Positions 1 to 51,040 of a stretch of 51,040 nt of DNA are shown here, piece after piece. Positions within the stretch are counted from its first letter, which is position 1. Every line of letters begins with the position of its first letter. The stretch covers positions 1 to 51,040 of the forward strand of contig CAYHAL010000006.1 of NCBI GenBank assembly GCA_964354655.1, written 5' to 3'. A program made the position numbers and the translations under genes. This stretch comes from an uncultured Dehalococcoidales bacterium. GTDB lineage: Bacteria > Chloroflexota > Dehalococcoidia > Dehalococcoidales > E44-bin46. The notes below the pieces were generated by a model. The model made no database searches. It saw only the letters and a program-made list of their open reading frames with translations, and was not told the origin of the DNA.

Positions 1-2563
1 TCGGGGTATGGCTGGTGCTCTGGACATTGGTTGGGTCAGGAGGTGGGGTGGTATCCTTAAAGAACTGCCAGCTCCACTCCCCTGATTCACCCTCAACATT
101 GGTGGCATCATCTGAGGCCTTGAAGTAGATAGTGTGGGTACCTTCAGCCAGAGCACCAAACCCGGGGATTGTCCAGTTATCGTTATCCCAGGAGGTACCC
201 GGGGCATCGGTAAACAGGACTGTCCAGCTGCCGGCGAAGGAGTCCATCTGATACCAGCCATCGTCTAAGGCCACGTTATCATCGAAGCCAAAGTTGGAGA
301 AGAAGGGGGCTGTATTGTAGTATTGCCCCTCGGCTTCGGCTATTGACTCCATTGTCGGTGGGGTGGTATCGATAAAGAAGGGGCCGAGGTGGACGGTAGA
401 CTGCCAGTTACCGGCGTTATCTACGCTCCTGATGTGGAAGTAGTGGCTGTTGCCGTCAGCCAGGGCTGAGCTGGTAGTAGTCTGGACCCCTTGCTCAATG
501 TCCTTGGTCGGGTCAGGGATGGTAGAGTTGCTGGTATCCCACAGGATAGAGTAGCCATCAAGACCACTGGTGGTATCAATAGCATCAGTCCAGGTAACAG
601 TAACGGTATTATCACTAGACCAAGTGCTTATGGTATGGCTGGTGCTCTGGACATTGGTTGGATCAGGAGGTGGGGTAGTATCCTTATAGAACTGCCAGCT
701 CCACTCCCCTGATTCACCCTCAACATTGGTGGCATCATCTGAGGCCTTGAAGTAGATAGTATGGCTGCCTTCAGCCAGGGCACCAAACCCGGGGATTGTC
801 CAGCCGTCGCTATCCCAGGAGGTACCTGTGGCATCGGTAAACAGGACTGTCCAGCTGCCGGCGACGGAGTCCATCTGGTACCAGCCATCGTCTAAGGCGA
901 CGTTATCATCGAAGCCGAAGTTGGAGAAGGATGGGGCTGTGTTGTAGTATTGCCCTTCAGGCTCGACTATTGTTTCCATGGTTGGCGGGACGCCTTCCAA
1001 TATCTGCACGGTGTAATTTGACATAGTCAGAGATGAGCTGTCAGGTGTCTTATTCAATATGATAAGAATTACCGTATCATAAGAGGACGTGCTGATCGTA
1101 ACCGAACCCGAAGCCGGGCTCCCACTCATCGGAATATCAGTCACCGTGGGCACACCACTTTGCATGCCGACTACCTTCGCTGCGTAGGTTATACTGGAAG
1201 AGGCACCACTTACCGTAATTCGTACTTGGTCTACCGTAGAATTGATTTGTACGTAATCGGCAGCATAATTTCCTACACCATCAGAAGGTGTGTAATTGAC
1301 GGTGCTTCCAGAGAAGCTTATGTTACCTTCAATGTAGAGCGAGGGGTAGGAAGAAGCTTCTTCATAGCAATAGGGGTTGTTGGTAGGACAGGTAGACATG
1401 ACATAATTAGCCACGGTGAAATTGCTAAATACAGCAGCAAGGCTAGTACCAACGGAGCTTAGCGCATCTTGGATTGCACTGAAAGAGAATAAACCGTAGT
1501 AGCTGTCGTAGTTGACACTATTTTCCCAGATACTTCTCACAGTGCTCTGGCCACCGTGGTGCTCGGAGATATAGCGGGCAAATATCCAGTCTCCATACCA
1601 GTGGAGGCCGGGAGTCTCGCTTGGCATAGCAACGTCGGGGTTATCAAAATAATCAGGCAGGTACTGAAGGTTGTCATTAATAGCGTCGTATACTTCGTCC
1701 TCCATCCAGGTAGCCGTGGCTTCCATCAACCATGTTTCCTCGAAATAATCATAGCCAAACTGGATGGCGTGGTTGAATTCATGGGCGGCTGTCACTTTGA
1801 TACAGTCGAGAGGGGTCAGGGGAAATCCGGAGTAGTCGTTCTCCAATGCTAAAAAGCCGTAGACAGCGTTAACTTCGGTTACGCCCGTTGAATTCTCATT
1901 GTCTCCTATCGGAGTCCCCTGGTCAGCGAAGTTCTCGGGCTGGGTGTAGCCATAGTACAGCATATCTTCAACATAGACATCATAGTCTGAATTCCCATCT
2001 ACAGACACATCGGAGGGAGGCTGAAGCCAGCCCATAGTGCTTAGCTCTGTAGTCCATACGTTTTCCAGCTCGCTACCCATACTCTCTATATAGTCGGGGA
2101 TGCCATTGGTGTTGCTGTCGGTAGTATTGACAGCATCACTGCCAGAAGTTGTATAGTGAATCTGGAAGTGTGTGGTACTATATGTGCTTTCAGATCCACT
2201 CAGGGTAGGCCTAAATAAGGTGCGCCCAAGGCGGCCCACAGGGTAGTTGGACAGCCTACTTCTCGTCCCAGCCTTCAGAATTTGCCAGTTTCTGGTCACC
2301 TCTAGAAGGATGGGAGTAGCGCATTTTGCTGGTGTTGTGCTGTGAAACTCGGTAGGTAGGTTCTCGGGATTAAATATAGATAATACCTTATATTCAATAG
2401 CGGTATCATAGTCGATTTGCCCGCCTCGGTACGCCTCCTCAATCAGCACAACACTAGGGGGCGCTTCACCATCTTGGTCTGATTGGGCAGTGCTTGAGAG
2501 AATGACTACCGGCAAGATTGAGAGTAGCGTAACAATGATTGCTAATCTTACTACAGACTTCAT
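1..2563 (-). CDS. Large secreted zinc metalloprotease (HExxH; MXAN_6640-like catalytic domain) with pro-domain and C-terminal beta-rich repeats; 3' end runs off the window
   Basis: Absent from the ORF track (no stop in window); translated by hand. ATG at 2563 after GAGGGGG; signal peptide MKSVVRLAIIVTLLSILPVVILSSTAQS; pro-region KCATP (C81, 2321-2323); HFQIHYT...DSNTNGIPDYIE; KVTAAHEFNHAIQFGY (HEFNH 1769-1783) followed by WLMEATATWMEDEVYD; in frame to base 2 (854 codons in window). Confidence 0.9.
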   Translation of the reverse strand, partial: MKSVVRLAIIVTLLSILPVVILSSTAQSDQDGEAPPSVVLIEEAYRGGQIDYDTAIEYKVLSIFNPENLPTEFHSTTPAKCATPILLEVTRNWQILKAGTRSRLSNYPVGRLGRTLFRPTLSGSESTYSTTHFQIHYTTSGSDAVNTTDSNTNGIPDYIESMGSELENVWTTELSTMGWLQPPSDVSVDGNSDYDVYVEDMLYYGYTQPENFADQGTPIGDNENSTGVTEVNAVYGFLALENDYSGFPLTPLDCIKVTAAHEFNHAIQFGYDYFEETWLMEATATWMEDEVYDAINDNLQYLPDYFDNPDVAMPSETPGLHWYGDWIFARYISEHHGGQSTVRSIWENSVNYDSYYGLFSFSAIQDALSSVGTSLAAVFSNFTVANYVMSTCPTNNPYCYEEASSYPSLYIEGNISFSGSTVNYTPSDGVGNYAADYVQINSTVDQVRITVSGASSSITYAAKVVGMQSGVPTVTDIPMSGSPASGSVTISTSSYDTVILIILNKTPDSSSLTMSNYTVQILEGVPPTMETIVEPEGQYYNTAPSFSNFGFDDNVALDDGWYQMDSVAGSWTVLFTDATGTSWDSDGWTIPGFGALAEGSHTIYFKASDDATNVEGESGEWSWQFYKDTTPPPDPTNVQSTSHTISTWSSDNTVTVTWTDAIDTTSGLDGYSILWDTSNSTIPDPTKDIEQGVQTTTSSALADGNSHYFHIRSVDNAGNWQSTVHLGPFFIDTTPPTMESIAEAEGQYYNTAPFFSNFGFDDNVALDDGWYQMDSFAGSWTVLFTDAPGTSWDNDNWTIPGFGALAEGTHTIYFKASDDATNVEGESGEWSWQFFKDTTPPPDPTNVQSTSHTP
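5..989. repeat. Intragenic tandem duplication, period 627 bp (209 aa), in the protease C-terminal region
   Basis: 5-362 is nearly identical to 632-989 (atggctggtgctctggacattggttgg at 8 and 635). It encodes PPTME.I.E.EGQYYNTAP.FSNFGFDDNVALDDGWYQMDS...KDTTPPPDPTNVQSTSH twice. The second unit is cut by the window edge. Confidence 0.95.
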
Positions 2564-2618
2564 TATATTCCCCCTCTTACCTGTGATACAGTCGAGATAC
2601 TGCACGGGTCTATGCGTT

Positions 2619-2963
2619 CTAGGTTAAATCTGTCTTCTCTGGTGGCTGAATATACTGGGAAATCTCCTCCTGGGTTGCGGGGCTAAGCTTATCCCAATTC
2701 CTCTGAATCTCTAGAATTATTGGAGTGGCATCCTTCATGGGCACATTGCTTTGATACTCCGGAGGTAGAGCCTCTGGGTTATAGATTGAATAGGTTAAGT
2801 AGAGTGCCCGTGTGTCAAAATCAATAATGTTCTGTTCATAGGCTCTATTAATAAGCTGTACAGTAGTTTGTGTGGTCTCTGCGCGTTGGCTACAGCTCAA
2901 CGCACACCATGCTGCCGGTAGAAGGATAGCCAAAATCACGGCATAGGTTACAATCTTTTTCAT
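2619..2963 (-). CDS. Small secreted/possible lipoprotein homologous to the pro-domain of the downstream metalloprotease
   Basis: 114 aa ORF with AAGGAG RBS; hydrophobic signal ending ALSC (lipobox-like, C24); residues 35-97 align without gaps to protease residues 38-100. Confidence 0.9.
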   Translation of the reverse strand: MKKIVTYAVILAILLPAAWCALSCSQRAETTQTTVQLINRAYEQNIIDFDTRALYLTYSIYNPEALPPEYQSNVPMKDATPIILEIQRNWDKLSPATQEEISQYIQPPEKTDLT

Positions 2964-3018
2964 TAAGTAAGGTTGTCACTCCTTTTGCTGTGCGGCTTGA
3001 CAAATTACTGTTCAAATC

Positions 3019-3068
3019 AAAAAGGGCACCAGTCACCACCGTCTTTCTCAGCGGTTCTAGTGCCCCTT
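3019..3068 (-). terminator. Intrinsic-terminator-like hairpin within the 5' leader of the small gene/protease operon
   Basis: Minus strand GGGCACTAG-AACCGCTGAGAAAGACGGTGGTGA-CTGGTGCCC-TTTTT: 9-bp stem, inner ACCG/CGGT pairing and a U-tract. Confidence 0.6.
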
Positions 3069-3124
3069 CTCATCCCCCAACTGGTAAATGAGCACAATAA
3101 TCTACTTTCGATTAAAACGACTAG

Positions 3125-3184
3125 TTCAAATATGAATCAAATGCTTCTGGCTGTGACTCTAACACTTCATATGTGAATTGTCAA
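3125..3184 (-). promoter_or_regulatory. Sigma70-type promoter with two TTCA-N4-TGAA operator-like palindromes
   Basis: TTGACA (3184-3179)-17 nt-TAGAGT (3161-3156) with TG extension; TTCAAATATGAA at 3125-3136 and TTCATATGTGAA at 3166-3177. Confidence 0.65.
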
Positions 3185-3325
3185 CCCCCTAAGATAAGAG
3201 GTTTTATTTGCATTTGGTTGAAAAAGGAGGTTAATAATGTTTCGTAATTTTAGGCATGGAACAGGGACAAATAGTGACAGATTGTGTCTATATGACCAGT
3301 CGTCAATAAGTGGTAGAATAGGGGC

Positions 3326-3871
3326 ATGCCAAAGGATACAGCCTATTTTTATATTGGTATTGGTATCAACATTATCTTTGGGATTCTTCAGGTGGTGGTG
3401 AACGAAATGCCATTACTTTTGACTATGATTGGTTTCATTATCGGAGCTATTTTCATAATAATAGGAATAATAGGCTGGAAAAAGTCACGAAGGAATAAGA
3501 CTATTTCCAATAATTATGATAAATCACTTGTTTTAACTCCTCATGCATGGGCAATTGGTCTTTCGGGTATGACAGGGTATCCCAAAAAACCTGAAAATGC
3601 AACATGGCTATGCTTTGAAGTATCTGTAAATGCTATTTCCAAGCCTATTGATACACTGGATTTAATAATTGATGGTAAATCTATCCCCGCTAATCAATGG
3701 CATGGCAAAATTGTAACTGCATTCAATGCCTATTTTAAGGTTACTGAATGGCAATGGAAGGGGGAAAACCAAATAGAATTGATAGCTCACATAGAAGGGA
3801 AATCCCATAGTTCGGGTAGAATACCCATAGATTTTAATGTAGAACCTTCGGGAAGAAGCCATCGAATTTAG
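3326..3871 (+). CDS. Hypothetical membrane protein (two N-terminal TM helices)
   Basis: 181 aa ORF; two hydrophobic segments then WKKSRRNK; visibly AT-rich. Confidence 0.75.
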   Translation: MPKDTAYFYIGIGINIIFGILQVVVNEMPLLLTMIGFIIGAIFIIIGIIGWKKSRRNKTISNNYDKSLVLTPHAWAIGLSGMTGYPKKPENATWLCFEVSVNAISKPIDTLDLIIDGKSIPANQWHGKIVTAFNAYFKVTEWQWKGENQIELIAHIEGKSHSSGRIPIDFNVEPSGRSHRI

Positions 3872-4039
3872 CAGGGGCATCTTGGAAATTGTCCATAATA
3901 GTGCCGTTTGTCCCGAATACGAATTGTAAAGTAAAAACAACCAAATGCAAACAGAACCAGATAAGAGGGCTATTCAACGCTGTTGACAGCGACAGCGGGG
4001 ATGTCATATCCTATTCGGCAACATGTCTGATGGAAGGAA

Positions 4040-4555
4040 ATGGTAGCAATGGCTAACAGAGTACGCAGGTTGATAGATGTAGAACACGGGGATGCTGTCC
4101 TAAGGGCCTTTATACTCTTTGTGCAAACCGCGCATGCAGTATTGAAGTATGGGGACGCTTATTTCTTTAGAAAAGCGCGTCTCTCGGTGATAAAGTTCAT
4201 CGTGTTGCAAGCGTTAGCCGTCAATGGCACGATGACACTCTCTGAAATAGCTGAGTGGACACACAAAGAGCGGCACAATATCACGACGCTAGTTGAGCGG
4301 CTCAAGAGAGATGGACTTGTCACTGCTGAGCATGATAGCAGAGACAGGAGATTTGTCCACGTGAGGCTGACGGATAAGGGATGGGAGGTTGTCAGCCAAT
4401 CTACACCGGTGGCTAAAGATATTGTGAAACAAGTGATGCTGTCAATTAATGAAGGTGATGCTGTCCTCCTCGAAAAGCCACTAAGAGTCTTGAGGCAAAA
4501 TGCACACCATGGCTTAAAACATTTCACCAAACGTTCTCAACATCATCCTGCGTAG
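4040..4555 (+). CDS. MarR family transcriptional regulator
   Basis: TMTLSEIAEW...ITTLVERLKRDGLV...DSRDRRFVHVRLTDKG winged-helix signature. Confidence 0.92.
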   Translation: MVAMANRVRRLIDVEHGDAVLRAFILFVQTAHAVLKYGDAYFFRKARLSVIKFIVLQALAVNGTMTLSEIAEWTHKERHNITTLVERLKRDGLVTAEHDSRDRRFVHVRLTDKGWEVVSQSTPVAKDIVKQVMLSINEGDAVLLEKPLRVLRQNAHHGLKHFTKRSQHHPA

Positions 4556-4674
4556 GGCAGTGATGTTGTCATCTACGGATTGAACAATTTCCCATGTGTG
4601 ATTAGTTTAGGTATCAAAACGTCATCTAGTGGAGACCCAACAAATTGAGTTATTGTTAATGGAATCGGGATATT

Positions 4675-5565
4675 CTATTCCTTTACCCCAATAGGCTGCC
4701 ATTGCCACGCCTCTCCCTTTCGCATGACGTGGCCCAGACCGGGGAAGGGGAAGTGAAACGCAAGCACCAGGGCATTCTCAGTTGCCGCTCTCTTTAGAAG
4801 CCTGCGTCTGGTGGCTACGACCTGCTGGGGAGAAAAATCGGTGCCTGCACACCATTCTGGTTGCTCCAGATGGATGGGGTGGAGTACCACATCAGAGACG
4901 CACAGCAATTGCTTACCTCTTGAGGAAATAGCCAGCGCCATTTGCCCCGGTGTATGGCCAGGCGCTGCGACAGCCTGAATACCGGGTACGATTTCGGTTT
5001 CATGGTCAACAAGTTCCAACTGGCCTTGAATCGGGGGGAGGTTCTTGCGTGCGAATCTCAGCTGCCGCTCCCTGACATGTTCATCAAGCTTTGTTTCCGC
5101 CTGTCCCGAGGTCCAGAACTCCCACTCGTCTTGCCACATTACATACGTGGCGTTGGGGAAAGCTGGCCTCCCCTTGTCGTCAGTGTTCCCACCGATGTGG
5201 TCTGGATGTCCATGGGTGATGATGACCGTGTCAATGTGCTCAGGCGCAATCCCTACAGCCTTCAGGTTCTGAACAAGCTTTCCTGTGCTTGGGGCAAGGC
5301 CATCGGCACCCGTATCCACCAGCACCTGATGCTTGCCTGTGTTAACTGCCAGGCAAATGTATGGGCTTGTCCACTCTAGCCACTGTTCTGGCTGTAGGTT
5401 GTGTTCGCGAAGCACTGGCTCAAGTCGTTCTTTTGGCGCATTAGCGAAAAGGAATATGGCCGGCGGTGGGAAGGTCGGAGGTGCGTAGGTGTGAGTGCCG
5501 TCACTAACAGCTACGCAGTGGAAATCCCCTAGCTCAAAGTGATAAATGTCAGCGTTCATAGCCAT
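4675..5565 (-). CDS. Metallo-beta-lactamase fold hydrolase (YtnP/methyl-parathion-hydrolase/lactonase-like)
   Basis: VLVDTG, THGHPDHIGG (HxHxDH), APGHTPG, SDVVLH, AFHFPFPG. Confidence 0.92.
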   Translation of the reverse strand: MAMNADIYHFELGDFHCVAVSDGTHTYAPPTFPPPAIFLFANAPKERLEPVLREHNLQPEQWLEWTSPYICLAVNTGKHQVLVDTGADGLAPSTGKLVQNLKAVGIAPEHIDTVIITHGHPDHIGGNTDDKGRPAFPNATYVMWQDEWEFWTSGQAETKLDEHVRERQLRFARKNLPPIQGQLELVDHETEIVPGIQAVAAPGHTPGQMALAISSRGKQLLCVSDVVLHPIHLEQPEWCAGTDFSPQQVVATRRRLLKRAATENALVLAFHFPFPGLGHVMRKGEAWQWQPIGVKE

Positions 5566-5776
5566 CCTCCTGTCTCATGCCCTAGGAACCTAGTTGAAGT
5601 ATATCACAGGATGGAGCTAGAGAGGAACAGGGTTGAACAAAACCGAGTTTTGTGCAACGATAATTCGGCGCATCATGCAGGGCGCTAGATTGAACTATAT
5701 ATTGAGATGTCGCAAGCGAGTATGCATAGGATAAAGCCCCTCTTGCACTTGGCCAAATGTATTCTGGCAACCAAAA

Positions 5777-6358
5777 TTACTGCGCTCGAATCACAGGTAT
5801 TGTTTCTTCTATACTTCTTCCTTTAGGTAAGGAATAGCCTTTCACATCGGCCCCTATCTTAGTATTAGATGAAGTCCTGATGTAAATAAACTGAGACACA
5901 TGTGGCCATAGCTCGTCAATGGCAAAGGTTGCATAGCTTTCGCCAAGCCCGCCTCTTATCAATTTCACGCTCGCGGGTTCACTGACACTCACGCCTACAA
6001 TACTATCGTCTGCTAGTATGAGTCGAATCTCAATCCTTACTCTGTCGGCGGCTTCACCGCGATTCTCGACTACAACCCATGGTCCGTCTTCCGCTACGAG
6101 TTGGTGGATTATTGTATCTGGATGGTTCTCAAACCATGCTTTGTACAGCATGGGGCCAGGTACAGAAAACAGAGCTCCAAAGAATGCCCCAAAGAGTGCT
6201 GAAACCAGGGCAACTATTACCCAATGTGGTATTCCCTTTATGGGTTGATGGCCGCTTTTTGGTCTTGTTTTCACTATATTGCACACCCACCGCGCAGAGG
6301 CACAACATCTTTTCTCATGTCTAGTTAGGAGTATAATACCAGTGAGGGAATGCGTCAA
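5777..6358 (-). CDS. Hypothetical single-pass membrane protein (true start probably ~30 codons downstream)
   Basis: Hydrophobic WVIVALVSALFGAFFGALFSV then a beta-rich segment (VVVENRGEAADRVRIEI). Confidence 0.6.
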   Translation of the reverse strand: MTHSLTGIILLTRHEKRCCASARWVCNIVKTRPKSGHQPIKGIPHWVIVALVSALFGAFFGALFSVPGPMLYKAWFENHPDTIIHQLVAEDGPWVVVENRGEAADRVRIEIRLILADDSIVGVSVSEPASVKLIRGGLGESYATFAIDELWPHVSQFIYIRTSSNTKIGADVKGYSLPKGRSIEETIPVIRAQ

Positions 6359-6546
6359 AGATACTGTTGAAGGGCTCTCCTATCTGAGTCTATGACACGA
6401 GAGTTCGCTTTCACCATCGGACACATCGGTGATAGGGAAGCATCAAGTCTGTGTAGTAACAAAAGTCAGTTATGTGCAATGGTAGTCCATTACATGGCCC
6501 AGAGCGCTACATTTTGTAACTGTCGAAAGTCAGGAACTTCTAGAGC

Positions 6547-6858
6547 CTAGTGGTTCTTGGATAAGAGAGCCTGCATCAGGCTCTTGAATAGTTTTCCGTG
6601 GTTAGGTACCCTTAAGTGAAGCAGTTCGTGAACTATCGCTTCAGCTCGGAATCTCGCCGGCTGTCGGAGTATCTCGATATTGAAAGTCAGTCTTCCGTTG
6701 CTGGAACAGCTGGCCCATTTGCTCTTCATATGACGAAGACGAGTTTCCTTAGGCTCAACGCCAATACGCCGGGCCCAGCTCATTACCTCAGCTTTGAAAA
6801 CTTGAGGCAAGACTGTTTCTTCCAAAGTCGGCGGTAAATTAGGCTGAGTTACTATCAT
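6547..6858 (-). CDS. YgjP/DUF45-like (M48-type HExxH) protein associated with type I R-M
   Basis: MKSKWASCS, IVHELLHLRVPNHGKLF; starts 1 bp after the hsdR stop. Confidence 0.88.
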   Translation of the reverse strand: MIVTQPNLPPTLEETVLPQVFKAEVMSWARRIGVEPKETRLRHMKSKWASCSSNGRLTFNIEILRQPARFRAEAIVHELLHLRVPNHGKLFKSLMQALLSKNH

Positions 6859-6859
6859 A

Positions 6860-9748
6860 TTATCTTCTCCGGATTACCGACATGATTTTTTCAACTACCT
6901 GTGGAGTATCCTTAGCATTCATCTTGTCAAGGAGCTGATACAGCTTGAAGCGTATTTGACGATTTTGCTTGCCACTGGTCTGCCAGTGGGGATATTCCCC
7001 GAAGATTTTTGCCATCTCGGTTGCCGTCTTTTCAGCATCAATCGATGGTGCACCCTGCTGCTTGAGTAGCCACATGATGGCGAATGGCTCCCCTGATATT
7101 CCACGCTCCGCTTGCTCCCGCTCTGCTTCGTTAATTTCCCGAATCAGAGATTCAAGCTGCTTTAGCGCTTCCTGAGTAGAAATCTGACGTTGCTTAAAGG
7201 CTTCAACGATGGCTTCTGCCCGCTCACCGATAGAGAAAAGATAGGGCGCAGCCATAGCCTCATCTTGCACCTTACGACCAATGCTCTTAAGCAGGTTAAA
7301 AACCTTAACCGTGTCAGACTGGCTGCTCTGAGCAATCTGTTCTAGAGTACGGGGTGTAATCTCATAGACAGAGACGGCCTCACGGATTACCCCGACCTGG
7401 GTATATTCCTGAACCAACTGGGCGGTCTTGCGGGCAAGCTCTCTACTTGCCAGTCCTTTTCCTTCATAGGCAGAGCGCAATAGTGCATAGAGGTCACCCA
7501 GGCGCTGATAATCGTCCATGAATTCACGCAAGAAGGCGTCCGGGGAAAGAATTTCGTACAGGTCTTCCAGCTCTGCAAAGAAACTGTAAAACGACTGCCG
7601 TTTTTCCTCGTCACGAAACGCCTCTAGAGCTGCTTCAGCTGCTTTGTCGGCTACTTTGCCTGCCACAAGAGGTAGGTACTGCGCTCTTCCGGTTGCTATG
7701 TGCTCCCTAAAGCGCGCTTTCAGAATATCTAAACCCTCAATGACACTCTGGACATCTTTTGAGTCAAAGGCCAGCGCTTTTTCCAGATTCTCAAAAATAC
7801 CCACAAAGTCGAGCACAAAGCCACCTGGCTTATGCTTGCCGTTTTCGTCTTCATAGGGGCGGTTGACGCGGGCAATAGCCTGAAGGAGCACATGGTCACG
7901 CATTGGCTTATCCAGATATACGCAGTAGAGCACAGGCGCATCGTAGCCGGTAAGCAGTTTCTCTGTAACAATGAATATTTTGGGTAGTTCGTCTGGCTTG
8001 ATAAATGCTTTGCGGAAGCGCTTTTCTTCCTCTTCAGATAGGTGGTAGCGAGCAAGCTCAGGTGGGTCATTATGCCCAGGGCTGATGATGACTCTCGAAT
8101 ACTCGCTAGACAAGTAGGTATCAAGTGCTTCTTTGAGCAGGCAACAAGCCTCGCGGTCAACACCCACCAGAAACGCCTTGTAACCCATCGGCTCCACTGT
8201 TTCGGTGAAGTGCTTGGCGACATACTGGGCAACTCGCTGGACGCGGTCGCGGTTCTTGAGCATATTCTTTAAGGTAACAGCCTTATCCAGCACCCGGTTG
8301 AGGTCTTCAATATCACTGATGCCTTCGGCATCAGCGAGGTCAAGGAATTCCTGCTCCAGAATCTGACGGTCAACTCTGAGCTCATTCGGTGCCAGTGAAT
8401 AATAAAGAGGCACCGTGGTGCCGTCTTCTATAGATTCGGCAATGGAATACTTATCAAGATAGCCCTCAGGGTCGTCAATACCAAAGACCTTGAAAGTCCC
8501 TTTGCCGTAGGTGGTTTTATCAATGGGAGTGCCGGTAAAGCCTAAGTAAGTGGCATTGGGGAGAGCTCCCATTAGATAGTTCCCCAAGTCGCCTCCGGTG
8601 GTTCGGTGGGCTTCGTCTACCAATACGAATATATTCCTTCGTTCGTTAATCCTAGCAGGAATTTCATCGAACTTGTGAATCATGGAGACGATGACACCGC
8701 GAGTATCGTTCTTTAGCAATTGCTTCAGCTCCGCTTTGCTTTCGGCTACTGCCACATTGCCCAGACCACAAGCAGCCAGATTACCAAAAAGTTGCGTTTC
8801 CAGTTCATTACGGTCTACCAGCATAAGCACGGTCGGGTTTTGGAAGACGGGCTCCTCAATGAGACGCTTAGCGATAGTAATCATGGTATAGGTCTTGCCC
8901 GAGCCTTGCGTGTGCCAGATAAGCCCGCGCCGTCTATTGGGGTCATGAGCCCGTACCAATGCTCGTTCTACCGCACGCATCTGGTGTGGGCGTAGGATAA
9001 CCTTTTGCAGTTCATCATCTTTGCGGGTAAACAGGATAAAGTCCTTCAGCACCCTGAGCACCCGCTCCGGGGCAACGAAAGTTTTAACCAGAGTCTCAAA
9101 ATCCTTGCCCACGCTCTCATCTTTCCAGTCGAACAGGTTCTTCTGGGAAAGATTCCAAGTAGCGCCGTAGTGATATCGGACGAGATGCGTTAGCCCAAAC
9201 ACTTGCATCAGAGCCAGGAGTTCGGGTCCCTCACGGTGGTAGCGACGCATCTGGTCAAGCGCTTCAGCAATACCCTCCGGCTTGGTCGCGGCTTTAGTTT
9301 CTATCAAAATGATGGGAATGCCGTTAACTAGAAAGACCACATCGGGGCGGATGGTATAAACGCCGTTAGTAAAGGTAAATTCGTTCGTAACGTGAAAGAC
9401 GTTACGGTGAGCGTTCTCCAAATCCAGAAGGCGCACATTGCGCTCCCGCCGCTCAGCCTCAACAAACACCGTCTTGAGGCCTCTAAGAAACTCCCATGCC
9501 TGAAGGTTACCTTCAATGGTAGGTGGAACACGGATTAACTGCTTTGCCACCTCTTCCGCCTTAAGGTAGTCTACCCTGTCTGGGTTCAGTGCCTGCACCT
9601 TTTCAACAAAAATATTCCAGACGATGGGGCTCGTCTCACCCCGGCGCAGACGCAGGGTTTCGTCAGGTGGCAGGTAAGTCCAACCTGCCTCTACAGCGTA
9701 ACGGATAAGCGAGTTCTGGACAGTTCCGCGCTCACTGCCAAGTTTCAT
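6860..9748 (-). CDS. hsdR: Type I restriction endonuclease subunit R
   Basis: RPDVVFLVNGIPIILIETK nuclease motif; WHTQGSGKT Walker A; VDEAHR; FTGTP; LLTGYDAP; QAIARVNRP. Confidence 0.97.
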   Translation of the reverse strand: MKLGSERGTVQNSLIRYAVEAGWTYLPPDETLRLRRGETSPIVWNIFVEKVQALNPDRVDYLKAEEVAKQLIRVPPTIEGNLQAWEFLRGLKTVFVEAERRERNVRLLDLENAHRNVFHVTNEFTFTNGVYTIRPDVVFLVNGIPIILIETKAATKPEGIAEALDQMRRYHREGPELLALMQVFGLTHLVRYHYGATWNLSQKNLFDWKDESVGKDFETLVKTFVAPERVLRVLKDFILFTRKDDELQKVILRPHQMRAVERALVRAHDPNRRRGLIWHTQGSGKTYTMITIAKRLIEEPVFQNPTVLMLVDRNELETQLFGNLAACGLGNVAVAESKAELKQLLKNDTRGVIVSMIHKFDEIPARINERRNIFVLVDEAHRTTGGDLGNYLMGALPNATYLGFTGTPIDKTTYGKGTFKVFGIDDPEGYLDKYSIAESIEDGTTVPLYYSLAPNELRVDRQILEQEFLDLADAEGISDIEDLNRVLDKAVTLKNMLKNRDRVQRVAQYVAKHFTETVEPMGYKAFLVGVDREACCLLKEALDTYLSSEYSRVIISPGHNDPPELARYHLSEEEEKRFRKAFIKPDELPKIFIVTEKLLTGYDAPVLYCVYLDKPMRDHVLLQAIARVNRPYEDENGKHKPGGFVLDFVGIFENLEKALAFDSKDVQSVIEGLDILKARFREHIATGRAQYLPLVAGKVADKAAEAALEAFRDEEKRQSFYSFFAELEDLYEILSPDAFLREFMDDYQRLGDLYALLRSAYEGKGLASRELARKTAQLVQEYTQVGVIREAVSVYEITPRTLEQIAQSSQSDTVKVFNLLKSIGRKVQDEAMAAPYLFSIGERAEAIVEAFKQRQISTQEALKQLESLIREINEAEREQAERGISGEPFAIMWLLKQQGAPSIDAEKTATEMAKIFGEYPHWQTSGKQNRQIRFKLYQLLDKMNAKDTPQVVEKIMSVIRRR

Positions 9749-11055
9749 GGCACTGGAACCTCCAGCTCTTTTACTCGAACTTCTCCGGTCATCAGCAGAT
9801 AGAGCATGGTCTTGAGCAAAGTCTGAAGCGCTGCCTTGCGCTTTTCCTCCGTTTCGAGTTTCTTGTCCACTGCTGTAAGGATACGAGCGATTTCCTGCTG
9901 CTCGTGGACAGGGGGTAGAGGGATAAGTTGTCTCAACACGTCTTTATCGGTAACTGCTGGATAACTTGAACCCCTCTGATTTTCCGATACACGCTCGACA
10001 AAGTTGTCTTGAGTGACAGCTTGGAACACGAAAGACGGGACAACGGCCTCGCACTTGCAGCGGATAATGCAAAAGGCGGTTGAACACATTTGTCCGTTAA
10101 GGTATTCAGGCACTGTTGCCACTCGCCTAAGATATGGCCGAACAGTGGCAAAAATGATATCATTTGTGCTTATGACCTTTCGTGCTCTGTGAGGCGCATC
10201 ACTAGCACTATACTCAATAAAGTTCTCGATTCTAAGTCGTTCATTAGATATACATGAGACATCAACATATTTGAACAGCCAAGCTGGAGTTTGTCGCGGG
10301 TCGAATTGTTTTGTCTTCTCGGTCACCTCCCCCAGCCTCACCACTTCCCAATGCTCCGGTATCGGCCCAATTTCGGTTTCCTTTAATGGCACTCGATCGG
10401 CTTCTGGTAAAGGCACAGGACCATAGGTGAAAAGATAGCGCATCAGGGAATTTTTCAGTTCCCACGTGGCGGCGATGATTTTATTCTGCGTCTCAACCAC
10501 TTTTTGGATGGTGGAAAGCACTTGGGCGATGGCTCGTTGCTCGGTGAGGGGAGGGAGAGGGATGATAAACTCTGTTAGGTCGTTATACGACAAACTTCTT
10601 CGTACGCTTCCTCGGGACATAGAGAATCGTTTTATCCGGTCAATATAACTGTCACTCTTCAAAAGCATTTTGAGGTAGTTATGGTCTACGAATTCAGGGT
10701 GCTTGATTCTAAACACCACATAGGCTGGGCTAACAAGGCCTTCGTGTTCGTGAGCAAATAAACCGAGCGAGCCAACATTTATTCTATATGGGTTATAAGC
10801 AAAATCTCCTTGAGAAACCACCTTATACGTTTTTAAATCTCGGCTATATACCTGCTTATCAAAGAAGCTATCTGACAGGATAAAGCCATGGATGTTTGAG
10901 ACTGTGTACACAGGTAACGGCTTATTGCTTTTGTTCCTCTCCTTTTTCTCTTCTAAATAACCATCCAACTTTACAACTTGCCACTCTTTTGGTAGAGGGC
11001 CAAGTTCAGTCGTCTTGAAGCCTTCGCGAAGTTCGTTATTGCGGTTGCTCACCAC
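9745..11055 (-). CDS. hsdS: Type I R-M specificity subunit S
   Basis: Two TRDs, each preceded by TELGPLPKEW/TEIGPIPEHW and followed by IPLPP..EQ..IA; ends LMTGEVRV. Confidence 0.96.
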   Translation of the reverse strand: MVSNRNNELREGFKTTELGPLPKEWQVVKLDGYLEEKKERNKSNKPLPVYTVSNIHGFILSDSFFDKQVYSRDLKTYKVVSQGDFAYNPYRINVGSLGLFAHEHEGLVSPAYVVFRIKHPEFVDHNYLKMLLKSDSYIDRIKRFSMSRGSVRRSLSYNDLTEFIIPLPPLTEQRAIAQVLSTIQKVVETQNKIIAATWELKNSLMRYLFTYGPVPLPEADRVPLKETEIGPIPEHWEVVRLGEVTEKTKQFDPRQTPAWLFKYVDVSCISNERLRIENFIEYSASDAPHRARKVISTNDIIFATVRPYLRRVATVPEYLNGQMCSTAFCIIRCKCEAVVPSFVFQAVTQDNFVERVSENQRGSSYPAVTDKDVLRQLIPLPPVHEQQEIARILTAVDKKLETEEKRKAALQTLLKTMLYLLMTGEVRVKELEVPVP

Positions 11056-12571
11056 GCCAGTCTCCTAACCCCATTTTTGCTAATATTGCGCTTAGTTCTC
11101 GGTCAAGTGCCTGCCGCTCTTCCTCGGCCTCAGCCAGTAAGACCATTGCCTCATCAAGGGGCAGGACTTCTTCCTTGCTATTGCTGGCTACATAGCGGGA
11201 CGGGCTAAGGTTATAATCATTACGGATAGCTTCATCATTAGTGATAATTTTGCTCAGACTTCCGACTTCTTGCCAGTTGAGATAGGCATTTGAAATGCGG
11301 GTAATGTGCTCTTCTGCCAGGTAGTTCTTGGGACGTCCTTTGGAAAATTCTCTGGAGGCATTAATTAGCAGGATTTGACCCTTGTGCGGCTTTACCTTAT
11401 TGATAACCAGGATGTTGCCCGGCGCGGTGGTGTTGTAAAAGAGGTTCTCCGGCAGGAGAATGACCCCCTCAACTAGGTCATGCTCGACGAACGCCTTGCG
11501 GATGTCCCGCTCCCGGTTTGAACCTTGATTACCGCTGCCTCTAGAAGCAGCGCCAGTGTCTATCACCATTGCCATTTTGCCGCTATCATTAAGAGAGGCG
11601 AACATGTGCTGAATCCAGCCCCAGTCGGCACTACTAGCAGGTGGAACACCAAAGCAAAAACGCCCGTAGGTATCATTTTCATAGGTAGCAAGCGAGAAAT
11701 TCTGGTTCCACATGGGATTGGCGGTAACCTTGTGGAACTTGCGGAGTGAGCCATCCCGGTTTAAAAAGGCAGGGCGATTCATCGTATCGCCAAGCGCAAT
11801 TTCTGCCTCCATATCGTAGATGAAGGCGTTCATTCTCGCCATGGCAAAGGTGGCAGCATTAATCTCCTGACCATAAAACCTGAGCGGAGCAAGGTGAGGG
11901 TCGTCACCATACTTTTCGCGGAAGCGGAGATAAGATTTGACCAAAAGCCCGCCGGACCCGCAGGCGGGGTCATAAATCTCGTCCCCTGGCTGGGGGTCAA
12001 GGATTCGGGCCATTAGAATCGTCACTTCGCGGGGTGTGTAAAACTCGCCAGCACTTTGTCCCTGCCCCTCGGCAAACTTGCGTAGCAAGTACTCATAAGC
12101 TCGCCCCAATATATCTGGTTCCACATCCTGAAGGCCGAGTCGGTGACGAGAAAGCACCTGCACCAACGCCCGCAGCCGGTCATCACTCATGATGCGTTGA
12201 CCAGCAGTAGTCTCGTTAAAGTCCTTGGTATCAATCACGCCGCTGAGTTTGGGATTCTCACGCGCCACTGAGCGCACCACATCGGTGAGATATTCACCCA
12301 GATTTGTTGTTTGGCGGGCAACATTCTCCCAGCGGGCATTCTTCTGGATATAAAACCGCACTAGACTGTGGTCACTATCAACAAACCGGGCAGTGTTGCC
12401 AAGTTGTTTTAGCTCATCCTCGAACACATCGGAAAGACGCTTGAGGAAAATGAGTGGCAGAATATAATCCTTGAACTTGGGGGCATCAATAGGCCCCCGA
12501 ATCACACAGGCGGCTTCCCATAGCCATGATTCCAGAGTACTGATGTCCAATGTCGGCTTTTGATTGGCCAT
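11036..12571 (-). CDS. hsdM: Type I R-M methyltransferase subunit M
   Basis: LESWLWEAAC, GEFYTPREV, IYDPACGSGG (SAM binding), motif IV as ANPMW, YNLSPSRYV. Confidence 0.96.
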   Translation of the reverse strand: MANQKPTLDISTLESWLWEAACVIRGPIDAPKFKDYILPLIFLKRLSDVFEDELKQLGNTARFVDSDHSLVRFYIQKNARWENVARQTTNLGEYLTDVVRSVARENPKLSGVIDTKDFNETTAGQRIMSDDRLRALVQVLSRHRLGLQDVEPDILGRAYEYLLRKFAEGQGQSAGEFYTPREVTILMARILDPQPGDEIYDPACGSGGLLVKSYLRFREKYGDDPHLAPLRFYGQEINAATFAMARMNAFIYDMEAEIALGDTMNRPAFLNRDGSLRKFHKVTANPMWNQNFSLATYENDTYGRFCFGVPPASSADWGWIQHMFASLNDSGKMAMVIDTGAASRGSGNQGSNRERDIRKAFVEHDLVEGVILLPENLFYNTTAPGNILVINKVKPHKGQILLINASREFSKGRPKNYLAEEHITRISNAYLNWQEVGSLSKIITNDEAIRNDYNLSPSRYVASNSKEEVLPLDEAMVLLAEAEEERQALDRELSAILAKMGLGDWRGEQPQ

Positions 12572-12603
12572 GGCTCGCCTCCGGAGGATGCTTCTTGACT
12601 CTT

Positions 12604-12632
12604 ACTATATAACCATCTAAGTCCAGTGTCAA
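12604..12632 (-). promoter_or_regulatory. Sigma70-type promoter of hsdMSR
   Basis: Minus strand TTGACA-17 nt-TATAGT, upstream of GGAGG RBS and the hsdM ATG. Confidence 0.7.
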
Positions 12633-12926
12633 TTAAGCCCGTAAATTCACAATGAACTATTCGTCATTTTGTGTGACGTGTTAAGTGTAATATAATAGAC
12701 TTAGAAATGAAGGGTCTACGAGATGGCTAATTTGAATCCGTTCTGGTCAGTCATCATTATGGCAAGCGCTGCCTTTCTCGGAGCAGTCATAAAACACACA
12801 GGAAATGTGTTATAATAATTATCATAGCATGTCCTTGAAAGAGTCGCGTTTTAATTCTGGAAGTGCAATCTTAACCCTAGAGTTGGAGGAGTCACTAGTG
12901 CCCCACTGTCTCCAAAAGGAGGAACT

Positions 12927-15497
12927 ATGACAAAGATCTATTTCCTAAGTCATAGTAGTCAAGATGACATCGTGGTAAAGCGCGTTGCGGCATCTGTAGG
13001 TAGAGAACAATGTTGGCTTTACGAGTGGGATGTTAGGCCAGGCGAATCCATCTTTGAGTTCGACAAAGCAATTGCTGATTCCCGAATCTTTGTTCTTTTT
13101 TGGAGTAACAATGCTACCACCTCCGATATGGTTACAGACGAGATTAGCCAAGCACGGATACGGCTATCAAGAGACAAGGGATTTCGTCTAGTCGTTGTTA
13201 GACTAGACACTGCGCCATTGCCTCCCGCACTTGCGTACCGTGTCTACATTGACGGAACCAAGGGTGTAAACAGCATTGCTAGATCATTGAAGAGGTTGCA
13301 AGACGAATTGATCCCTGCGGAGACATTCATTGGTTCTCCTATGCTCAGAGATTCATTCCAAAACAGGGAACAAGAGGTAGATCTTCTGGAGCATTTGGCC
13401 CTGTCTGGGGACAGCCCGGTGATAGTCTTAGGGCTTGATGGCATCGGGAAAACGGCGCTTGTGAAAAAGGCGATAACAGCAGTATTTTCTCATCTTACAC
13501 CATTGTGGGTAGATCTCGAGGTGGCATCGACACCGGTGCGCTTAATATCGTCAGTTGCAAAACCGCTCAGTGTGTTGCTGGACTCTCATGAAGTGGCCAA
13601 TAACCCTGAGCAGTTTTGGCATACTGTGCTGCTGCCCGAAATTAGAGAATCCGATAGGCTGTTCATTGTCTTCGACAATTTCCAGATTCGTACAGTTGCA
13701 GGTTATAGTAGGAGCGAGACAGCGATTAAACTGGCTCAGGCAATGTGTCGCGATCTAGTAATGATCCGAAAACCTAACAACCCCGGTGTCATATTAATTT
13801 CGTGGAATGAACCGCTTTTGGATCCAGATACATTGGGCCGATTCAAGCGGGTAGAAGTAGGACCACTGGACAGGAAGTCAATCGCGCGAGCTCTGCGGTT
13901 TCATCTATCACGCGTCTCCTCGCTAGAATATGACCTGCAAAAGTTGGAAACACTAGCGGGACAACTATGGGGTTATCCCGCAGCCGTTGGCGTAGTGGCA
14001 CGAAAAGTCGCGGAGCAAGGAATTGATGCCGTTTTGACAGACTCCAAAGGCTTGCGCAAATTGCGGTATGTGATTGCGGAGGAACTTTTCTCACGAGTGT
14101 CTCTTTCAGAGGACGAAAAGAATATGCTTATACTCCTTGCAACGTCTGTTTATCCGTTGCTTGAGCGCCACCTCAGACTTCTTCCTGGGGCCGATATGGG
14201 ATATTTTGAAAGCATTAGAAGAAAAGAGCTTCTAGACCCCGCGTCACCAGGCTACTACTTACACGGTGTATTACGGGATTATGTTTTGGAATCCATGGCT
14301 CGACCTCTGGCCATCATGGAGTGCCATGGTAGGCTAGCCCGACTGTTTGACCATGAGTGGAAGAGCGCCCTTGAGCGAAGTGCTGAGCGAGCAGAATACG
14401 CATCACTATGTCATTTTCACGCACTTTCTTCTGGTAGCAGAAGATGGGCAAGGTTAATTCAAAAGGACTATCTGGAAGAAGCGAAGGCAGCAGCTGTTGA
14501 ACTATATCGGCGAGGTCAATACAAGACCGCTTTGGCTTACCTTGAGAATGCAAGAAAAATCGATGATACATCCGATCCAATCTATGACTTCTACTATGGG
14601 CTGTCTTTGAATAGGCTGGGAAGATCGCAAGAGGCACTAGATATAATGAATAGCCTTGTAGGAAGATTTCCGCGAGTCTCTCGATATCAGCATGCGCTCG
14701 GAACGATACTGAGAAGAATGGGCAAGAACGACGATGCTTTGCAGCATTTTCGTAAGGCTGTTTCGTTGTCAACAGGAGGGGGAAAAGTGACGGCATTGTG
14801 TAGCCTAGCTGAGCTTTTGACTGACACTGGCCGAAGTGATGAAGCTCTGCCACTGGTGGAAGAGGCCCTCGATCTAGAACCGGGCAAGTCATTCGTGGTG
14901 GGTACAGCAAGTATGGTTTATGAGGCCGTTGGGCAAATAGACAAGGCCCTAGAGATAATACGAGATGGTCTCCGCATATCTCCGGGGGATACTCGTCTAC
15001 ATCATAGGGCTGGAATGATATTGAAAAAAATGGGATTATTCACAGAAGCCAAGGATCACCTCGAACAGGCTTCCAAAGATCCTTCGCTAGGCTTCTCGGT
15101 TACGGCTTTGGCAGATGTTTACCTGAAGCTTGATAGAGTTGATGAGGCTGCAGACGTTGTGGAAAGATTTCCGGGATCGAAACAACGCAATCCATCGTAT
15201 CTTTCAACAAAAGCCAATATCCTTAGACGACAAGGAGACTACAGGAATGCTGAGACTCTTTTGAGTAAAGCCATCAAATTGGAGCCATACAACGTGGTTC
15301 TATACGGCGGCATGGCTCAGGTTAAGTTCGACCAAGCACAGCAGTTGATAAAAATAGGCGACAAGCAGACAGCCTTGATCAGTTTAGAAGAGGCAAGAAA
15401 CTTTTTATTAAATGGTTTACAGGTTGAAGCACAGGATGAGCTTCTTTTGTCTCTTAGGCACATCATTGACAAACTTGAATTAGAGATTAATCCTTAG
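12927..15497 (+). CDS. TIR - STAND/NB-ARC-like ATPase - TPR protein (Avs/NLR-like putative anti-phage sensor-effector)
   Basis: N-terminal TIR (YFLSHSSQD...FVLFWS..ATTSDMVTDEI); Walker A GLDGIGKT; Walker B LFIVFDNF; GYPAAV (GxP motif); LHGVLRDY (MHD-like); about ten TPR-like helix pairs at the C-terminus; AAGGAGG RBS. Confidence 0.88.
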   Translation: MTKIYFLSHSSQDDIVVKRVAASVGREQCWLYEWDVRPGESIFEFDKAIADSRIFVLFWSNNATTSDMVTDEISQARIRLSRDKGFRLVVVRLDTAPLPPALAYRVYIDGTKGVNSIARSLKRLQDELIPAETFIGSPMLRDSFQNREQEVDLLEHLALSGDSPVIVLGLDGIGKTALVKKAITAVFSHLTPLWVDLEVASTPVRLISSVAKPLSVLLDSHEVANNPEQFWHTVLLPEIRESDRLFIVFDNFQIRTVAGYSRSETAIKLAQAMCRDLVMIRKPNNPGVILISWNEPLLDPDTLGRFKRVEVGPLDRKSIARALRFHLSRVSSLEYDLQKLETLAGQLWGYPAAVGVVARKVAEQGIDAVLTDSKGLRKLRYVIAEELFSRVSLSEDEKNMLILLATSVYPLLERHLRLLPGADMGYFESIRRKELLDPASPGYYLHGVLRDYVLESMARPLAIMECHGRLARLFDHEWKSALERSAERAEYASLCHFHALSSGSRRWARLIQKDYLEEAKAAAVELYRRGQYKTALAYLENARKIDDTSDPIYDFYYGLSLNRLGRSQEALDIMNSLVGRFPRVSRYQHALGTILRRMGKNDDALQHFRKAVSLSTGGGKVTALCSLAELLTDTGRSDEALPLVEEALDLEPGKSFVVGTASMVYEAVGQIDKALEIIRDGLRISPGDTRLHHRAGMILKKMGLFTEAKDHLEQASKDPSLGFSVTALADVYLKLDRVDEAADVVERFPGSKQRNPSYLSTKANILRRQGDYRNAETLLSKAIKLEPYNVVLYGGMAQVKFDQAQQLIKIGDKQTALISLEEARNFLLNGLQVEAQDELLLSLRHIIDKLELEINP

Positions 15498-15673
15498 TAT
15501 TATCACTTTTCATCTTTTTGTTGCTGCACAAAAAGCCAGAATGTGCAAGTTGACTTTGTTTAGAGTGCCGCTCGGACTGAATGAAAAACTCCCACTGGTT
15601 GTGTATCAACCTGTATCTGATGCCTGCCTTGACGATTGCTCTGTACCGCATGGCCGTCAGTTCCATTGCATTG

Positions 15674-16516
15674 TTAGCCCGCTTCGTGTGCCACCGAATG
15701 CCCAGTGACCTCTATTGGAGGGCACCAGATCGCGGCCGTCTCGTCGCCAAAAGCGACCGCAGTCCCTTCCAGATAGCAGATTCCGACCCATGCGCAAAGC
15801 AGTGCATCGACCGCATCCTCGTACCGTTTCAGCGCCGTAAGCGAGGGCACGGCATCGGCCTGAGGAAGAGGAAGAGCAACCGGGCCTACAATTCTAACGA
15901 GGGCCTCACTGATAACTCGAAACTCATTGAGAAGAGCCGCTATCCGCTGCATGACTGTCGACTTCGGCCAGTAACGGTGGGACTTTGCCACCTTATACTG
16001 TACCCGATACTCACGCTCTAGTAGGGTCAGGAGCGCCGGGTGAGGATACACCTCCACGAGGCGCATAGTCCTTCCAGCGGGTTCCGCCTTGGTTGCAACG
16101 CTGTAACCAGCGGCTTTGAACTGTTTTGTGAGACATTCGCCAAGTTTGCCTGGTCGTGCACAGCCTGGGGTATGCGTTGAACAGCCACGGCCTCCATACT
16201 TCTTGGATATGCATTCATCCGCTTCCCGCCGACCGGTGATCGGTACCATTGCTACAGGCATGTCAATCGTCACGAGATCGACACGCGCGCCTGCTAGTCG
16301 GGAAGCCGCGTCAAGCAGCAAGGTAGCCTCGGGCACGCTACCGTCAAAACGACGGCCAGTCCAATCAACATGGACACCATTGGAGAGCATCAAGAATGCC
16401 TCATAGCTCGGTGCGACGGCAGCGCAACGCCACCTTTTACCAGACGAAACCATCACCGCCACTCCACTGGGTTTGCCTTCGGTCCAGGCCGCATCAATAG
16501 CAAGAATCACGCTCAT
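15674..16516 (-). CDS. DUF429 family predicted RNase H-fold nuclease
   Basis: ILAIDAAWT, VTIDMP, GRREAD, LVEVYPHPA, EDAVDALLCAWVG. Confidence 0.88.
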   Translation of the reverse strand: MSVILAIDAAWTEGKPSGVAVMVSSGKRWRCAAVAPSYEAFLMLSNGVHVDWTGRRFDGSVPEATLLLDAASRLAGARVDLVTIDMPVAMVPITGRREADECISKKYGGRGCSTHTPGCARPGKLGECLTKQFKAAGYSVATKAEPAGRTMRLVEVYPHPALLTLLEREYRVQYKVAKSHRYWPKSTVMQRIAALLNEFRVISEALVRIVGPVALPLPQADAVPSLTALKRYEDAVDALLCAWVGICYLEGTAVAFGDETAAIWCPPIEVTGHSVAHEAG

Positions 16517-16850
16517 ACGTTGCGCTCCGTTTTGGCTGCCTCAGTCACCGTCTTATCGGCAACCTGACGACTAAGATCACCAACTGCAAGAGAACATGAT
16601 ACCACACCCAATAGCAATCCAGTACTAGCATAGTATTTCTAACATTTCGTTAGCTCATATTACCGCTCATTATTCTTGACGAGATAGCGAGCAGTTGAAC
16701 AAAACATCAGTGTTCAGCGGAAGGCGTGGTAAGGCGAGCTTACTGGCCCACATCCGTATTCTTAGTGTGAAACGAGTTGGGAAGGTAAGATAACTTCTGC
16801 GGTGGCTCACCCTCAATAGCTGCAATTTGCTGCTCAAGTCTCGTAGGCTT

Positions 16851-17030
16851 CTAGCTGGTATGTTGCCCCGGCCCTTCGGATACGGCTTCTGCACTCTCAG
16901 TGGCACGATTAGCGGCTTTAGTACGTTGCCTCCGAAACATAAGAAGAACACCCACAGCTAATCCTAGAAGTACGCTAGTCACGACTAAACATGCCACAAG
17001 CAATATGACCATAACACCTGTCATATCCAT
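16851..17030 (-). CDS. Small single-pass membrane protein (59 aa, absent from the ORF track)
   Basis: Hand translation MDMTGVMVILLVACLVVTSVLLGLAVGVLLMFRRQRTKAANRATESAEAVSEGPGQHTS*; GAGGGG RBS; 35 bp downstream of the ComEC-like gene. Confidence 0.65.
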   Translation of the reverse strand: MDMTGVMVILLVACLVVTSVLLGLAVGVLLMFRRQRTKAANRATESAEAVSEGPGQHTS

Positions 17031-17065
17031 GATGGTATACCCCCTCTTTACTTCACTTCAGTTGG

Positions 17066-18001
17066 TTAACCCTCGGTAGCCAATTTTACTGATGGAGCTG
17101 GCTTTTCTAACTGTATCTCATAGTCTTCACCATCAGTTGTTACTATTATAGTGCCGTGAATATCTGTGCCATATATTTCAGCACCAACCTCAGTAAGAGC
17201 ATTAATAGTCTCTTGGTGCGGATGGCCGTAGCTATTGCCTTTGCCAGCCATGTAGATGGCGACTTCAGGACTTGTAGCAGCTAAGAAATCATGTGAGCAA
17301 GCTGTTCTAGAGCCGTGGTGTCCTACCTTGAGAATTTCTACATCTGGTACCGGAACTACTGACGAGACGAGCATTGAGGCTTCTGCTTCCTTCTCAGCAT
17401 CTCCGGTAAACAGAAAATCGATGTCTCCGTAGCTTAGAGACAGGACGATGCTGTTGTTATTTATAGTGCCGTTCAAAGTGTCGGGATTAAGGACTGTGAA
17501 CGATAGACCTCCTACATTGACTTTGTCTCCACGCCTAGCCACATAAATATTCGCATGCTCTGATTGAACTGCACTCATAAACTCTGAGTAAGTCTGTGAG
17601 GTCGTTGAGTCGCCATTAGTCCAGATGTTCAAAACATCAAATGAGTTCAGCACTGATATGAGTCCGCCGATATGGTCAGAGTGAGGATGCGTGGCAATAA
17701 CCGCTTCGAGTGGGCCATCCACATAGCTGCTTATATATGATGTTACGCCAGATGATTTATCTCCACCATCGATTAAGATTTCCTGGTCGTTTAGGTCAAT
17801 CAAGATTGAATCTCCCTGACCAACATCTATGAAGTGAACCTTCAATTCTGGAAGAGTTGGAGCAGGAGGTGAAGTAGGTTCAGACGTTGGTGGTGGAGCA
17901 AGGGGTAGAGTAGGTTTAGGGCTTGGTGCTGGCATAGGATGGGCACAAGCTGATAAAACAAGCAAAACGGAGACTAATAGGATAACATAGCGCCGCTTCA
18001 T
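17066..18001 (-). CDS. ComEC/Rec2-like MBL-fold lipoprotein (putative surface nuclease/phosphodiesterase)
   Basis: Lipobox LSAC, Pro-rich linker, VHFIDVGQGDSILI, THPHSDHIGG, NNNSIV, FTGDAE, LKVGHHGS, YGHPH; no ComEC channel domain. Confidence 0.9.
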   Translation of the reverse strand: MKRRYVILLVSVLLVLSACAHPMPAPSPKPTLPLAPPPTSEPTSPPAPTLPELKVHFIDVGQGDSILIDLNDQEILIDGGDKSSGVTSYISSYVDGPLEAVIATHPHSDHIGGLISVLNSFDVLNIWTNGDSTTSQTYSEFMSAVQSEHANIYVARRGDKVNVGGLSFTVLNPDTLNGTINNNSIVLSLSYGDIDFLFTGDAEKEAEASMLVSSVVPVPDVEILKVGHHGSRTACSHDFLAATSPEVAIYMAGKGNSYGHPHQETINALTEVGAEIYGTDIHGTIIVTTDGEDYEIQLEKPAPSVKLATEG

Positions 18002-18165
18002 GGCTGTATGTTACTCCAGGGAATTGGCCGGGTCAAACAAACCCTCATAAAGTGCACAATGAGTCCATGAAGTGCCTACCAAACCCTCCTAACCCAAAGT
18101 GTCCAGTTTCAGGGGTTCACTTCAATTCTGCCGATGCAAGCATGGACTGAGCCACCCCAGTGACA

Positions 18166-19185
18166 CTAGTCAGCTTTTCCAGCGTTATGCTGTTTTTGAC
18201 TATCTCTTTTCCGTATCAATTTTCCCCAGCTTTCGGGTATTTTCGCGCCATGAGGCAATCTAATTACTAGTGGCCGTTCGTTATTAGCATCAGCTTCCGG
18301 CATATCAACTTGTTCGTAGTGTTGATCTGGACATCCTGGACACCTCTGTTGGAGCCCACAATATTCCCATTCCCTTGTATCACCAGATTCCGCTATGATC
18401 CATAGCCCACTGTCTATCAACAGATGCCACCCGTTCTTGGCACATTCCTTATAGTGGTTGGGTACCGGTAACCCCCTCGGTCCCAGTGGTAAATATGTCT
18501 CATTAAATTGGCCTGACATCCATTCCAACTTCTTTCCTACCTCCCCCAAATGGTCTGCCATGTAAAGCCAATAAGCATCGCTAGTCAGTCTTCTATAAAC
18601 CTTCATCAATGATAAGTAAAATGAGTCGAACTCATTCACGTTGTCTAGATTTGGCAATTCTGGAAAAGAGTCCACTACCCACCTAGCAAGCTTTTGTAGA
18701 GCACCTATGTGCTCCATTTGGCGCCGCTGCAGCTCTCTTTGCCGCTGTTCTTTGGCCATGGCTTGCTGCGGCTCCAGTGCTAATATCTCGTCAGCCTCCT
18801 CAAGGTCGTGCTTCACGTCCCAGAACGGAATGTTAAGTTTCTGACATACTCGTTGTTCGTTCCACTCAAGTCCCCTGCGCAAGAAATATGTTTTACGCCA
18901 TCTCTCAGGCCCTAGTTCGGATAATCTTGCATCCACATTCACCTCATCTGGTTTTAAAGGAAGGAGCCCAGCCCTAACCAGCAATTCATTTTTCTTGTCA
19001 TCACCCAGCCCTAATCGATTTGCTATCTTGATCAAGTCAGGACGATGCTTAGCCGTAGGCATTACCTTTCCTGTTTCCCAACGACTAATTTGCGACTTAT
19101 CGTGACCGCAGGCTTCAGATAAATCCGTAAGCGTTAAGTTTGCAATTCTGCGTTCCGCCCTCAAGAAGGTACCAAAATCATCCAT
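18166..19185 (-). CDS. XRE-family HTH regulator with extended C-terminal region (element repressor candidate)
   Basis: FGTFLRAERRIANLTLTDLSEACGHDKSQISRWETG; divergent from the small-ORF/recombinase operon. Confidence 0.8.
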   Translation of the reverse strand: MDDFGTFLRAERRIANLTLTDLSEACGHDKSQISRWETGKVMPTAKHRPDLIKIANRLGLGDDKKNELLVRAGLLPLKPDEVNVDARLSELGPERWRKTYFLRRGLEWNEQRVCQKLNIPFWDVKHDLEEADEILALEPQQAMAKEQRQRELQRRQMEHIGALQKLARWVVDSFPELPNLDNVNEFDSFYLSLMKVYRRLTSDAYWLYMADHLGEVGKKLEWMSGQFNETYLPLGPRGLPVPNHYKECAKNGWHLLIDSGLWIIAESGDTREWEYCGLQQRCPGCPDQHYEQVDMPEADANNERPLVIRLPHGAKIPESWGKLIRKRDSQKQHNAGKAD

Positions 19186-19351
19186 TTTGCGTTTCTAGCA
19201 ACTTTTTTCAAAGAACCACTGTGTAATCGAGCATTGTTATGCAACTTAAGTGCATTTTACTATTTATATATAGAAAAGCAAAGGATTATTAATGATGGCT
19301 AAATTCATTACTAAGGTTGAAAACAAAACTGGCATGCTAAGGAGATAGATA

Positions 19352-19507
19352 TTGAAGGCTAGCTCGGGTAAAAATCAGCGAAATCAGTTACTGAAAATAA
19401 CCTGTAACTGGAGGCACATTGGCGAAGCTACGCCTGCATTTAGACGGCTTATGGCCCTACTGCTACAGCCGAGGATAAAACCTAAAAGGAAAGGAGGTAA
19501 AAGATGA
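19352..19507 (+). CDS. Small basic hypothetical protein (51 aa)
   Basis: TTG after AAGGAG; MKASSGKNQRNQLLKITCNWRHIGEATPAFRRLMALLLQPRIKPKRKGGKR*; ATGA overlap with the next ORF. Confidence 0.55.
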   Translation: MKASSGKNQRNQLLKITCNWRHIGEATPAFRRLMALLLQPRIKPKRKGGKR

Positions 19508-19602
19508 CAGAAGTTAGGCAAACTCTGGCTGGTATCAAGGATGCAGTTATCCCCCATTTGGATGCCATAGCCTTCGAGATACCCTGTGGCGAAAGGAGAT
19601 GA
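19504..19602 (+). CDS. Micro-ORF (32 aa)
   Basis: AAGGAGG RBS, ATGA coupling; MTEVRQTLAGIKDAVIPHLDAIAFEIPCGERR*. Confidence 0.45.
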   Translation: MTEVRQTLAGIKDAVIPHLDAIAFEIPCGERR

Positions 19603-19605
19603 AAG

Positions 19606-20088
19606 GTGATAGCCCTAATAATTAGCCTGATAGCAATGTTTATCTGGTTGCTCAAGGAAACCGATTGGTTAAGAGTGAATTTAATGCCAAAGCCGGTCAA
19701 GCCTAAGCTAATCTATCACAAATTTGAACCGATGTTATGCCGGCGTTGCAACAACTACTCCTACTTCAAAGGTGCGAAGCGTAGTTACACATTGCCAGCC
19801 AAAACTGTCCATGCTTTTGGCTCTACAATGAATTTCCAAGCCGGCTGTAATCGCTGTCGTGCCGAATTGCTAAGGAAAGTAGCAAAGGCGCAGAAATCTC
19901 ACGCTATCCCTCATTATGCCCCATTTAAGTCCTATTGCCGTATATCTAATAAGCTTAAGATAGAAATTCTGGTAGATGGACAATTACAGGCTTCTTTTAA
20001 TGGCGATTATAAGCGAGGCACAATTAAGACTTTTATGCGCCAGTATTGTTATCCTGGTGAAGGTAAAATACGATTAGTTAAGATATAA
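19606..20088 (+). CDS. Hypothetical protein with N-terminal hydrophobic helix and two CxxC pairs
   Basis: MIALIISLIAMFIWLL; CRRC and CNRC. Confidence 0.7.
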   Translation: MIALIISLIAMFIWLLKETDWLRVNLMPKPVKPKLIYHKFEPMLCRRCNNYSYFKGAKRSYTLPAKTVHAFGSTMNFQAGCNRCRAELLRKVAKAQKSHAIPHYAPFKSYCRISNKLKIEILVDGQLQASFNGDYKRGTIKTFMRQYCYPGEGKIRLVKI

Positions 20089-20296
20089 AAGGAGGTGAAT
20101 AGACCTAGATAGATATGTCATTCAATATATTAAATCACAGATGGCTAATGCCAGTCCTGACCAAATTGTAGCCTTTGAGGCCTTTGTAACCTTAGAAAGT
20201 TTGGTTTCCTTAGTTATACTTGACTTTTGGTATTGCTGTCGGATGAGAATAGGGGGCGTAAGAAAAAGCCAGGAGTTTTATCAAGGAGGTATAGTA

Positions 20297-21910
20297 ATGA
20301 AAGCAGCAATCTACTGCCGGGTATCAACCGAAGGCCAAGAGCGGGAAGGGACATCTCTCCAAAGCCAGCTAGACGCTTGCCTTAAGCTGGCAAGGGAGAG
20401 GGATTATGAAGTGCCTGATGAATTTACTATTATGGAGACTTACTCAGGCTTATCCCTTGACCGTCCCAAGCTAAATGATGTCAGGCAGTGGGTGAGGAAT
20501 AAACAGGTGGATGCGGTTATTGCCTACACCTTAGACCGCTTGTCTCGTGACCCGGTGCATTTTATTATCCTTCAGGAAGAAATGGAGAAGGCTGGTGTTG
20601 AGCTAATCCTAGTGACTGAAACCGTTGATAGCTCTGATTTGGGCAAGCTGATAATGTATATTAAAGGTTTTGCTGCCAAGCTGGAAGCCGAAAAGATTCG
20701 TGAGCGAACCGCTAGGGGTAAAGCCAAGCGTGTTGAAAAGGGCTTATTACCCAATGGCAGGGGAATCCTTTACGGCTATGATTATGACCCCGAAACTGGC
20801 AGGAATATCGCCAATAAGCAACTTGATGTAGTTAGGATGATTGGGATGTGGCTTATAAGCGAGGGCATTTTCTTGAATGAGGCTTGCCGAAGATTGATGG
20901 AAAAGAATATTCTCGCCCCCAAAGGTGGTATTAAGTGGAGTCGAGGGACAGTAGGCAGGTTGATGCGAAATCCTGTCTATGCAGGGGTATCTTATGCCGG
21001 TAGAACAAAGACAGTGAACGGCAAGCGTATGCAGTGTTCACACCAAGAGTGGATTGAACTACCTAACTTGGTGGATAAGCCAGCCTTTACGCTGGAAGAG
21101 TGGCAGCTAATTCAGAGGCAGCTTGACCGCAATCGTGAGCTAAGTCCACGCCGCCAGAAGCAGCAATACTTACTCAAAGGCATAACTCGCTGTAGACGAT
21201 GTGGGCGTAAATACTACGGCTTACCGGTTCACGGCAAACCATACTATCGTTGCAGTGGGAGAATAAAGCTGCTTTCCCCTGAGCCTTGTGACAGCAAAAC
21301 CGTCAACGCCAATTGGCTAGAGAATCTTGTTTGGCAGGAGATTGAAAAAGCTCTTAGAGACCCCGACTTATTGCTCACCTATCTTCGGAAGCAACGGGAA
21401 TCTAAGGACAGCCCAAACCATCTAGAGGAACGGCTACAGCTTAGCAAAAATATGCTCAAGTCGTATGACGAGGCTGAAACCAAGTATCTTAGGCTCTATG
21501 GCGCAGGCGTAATCACCGAGGAAAAGCTGAGAGAAGAGGCATCTAGAATCAAGAAAGAAGTTGAGCGCATAACACGGGAGAACGCAGACCTTGAGAAGCA
21601 ACTAGGTGAGATTCAGGACTTGGAGATAAATATTGAGAGCATGCGACAGCTTTGTGGCTTAATGGCGAAGAATCTTGAATCTCTAACCTTTGATGACAAG
21701 CTGTTTGCCCTGAGTGCATTAAACGTCCAGGTCTGGATAGACGGCGACTCTATCACCATCGAGGGGGACTTGCCTAAGACCGAGTGTATAACAGCGTCAC
21801 AACAACTGTCATTGCCGGTAGGCCACTTGAAATATCTACCTCAACATCAACCAACCGACCCTCAAGACCTACCACAGCGGCAGTTTTTACCTTGGCTAAC
21901 ATGTTGCTAA
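20297..21910 (+). CDS. Large serine recombinase/integrase
   Basis: Start reassigned to ATG 20297 after AAGGAGG: MKAAIYCRVSTEGQ (catalytic Ser), DRLSRD, recombinase domain (RNPVYAG), zinc ribbon CRRCG...YYRC...C, coiled coil. Confidence 0.95.
   Translation: MKAAIYCRVSTEGQEREGTSLQSQLDACLKLARERDYEVPDEFTIMETYSGLSLDRPKLNDVRQWVRNKQVDAVIAYTLDRLSRDPVHFIILQEEMEKAGVELILVTETVDSSDLGKLIMYIKGFAAKLEAEKIRERTARGKAKRVEKGLLPNGRGILYGYDYDPETGRNIANKQLDVVRMIGMWLISEGIFLNEACRRLMEKNILAPKGGIKWSRGTVGRLMRNPVYAGVSYAGRTKTVNGKRMQCSHQEWIELPNLVDKPAFTLEEWQLIQRQLDRNRELSPRRQKQQYLLKGITRCRRCGRKYYGLPVHGKPYYRCSGRIKLLSPEPCDSKTVNANWLENLVWQEIEKALRDPDLLLTYLRKQRESKDSPNHLEERLQLSKNMLKSYDEAETKYLRLYGAGVITEEKLREEASRIKKEVERITRENADLEKQLGEIQDLEINIESMRQLCGLMAKNLESLTFDDKLFALSALNVQVWIDGDSITIEGDLPKTECITASQQLSLPVGHLKYLPQHQPTDPQDLPQRQFLPWLTCC
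21774..21902 (-). pseudogene. comM: Truncated 5' fragment of comM/YifB (Mg-chelatase-like AAA+ ATPase), interrupted by integration
   Basis: Hand translation MLAKVKTAAVVGLEGRLVDVEVDISSGLPAMTVV matches the ComM N-terminus. The expected GLPD continuation is replaced by VTLLYTRS*; junction at ~21800. Confidence 0.88.
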
Positions 21911-22039
21911 CTTAACGCCTGATTACAGCTTGCACCAATAATAACACATATTAGCCATTAGGCAAAGAATGGCAAGCTATAAGAAGTCCTCACACTAGGT
22001 AGTCAACTGTTTAGCCAGGCTTTTAGGGCAAGATTTTAT

Positions 22040-23470
22040 CTACGGCTCAACATTGCATATGAAGGGCTGTGGCATATCCATGTAGGTGATACTGCAATCT
22101 TTGCCCATTATATTTTCCGCCTCGGCTACTGCCTCTTCCACTGAGGCGAACGGCACTAACTCTACCCTTCTGGCAGCTTCGAAGTCGGTGGCCCCAGCTA
22201 GAAAGACGCTCTTAAGATAATTGAGACCATATATCCCCTGACAATAAAGGATTAAGGGATGAGAGCCGTGGAAGGCATAGCCATATCTATACTTGTGAAC
22301 GAACTCGGGGCGATGGGCATATTCCTCAGCATAAAGGTCCCAAATCTCAACCGCATCCTTGGTCTGGGGTAGGACCTTGTCAAACAGCTCAACATAGGAG
22401 GGATACTTAAGGGCATCAAACTGCCTCGGGCAAGGGTGACAGACTATGAGAATCCCCCCTGGCTTGACCAAGGGGACATTCTGGAAGAGTCCGTAGGTGT
22501 ACGAGACTGCTAGGTTTCTTACCAGAATGGGATTGATAAAGGACAATTTGGAATAGGGGTCTCTCTTGTTGTCCATACCACAGACCACCACATCAGACTG
22601 CCCCTTTACATCCACTACTAGCTGCCGGTCCATTATTTCTAGGCCTTTCTCATGGGCCTCTGGCGGGTGCCCGGCAACAACCTGGGCTAACTCCTGTGGT
22701 GCTTTGTTGTTCATTGTGCCTTCAACGATGAGGACCCGGCGTCCCTTCTTAGCCAGTTCACCTTCGATAACGGTACCCATTTCATTGAGCAGTTTGGGGA
22801 AGGCTGAGCGTTTGGGGTCCAGTACCGATTTGCCTGAAGCCTTGGCAAAGGGACGGTGATGGTGTCGCATGAGTCTCCAGCCGCCCAGACCGACGACGAC
22901 TGTCTTCCAGCCGCCGTTGAAATGGCACCAGGGATGGCTCACATATATAAGCTGGTCAGAATCGGTAACCAGGCGGCTTACCTCTACCTCCTGACCTCGC
23001 TTGGTCTCTCCTAAGAATACCAGGTTATCTTTATCCTCGGCATCAAAATTAAACAACCGGCTCGGGCTAGACCGGCTAACTAGCTCGTCTCCTAGTATGG
23101 TGGCTAGTTCGCTTGGAGTCCACATCCGGTGCAGCCCGCCAGCACAAACCAGGCGGATATTGTAAGGGCTTACGCCAAGCTTATTAAGTTCCTCCAGCAG
23201 CACCTTGATAGCCACTTCCCGAAAACCAGGCTGCTTTTCCTGAGGGACATAACCGATAGGGTCATCAAAGGCAATGGTGACCTTGGATTTAGGGCTTACC
23301 AGCTTGGATAAAGGCTCATGGGCAATCGGTGAGTTTAGGGCATCACGAACCGCCTGAGCCGGGTCGGGGAGAGCCGGGAGGGGCTTGTTAGTTTGCCGTA
23401 TGACCCTGGTTCTCTCGGGTAGCTCTGCCGCAATAGTACTATCTCCGTATGGTATCCTGAAAACTGACAT
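22040..23470 (-). CDS. Lactate racemase domain (DUF2088/LarA-like) protein
   Basis: FRIPYG, VRDALNSPI..PL, KVTIAFDD, CAGGLHR, LGETKRG, FNGGWK, VKPGGILIV. Confidence 0.82.
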   Translation of the reverse strand: MSVFRIPYGDSTIAAELPERTRVIRQTNKPLPALPDPAQAVRDALNSPIAHEPLSKLVSPKSKVTIAFDDPIGYVPQEKQPGFREVAIKVLLEELNKLGVSPYNIRLVCAGGLHRMWTPSELATILGDELVSRSSPSRLFNFDAEDKDNLVFLGETKRGQEVEVSRLVTDSDQLIYVSHPWCHFNGGWKTVVVGLGGWRLMRHHHRPFAKASGKSVLDPKRSAFPKLLNEMGTVIEGELAKKGRRVLIVEGTMNNKAPQELAQVVAGHPPEAHEKGLEIMDRQLVVDVKGQSDVVVCGMDNKRDPYSKLSFINPILVRNLAVSYTYGLFQNVPLVKPGGILIVCHPCPRQFDALKYPSYVELFDKVLPQTKDAVEIWDLYAEEYAHRPEFVHKYRYGYAFHGSHPLILYCQGIYGLNYLKSVFLAGATDFEAARRVELVPFASVEEAVAEAENIMGKDCSITYMDMPQPFICNVEP

Positions 23471-23558
23471 TAGCCAGAACCTCCTATCTAAATTACTGTG
23501 GCTATATTAAAGCCCGCGGCTAACTGGGCTGTCAAATTTGTTAACATCAAGATTGTTT

Positions 23559-24116
23559 CTAGCTTTTTAGGTTAAATTCCCATTGACAGCAAATATCATC
23601 TCGGCTCTTTCTCGGCGGCGATTTAAGGCACTTTACTTCTATATCAGGGTCGAAGGCAGAGGCATAAGCTTTCATAATTCTAGGTTCAACGATGTTGCAA
23701 ATTTCCTCTTCCCTCCCCTTACCTTCCTGCTCTAAAGCATCTAGAGTGGGACAATAGGTGGTGGTAAACAGCGCGCTATTCTTATTTTTAATTTCTATGT
23801 CAAATTTCATCAGCAGGCACCAAGGGCAGAGCTGGAAAGCTTTCATAAGGGCAACGACGTCATTTCCCCGGATTTTTAGTTGCCGTTTAATCCTCGCCAT
23901 TTCATATTTACAGTTGCTTTCCCAGACTTGTATATCGCAGGCTAAAGCCTCTTTGTCGCCTACCCTTTCTTTCAGGGTAAGATACCAGATTCCATCCATG
24001 GCTATGTATAGTCTGGCGTATAGTTTTAATAGCTCGGCAAGTGTCTCCGGGGAGAAATCGCTGGGTTTGATATCGGGAAGGAATTCACCGCTATAATCGC
24101 TTAGTTTCGTCAACAT
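23559..24116 (-). CDS. DUF6125-like protein
   Basis: YIAMDGIWYL, CPTLDALEQEG...IC, DIEVKCLKSPPRKSRDDICCQWEF. Confidence 0.7.
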   Translation of the reverse strand: MLTKLSDYSGEFLPDIKPSDFSPETLAELLKLYARLYIAMDGIWYLTLKERVGDKEALACDIQVWESNCKYEMARIKRQLKIRGNDVVALMKAFQLCPWCLLMKFDIEIKNKNSALFTTTYCPTLDALEQEGKGREEEICNIVEPRIMKAYASAFDPDIEVKCLKSPPRKSRDDICCQWEFNLKS

Positions 24117-24251
24117 ACCTCCTTTGTGGCTATGTTAGCCCTGCATTGGCTGGCTGTCAAGATATCTAACCAGCCGTAAAAACCAGTTCCCATGTTATAG
24201 CGAGCTTTATAGGTGTCAACGAAACTGGGAAGGTTAGAGATGTTTAAAGTA

Positions 24252-24423
24252 ACCTATCCCCCTGACCCCCTTCCCTTACTAAGGGAAGGGGGAGTGTAGG
24301 TGAGAGAGGGGCGAAGCCCCTCTAAAACTCCTTTTAAGGAGAGTCAAAGAGAGGCGAAGCCTCTCTTATATAACCCAGCCCCCCCTCTCCTTCTCAAGGA
24401 GAGGGGGATTAAGGGGGTGAGGT
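24252..24423. repeat. REP-like multi-hairpin repeat, full doublet (copy 1)
   Basis: Hairpins CCCCCTTCCCTT-act-AAGGGAAGGGGG, AGAGGGGCGAAGCCCCTCT, AAGAGAGGCGAAGCCTCTCTT and CCCCCTCTCCTT-ctc-AAGGAGAGGGGG; ends ACCTATCCCC / GGGGTGAGGT. Confidence 0.92.
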
Positions 24424-24497
24424 AGATAAACAATCTCTACGTTCTTGTTATGCTTGAGGTCTAGTGCTACAATTAGACTGCTAGCGTGGAGGAAGAC

Positions 24498-27353
24498 ATG
24501 CCGCTGGATTTCATAATTGTCAAGGGGGCAAGGGAGCATAACCTCAAGAATATAGATGTAGTTATCCCCAGGGATAAGCTGGTAGTCATTACCGGGGTCT
24601 CTGGCTCAGGTAAGAGTTCGCTGGCATTTGATACCATCTATGCCGAGGGTCAGCGCCGCTATGTAGAATCGCTATCGGCTTATGCCCGTCAGTTCCTGGG
24701 CAGGATGGAAAAGCCCGAGGTCGATTATATTGAAGGGCTGAGTCCAGCCATTTCTATCGACCAGAAGGGTCCGAGTCGGAACCCTCGGTCAACCACCGGG
24801 ACGGTAACCGAGATTTACGACTACTTGCGGCTACTTTTTGCCCGGGTTGGTCACCCCCACTGCCCCAAGTGTGGACGAGAGATTGCTATGCAGACGGTGC
24901 AGCAGATTGTTGATGCCATTCAAGCCCTCCCTGAAAATAGTCGCATCATGGTTCTGGCACCATTGATAAGAGACCGTAAGGGTGAGTATCAGTCTGTGTT
25001 TGATGACTTGCGCAAGGGGGGCTATGTCAGGGTTCGGGTCGATGGGGCTATCCGTGACCTATCCGAGGAGTTTCAACTTGATAAGAATAAGAAGCACTCA
25101 ATTGAGGCGGTGGTAGACCGATTGGTAATCGGGCAGGACGGAAGCCAAAGTCGGCTTGCCGATTCAGTTGAAACTGCCCTCAAGCTCGGGGCAGGGGTAG
25201 TTCTGGTGAGTATTGTTGATGGTGAGGAATTGCTGTTCTCGGAGCACTTTGCTTGTGTGCATTGTGGCATTAGCCTGGGTGAGATTGCTCCCAGGACATT
25301 TAGCTTTAATTCCCCTCACGGTGCCTGTCCAGCTTGCACCGGCTTGGGGGTTAAATTTGAGATAGACCCAGACCTGGTAATTCCCAACAAGGAACAGTCT
25401 ATCGCTCAAGGGGCAATCCGTCCCTGGCAATGGCAATCTTGGTACTATGACCAGCTTGAATCTTTAGCTAGGCGCTACGGCTTTTCTCTTCATGCCCCGG
25501 TTAAGGAGCTCGGTGAGCATCAGCTGAAGCTGATACTTTATGGTGAAGAAGGAGAGCTGGTAAGGTACCGGAATCGCTATGGTCGGGTAAGGGAGTACTT
25601 TACTGGCTACGAGGGGGTAATCCCACGTATGGAGCGGCTCTACCGAGATACAGAGTCTGAGCACTCCCGGGCTGATATAGAGCGCTATATGGTATCCAAA
25701 CCGTGTCCAGTTTGTCAGGGTAAGCGGCTTAGACCGGAGTCTTTAGCTGTAACCATTGATGGTAAAAATATCGTTGAGGTCAGCTCAATGTCGGTTACCC
25801 AGGCGTTGGACTGGGTGGCTACTCTCGGTGATGGTAGTAAGGCAATACTTACCGAGCGTGAGCAAATAATCGCCCGTCAGATTATCAAGGAGATTCAAGC
25901 CCGCCTGGACTTCCTTAAAGATGTAGGTCTGGATTACCTTACCCTTGACCGCCCCTCAGCTACCCTAAGTGGCGGTGAGGCGCAGCGAATTCGTCTCGCC
26001 ACTCAGATAGGTAGTGGGCTAATGGGCGTGCTTTATATTTGCGATGAACCGACGGTAGGTTTGCACCCCGCCGATGACTATCGTTTGATTGGGACCCTGA
26101 AACGGCTGAGGGACCTGGGTAATACCATATTGGTTGTTGAACATGATGAGGCTATGATGCGGGCGGCTGACCATATTATTGATATGGGACCTGGGGCTGG
26201 GGAGCATGGCGGCTGGATTGTAACTACCGGGACTTTAGCCGATATCATGAATTGTGCGGAGTCAATAACCGGTCAGTATCTTAGCGGGGTGAAGCAGATT
26301 CCGCTACCGCAGAAGCGCCGCCCGGGTTCAGGCGAGGAACTGGTAATAAAGGGAGCCAGGCAGAATAACCTGAAGAACGTAGATGTCCGCATTCCTCTGG
26401 GCAAGTTTGTTTGTATCACCGGGGTTTCGGGTAGCGGTAAGAGCACCCTTATTGATGAGATTATGTATAAGAGGCTGGCACAGATGTTGTATCGGTCAAG
26501 GGAGAGGGCGGGTAGCTGTGATGGTATCATTGGGGTGGAGCATATTGATAAAGTAGTCAATATTGACCAGTCACCTATCGGGCGCACTCCCCGTAGTAAC
26601 CCAGCTACCTACACCGGGACGTTTACCCCTATTCGTGAGCTTTTTGCTACTGTCCCTGAGGCTCGAATGAGGGGCTACGCCCCGGGTCGGTTCTCGTTTA
26701 ATGTCAAGGGTGGGCGGTGTGAAGCCTGTCGTGGTGAAGGATTTATTCAGATTGAGATGCAGTTTTTGCCCGATGTCACCGTTCCCTGTGAGGTGTGTAA
26801 GGGGAAGCGCTATAATCGTGAGGCGCTTGAGATTAGATTTAAGGGCAAGAATATCGCTGAGGTATTAGATATGACCGTAGAGCAAGCCCTGTCTTTCTTT
26901 GAGCATTTCCCCAAGGTAAGGAATAAACTGGAGACCTTGTGCGATGTAGGGCTGGGCTATATCCACTTGGGTCAGCCAGCCCCCACCCTTTCCGGTGGTG
27001 AAGCACAGAGGGTGAAGCTTGCCACCGAGCTGTCACGGCGGTCTACCGGCAGGACATTATACATTCTTGACGAACCGACTACCGGTCTTTCCTTTGAGGA
27101 TATAGCTGCTTTATTAAGGGTATTACAGCGTCTGGTTGATGTTGGTAATACGGTGGTGGTTATTGAGCACCATCTGGATGTGATTAAGAATGCCGACCAT
27201 ATAATTGACCTCGGACCCGGGGCTGGTGACCGGGGTGGTTATGTTGTCGCCACCGGAACACCTGAGGAAATAGCCCAGGCGAACTCCTCACTCACCGGGC
27301 AGTATCTAGGCAGAGTGCTGGCGAAGGATATTGGCTATGCTTTAATCGGCTGA
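24498..27353 (+). CDS. uvrA: Excinuclease ABC subunit A
   Basis: [10 protein letters not shown], two GVSGSGKS Walker A motifs, LSGGEAQR twice, zinc fingers; ATG 24498 after GGAGG preferred to GTG 24486. Confidence 0.98.
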
Positions 27354-27380
27354 CTTTTTGTCACCATTAAGGAGGTACAA

Positions 27381-27932
27381 TTGACTCGAGAAGAACTACT
27401 CGATTCTGTTAACGAGAATGTAGAGAATAAGAATCTGGTAAAGCATATGTTAGCCACCGAGGCTATAATGCGAGCTCTAGCCAGGCGCTTGGGTGAGGAT
27501 GAGGAGGAGTGGGGGCTTACCGGTCTGTTACATGATATAGACGTTGAACTCACCGAGCAGGATATGAGCACTCATAGTAAGTTGGGGGCTGATTTGGCTA
27601 GGGAGTTGGGGGCTAGTGAAAGTATGGCTCATGCCGTCCTATGCCATAATGAAGCCCATGGTGTCCCCCGGGAGACAAAATTGGACAAGGCTCTGTATTG
27701 TGCTGACCCGCTGACTGGCTTAATCACCGCTGCGGCTTTGGTTCGTCCCGATAAAAAACTGGCTGGCCTTGAAGCTAAATCGGTGCTCAAAAGGTTTAAA
27801 GAGAAGAGCTTTGCCGCCGGAGCTGGTAGAGAGCAGATTTCCCAGTGTAGCGAGCTTGGGCTTGGGCTTGACGAGTTTGTTGGACTGGGGCTAGAGGCAA
27901 TGAAGGGGATTACTGATGAGCTTGGTCTATAA
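27381..27932 (+). CDS. HD/HDIG domain phosphohydrolase
   Basis: NLVKHMLATEAIMR, GLLHDID, ADPLTGLI, RFKEKSFAAG. Confidence 0.9.
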   Translation: MTREELLDSVNENVENKNLVKHMLATEAIMRALARRLGEDEEEWGLTGLLHDIDVELTEQDMSTHSKLGADLARELGASESMAHAVLCHNEAHGVPRETKLDKALYCADPLTGLITAAALVRPDKKLAGLEAKSVLKRFKEKSFAAGAGREQISQCSELGLGLDEFVGLGLEAMKGITDELGL

Positions 27933-27933
27933 G

Positions 27934-30504
27934 TTAACTTACTTCAAGCGTTGAGCCTTGGGCGGTTTTGATAACATTAATGCGATTGGGAAAGGCGTCT
28001 CTAAGTTCCTCAATGTGAGTGATAACCAGTATCTTGTCAAAGTCATCCTGAATTGAGTTTATCGCCTCTTTGATTTTTTCCATGCCAACACTATCCTGTG
28101 TGCCGAAGCCTTCATCAATCACCAGAGTGGGCAGTGGTGCCCCAACTCGCTTGGCTAGTAGCTTGGATAAAGCAATACGAATGGCAAAGTTGATGCGGAA
28201 GGTTTCACCACCGCTAAACATCTCGTAATTTCGCGTCCCCAACTCATCTGAGATATTAATATCCAGGGTTTCAATAACATCCCCTTTCTTTGTTTCCCGT
28301 TGGGTTTCAATCTTGATATGCATCCTATTGTCCGTCATGCGTCCCAGTAACTTATTGGCTTCAGCTTCAATGTCAGGGAGTGCCCTTTCAATGAGCAGGG
28401 CTTGTATTCCCCTTTTGCCGAAGGCTTGAGCTAGGTCTCTATAGATTTTCTCCTCCTTTGATGCTTGAGCCAGTAGTTTTTCCTTTTCCTGCCTTTTTAT
28501 CTCCAGTTCGGAGCAGCGCAGTAGCTTTGCTTTCACGCTCCATATTGTCTCTTGGGCTTGCTTCTGTTGCCTCATTAGTGCTTGGTGTTCAGTCTCAGCC
28601 TGGGTTAAATCATTAACCAGTTGTGGCAGGCGATTAAGTTGTTCACTTAGCTGTTGCCGTTTTTGATTATCAACCTCTAGGCTGTGGCATAGCTCCTGGG
28701 TAGCTTCCTCAGCCCTTGAAGCCGCCTCCTTTTCCTGACTGATTAGCCGGTCAGCTTCTTCCAGCTTTCGCTTTAGACCTTCATACGGTTCTAGGTTAGT
28801 CAGGCGATGGCGGACCTGTTCATGCTGCTGCGGGTCGTAGCCAAGTTTAGCCAATTCGCCGTCAAGCTCTCGTAGGTTTTTTTGTTCTGTGGTGGCAAAG
28901 TCCTTCCTAGCTAGGTGTTCTTCAATCTCAGTTAGCCTCTTCCTTTCCCCATCTAGCTTATGGCTAGCCTCCTCAGCCTCGGCAATCCTCTGGCTCAGGA
29001 TGCTGGCTTTAGTCTGGAGCGAGGCTCTATCTTGATTTAGCCTTGTTTCTAGCTGGAGTATTTCCCTTTCCAGTGGCTCGAGTTCTGTTTTCCTTTGAAA
29101 TAGCTCGGCTTGATTTAATTTTAGGGAATCAAGTTTGCTCTGCCTCTCAGCGGCATACTTTTTCTCAATGAGCTTTAGCCTTTCTGCCTCCAGTTCTGTC
29201 TCACATAGTGGGCACTTAGTATCATTCTGGGTGGTTAGGAGGTCAAGCTTCTCCTCTATTTCTTTTATTTCCCGTTCTAGCTGGGCTTTTTTGGATTCCA
29301 GATAGTTGACCTTGGTTTGTAGTTCCTGGCTGTTTTGCCTTTTCCGGCGTAGCTCTCCTTCAGGCTCAGCTAGCTGGACTAGTTGAACCTGAATTTGCTG
29401 CAATTCATTTTTGAGTGAGGGCAATTTTTGTGAGCTGATTTCAAGTTCATTGATTCGGCTTTGAGCTACGGCATGGTCTTTAATTAGGGCTTGCCCCATT
29501 TGAGTGATAGTCATCTCTAGCTGGTGTTTGCGCTCGTTTAGAGTGGTAACCAGTCTAAGCTTCTGGTCAAGTTCATCCTTTAGTTTCTTGGCTTCGCTAA
29601 ATTGGGCGTAACCCTTCTCTATTGTGAGACGCTGGGCTATTAGCTCCTCGTATTCTTTGACCCGGGAAAGGTGCTGTTTAACCTGGTCATTCCAGCGCTC
29701 CAGCTCTCTCGTCATCTCAGCCAGGTGCTCCTCTAGCTGAATTAGTTGCAACTTCTTATTCTCCAGGGCTTCCTTTTCCTGTCGCAGGCTGTTAAGCCTG
29801 GATTCCTGCTCTTTTATTACTTTTTCAATGGGAGAGAGCCGGCTTTGGGCTTGTTCCAGCTCAACTTCATAGGCAGGCTTTTGGGTTAATTCATCACTGA
29901 TGTCCTTAATAGTGCTCTCAAGCTGTGACTTTTCTGTTTCCTGTTGTTTAGCCAGGTCTTTAGCTTGCCCTTCTAGTTCATCATAGAGAGAAAGCCCCAG
30001 GATATTTCCTAGGACTTCCTTGCGTTTGGCCGGATTGGCGACGGTGAACTCGTCAGCGCGACCTTGCAGGAGGAGGGCGCTGTTAACAAATGTAGGGTAA
30101 TCCATGTGTAAAACTTCGGTAATCTTCTGCTGGGTCTGGGTTATGCTATTGCCGGTAATTGACTTGAAGCCTTTCCCGGTAGCTACCTGAAATTCTAGGA
30201 TGGTTTGTCCCGAGCGCCCTCGCCGTTTGGGTTTAGAATGCTTGCGTATGATACGATATGGTTGTTGCCCTACGGCAAAGTTGAACTCTACCTCCATTTC
30301 CGTCTGACCTTGGTGAATGAGGTCATCGTCGCTTTTGGCTCTGGCTCTTCCCCACAACGCCCAGGTCATAGCATCAATTAGAGCCGACTTACCGTTGCCG
30401 TTATTGCCTGAGATACAGGCGGTGTGAATACCATCAAAGGAGAGGGGTGGCACATTATCCCGGTAGCACATAAAATTGCGCAGCGATAGCTTAATGGGAA
30501 TCAT
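27934..30504 (-). CDS. sbcC: SbcC/Rad50-type SMC ATPase
   Basis: GNNGNGKS, LLQGRADEF, coiled coil with CPLC zinc hook, FSGGE, IDEGFGTQD, VITH. Confidence 0.92.
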   Translation of the reverse strand: MIPIKLSLRNFMCYRDNVPPLSFDGIHTACISGNNGNGKSALIDAMTWALWGRARAKSDDDLIHQGQTEMEVEFNFAVGQQPYRIIRKHSKPKRRGRSGQTILEFQVATGKGFKSITGNSITQTQQKITEVLHMDYPTFVNSALLLQGRADEFTVANPAKRKEVLGNILGLSLYDELEGQAKDLAKQQETEKSQLESTIKDISDELTQKPAYEVELEQAQSRLSPIEKVIKEQESRLNSLRQEKEALENKKLQLIQLEEHLAEMTRELERWNDQVKQHLSRVKEYEELIAQRLTIEKGYAQFSEAKKLKDELDQKLRLVTTLNERKHQLEMTITQMGQALIKDHAVAQSRINELEISSQKLPSLKNELQQIQVQLVQLAEPEGELRRKRQNSQELQTKVNYLESKKAQLEREIKEIEEKLDLLTTQNDTKCPLCETELEAERLKLIEKKYAAERQSKLDSLKLNQAELFQRKTELEPLEREILQLETRLNQDRASLQTKASILSQRIAEAEEASHKLDGERKRLTEIEEHLARKDFATTEQKNLRELDGELAKLGYDPQQHEQVRHRLTNLEPYEGLKRKLEEADRLISQEKEAASRAEEATQELCHSLEVDNQKRQQLSEQLNRLPQLVNDLTQAETEHQALMRQQKQAQETIWSVKAKLLRCSELEIKRQEKEKLLAQASKEEKIYRDLAQAFGKRGIQALLIERALPDIEAEANKLLGRMTDNRMHIKIETQRETKKGDVIETLDINISDELGTRNYEMFSGGETFRINFAIRIALSKLLAKRVGAPLPTLVIDEGFGTQDSVGMEKIKEAINSIQDDFDKILVITHIEELRDAFPNRINVIKTAQGSTLEVS

Positions 30505-30566
30505 CTACGACTCCTCAGATAACCACCCTTTTAGTTATTTTAGCACAATTAAAGGATTACTTAACT

Positions 30567-30628
30567 ACCTCACCCCCTTGCTCCCCCCTCTCCTTCAAAG
30601 GAGATGGATATGAACATAAAAGGGGCTC
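30567..30628. repeat. REP-like repeat, degenerate half copy (copy 2)
   Basis: ACCTCACCCCCTTgctCCCCCCTCTCCTTcaAAGGAGA, then decayed. Confidence 0.8.
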
Positions 30629-30723
30629 TTGACAGAGAAGGCTCAGTCACCTAGGATGTTTATTATCGGGGCGTGCTAATATTGATGACACAACCCCAGC
30701 TCCCCTGGGAGGAAGACACCGCC

Positions 30724-32286
30724 ATGTACAAAAAGATTCCGGTTATTGTTTTCATCAGCACGATTCTGACGGTATTATCACTGCCAATTCTACTGTGTAC
30801 GCCAGCGTATGCTGAAGAGTCTGAATGCTGGGCTGTCATCGTAGGCGTATCAGATTACAAGAGCCCGAAAATAGAAGACGCACCTGGTTGTGCTAGGGAT
30901 GCAGAAGAACTCTTTCAACAATTGAGCCCCATCTGGAGTGAGGAGCACATTAAACTATTGCTAGATAGCGAGGCATCTAAATCGGAAATTCAGGCGGCTG
31001 TAGATTGGTTGATGTCCAACGAGGATGCCAATGACACCGTCCTCTTCTATTTCTCGGGGCATGGCAGCGAAGAAGGATATATTGTCCCCTATGATGCCTA
31101 CTATGAAAAGACCGGGATATCCTCCAGTGAGCTAGGTAGATGGTTGCGCCCCCTGGAGTCGGAGAGTGTGGTCATTATTCTGGATACCTGTCATGCTGGC
31201 CAATACGAAACGAATCTTAGTGATAGTGGACGAGTAGTCCTAATGTCCTCTCGCGCAGACGAACTATCCTGGAATACATCATTTCACGGTACGGCTTATG
31301 GTGTTTTCACCTATTATCTCCTCGAAGCCCTTAGTGAATTCAGTGTTGCTGATACTAACCGTGATTATGAACTCTCCGCCGAAGAAGTGTTTCAATATGC
31401 TGAGACCGAAACCGTATCGGCGACTACCGAGTGGCATACCGAGTCTCCCGAATATGATATACAGCATCCAGTACTGTCTGACGATTATTCTGGTGAACTT
31501 AGTTTGCTCGTCAAATTCATCTTCAACACTAAACCTAGCTTGCCGTCTGGTAACGAAATCCTAGTCCTGGACAATAAGATATATTATTCATCAGCGCCTC
31601 CGGCATTCATCTGGGCACCGGGCTCAGTCCATGACCTTACCATCCTTTCCTCACTGGATACCGGAAGGGGCACCAGATATGCCTTTACTTCCTGGGATGA
31701 TGGAGGTACATCAGTTTCAAGGGCAATTTCGCATGGGGGAGTTTATACGGCAAACTACAAGACACAGCATCAGTTAGTTATTGAATCGGCCTATGGCGAG
31801 CCTGAGGGACAAAGATGGTATAACGCAGGTTCAACCGCCACCATCTCAGTGACATCTATTGAAGAACCAACAACTAGGCATATTTTCACCGGGTGGAGTG
31901 GAGACTACTCTGGCGATATAGCCACAGCATCGGTAATCATGGATTCCCCAAAGGCAATCACGGCAAACTGGCGAACTGATTACCTACTGACTATTGAATC
32001 AACTTATGGTGAGCCTGTGGGAGAAGGGTGGTATGAGTCAGGTTCAACTGTTACCATTTCGGTAGCCCCTATTGAGGGAAGGATAATCAGGCAGGTCTTC
32101 ACCGGGTGGAGCGGGGACTTCTCCGGAGATGCAGCAACTGCATCGCTAACTATGGATTCGCCAAAGGCAATTACCGCAAACTGGCGAACTGACTACACAC
32201 GGCTCTATATGCTTATAGGGTTATTAGTTTTGATTGCAGCCATTAATGGGGGTTTACGCATACGCCGGAGAAGGAAGGTCACATAA
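30724..32286 (+). CDS. Secreted, membrane-anchored caspase-like (C14/metacaspase-type) peptidase with two beta-rich repeats
   Basis: Start probably ATG 30724 (GGAGG RBS); signal peptide ending AYA; WAVIVGVSDY, LFYFSGHG (His), IILDTCHAG (Cys), GVFTYYLLEAL; C-terminal TM then RIRRRRK. Confidence 0.9.
   Translation: MYKKIPVIVFISTILTVLSLPILLCTPAYAEESECWAVIVGVSDYKSPKIEDAPGCARDAEELFQQLSPIWSEEHIKLLLDSEASKSEIQAAVDWLMSNEDANDTVLFYFSGHGSEEGYIVPYDAYYEKTGISSSELGRWLRPLESESVVIILDTCHAGQYETNLSDSGRVVLMSSRADELSWNTSFHGTAYGVFTYYLLEALSEFSVADTNRDYELSAEEVFQYAETETVSATTEWHTESPEYDIQHPVLSDDYSGELSLLVKFIFNTKPSLPSGNEILVLDNKIYYSSAPPAFIWAPGSVHDLTILSSLDTGRGTRYAFTSWDDGGTSVSRAISHGGVYTANYKTQHQLVIESAYGEPEGQRWYNAGSTATISVTSIEEPTTRHIFTGWSGDYSGDIATASVIMDSPKAITANWRTDYLLTIESTYGEPVGEGWYESGSTVTISVAPIEGRIIRQVFTGWSGDFSGDAATASLTMDSPKAITANWRTDYTRLYMLIGLLVLIAAINGGLRIRRRRKVT
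31771..32196 (+). repeat. Two tandem 213-bp (71 aa) repeats in the caspase-like gene
   Basis: L.IES.YGEP.G..WY..GST.TISV..IE....R..FTGWSGD.SGD.ATAS..MDSPKAITANWRTDY at 31771-31983 and 31984-32196. Confidence 0.92.
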
Positions 32287-32407
32287 GACTCGCCAGTAAC
32301 TGTTGGCGTCTATAGCTTTTAAATAAAGTATCTTCTAGACCCTTAGATTATAGACAGTCCCTTGTTGTTAGTTGCGTACCTCTACCTGGCGCCCACTGTA
32401 GTTCTTA

Positions 32408-33838
32408 TCACTCCAGGTAGTCCTTCAGTCTTCGGCTTCGACTGGGATGGCGGAGCTTACGAAGTGCTTTAGCCTCAATTTGGCGGATTCGCTCTCTAGT
32501 CACATTAAATTCCCTGCCCACTTCCTCTAAGGTGCGGCTTCGCCCGTCTTCGAGCCCAAATCTAAGTCGAAGTACTCGCTGTTCGCGAGGAGTAAGGGTG
32601 GACAGCACAACATCAATTTGCTCCTTGAGCAGTTGCCGGGAGGCGGCATCGGGGGGTAGCAAAGCATTGCGGTCTTCAATGAAGTCACCTAAATGGCTGT
32701 CCTCCTCCTCACCTATAGGTGACTCCAGCGATATTGGGAGCTGGGCTACCTTGGCTATCTCTCTGACCTTTTCCGGAGGTATTTCCATCCCCTCGCCGAT
32801 TTCTTTAGGGGTAGGCTCTCGCCCATACTCCTGAGCCAGGCGGCGACTTACTCTCAGTAGTTTATTGATGGTCTCAATCATGTGCACCGGGACACGAATA
32901 GTGCGGGCTTGGTCAGCTATGGCTCGAGTAATGGCTTGACGAATCCACCAGGTGGCATAGGTGCTGAATTTATAACCTCGGCGGTAATCGAATTTCTCTA
33001 CAGCTTTGATTAGTCCGATATTCCCCTCCTGAATGAGGTCAAGGAGTGACATGCCTCGTCCAATGTGTTTCTTAGCCACGCTGACTACCAAACGTAGGTT
33101 GGCTTTGGTAAGGTGGCTTTCTGCTTTTTTAGCCTTGTCCTCAATATCCTCTAGGTAAGCTATGATTTGCTCCTCGTGAGTCTGGATGGAATTGATGAAA
33201 TCAGGATTTGTTACCAGCTTTTCTAGGTCGGCTAGAGTAGCACCATCTCTTATAGCATTAAGGACTTCCTTTGGCAGTAGGCTGCTATTTAACGAGAGGA
33301 TGATAATAAGTTGCTCGGTTTCAGGTACGGGCTTGTCTATCTGTTGGGCAGCGGCTTGGATTAGCCATTGACTTAGCTCACCATCAATACTAGCCCGCAG
33401 TTTGGCATTGGAGATAGCCTCTACAAGGCTATCGGTAGGTGTTAAATCAAGTTCTTTTTGGAAAAGGCGGATGATAGCAGAAACTTGCCCTAGCTCTCTG
33501 AGCATAGCCAGCATTATTTCAGTGGCTGAAGGCTCCCTGCCATATTTCTGCAGGTGGTCCTGTTTAATTTCAGCGATGCGTTTGCCCGCCTCTATCCTTC
33601 TGGCTAAGAGCCGTTCATCCCCAGCGGTGAGAAGTGATACTCTACCAATTTCGTGAAGGTATATCCGAACCGGGTCATCTACCGTTTCTTGCTCCTCTAT
33701 TTGCTCTAACGGTATTTCTAACTCGTGGGCTTCAGCAGGATGAAACTCAGTCTCTAGCTCTTCATGGGTAGACGATTCCTCATCATTCTCGCCTCGGAGC
33801 GGGAACTCTGTGGGTTTGCCATTGCTTTCTGGGTTCAT
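32408..33838 (-). CDS. rpoD: RNA polymerase primary sigma factor
   Basis: [69 protein letters not shown]. Confidence 0.98.
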
Positions 33839-35613
33839 TTTTCAGCTCCTTTGCTCCTGACTTTCCGGCTTTTTTGACTGAAAACCTCTCCTAGTTGAAG
33901 GCTAATTTCTATCCCTTGCTCCTCAAGCTTAGCCAGCTCAGCGGCAGTGCCACCTAGCTCGGCTTCTAGAGCTAATGCCGCCTCTCTTTTAGTCGCTAAA
34001 CCTCGGAGAAATCCTTCTCGTAGGAGGAGGGCAGCATCGGCATATTTCTCCTCTATCTGGTTAGGGGGTAAGCTCTTGGTTAATAGGTAATCCAGATGCT
34101 CCCAAATTGCCAGGTCAAGTTTATCCTTAAGTGATGATAGGTCGCTAGCTTGTTGCCAGGCAACAAAGATTTCACGGTTTTCGCTACCCTCGAAATATTC
34201 AGGCAAGGGGTGCTGGCTTAAAGCTTTAAGCTCAGGGTGTTGGAGCAGTAGTGCCAGGCAGTATTCTTCTCTCGGTTTGGATGAGAAGGGGTGCTGAGCT
34301 TTGGTAGGGGCTTCTCGTTTTAGCTCCTTGGCTCCGCCACGGGGCTTAATTCTACTTAGGTAAGCCTCCAGCCTGCGCTCGGTAACGTTGACTAGGCGAG
34401 CCAGTTTCTGTAAATAATGGGCCTGGCGTACTGTGTCCTTTATCTCAGCGATAATGGGTAGCAGCTTGTCTACAGCTAAAGACTTATCCTTGGCTGTAGT
34501 CAGGTCAAGTTTAGCGGTAACCATATTGAAGGTGTAGTCAACTATAGGTAAAGCCTCCTCCAGCAGTTTTTGCCACATTTTACTGTCTTCTTTGATAACA
34601 TCATCCGGGTCTCTACCGCCAGGTAGGATGATAACCTTCACCTCAGCATCAAGGGTATTTTCATAGCCTACAGCCCGGAGCATGGCTTCCTCTCCAGCAG
34701 CATCAGCATCAAGGGCTAGAGCCATGTTCTTGGTCAGCCTTTTTACCACACTAATTTGCTTCTCAGTAACTGCGGTTCCCATAGAAGCAACTACATTGTT
34801 GAAGCCATTCTGGTGGGCGGTGATAACATCCATATAGCCCTCTACAATCACTACCATATTTTGCTGTCTAATAGCTGCTTTAGCCCGGTTTATGCCGTAT
34901 AAGCTGCTGCTCTTATCAAAGGCTGGCGTTTGGGGTGAGTTAAGATACTTAGGTAGCGAATCATCAAGGGCTCTCGCCCCAAAACCGGTAATGCCTCCCC
35001 TGATATCAGATATCGGGAACATTAGTCGGTTACGAAATCGGTCGTGGGTGCCTCCGGCTTCAGTCTCTATTACTAGACCGGCTGTCAGTAGTTCACTCTC
35101 AGTATAGCCCATCTCCATTAGATGTTGCTTTAGGGCTTCCCAGCTATTGGGACTAAGGCCGAGTTGAAAGCTGGTGATGGTCTCCGGTGATAAGCCCCGG
35201 CTGGCAACATAGCTTCGTGCCTCCTCGCCAGCCGAAGAGTTAAGGAGTAAATTGTGGAAGTATTGGGCGGCAGCCTCATTGATTTGATACAGCCTTTCTT
35301 GCTCATCCCTCTTGGCGCCCGGCTCCAATCTTGAAGGTAAGGCAACCCCTGCCCTTTGGGCAAGAAGGCGCAGTGCCTCGCCAAAGCCAATGCCGTCTTT
35401 CTTCATTATGAAGGAAAAGGCGTCGCCTCCGGTATTGCAGGCACCGAAGCAGTGCCAGCTCTGACGCTCAGGGTAGACGAAGAATGAGGGGTGCTTTTCA
35501 CTGTGGAACGGACATAGCCCCCTGAAGGTTCGCCCTGATTTGGTCAGTTTAACATGCTGGCTAACAACCTCTGTGATATCTATTCTTTGCTTTACTTCGT
35601 CGATAACACTCAT
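33835..35613 (-). CDS. dnaG: DNA primase
   Basis: [11 protein letters not shown]...CFGAC zinc domain, [22 protein letters not shown] (TOPRIM). Confidence 0.98.
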
Positions 35614-35627
35614 GTTAATTATGTACT

Positions 35628-35712
35628 ACCTCTCCCCCTTAATCCCCCTCTCCTTCAAAGGAGAGGGGGAAGATAAGTTCTAAAGGGGCGAAGCCTCTTC
35701 AAACTACCCCCT
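35628..35712. repeat. REP-like repeat, half copy (copy 3)
   Basis: ACCTCTCCCCCTTAATCCCCCTCTCCTTcaAAGGAGAGGGGG...AAGGGGCGAAGCCTCTT. Confidence 0.9.
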
Positions 35713-35730
35713 TATTTATAACGTACTTTA

Positions 35731-36792
35731 TTATTTACACTTCCCTTTCACTAGTGCCAGCTCTTCAGCCATTCTTAGGGCATACTGGTCGGTCATACCG
35801 GCAATATAGTCAACTACCCTCCGTTCTGTCTCATCACTATGAAGGCGATACTCCGATAGCAGCTTGTCTTCATGCTCATTGAAGTATCTATACAGTAGAC
35901 GCATCACTTCCCTGGCTTTTTCCGCTTCCTTCTCGACTGCTTGCAGGTTATATACTCGGTCGAAAAGAAATTTACGCATGGTTTCGGTTGCCTCCAGAAT
36001 CTGGGGGCTCATCCCTATCTTTGGGCTGTCTTGGGCTTGTGCCTCACGACCACTGGCTGCCCAGGAGTAACCAATAATATCACACACCATAGTATTGATG
36101 CGTTGCGAGTGGGAGAGACCTAATACTTTAACCGCTGTAAGTGGTACGTCGCCCTCGGTGATGATGCTGGCTCTTATAGCGTCACCAATATCGTGGTTAA
36201 TATAGGCCACAGTATCAGCAATCTTACATACCTCACCTTCTAGGGTATTTACCTTTCCCCAGTCTTGTCCCAGGATATCAGTCCTGGTCTTGGAGTGATT
36301 AACAATGCCGTCTCTCACCTCCCAGGTAAGATTGAGCCCGTAACCATTATTCTCTAAAAGGTCGACAACTCGCAGGGACTGCTCATTATGTCTGAATCCA
36401 TGGTGATAGAGTTCATCTAAAACCTCCTCTCCCACATGACCGAAAGGGGTGTGCCCTAGGTCATGACCTAGAGCGATTGCCTCAGTCAGGTCTTCGTTAA
36501 GGTTTAGGGCGCGGGCTATGGTGCGAGCTATTTGGGACACCTCTAGGGTATGGGTGAGTCGGGTTACATAATGGTCACCTAGCGGGGCAATAAAGACCTG
36601 CGTCTTATGCTTGAGACGGCGAAAAGCCTTGCTATGGATGATGCGGTCTCGGTCACGCTGAAAGGCAGTGCGCACCGGACAAGGCTCTTCGGGTCTGAGC
36701 CTGCCCCGCGACAACCTGCTTTTGGTTGCGTATGGAGAGAGGCTTTCTTCCTTTTCTTCAGTTAGCTGGCGAATATTTAACCGCTCAATCAT
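35731..36792 (-). CDS. dgt: Deoxyguanosinetriphosphate triphosphohydrolase
   Basis: FQRDRDRIIHSKAFRRLKHKTQVF, TRLTHTLEV, GHDLGHTPFGH. Confidence 0.95.
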   Translation of the reverse strand: MIERLNIRQLTEEKEESLSPYATKSRLSRGRLRPEEPCPVRTAFQRDRDRIIHSKAFRRLKHKTQVFIAPLGDHYVTRLTHTLEVSQIARTIARALNLNEDLTEAIALGHDLGHTPFGHVGEEVLDELYHHGFRHNEQSLRVVDLLENNGYGLNLTWEVRDGIVNHSKTRTDILGQDWGKVNTLEGEVCKIADTVAYINHDIGDAIRASIITEGDVPLTAVKVLGLSHSQRINTMVCDIIGYSWAASGREAQAQDSPKIGMSPQILEATETMRKFLFDRVYNLQAVEKEAEKAREVMRLLYRYFNEHEDKLLSEYRLHSDETERRVVDYIAGMTDQYALRMAEELALVKGKCK

Positions 36793-39049
36793 TCGGTTTC
36801 AAGTTCTCTTCCACTTTGGCAATTATTTCTCTAGTTCTATCAATCATGTCCGGACTGACTGAAACTGAGGTAATGCCCCACTCCACCAGTTTTTCAGTAA
36901 GTTCAGGGTAGACTGAAGGTGCCTGCCCACAGATAGAGGAGGTAACCCCCATGCTTTTGGATACTTTGATAAGCCGTTCCAGGGCGATAAGCACAGCTTC
37001 ATCCCTCTCGTCAAAGGTGTCGGCTAGTTTTTCGCTATCTCGGTCAATGCCCAGGATGAGCTGGGTTAAATCATTTGAGCCGATGGATATGCCATCAATA
37101 CCAACCTCAATAAACTTTTCCAGTAGAATGAAGTTAGACGGTACCTCAGCCATCATCCACAATTTGAAATCGCCAGAGCGCTTTAGCCCTACCGACTCCA
37201 TAATCTTTACCGTTCGAGCCAGTTCTTCAACGGTTCGGACGAAGGGAATCATAACCCAAAGGTTGGAATATTCCTGTCTTACTTTTTTAATAGCTTCTAA
37301 TTCTAGCTTAAACACCTCAATGTCGGTAATGTACCGGGAGGCACCCCGGTAGCCAAGCATCGGGTTCTCCTCAACAGCTTCATAATTTTCCCCACCTTTG
37401 AGGGCTCTATACTCATTGGTCTTGAAATCATTGGTTCTGTAAACTACCGGACGGGGATTGAATGCCTTGGTAAATACCGTCAGTCCATCGGCGAGCTTAT
37501 CTATGAACTCTTGGCCCCGGTTTTGGCTAAGCATAAAGTTGGGGTGCTCACCAATCTGGGCGACCATGAACTCGGCTCGAAGCAAACCGACACCATCAAC
37601 GTCACGCGCTGCTACCCTGTCAGCTAGGTCAGGTTGAGCCAAGTTTACGTAGACCCTTGTCTTTGTCTTGATTCTTTTCGTGGGCACAGCGGCAGCACCA
37701 GCCGACACTGTCTCGGCTACTTTCCCCTCGTAGACCTTACCTGTTGAGCCATCTACGGTGATTATCTGTCCGTCTTTCAGGGTAGAGGTGGCTCGCTCGG
37801 TACCGACCACACAGGGTATGCCTAACTCCCGACTGACGATAGCGGCGTGGGCGGTTCTACCCCCACGGTCGGTGACAATAGCTGCCGCTCGCTTCATTGC
37901 CGGCACAAAGTCGGGGGTGGTCATTTCAGCAATCAGGATATCGCCTTCTTTTACCTCGTCTATTTGGGAGGTGTCAGGTACTATTTTGACTGGTCCTGAA
38001 GCTATGCCGGGGCTGGCGGGTGCCCCGGCCAGCAATACCGGGGCAGTAATTTCAGGCGCAACCCCAGCGGCTACCTCCTTCTTTATCGTAGTTACCGGGC
38101 GGGTCTGGACGATAAAGATTTCCTTATCCTCTTTTGCCCATTCTATATCTTGAGGGAAGTGATATAAATCCTCAATATATTTGCCTAGCTTAGCCAGAGT
38201 AACTATGTCATCGTCGGTTAACTTTTGCTGGGTTTGCATTGAGGACGAGAGTGGCACTTTAATGTTGGGTTGCTGGTCATCACCTGCCGGATTCCTTATT
38301 AGTTGCCAGTCTTGCTTGGCAATTTTTTTGCTAGTAATTTTTACGTCCTCTTTATTTACCATGTAAAGGTCAGGGTTTACCTCTCCTGAGACGATAGCTT
38401 CACCAAGCCCAAAGACAGCCTCAATAGCAATCTTACTGGCGTCACTGGTTACTGGTTCTATGGTAAACATAACCCCGGATGCCTCAGATTGCACCATCTT
38501 CTGGACCGGGACAGCGATGCCAACTCTAAAATGGTCAAAACCTTGTTGATGTCTGTAGAAAATGGCTCGCGGGTGAAAGAGGGATGCCCAGCACCCTTGA
38601 ACAGCAACTATTACTTGTTCCTCCCCTTGGACATTTAGAAAAGTGGTTTGCTGCCCGGCAAAGGAAGCCGTAGGCAGGTCTTCGGCAGTAGCTGAGGAGC
38701 GCACCGCAACCAAGCCTCTACCCATCTTAATATAAGCGTCTCGGATTTCCTTAGCTAGTTCCGGGGGCATAGGAGCATTTAGGATTATCTCTTTAGCCTC
38801 ATTAGCTACTTGCTGAAGTTTTCTACTATCGTTAACGTCTAGCGGCTCTAAAAACTCACGAATCTTACCACTTATTCCCGACCTTTGTAGAAAGTCGTAA
38901 TAGGCGTTAGCGGTTACAATGAAGCCAGGGGGGACAGGTATTTGGGCATTAGTCATTTCACCCAAATTTGCCCCTTTACCACCGACAAGGGGGATATCAT
39001 TTTTGGAGACTTCATTGAACCAAACGATAGCCTTTCGGCTTTCTCTCAT
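36785..39049 (-). CDS. ppsA: Phosphoenolpyruvate synthase
   Basis: VGGKGANLGEM, AVRSSATAEDLP..SFAGQQ, GGRTAHAAIVSRELG, SIGSNDLTQ. Confidence 0.97.
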   Translation of the reverse strand: MRESRKAIVWFNEVSKNDIPLVGGKGANLGEMTNAQIPVPPGFIVTANAYYDFLQRSGISGKIREFLEPLDVNDSRKLQQVANEAKEIILNAPMPPELAKEIRDAYIKMGRGLVAVRSSATAEDLPTASFAGQQTTFLNVQGEEQVIVAVQGCWASLFHPRAIFYRHQQGFDHFRVGIAVPVQKMVQSEASGVMFTIEPVTSDASKIAIEAVFGLGEAIVSGEVNPDLYMVNKEDVKITSKKIAKQDWQLIRNPAGDDQQPNIKVPLSSSMQTQQKLTDDDIVTLAKLGKYIEDLYHFPQDIEWAKEDKEIFIVQTRPVTTIKKEVAAGVAPEITAPVLLAGAPASPGIASGPVKIVPDTSQIDEVKEGDILIAEMTTPDFVPAMKRAAAIVTDRGGRTAHAAIVSRELGIPCVVGTERATSTLKDGQIITVDGSTGKVYEGKVAETVSAGAAAVPTKRIKTKTRVYVNLAQPDLADRVAARDVDGVGLLRAEFMVAQIGEHPNFMLSQNRGQEFIDKLADGLTVFTKAFNPRPVVYRTNDFKTNEYRALKGGENYEAVEENPMLGYRGASRYITDIEVFKLELEAIKKVRQEYSNLWVMIPFVRTVEELARTVKIMESVGLKRSGDFKLWMMAEVPSNFILLEKFIEVGIDGISIGSNDLTQLILGIDRDSEKLADTFDERDEAVLIALERLIKVSKSMGVTSSICGQAPSVYPELTEKLVEWGITSVSVSPDMIDRTREIIAKVEENLKPND

Positions 39050-39168
39050 AATTAACCTCCTTTTCGGTTAAGGTGAAAAGTGTTTACTTTTGTTTATTAA
39101 TTATACCATAATAAAATGGTTTAACTGAATGCTATTAGATATTGTTCAGACTCTATCTGCTGTTTTAG

Positions 39169-39197
39169 TTGACAGTGTTGGTAATGAGGAGTAGAAT
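39169..39197 (+). promoter_or_regulatory. Sigma70-type promoter
   Basis: TTGACA-17 nt-TAGAAT upstream of 39225. Confidence 0.75.
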
Positions 39198-39224
39198 TAA
39201 ATGTGCTATTGATAGATAGGGGGA

Positions 39225-39785
39225 ATGGCTATGATAGAGATGGTTATTGACAGTATTCGAGTTAATATGGTGAATTACCAACGGGTAGTGATTTTAAAGG
39301 AGAAAGATGCTGAGCGCTATCTGCCTATTTGGATTGGTCCTGCCGAGGCGGATGCCATACGGATAAAACTTCAGGGTGTTACCGTACCCAGACCTTTGAC
39401 TCACGACTTGTTACAATCGGTAATTAATAGCTTGGGAGCTACTGTCAACTCTATCATCGTCAGCGACCTTAAAAACGACACCTTTTATGCCAAGATTATT
39501 CTTAATGTAGATAGCGGGGTAATAGAAATTGACTCTCGTCCTAGTGATGCTCTAGCCCTGGCAGTAAGGGAGGAAGCGCCTATTTATGCTGAGGAGGCAG
39601 TTTTAGATAAAGCCGGTATCCTCCTGGATAAGGAGTCAGGCAAGCCTATTCCCAGTGAAAGGGAAGCAGGTAAGGCTGGGGGGAAGGGTAAGGAGATTAG
39701 TGAGGAAGAGCTAAAGAAGATGTCGGCTTTCTATGATTTCATTAATACCCTTGATTTAGACGACTTCGATAAGCGTAAATCTTAA
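39225..39785 (+). CDS. Bifunctional nuclease family (DUF151) protein
   Basis: YLPIWIGPAEA, RPLTHDL, IDSRPSDALALA. Confidence 0.95.
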   Translation: MAMIEMVIDSIRVNMVNYQRVVILKEKDAERYLPIWIGPAEADAIRIKLQGVTVPRPLTHDLLQSVINSLGATVNSIIVSDLKNDTFYAKIILNVDSGVIEIDSRPSDALALAVREEAPIYAEEAVLDKAGILLDKESGKPIPSEREAGKAGGKGKEISEEELKKMSAFYDFINTLDLDDFDKRKS

Positions 39786-39814
39786 GCTAGACTTTTTGTC
39801 TTAGGGGCTGAATT

Positions 39815-40141
39815 GTGGAAGAGGGTCTTATTAAAAAGTTGTTGGCTTCAATAAAGTGTGGTGTTTGTGGGCACCGCTATGAGTTAGATAATATTAATGT
39901 CCTTAGCCACAACCAAGATTTATGGTTTTTGAGTGCAATTTGTTCAGCATGTCATACCCGGTGTTTAATAGCCGCCATAGTTAAGGAGGGTAAGGCGCCT
40001 GAGGTTGTTACTGACCTCACTGAGGCAGAGCTGGGTAGGTTCAAGAAGGCGGGTAAGCTAAACGCTGATGATGTGCTAGAAATGCACAATTTCCTAAAGA
40101 ATTTTGACGGGGACTTTTCTCGGCTGTTTAGCCGAAAGTAG
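39815..40141 (+). CDS. Conserved hypothetical zinc-ribbon protein
   Basis: CGVC...CSAC; DDVLEMHNFLKNFDGDF. Confidence 0.8.
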   Translation: MEEGLIKKLLASIKCGVCGHRYELDNINVLSHNQDLWFLSAICSACHTRCLIAAIVKEGKAPEVVTDLTEAELGRFKKAGKLNADDVLEMHNFLKNFDGDFSRLFSRK

Positions 40142-40201
40142 GGTAGTGGGGTAGTTAATAATTAAATAATAACTAGAAGCTCATTATAAAAGTTGCTATT
40201 T

Positions 40202-40234
40202 GCCCTAGAAACAAAAGTTCTAGGGCTCTTTATT
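40202..40234 (+). terminator. Probable intrinsic terminator
   Basis: GCCCTAGAA-7 nt-TTCTAGGGC followed by TCTTTATT. Confidence 0.6.
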
Positions 40235-40385
40235 GCCCAAAGACAGGTTTATTAAGGTAATTCTTATGGGGGTAAATCTAGTATTAACCCTAGGGATAAT
40301 TATAGTTATCGGTTTTGTGGTGGGTTAGCCACGGAAAGAGCCCAGTCTTTGCCATCACGAGATACAGGAGGAAGGTTTTAAACAA

Positions 40386-41744
40386 ATGCTAGCCTTACCC
40401 CAAATCCTTACCATTGCTATCTTCGTCGGAGTGCTCGTCAATATCATAGTGGGCAAGGTACGTCGTTATTTTGCTGCTCTTATTGGCGCTGCTCTTATCT
40501 TTGTTGTCTTCTTCGTCGTCTTAAAAAGCTCGGGGATGGCACTTGATGTTTTGAACCTGGGACAGGTTGGTCAATTTAGCTTCTGGATACCCGGGCAGGA
40601 GCACATAGAATCCCACGGCGTAAACTGGCAGACTATTATCTTTATTGCTGGCATGATGACCATGGTGCAAGGCCTGAGCGCAGCCGGCTTCTTCCGTTGG
40701 TTATGTCTGTATGTGGCTAAAATGGTCCGCTACCGGGTTGTCCCTATCTTGCTTATCTTTATGCTGCTCTCAGGCTTATTATCAATGTTCATTGACAGTA
40801 TTACAGTGCTGTTATTCTTGGCCTCGGTAACTATTGAACTGGCTCGCTTACTTAAATTTGACCCGGTTCCAATAATAATTGCTGAGATCTTTGCTGCCAA
40901 CACCGGTGGTAGTGCTACTATGGCTGGCGACCCACCTAACATAATCATAGGCACTAGCTTAGGTTATACCTTCAGGGATTTTGTTTTTAATACCGGGGCT
41001 ATTGCTTGGGCAGGTATGGGGGCAGCCTTAGGCTTCTTTTATTTTCGATTCCGCAAAATACTAGCTTCTCAGCAAAGCAGTTCAAGCAACTCGCTCAATC
41101 AATATCCAGAGCCCAAAGAAGCCATTACCAATCCCCGTCTGTTCAAGATACAAACTGCCATCTTTATTATGTTGGTCGTTTTGTTGGTTACTCATGCTCA
41201 AACCGGGATATCTGTAGCTCTGATAGGATGCATCGTCGCTGCGCTCACTATGCTTGCTGCCGGCGGGGGGGCGCTACCTATTATCAAAGGGGTGGACTGG
41301 CGAACTCTGCTTTTCCTTATCGGGTTGTTTATCTGTGTAGGGGGCTTGGAGGAAACAGGGGTGCTAAGGATGTTTGCCGGGTATATTGAAAAAATGTCGG
41401 GTGGGGACATCCGATTGGCAGTACCTCTTATCCTATGGTTTTCTGCCTTTCTCTCTGCTGTAGTGGATAATATCCCCTTTGCTGCGGCTATGGTCCCGGT
41501 GATCACTCAACTCTCCCGGACAACTGGCTTGAGTCTATCCACACTGGCTTGGGCTCTGGCTTTGGGTACAGACATCGGGGGCAATGCTACCCCTATCGGA
41601 GCCTCGGCCAATGTAGTTGCCACAGCCATTGCTAGAAGACAGGGTTATCGTATTAGGTGGGGAATATACCTCAAATATGCATTCCCAGCTATGGTTATAG
41701 TAATTGCTCTATCCCACCTGATGTTAATTGTAAGATATACTTAA
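40386..41744 (+). CDS. ArsB/NhaD/SLC13 (IT superfamily) permease
   Basis: Multiple TM helices; SMFIDSIT, ANTGGSATMAGDPPNII, SAVVDNIP, GGNATPIGASAN. Confidence 0.92.
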   Translation: MLALPQILTIAIFVGVLVNIIVGKVRRYFAALIGAALIFVVFFVVLKSSGMALDVLNLGQVGQFSFWIPGQEHIESHGVNWQTIIFIAGMMTMVQGLSAAGFFRWLCLYVAKMVRYRVVPILLIFMLLSGLLSMFIDSITVLLFLASVTIELARLLKFDPVPIIIAEIFAANTGGSATMAGDPPNIIIGTSLGYTFRDFVFNTGAIAWAGMGAALGFFYFRFRKILASQQSSSSNSLNQYPEPKEAITNPRLFKIQTAIFIMLVVLLVTHAQTGISVALIGCIVAALTMLAAGGGALPIIKGVDWRTLLFLIGLFICVGGLEETGVLRMFAGYIEKMSGGDIRLAVPLILWFSAFLSAVVDNIPFAAAMVPVITQLSRTTGLSLSTLAWALALGTDIGGNATPIGASANVVATAIARRQGYRIRWGIYLKYAFPAMVIVIALSHLMLIVRYT

Positions 41745-41748
41745 TAGG

Positions 41749-42255
41749 TTAAATTAGCCCCTCAATGGGCTCGATAACTATGCGTCCGTGATTAAGGTCA
41801 ATAGATTTTACCACGTCCTCAATAGCGGGGGTGAGAATCTCTCCTCTAGTACCACTGACTACATAGATATCGTTACTTGCGGTGGTTAAAATCTCGGTAA
41901 TTTTCCCCAGTAATTCTCCCTGGGTTGTCTCTACTGCTAGCCCGATAAGTTGGAAGTGGTAATACTGCCCCTCGGGCAGGGGCTGAAGCTGGCTGTGATG
42001 TATTTCTATAGCTTGTCCTCGTAGCTTTTGCGCCTCTTCAATACTATCAACGGAGCTAAGCTTGATAATTGCCTTACCGTTACGCCACTCGGTGCTGTCA
42101 ATGGTCATAGGCTGCCGGTTAATATAAATCTTTGACGAAGGAACGAAGCGTTGTTGCGGAAAAGAGGTTGCTACCTCTACCTTTAGTTTACCTTTGTTAC
42201 CCCACGGGGCTAAAATTTGACCAATAGTTACATATTCTGGCTGGGATAATCTCAT
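41749..42255 (-). CDS. rimM: Ribosome maturation factor RimM
   Basis: IGQILAPWGNKG, LPEGQYYHFQLIGL, NDIYVV; synteny with rpsP-khpA. Confidence 0.95.
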   Translation of the reverse strand: MRLSQPEYVTIGQILAPWGNKGKLKVEVATSFPQQRFVPSSKIYINRQPMTIDSTEWRNGKAIIKLSSVDSIEEAQKLRGQAIEIHHSQLQPLPEGQYYHFQLIGLAVETTQGELLGKITEILTTASNDIYVVSGTRGEILTPAIEDVVKSIDLNHGRIVIEPIEGLI

Positions 42256-42306
42256 CCTGATTTGGTAGCTGATTAATACATTTCTAACTTCGTTAAATCT
42301 TCTATT

Positions 42307-42534
42307 TTAGATAATTTCAATGGTAGCTCTGGTGCCAGCCTTGGCGGCTTTTACCCTAATTAAGGTGCGCATGGCTTGAGCTACTCTGCCTTGCTTTCCA
42401 ATAATCCTCCCCTTATCCTCTTCAGCAACTTGTAATTTAAACACGGTTCGCTGCTCATCGGTTTCTTCGGTAACTACGACATCATCGGGTGAATTGACAA
42501 TTGATTTGGCGATGTACTCAATTAGTTCTTTCAT
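42307..42534 (-). CDS. khpA: KH domain RNA-binding protein
   Basis: [17 protein letters not shown]. Confidence 0.93.
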
Positions 42535-42800
42535 GTTTTCTCCTTGGTTGTTTTGAATTTTTCCAGAATACCCACCTTTGACAATAGTCTAGCGGCGGTA
42601 TCGGTTGGCTGAGCCCCTTGCTTTAGCCAGTGTAGTGCTTTTTCTTCATCTATAACTATTGTTTCTGGGTTGGTTAACGGATTATAGTGGCCAATAATGG
42701 TGATAAATGCTCCGTCACGCGGTGAACGGGCATCAGCTACTACTACTCGGTAACTAGGCTTTTTTTTGGCGCCGGCACGTCGTAATCTTATCTTTACCAT
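42531..42800 (-). CDS. rpsP: 30S ribosomal protein S16
   Basis: [37 protein letters not shown]. Confidence 0.98.
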
Positions 42801-42822
42801 CTTAGCCGCCTTTTCGTAGATT

Positions 42823-42851
42823 ATTATGCGCTATATTTGTTTGGCTGTCAA
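42823..42851 (-). promoter_or_regulatory. Sigma70-type promoter of the rpsP operon
   Basis: Minus strand TTGACA-17 nt-CATAAT. Confidence 0.7.
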
Positions 42852-42903
42852 CAATGGTTAGCAAATAGTTGTCAGAAGGTTATGCGCTGGTTATAATGAA
42901 GGT

Positions 42904-43605
42904 GTGAAGGTAGAGAACTTGCACGGTTGGCAGGTTAGCATTGACCAGGCTGTGGACATACAGTTGAGGCTGGCAGCACAGGTGTCCAGAAGTGGTGAAG
43001 TCGGAACTCCCCACTTTATAGCCGGGGTGGATATATCAGCCGATAAAGGACAAGGGGTGGCTACCGGGGCGGTGGTTGTTTTACAGTACCCTGAATTTGA
43101 GGTAGTGGAAACAGAAGTAGTAAACGACAAGCTTAACTTCCCCTATATCCCCGGGCTTTTGTCCTTCAGGGAGGCACCTTTGATACTGGCTGCTTGTCAG
43201 AAACTTACTATTACTCCCGACCTTATTTTGGTTGATGGACAGGGGATTGCCCACCCCCGACGAATGGGTCTTGCCTCCCACATAGGGCTCTTTTTGAATT
43301 CACCAACTATTGGCTGCGCTAAGTCTCTACTATGTGGTACACATCAATTACCAGGTGCCAAGCCAGGTAGCTACGCCGAGGTGGTTGACAATGGTGAGAC
43401 TATAGGGGCGGCTTTACGAACTAAGCTTGGAACCAAGCCTATTTATGTTTCCATAGGTCATAAGATTGACCTGCCAACTGCTATCTACTGGGTCATGAAG
43501 TGCTGCCGTGGATATCGTATTCCTGAATCAACTCGGCTTGCCCATCTGGCGGCTGGCGGCAACTTGGCACCTAAAGCCGGCTATCAGAGCAAGCTTTTTG
43601 TCTAA
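42904..43605 (+). CDS. nfi: Endonuclease V
   Basis: IAGVD, FPYIPGLLSFRE, VDGQGIAHPRRMGLASH, IGCAKS, YVSIGH. Confidence 0.97.
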   Translation: MKVENLHGWQVSIDQAVDIQLRLAAQVSRSGEVGTPHFIAGVDISADKGQGVATGAVVVLQYPEFEVVETEVVNDKLNFPYIPGLLSFREAPLILAACQKLTITPDLILVDGQGIAHPRRMGLASHIGLFLNSPTIGCAKSLLCGTHQLPGAKPGSYAEVVDNGETIGAALRTKLGTKPIYVSIGHKIDLPTAIYWVMKCCRGYRIPESTRLAHLAAGGNLAPKAGYQSKLFV

Positions 43606-43628
43606 AAGAATTTAGAGGTCGTTTAACG

Positions 43629-43821
43629 ACCTATCCCCCTGTCCCCCTTCCCTTGTTAAGGGAAGGGGGAGTGGAGATAAGAGAGGGGCGAAGCCGGGGT
43701 AAAAAGCCCCTCTAAAACTCCTTTTAAGGAGAGTCAAAGAGAGGCGAATACGGGGTAAAAAGCCTCTCTAAAGTCTCTTTCCCCTCTCCTTGAGAAGGAG
43801 AGGGGGATTAAGGGGGTGAGG
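43629..43821. repeat. REP-like repeat, full doublet with expanded loops (copy 4)
   Basis: Same layout as 24252-24423; both GCGAA hairpin loops carry an extra CGGGGTAAAAA tract. Confidence 0.92.
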
Positions 43822-43825
43822 GCAG

Positions 43826-44924
43826 ATGCAAGAGTTAAGGGATAAACTAAAGGATTTACAGGCTAGGGTAGCTATGTCGTTGGTGCACCTTTGACATCGC
43901 TACTAGGGAGAAGGAGATTACCCGCTTGGAGAAAGAGTCAGCCCAGCCTGACTTCTGGTCAGACCGGGCTAAAGCTCAGGGTATCATGCGTCGGTTAGCT
44001 GAACAGAAGAAGCTGGTGCAGTCTTGGCGTGAGATGGAGAAAAAGGTGGCTGACATTGCTGAGTTAGTCCCCCTAATACAGGAGGATGCTCCGCTGTGGG
44101 CAGAGATTCAGTCTGAAATAGGTAGGGTGGCTTCCCGCCTTGATGAGCTGGAACTAGAGAGGGCGTTTACCGGTGAGTATGATGCCAGAAATGCTATTTT
44201 AGCCCTTCATGCCGGGGCCGGGGGTACAGAATCCCAAGATTGGGCTGAGATGCTACTGAGGATGTACCTTCGCTGGGCTGAGCGGCACGGTTATAAGGCT
44301 GAGGTATTAGACATTTCCCCGGGGGAGGAGGCAGGGATAAAGAGTGCCGTCATTGGGGTCAGCGGCGATTATGCCTGTGGCTATTTAAAATCAGAGCACG
44401 GAGTCCATCGCCTGGTTCGTCTTTCCCCTTTTGATGCTGACCACGCTCGGCATACCTCCTTTGTCTTGGTTGAGGTTATGCCTGAAGCTGAAGCCGATGT
44501 AGACGTTAAGATTGAGCCTGACGATTTGAGGGTTGATGTGTTTAGGTCAAGTGGACCGGGAGGACAGCATATGCAGAAGACGAGCAGTGCTGTCAGGTTG
44601 ACCCATCTACCTACAGGATTGGTGGTTACCTGTCAGAGCGAGCGTTCTCAGCACCAGAACAAGGAAATTGCCTTAAGAATACTTCATTCTCGCCTGCTGG
44701 AGTTAGAGCTGGCAAAGAGGGCTGAGGAAAGGGCCAGGCTTAAAGGCAAGCGTATCGCCGCTGGCTGGGGTAACCAGATTAGAAGTTATGTCCTCCATCC
44801 CTATAAGATGGTAAAAGACCACAGGACTGATTATCAGACAAGCGATACCGATGCGGTATTAGGTGGGGAATTGGATGGCTTTATCACCGCCTATCTTCGG
44901 TCTAAGATGGGTAGACAAGGATGA
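43826..44924 (+). CDS. prfB: Peptide chain release factor 2 with programmed +1 frameshift
   Basis: ATG 43826 MQELRDKLKDLQARVAMSLVHL then CTT TGA C (43889-43895); the +1 frame DIATREKEITRL joins ORF 43926; SPF and GGQ motifs present. Confidence 0.97.
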
Positions 44925-46066
44925 ATAAGAAGGCTCGCCTATTAGCTTTAACCTTTTGTTTGTTGGCTTTATTAGTTCCTAGCCTGGTTCAAGCCCAGGG
45001 TGGGCTAGCAATACTGGGTAGCTCGGCTCAGGCTGAGTTCCCTTATAGGCTTAATTTTAGTTTATCAGCCGAGAGCGATGTCAATATTACTGATATTCGT
45101 CTCCACTACTGGGTTGACCGAATAGGCTTTGCCCGGGTAACCAGCGAAGTCTATATTGAATTTGTGCCAGCTAATACTGTTCATATTAATTGGTCTCTGG
45201 AAATGGTGATGATAGGTGGGCTACCCCCGGGGTCTAGTGTAGAGTATTGGTGGACAGTGGAGGATGCCAAGGGTGACAAGGTTGAGACAGCTTCAGTTCA
45301 GGTTAAGTTTAACGATAATCGCTATTCTTGGCAAAGTTTAACCGCGGGTAAGGTAACTATATACTGGTACGAGGGAGGCGAGTCCTTTGCTCAGGAGCTA
45401 ATAGCAACGGCTCAGCAGGCTTTAGCTCGGCTGGCTGAGGACACTGGTGCCGAGCTTGAGAAGCCGGTTGAGATATATATCTACGCTAATGCTCAGGATC
45501 TGCAAGGGGCTATGATTTATCCCCAAGAGTGGACTGGGGGAGTAACCTTTATCCGATACGGTGTTGTCGCTATTGGTATAGCTCCGAGTAATGTTGATTG
45601 GGGTAAGCGAGCAATTGCCCATGAGCTAACCCATTTAGTCATTAATCAAGTTACCCTTAACCCTTATATTGACCTGCCTACCTGGCTTGACGAGGGTTTA
45701 GCTATGTATAACGAGGGTCCACTGGAGCCAGCGTTTGCTGACTCTCTTAGTACAGCAATAGCTGAGAATAGGCTTATCTCGGTGCGGAGCCTGGCAAGCC
45801 CCTTTTCTGCCTATGCCGAGGAGTCCGTCCTTTCCTATGCTGAAAGCTATAGGCTGGTTGATTTTCTCATCACTAATTATGGCGGGGGGAAGATGCTTGA
45901 GCTGCTGAATACCTTTAGGCAGGGAAGTAGCTATGACGGCGCTCTAGAGGAGGTTTATGGCTTTGATATGGATGGGCTGGATGCCTTGTGGCGGGCTTAT
46001 GTTACTATGTCGGCTCAGCCAAGCGTGATGGAGGTGTTCCCAGCCCTAGTCGCCGCTGGCTATTGA
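44921..46066 (+). CDS. Secreted peptidase MA-like metallohydrolase
   Basis: Signal peptide; IAHELTHLV, PTWLDEGLA, SYAES. Confidence 0.88.
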   Translation: MNKKARLLALTFCLLALLVPSLVQAQGGLAILGSSAQAEFPYRLNFSLSAESDVNITDIRLHYWVDRIGFARVTSEVYIEFVPANTVHINWSLEMVMIGGLPPGSSVEYWWTVEDAKGDKVETASVQVKFNDNRYSWQSLTAGKVTIYWYEGGESFAQELIATAQQALARLAEDTGAELEKPVEIYIYANAQDLQGAMIYPQEWTGGVTFIRYGVVAIGIAPSNVDWGKRAIAHELTHLVINQVTLNPYIDLPTWLDEGLAMYNEGPLEPAFADSLSTAIAENRLISVRSLASPFSAYAEESVLSYAESYRLVDFLITNYGGGKMLELLNTFRQGSSYDGALEEVYGFDMDGLDALWRAYVTMSAQPSVMEVFPALVAAGY

Positions 46067-46075
46067 AAGCCGGGC

Positions 46076-46780
46076 ATGGAGGCAAGGATGACCAAGAAGT
46101 CATTTACTATTCACGATTTGCCTATCTCTGAGCGACCGAGGGAAAGGTTGCAAAAATTTGGCGTCGAAGCCCTATCGGCTCAGGAGATTTTAGCCCTGAT
46201 TCTGGGTCGTGGTATCGCCGGTGAATCGGTAATGGTAACCGCCCAAAGGCTGCTATCTCGGTTTGGCAGTCTTAAAGGCATTGCTAATGCCTCAGTGGAG
46301 GAACTGTCCCAGGTAAAGGGAATAGGTATTGCCAAGGCATCTCAGATTAAGGCTGCTTTTGAGTTGGCTAACCGGTTAGAGGGCTATTTGGAAGCTGGTA
46401 GCAAGCCAGTAGTCAAGACGCCCGATGATGTAGTCGGCTTGGTCAGGGGCAGACTAAAGGCTAAAAAGAAGGAGCACTTTCTGGCACTCTTGCTGGATAC
46501 CAGAAATCAGCTAATAAAGGTGGCGGAAATTTCAGTTGGTAGCCTGGATGGTAGCATTGTTCACCCCAGGGAGGTATTCAAGGAGGCAATATCGGCTACT
46601 GCCGCCTCGGTTGTCTTCGCCCACAACCACCCCTCGGGCGACCCCACCGCCTCGGAAGATGATATAAGGTTGACCAAAAGGCTCGCCGAGGCAGGGGAGA
46701 TTGTAGGTATAGATGTCCTAGACCATATCATTATCGGCGATAAAAACTTTTTGAGTCTGAAACGGGAAGGATTGTTTTAA
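46076..46780 (+). CDS. radC: RadC/JAB domain protein (start may be 46088)
   Basis: ERPRERL, VHPREVFKEA, AHNHPSGDPTASEDD, DHIIIG. Confidence 0.96.
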   Translation: MEARMTKKSFTIHDLPISERPRERLQKFGVEALSAQEILALILGRGIAGESVMVTAQRLLSRFGSLKGIANASVEELSQVKGIGIAKASQIKAAFELANRLEGYLEAGSKPVVKTPDDVVGLVRGRLKAKKKEHFLALLLDTRNQLIKVAEISVGSLDGSIVHPREVFKEAISATAASVVFAHNHPSGDPTASEDDIRLTKRLAEAGEIVGIDVLDHIIIGDKNFLSLKREGLF

Positions 46781-46800
46781 ATCTGTCACAGAGCCAAGCG

Positions 46801-48396
46801 ATGAAGAGGATATTGTATATACTTCTTTCGGCGGTCTTATTATGTAGCCTGCTTATTGTTGGCTGCCAGCCCAAGCAGCAAATAGCGCCAACGCCGCCTG
46901 GTGAAGAAAAGGTTCTCACCCTCTATGACATTGACCCGCTAACCCTTGACCCGGCGGTTTCCAGTGAAATGATTTCTCATCAATATATAGTGCAGCTATT
47001 CAGTGGCTTGGTTCGCCTTGATGATAACCTGGAGCCGGCTCCTGATATCGCCCAGGATTGGAAGGTTAGCGATGATGGACGAACCTATACCTTTTATCTC
47101 CGACATGATGTCAGGTTCGACGATGGCAGGGAGGTCAAAGCCGAGGATTTTAAGTACTCCTGGGAGCGGGCTTGCGACCCGGCTACCGGGTCTAACACCG
47201 CAGCCACCTATCTGGGGGATATTATCGGCGTTAAAGAAGCATTAGCCGGTGAGACTAAAGAAATTAGCGGGGTCAGGGTTATTGATGATTATACCCTGCA
47301 GGTAACTATTGATGCGCCTAAGTCCTATTTCTTGTCCAAGCTGACCTATCCTACCTCCTTTGTCGTTGATAGGGCTAATGTAGCCTCGGGGCGGGACTGG
47401 TGGCACAGCCCAAATGGCACCGGTCCGTTTAAGCTCAAGCAGTGGGAGGAAAACAGCTTACTTGTTCTGGAGAGGAATGACCTTTACTATGGAGAGGTGG
47501 CTAAGGTTGATTTGGTTAATTTTCAATTGTGGGGTGGGGTGCCCATGAATATGTATGAGACAGGCGAAATCGATGTCACCAGTGTCTCGGTCGATTATAT
47601 TGACAAGGTTACCGATGAGCGGGGCTCATTTTACCACGATTTAGCCATCGTCCCTGAGCTTAGCTTCTACTATATTGGCTTTAATACCACTAAACCGCCG
47701 TTTGACGATGTTAACATCCGCCGTGCCTTCTCTCAGGCTATTGATAAAGATAAACTGGTTTCTTTAGTGTTTAGAGGTACAGTGCAGTCAGCGGGTGGCA
47801 TCTTACCGCCGGGTATGCCGGGCTATAATCAAAATTTATCAGGGCTGAATTTTGACGTAACAAAGGCAAAGGAGTTAATTGCCAACTCTCGGTATGGTGA
47901 TGTATCTAATCTGCCGCCGATTACTATTACCACCGCTGGCTGGGGAGGGGCAATAACGTCAGAGCTGGAGGCTATTATCTATGAGTGGCGAAACAACCTG
48001 GGTGTGGAAGTCGAGGTAAGGCAGCTAGAGCCAGAAAGGTTCCTTTATTACCTCATGGAGGAGAAGGACGAGATGTTTGATATGGGTTGGATTGCTGACT
48101 ACCCCCACCCCCAGGATTTTCTGGATGTTTTATTTCATAGTGGTACCGAGAACAACTATGGCGAATATAGTAACCCTGAGGTAGATGCTTTACTGGGTAG
48201 GGCGAATGTAGAGCCAGATAAAGAGGCGGGTCTGGGCTTATATCAGCAGGCTGAGCAACTACTGGTTGAAGATGCTGCCTGTCTACCTTTGTGGTTTGGC
48301 AAAAATTATGTTTTGGTCAAGCCCTATGTTAGCGGCTATAAGCTGACTCCGATGGGCTTTGCCATGTTAAATACCGTCTCCGTTGAGCCCCACTAG
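46801..48396 (+). CDS. Peptide ABC transporter substrate-binding lipoprotein (family 5)
   Basis: Lipobox IVGC; TLDPA, DGRTYTFYLR, GTGPFKL, PFDDVNIRRA, GWIADYPHP. Confidence 0.95.
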   Translation: MKRILYILLSAVLLCSLLIVGCQPKQQIAPTPPGEEKVLTLYDIDPLTLDPAVSSEMISHQYIVQLFSGLVRLDDNLEPAPDIAQDWKVSDDGRTYTFYLRHDVRFDDGREVKAEDFKYSWERACDPATGSNTAATYLGDIIGVKEALAGETKEISGVRVIDDYTLQVTIDAPKSYFLSKLTYPTSFVVDRANVASGRDWWHSPNGTGPFKLKQWEENSLLVLERNDLYYGEVAKVDLVNFQLWGGVPMNMYETGEIDVTSVSVDYIDKVTDERGSFYHDLAIVPELSFYYIGFNTTKPPFDDVNIRRAFSQAIDKDKLVSLVFRGTVQSAGGILPPGMPGYNQNLSGLNFDVTKAKELIANSRYGDVSNLPPITITTAGWGGAITSELEAIIYEWRNNLGVEVEVRQLEPERFLYYLMEEKDEMFDMGWIADYPHPQDFLDVLFHSGTENNYGEYSNPEVDALLGRANVEPDKEAGLGLYQQAEQLLVEDAACLPLWFGKNYVLVKPYVSGYKLTPMGFAMLNTVSVEPH

Positions 48397-48486
48397 TGGC
48401 GGAGGGGGTGGGATTCGAACCCACGGTCCCCAAAAGGGAACAGCGGTTTTCAAGACCGCCTCCTTAGACCACTCGGACACCCCTCC
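48397..48486 (-). tRNA. tRNA-Ser(TGA)
   Basis: GGAGGGGTGTCCGAGTGGTCTAAGGAGGCGGTCT-TGA-AAACCGC, long variable arm, GTGGGTTCGAATCCCACCCCCTCCGCCA with encoded CCA. Confidence 0.97.
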
Positions 48487-48588
48487 ACATTTGGTATTAT
48501 ACTGAGAAGTTAGACAAATTTCTATGTAAAAATGATTAGAAGTTAGGAGTTTAATCCTTCTCTAAGATAAGAGGAACTTCTGTGCGAG

Positions 48589-49263
48589 TCAAATACTCAA
48601 TTCAGAGTACAATTTCTCTAGGAATATTCTCATTCTTTCTAACGATTGCTCGCAATATGTTATAATTTCTATGTCTGTCCTTCCTTGTGAGGGGTCTTCA
48701 GGGTCTTTGAATAGATATGTTTTTCCGTCTTTCCATTCATATTTCTCGCTTGGAATATCAATCCTTTTCACTCCAGTTGAGTCTATCTGAAACTGAGGTT
48801 TTTCACTTTTCTTCACGATGAAGGTAGGTCCCTCTGTGATATGCCAATAGCGCAGTAGCTCTCGATGCGTTGCTGAATTACGATAGTTATTAAGTCTCCA
48901 AAGCCACGAATCTTGGTCATCTCGCAACTTTTGCTCAGGTCGCAAATTCTTGACATCCAGTAATTTGTTGATTTGTCTTACCACTTTTGCAGTATCATTG
49001 AGTCTGTGTTTTTCTAATTCCTTAATTAATCGCTTTCTCTCAGTGGCTTTTACCTTGGGTATCCCATATTGGTTAATTATCCCCTGCAAAAAGAAGTCTT
49101 TCGCAGAAACGATTTCAAAGAAGAATCCGTCCAGATTGGCTGCCATCTCTTGCTGCTTATCTGCCTTGATTTTGTGAAAACCACCAGCGTCTGCTGCCAG
49201 AGTTTTGAGGTTCTCAAGAAAATAGCCTGCCCTTTCCAGTTTTTCATTTACTCCTTTGAACAT
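48589..49263 (-). CDS. Putative HEPN-domain (Cthe_2314-like) protein
   Basis: Helical protein with LDGFFFEIVSAKDFFLQGI and YRNSATH (Rx4H, 48865-48882); AT-richer than serS. Confidence 0.65.
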   Translation of the reverse strand: MFKGVNEKLERAGYFLENLKTLAADAGGFHKIKADKQQEMAANLDGFFFEIVSAKDFFLQGIINQYGIPKVKATERKRLIKELEKHRLNDTAKVVRQINKLLDVKNLRPEQKLRDDQDSWLWRLNNYRNSATHRELLRYWHITEGPTFIVKKSEKPQFQIDSTGVKRIDIPSEKYEWKDGKTYLFKDPEDPSQGRTDIEIITYCEQSLERMRIFLEKLYSELSI

Positions 49264-49284
49264 GGGAACTCCGCTAGTCTTTCT

Positions 49285-50526
49285 TTACCTAATCACCTTC
49301 TCCCCAACATAGGGCTGGAGGGCTTCGGGGATAATTATGCTGCCGTCGGGTTGCTGGTAGTTCTCCATTATGGCAATCATGACTCGGGGCAGGGCTAGCC
49401 CTGAGCCGTTAAGAGTGTGGACAAACTGGGGTTTCTCCTCGGGGGAGGGGCGGTAGCGGATATTAGCCCGCCGGGCTTGAAAATCACCGCAGTTGGAGCA
49501 GGAAGATACCTCTAACCACTCTTCACAGCCAGGCGCCCACATCTCAATGTCATAGGATTTAGTTGAGGCAAAGCCTAGCTCAGCAGTGCACAGCTGCTTA
49601 ACCCGGTAGGGCACTCCCAGCCTCTGGCAGACCTCTTCAGCGTCATTGACCAGTTTCTCCAGCTCCTGGTTAGAGGTGGCTGGCTCAGTGAATTTGTATA
49701 ACTCTACCTTATCAAACTGGTGTCCCCGCTTTATCCCTCGGGTGTCCTTGCCCGCCGACATCTTCTCCCGACGAAAACAGGCAGTGTAGGCGACGTAATA
49801 GATGGGTAAGGTTCCCAGCGATAGGATTTCATCTCGGTGGAGACCGGTAAGGGGCACCTCAGCCGTAGGCACAAACCAAAGGTCGTCCTCTTCGTCGTGG
49901 TACAGGTTATCGGCAAATTTAGGCAGGTTACCACTGCCTGCCATACATTCCCGCTTGACCATAAACGGGGGATATACCTCTTGGTAGCCGTGCTCGGTGG
50001 TGTGGAGGTCGAGCATAAAGGTGATGAGAGTTCTCTGAAGTCGGGCGCCTGTCCCTTTGAGCACATAAAAGCGGGTGCCTGATAGCTTCACCCCTCTTTC
50101 AAAGTCAATGATGCCTAGAGTCTCTCCCAGTTTCCAGTGGGGCTTAGGCTCAAAATCAAAGCTCTTCGGCTCCCCCCAGGAGCGCACCACCACATTATCC
50201 TCTTCACCCCTACCCACTGGAACTGTGGGCTGGGGGATATTGGGCACCTGCATCAGCAGCCCTTCCAGTTGCCAGTCAATACTTCTGAGTTCCTCCTCGA
50301 GGGCTTTTATTTGATTGCGTATATCTATTCCCCTAGATCCATCACCCTTTCCTTTTTCCTTGGCTATTTCTTTACGAAAGTGCCTAAGCTTTTCAAGATT
50401 TGATAGCTCATTACGGCGTAAAGCATCAAGCTCCAGGATTTCGTCTAGCGGGGCTGTGTCGTGACGCTTGGCTACTGCCTCCCGCACTAGGTCTATATTT
50501 TCACGGACAAACCTCAGGTCAAGCAT
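49285..50526 (-). CDS. serS: Seryl-tRNA synthetase
   Basis: VPTAEVPL, CFRREKMSAGKDTRGIKRGHQFDKVE, EVSSCSNC, HTLNGSGLA. Confidence 0.98.
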   Translation of the reverse strand: MLDLRFVRENIDLVREAVAKRHDTAPLDEILELDALRRNELSNLEKLRHFRKEIAKEKGKGDGSRGIDIRNQIKALEEELRSIDWQLEGLLMQVPNIPQPTVPVGRGEEDNVVVRSWGEPKSFDFEPKPHWKLGETLGIIDFERGVKLSGTRFYVLKGTGARLQRTLITFMLDLHTTEHGYQEVYPPFMVKRECMAGSGNLPKFADNLYHDEEDDLWFVPTAEVPLTGLHRDEILSLGTLPIYYVAYTACFRREKMSAGKDTRGIKRGHQFDKVELYKFTEPATSNQELEKLVNDAEEVCQRLGVPYRVKQLCTAELGFASTKSYDIEMWAPGCEEWLEVSSCSNCGDFQARRANIRYRPSPEEKPQFVHTLNGSGLALPRVMIAIMENYQQPDGSIIIPEALQPYVGEKVIR

Positions 50527-50539
50527 AGATTATTTATTA

Positions 50540-50621
50540 ACCCTCCCCCTTTATCCCCCTCCCTTATTAAGGGAGGGGGAATTGGTTATATAAGAGAGGC
50601 TTCGCCTCTCTTTAACTCTCC
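50540..50621. repeat. REP-like repeat, half copy (copy 5)
   Basis: ACCCTCCCCCTTTATCCCCCTCCCTTattAAGGGAGGGGGA...AAGAGAGGCTTCGCCTCTCTT. Confidence 0.9.
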
Positions 50622-50684
50622 GTAGTATTTATCCTTCAAACCTCCCTTGACGCTCTGTGAAAAGTTGGCATCTATCTGAGTGCG

Positions 50685-50948
50685 TTACTTTGGAACAATT
50701 TCCTCATGGCCTATTATGTTGCCCGTGTCTGGATCCACTTGGTATCGAAAGTTTCGCGTCTCCTTATGGTGCTTCCCCGTTTTTCGTATAAGGGTGCCTT
50801 CTACATCCCAGAATTCTTGTCTTCCAGCGGCCGAATACCAGCATTTACGGAAGACCAGGCTTTTAATCTTGTCACCATACTCAGTTTCCAGTGCTCTTCT
50901 CACCACCGTCTCAGCTACCGAGGCGTCTGCTATTTTCTTTTCTGCCAT
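50685..50948 (-). CDS. Small hypothetical protein
   Basis: 87 aa with GGAGGGG RBS; FRYQVDPDTGNIIG resembles PepSY-like ends. Confidence 0.75.
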   Translation of the reverse strand: MAEKKIADASVAETVVRRALETEYGDKIKSLVFRKCWYSAAGRQEFWDVEGTLIRKTGKHHKETRNFRYQVDPDTGNIIGHEEIVPK

Positions 50949-50979
50949 TTTCCCCTCCTGAGTTCCTTCTGTGCTCTCC

Positions 50980-51040
50980 TTATGGTTTCTCCTTGAGCTG
51001 GGGGAAGAGGATTACCTGGCGGATTGATGGCTGACCGGTG
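50980..51040 (-). CDS. lysS: 3' end of class II lysyl-tRNA synthetase (partial)
   Basis: Hand translation TGQPSIRQVILFPQLKEKP* resembles the LysS C-terminal SIRDVILFP motif; only 19 residues are visible. Confidence 0.7.
   Translation of the reverse strand, partial: TGQPSIRQVILFPQLKEKP

Follow-up and report, generated by a model that had tools for sequence, protein, structure and literature searches.

Cysteine- and aspartate-switch zymogens are known among the MMPs, the astacins, fragilysin and others. Stand-alone propeptide-like inhibitors, of the MEROPS I9 and I29 types, are known for subtilases and papain-like enzymes, and PepSY domains, which are propeptide modules of M4 (thermolysin-family) enzymes, also occur in free exported or membrane proteins, for which a regulatory or inhibitory function has been proposed. 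A propeptide-like protein inhibits the subtilase SUB1, according to the part of PMC6993865 drawn on here. The potempins of Tannerella forsythia are lipoproteins whose genes lie directly upstream of, and are co-transcribed with, those of the KLIKK peptidases that they inhibit; their precursors are 118-152 residues long and the potempins themselves 98-132. The targeted secreted peptidases have prodomains of their own, and the potempins protect the cell's own membrane (PMC9890683, for both statements, in the part of that paper drawn on here).

The window analysed here, which is the whole 51,040-nt stretch of DNA from an uncultured Dehalococcoidales bacterium, opens with a metalloprotease gene and, upstream of it, a small gene whose product is homologous to the N-terminal domain of the protease. 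Their features are the following (residue numbers refer to the protein named).

2619..2963, minus: small gene (P0001), 114 aa plus TAG stop, from the ORF call
2892..2963, minus: signal peptide with lipobox-like A-L-S-C24, small protein residues 1-24, from conservation and regex
2643..2861, minus: residues 35-107 of the small protein, its conserved core, with the P.K[D/S]ATPIILEIQRNW block, from the 31-sequence alignment
2730..2732, minus: GAT codon of D78, the proposed 'aspartate switch'
2564..2618, minus: spacer of 55 nt with a purine-rich ribosome-binding stretch ahead of the protease ATG
3156..3184, minus: promoter-like site (TTGACA, 17 nt, TAGAGT, with TG), from a consensus scan
2..2563, minus: metalloprotease gene (P0002), truncated at the contig start with 854 aa visible, from the ORF call
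2234..2452, minus: N-domain of the protease (residues 38-110), putatively a pro-domain and a homologue of the small protein
2321..2323, minus: TGC codon of C81, the proposed 'cysteine switch'
1244..2161, minus: catalytic domain, MXAN_6640 family, protease residues 135-440
1769..1783, minus: HEFNH zinc-binding and catalytic motif (H261, E262, H265), protease residues 261-265
1721..1723, minus: E281, probable third zinc ligand (gluzincin)
1595..1597, minus: Y323, probable catalytic tyrosine
2..990, minus: C-terminal repeated Ig-like/fn3-like modules of the protease, from the translation and weak domain hits

The small gene is upstream of the protease gene on the same (minus) strand across a gap of 55 nt, and both products begin with a basic and then hydrophobic, signal-like N-terminus; the ORFs and translations bear out the first-pass annotation of a 114-aa frame 55 nt from a co-oriented protease, each with an export-type signal. 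The protease most likely starts at the ATG at 2563, which a GGGGG-rich ribosome-binding stretch precedes, and 854 of its residues are visible because the gene runs off the contig start at base 2. (The contig end falls within the C-terminal modules, a unit of ~209 aa that is present twice and yields weak Big_13 and fn3 matches as well as an OmpL47-type match.) A promoter-like site with 10/12 consensus matches, a pattern match only, lies ~190 nt upstream of the small gene. In the consensus scan, 2400..3400 is free of terminator-like sites and the spacer is free of promoter-like ones. The small gene and the downstream protease are probably transcribed together.

BLASTP aligns the small protein with the protease at 42/107 identities with 3 gaps (E 2e-20). 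Without gaps, small-protein residues 35-97 match protease residues 38-100 at 32 of 63 positions, exactly the number that had been counted by hand. Within the block P.K[C/D]ATPI.LE..RNW, D78 of the small protein pairs with C81 of the protease, and the BLASTP alignment confirms this earlier placement.

The protease belongs to the NCBIfam family NF045524 (MXAN_6640_HExxH), scoring 259.5 bits against a cut-off of 140 over residues 135-440 (263.7 bits in the genome search). H261, E262, H265 and E281 are invariant in 82/82 sequences and Y323 is present in 81/82. From the gluzincin pattern E281 is the probable third zinc ligand, and by analogy with M1/M30 enzymes Y323 is the probable catalytic tyrosine (the title of PDB entry 7bb9 names a Y315F mutant). 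The predicted model of N-domain plus catalytic domain, used as query, is nearest to the M30 enzyme lugdulysin (7bb8_A, Z 22.2, 282 residues aligned, rmsd 3.2; the second entry, 7bb9, Z 20.9, 299 aligned), with the M1 aminopeptidases next at Z ~13, and Foldseek also gives the M30 fold match (E 1.6e-05). The 7bb9 aligned range starts at model residue 31, and the small-protein model alone does not retrieve that entry. The likeness to M30 is one of predicted fold in the catalytic domain; the lack of a sequence-level family match is what sets the protease apart, since Pfam gives no Peptidase_M30 match at E <= 1 and lugdulysin is absent both from the PDB sequence matches of the single protease and from those of the 82-sequence profile at E <= 10. 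By sequence it is a gluzincin of the MXAN_6640 family, and its predicted fold is of the M30/M1 kind. Membership in a pappalysin-like or MMP-like family is rejected on the same HExxH-plus-E pattern and predicted fold.

The small gene is conserved in its own right. Thirty other protein clusters match its product at 45-86% identity, and over the domain the median dN/dS is 0.157 (from the 50 pairs of 55 that could be used, with dS reaching values above 1), as against 0.186 for the protease N-domain and 0.147 for the catalytic domain; the signal region evolves fast (0.69). K77, T80, I83-R88 and W90 are invariant across the 31 small proteins, and the P.K[C/D/S] segment with the helix that follows it is the most conserved block in small protein and protease N-domain alike. 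Stop codon, signal peptide and lipobox are retained across loci down to 62% identity, the same gene architecture recurs in independent metagenome contigs, and the small proteins form an old, separate clade in the tree (SH-aLRT 95-96). On this placement the P0001 product is an ancient paralogue of the protease N-domain, not a recent copy. That the small ORF might be what is left, without a function, of a partial tandem duplication, or else an artefact of assembly or annotation, is suggested by its adjoining its own homologue and by the absence of the pair from the nearest genomes; the low dN/dS at such synonymous divergence, the maintained stop codon and export signals, the old clade and the recurrence in independent contigs make this scarcely credible, and the selection analysis settles the first-pass annotation's worry about a decaying duplicate in favor of a maintained gene.

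The pairing also recurs. A homologue search finds the small gene directly upstream of an N-domain-bearing protease in 9 of the 10 informative loci, which are fetched loci with enough downstream DNA (L006, L007, L008, L009, L011, L013, L014, L015 and L016), so that the adjacency noticed at first in a single contig is kept. At L010 the small gene is shortened at its C-terminal end and the next ORF is unrelated, and the coupling of small gene and protease can therefore be broken. The conserved place upstream of the protease fits a partner acting in trans (an inhibitor or a chaperone). In each of the two genomes searched whole there is a single small gene and a single protease. Such pairs are uncommon: none was found in the 40 nearest genomes searched, including four of the same genus (70-92% complete), and the N-domain was found in only 1 of 400 other genomes of a phylum sample. 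The small proteins are not sister to the N-domains of their neighbors, so the tree gives no co-evolution signal for the pair.

A profile built from both forms of the N-domain collects 663 cluster representatives, fused and short. In 119 of the long proteins the domain directly follows the signal peptide and lies 100-230 residues before HExxH; occasionally it is far from HExxH (P0180, P0242, P0287), and related variants occur as tandem repeats without a protease domain (P0163, P0170, P0189, P0208). Stand-alone forms like the small protein are found in other lineages too. Some members of the MXAN_6640 family are missing the N-domain (gaps or low-complexity sequence in at least eight of the rows listed), which makes it an accessory module and not part of the catalytic core.

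The full-length protease model (AlphaFold2) has a pLDDT of 93 and a pTM of 0.90. Its N-domain (pLDDT 90-98) is predicted to consist of helices 37-46, 52-64, 83-91 and 98-104 and one strand, residues 79-81, which include C81. The isolated small protein, with pLDDT >90 for residues 31-110, is predicted to have the corresponding helices (34-43, 49-61, 80-88, 95-101), as expected of a four-helix domain that would fold autonomously, but its equivalent residues 76-78 do not form a strand. The pairing partner of the strand should therefore lie in the catalytic part of the protease. The linker, residues 105-124, has lower pLDDT (88 and 77 for two blocks), a hint, only suggestive, that the N-domain might be removed. 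The small-protein model has no significant match to a solved pro-domain or inhibitor (best Z 4.8) and no Foldseek match at E <= 0.001, and Pfam does not cover the N-domain/small-protein family.

The small protein is probably exported and lipid-anchored, to judge from its N-terminus. The lipobox cysteine C24 is conserved to at least 90% among the 31 small proteins, and the lipobox regex matches 26/31 members of the P0001 clade; it matches 36 of 67 stand-alone candidates as against only 8 of 105 N-complete proteases. Genes for Lgt and LspA are present in the genome.

The explanation that we put forward, tentatively and with somewhat less than even confidence, is that the small protein, anchored in the membrane and resembling a pro-domain, serves as a cognate regulator that holds the processed enzyme latent or tethered; as a regulator it would probably be an inhibitor. 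Beyond its signal peptide the small protein consists of nothing but the four-helix N-domain that is found before the catalytic domain in most MXAN_6640-family proteases, and it would bind the catalytic domain of its neighbor in the manner of the N-domain in cis: a short β-strand formed by the P-x-K-[C/D/S]-[A/G]-T segment would join the catalytic moiety, with the conserved helix that follows packed against it. So bound, the small protein might keep the processed enzyme latent, or tether it to the membrane of the cell, as a cognate inhibitor or guardian derived from a pro-domain. In members with Cys, Asp or Glu at the C81/D78 position, that residue may reach the zinc, but it is not an obligatory ligand.

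The first-pass annotation went further on this last point, proposing C81 as the cysteine-switch zinc ligand of the zymogen and D78 as an oxidation-insensitive aspartate-switch ligand that inhibits in trans. There is something to be said for this. C81 is the only column with at least 25% Cys in the 82 protease sequences, so that no second conserved Cys is there to form a disulfide with it; this is what a metal ligand would look like, and contact with zinc is possible; it stands in the strand predicted to pair with the catalytic part; and the P-x-K-C-G-T-P motif resembles, as we see it, the MMP switch PRCGxPD. Among 229 distinct domain rows the position is C in 90, D in 54, S in 48 and E in 10 (potential ligands, C, D or E, in 154), and stand-alone candidates outside the P0001 clade have C, D or E in 30/36. 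On the other hand, the same position is Ser in 12 of the 31 small proteins (Asp in 19) and the proteases have C 44, S 19, D 9, G 4, L 2 and E 2 (82 sequences), so that no zinc-ligating residue of the pro-segment is conserved among them. The closest orthologue, P0033, is 82% identical and has Ser. The column is among the more variable of the motif (entropy 2.41 bits vs 0.70 for the neighboring Thr). Adjacent small protein/protease pairs are D/C in six cases, S/C in two, S/S in one and D/S in one, and there is therefore no C-versus-D rule; stand-alone forms elsewhere have Cys about as often as Asp (14 vs 13). The conserved Cys-versus-Asp split is not supported by these counts and a switch of this kind is rather unlikely. 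What stands of the proposed trans-acting pro-domain partner is a stand-alone homologue that is under selection, syntenic and provided with an export signal; the conserved Cys/Asp switch falls away.

The same homology, synteny and selection would serve equally well for a small protein that helps the protease to fold or mature in trans (chaperone-like, or by displacing the cis N-domain) instead of inhibiting it, and the pro-domains of several secreted proteases are foldase and inhibitor both (PMC10580911, in the part drawn on here). The protease already has an N-domain of its own, however, next to which a second foldase seems redundant, and the catalytic domains of family members that have no N-domain probably fold unaided; a helper of this kind is unlikely. 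The N-domain could also be a module that stays in place and does not inhibit, serving for example in docking, oligomerisation or substrate recognition, with the lipoprotein as its membrane docking partner or in some other role. AF2 packs the N-domain on the catalytic domain very confidently, as it would a fixed domain, and the tandem repeats, the copies remote from HExxH and a small fold that resembles no solved pro-domain point the same way. Against this, in the 119 long proteins the N-domain occupies the classic position of a pro-domain; it carries an unpaired Cys in the protease and is dispensed with in some of the family, which leaves a permanent module distinctly improbable.

Operon-encoded lipoprotein inhibitors, propeptide-like inhibitors and Cys/Asp switches are all established already, and the evidence here is purely computational. 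Were the small lipoprotein to inhibit or tether the protease, there would be a first way into how a large and uncharacterised family of secreted zinc proteases is regulated, a pro-domain or inhibitor family outside Pfam would be newly defined, and the idea of a pro-domain turned free inhibitor, so far one of serine and cysteine proteases, would extend to metalloproteases of bacteria. A more specific and rather doubtful version is that MXAN_6640/M30-like gluzincins have an undescribed helical pro-domain whose K-[C/D/E]-[A/G]-T strand caps the zinc, and that this domain has been released as a switch-type lipoprotein inhibitor in several lineages. If so, it would be, so far as our searches reach, the first case in prokaryotes of a metalloprotease inhibited in trans by a protein derived from a pro-domain. 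The natural variation of C/D/E vs S/G at one position is a ready series on the dependence of latency on a zinc ligand.

Each of the known systems shares something with this locus. As with PepSY, a module of a (here putative) metalloprotease pro-region occurs also as a separate exported protein; the predicted fold of the present module is helical throughout except for one short strand, it goes with another protease family, and neither P0001 nor P0002 has a Pfam PepSY match at E <= 1. The N-terminal segment, where a single Cys (or Asp) stands in a short extended stretch ahead of a helix, is like that of switch zymogens, and P-x-K-C-[A/G]-T-P loosely recalls, to our eye, the PRCGxPD of the cysteine-switch enzymes. 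In contrast to those, the putative ligand is variable (C/S/D/G/E) and the catalytic domain belongs with the gluzincins (HExxH plus E), not the metzincins. Like the I9 and I29 inhibitors, the small protein is homologous to the N-terminal region (the putative pro-region) of its presumed target (E 2e-20), but the enzyme is a zinc gluzincin and the free copy has a lipobox and sits in the same putative operon. The likeness to the potempins rests on gene arrangement and lipobox (a 114-aa lipobox protein encoded 55 nt upstream of a co-oriented secreted metalloprotease); no potempin is among the listed PDB matches of the small-protein model, and no Por/T9SS tail domain is detected in the visible 854 aa of P0002. 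The host here is Dehalococcoidales-like, inhibition by the small protein is argued by analogy, and the small protein is plainly paralogous to the N-domain of the enzyme, whereas potempins are not described as homologues of the peptidase prodomains in the part of PMC9890683 drawn on here. A released pro-domain inhibitor, if that is what the small protein is, would join a potempin-like operon logic with an I9/I29-like origin.

The small gene and the metalloprotease gene downstream of it are co-oriented, with 55 nt between the two ORFs:

Features around the gene pair.
2619..2963, minus strand: ORF of the small protein P0001, 114 aa
From the ATG at 2563 (the most likely start) past the contig start, minus strand: ORF of the metalloprotease P0002, 854 aa visible
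4040..4555, plus strand: MarR-family gene, divergent, upstream of the small gene

BLASTP aligns the two products with 42/107 identities (E 2e-20), and an ungapped stretch of 63 residues is identical at 32 on recount, equal to the hand count of the first-pass annotation; the relationship of the pair is therefore confirmed, far beyond chance. D78 of P0001 does lie opposite C81 of P0002 in the alignment, within P.K[C/D]ATPI.LE..RNW, and the export signals ascribed to both proteins are seen as a signal-like segment at each N-terminus. That of P0001 closes with A-L-S-C24, which is lipobox-like; Lgt and LspA are encoded in the window's genome. A pattern scan places a promoter-like site ~190 nt ahead of the small gene; between the two genes it finds no terminator-like site. 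Homologues of the MarR-family gene occupy the same relative place at two homologous loci on other contigs (L007, 106..685; L009, 4274..4864), and this regulator may control the pair. An extra 181-aa membrane-like ORF with no family match lies between the MarR-family gene and the small gene (3326..3871). Elsewhere in the window, 6547..9748 on the minus strand holds a 962-aa ORF whose helicase motifs give it, by eye, the look of the R subunit of a type I restriction enzyme; a 103-aa ORF with an HELLH motif comes next.

Among proteins of 62-200 aa, to which the search for relatives was confined, 30 other clusters match P0001 at 45-86% identity. In their alignment with P0001, K77, T80, I83-R88 and W90 do not vary, and conservation of the lipobox Cys24 is 90% or higher. 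The gene is found on L006 (a GTDB genome contig of an uncultured Dehalococcoidales bacterium) and on 13 metagenome contigs. Ten loci are informative about what follows it, L012, L017, L018 and L019 having too little downstream DNA, and in 9 of these 10 (L006, L007, L008, L009, L011, L013, L014, L015 and L016) a protease ORF carrying the homologous N-terminal, putative pro-domain (N-domain) starts within ~60 nt downstream. The adjacency is thus recurrent, as had been anticipated. The exception is L010, whose small gene is shortened at the C-terminus and has an unrelated ORF after it. (This variant, in L010 492..2283, has the short C-terminus ...ATQEETNE, and the small proteins P0008, P0009 and P0011 end alike. 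The ORF after it, of 478+ aa, is exported and rich in Cys in its N-part, and its GSCGSCYAF stretch looks papain-like; it is not the metalloprotease and has no NCBIfam match.)

Selection on the small gene and on its neighbour was gauged by pairwise Nei-Gojobori estimates:

Median pairwise dN/dS by region.
Small-protein domain: 0.157 (range 0.044-0.372), 50 usable of 55 pairs
Protease N-domain: 0.186, 44 usable of 45 pairs
Protease catalytic domain: 0.147, 21 of 21 pairs
Small-protein signal peptide: 0.69, 43 usable of 55 pairs

The small gene is under purifying selection, as the first reading of the locus would have it, and these values exclude a decaying duplicate, which was rejected on this ground. 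A function for the small gene has good comparative support and makes a solid lead.

The small protein is a stand-alone homologue of the protease N-domain, but not a recent copy of the pro-domain of its own neighbour. In a tree of 71 core columns (few columns, with weak deep nodes) the small proteins form their own clade (SH-aLRT 95), which joins with three other stand-alone proteins (SH-aLRT 96), and the N-domains of the neighbouring proteases form a separate clade (SH-aLRT 98); this makes the small gene an old paralogue. The window's genome has a single small gene and a single protease, as does the L006 genome. The pair is rare in genomes: of the 40 nearest that were searched, among them 4 congeneric ones (G001-G004; 70-92% complete), none has it. 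Neither small gene nor N-domain occurs in these four congeneric genomes, so the pair looks like accessory, patchily distributed DNA. Of 400 other genomes of the phylum that were sampled, a single one has the N-domain, in a 979-aa frame.

Residues 135-440 of P0002 match the NCBIfam model NF045524 ('MXAN_6640 family putative metalloprotease') at 259.5 bits (cut-off 140), which leaves the first 134 residues outside the model. All 82 homologues in an alignment share H261, E262, H265 and E281 (Y323 is present in 81/82), a pattern typical of gluzincins rather than metzincins (MMPs, astacins, pappalysins). An AlphaFold2 model of residues 1-461, built on the same alignment (pLDDT 93, pTM 0.90), best matches lugdulysin of family M30 (7bb8_A; Z 22.2, 282 aligned, rmsd 3.2), with the lugdulysin mutant entry 7bb9 at Z 20.9 (299 aligned) and M1 aminopeptidases at Z about 13. 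A Pfam search, and PDB searches with the single protein and with the 82-sequence profile, give no sequence-level link to M30, those against the PDB returning marginal matches of the HExxH region or the C-terminal tail only. The C-terminal part of P0002 consists of repeated Ig/fn3-like modules, inside which the contig ends. (A ~209-aa unit, TPPTME...QSTSHT, occurs twice in this part, in window 2..990 on the minus strand, with an fn3-like stretch between the copies.) Since the contig ends within the second copy, it was probably this repeat that broke the assembly; the true C-terminus, which may include an anchor, is missing. The L006 protease, which lies in two overlapping frames (3423..4136 and 3994..5487; region 3423..6845) through either a frameshift or an assembly error, has a C-terminus that resembles a sorting signal, a hydrophobic tail with basic residues after it. 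Next come a gene for a CPBP/myxosortase-like intramembrane protease, whose best score of 51.6 bits falls short of the family cut-offs, and a multi-pass membrane ORF; with the L006 CPBP protein as query, no homologue is found in the window's genome.

The N-domain is not confined to this pair. A profile built from fused and stand-alone forms matches 663 of 1.84 billion cluster representatives at E <= 0.001. Among the proteins compared, the domain precedes HExxH by 100-230 residues in 119 long proteins, and 67 are stand-alone candidates (<260 aa, without HExxH, the domain reaching near the C-terminus). A lipobox pattern is present in 36/67 of these candidates versus 8/105 proteases with a complete N-terminus, and several distant ones are visibly complete small lipoproteins (P0154, P0155, P0156, P0160, P0162, P0171, P0181, P0182, P0212). 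At least 8 protease family members among the rows listed have no N-domain. Pfam and NCBIfam hold no family for P0001, and no Pfam model covers the N-domain, including the N-domains of six other proteins. A word-index search found no longer proteins sharing words with P0001, which is a limit of the index, because the profile search later found many fused forms. The ESM Atlas gave no usable match for P0001, and its model had no Foldseek match at E <= 0.001 and no convincing structural match among 48,161 chains (best VIA Z 4.8). Two side groups were seen. P0163, P0170, P0189 and P0208 are exported proteins built from a variant of the domain in two or three tandem copies, with no protease domain; in them GW(R)GT replaces K[C/D]AT and extra conserved cysteines appear. 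P0032, P0156, P0160, P0162 and L019 represent a second stand-alone lipoprotein group with a conserved acidic tail, LDDVTPDRL..ER, and Cys at the position of C81 (Ser/Gly in P0032 and L019).

That position had been proposed to carry a zinc switch, conserved as Cys in the protease and Asp in the small protein. As a rule this split is not supported. At position 78 the 31 small proteins have D (19) or S (12); among the 82 proteases, position 81 holds C (44), S (19), D (9), G (4), L (2) and E (2), with Ser in the closest orthologue, P0033 (82% identical to P0002). Ten adjacent pairs (small/protease) are likewise mixed: D/C 6, S/C 2, S/S 1, D/S 1. Stand-alone candidates outside the P0001 clade show Cys (14) and Asp (13) with equal frequency. 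Over 229 distinct domain rows the column holds C 90, D 54, S 48 and E 10, its entropy being 2.41 bits versus 0.70 for the Thr two residues later. With such D/S/C/E/G variation the residue cannot be an obligatory ligand. (An obligatory basic residue before the switch position when a ligand residue is absent was considered and dropped; Fisher p = 0.29.) On the other side, a potential ligand (C, D or E) is present in two thirds of rows. Within the first 461 residues of the 82 proteases, no column other than that of C81 reaches 25% Cys, which makes C81 a free cysteine in an exported protein; no covarying Cys partner is found in this set, and a disulfide role was rejected for want of one. Residues 79-81 are the sole β-strand of the N-domain in the full-length P0002 model, and the isolated P0001 model (pLDDT >90 over residues 31-110) lacks a strand at the corresponding 76-78, so that the pairing partner must come from the catalytic part. 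Together these points speak for some role of the residue near the metal. The explicit Cys/Asp switch is nevertheless unlikely; judged from the alignments, the Cys-to-Asp swap does not hold as a general rule, and the structure that it presupposes is putative.

The reading that we favor, tentatively and at somewhat less than an even chance, is that the co-expressed protease is bound at its catalytic domain by the small lipoprotein. The lipoprotein would take the binding mode of the protease's own N-domain, and once bound would hold processed enzyme in a latent state or tether it to the membrane. The small protein might instead be a trans-acting folding or maturation helper, to which we assign a rather low probability, or the N-domain might be a lasting part of the enzyme that serves docking and not inhibition, which we consider improbable. 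That the small gene is a functionless remnant is very improbable, being countered by the median dN/dS of 0.157 for the small-protein domain. The favored reading, latency or tethering by the bound lipoprotein, joins two established ideas, the operon-encoded lipoprotein inhibitor and the free propeptide-like inhibitor.

In the main texts searched, no literature was found on the N-domain or pro-domain of the MXAN_6640 family or on the pairing; MXAN_6640 as a term returns nothing, DUF6055 unrelated work only, and the lugdulysin literature found is clinical or review, none of it structural. A metalloprotease with a free lipoprotein paralogue of its N-domain encoded directly upstream appears to be an undescribed combination. 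Its components are known kinds of system. Free propeptide-like inhibitors include MEROPS families I9 and I29. The SUB1 propeptide-like protein is an example (PMC6993865). Potempins have their genes directly upstream of, and in one transcript with, those of the KLIKK peptidases that they inhibit (PMC9890683); as operon-encoded lipoprotein inhibitors that protect the producer, they resemble the arrangement seen here, a small lipoprotein encoded upstream of a protease.
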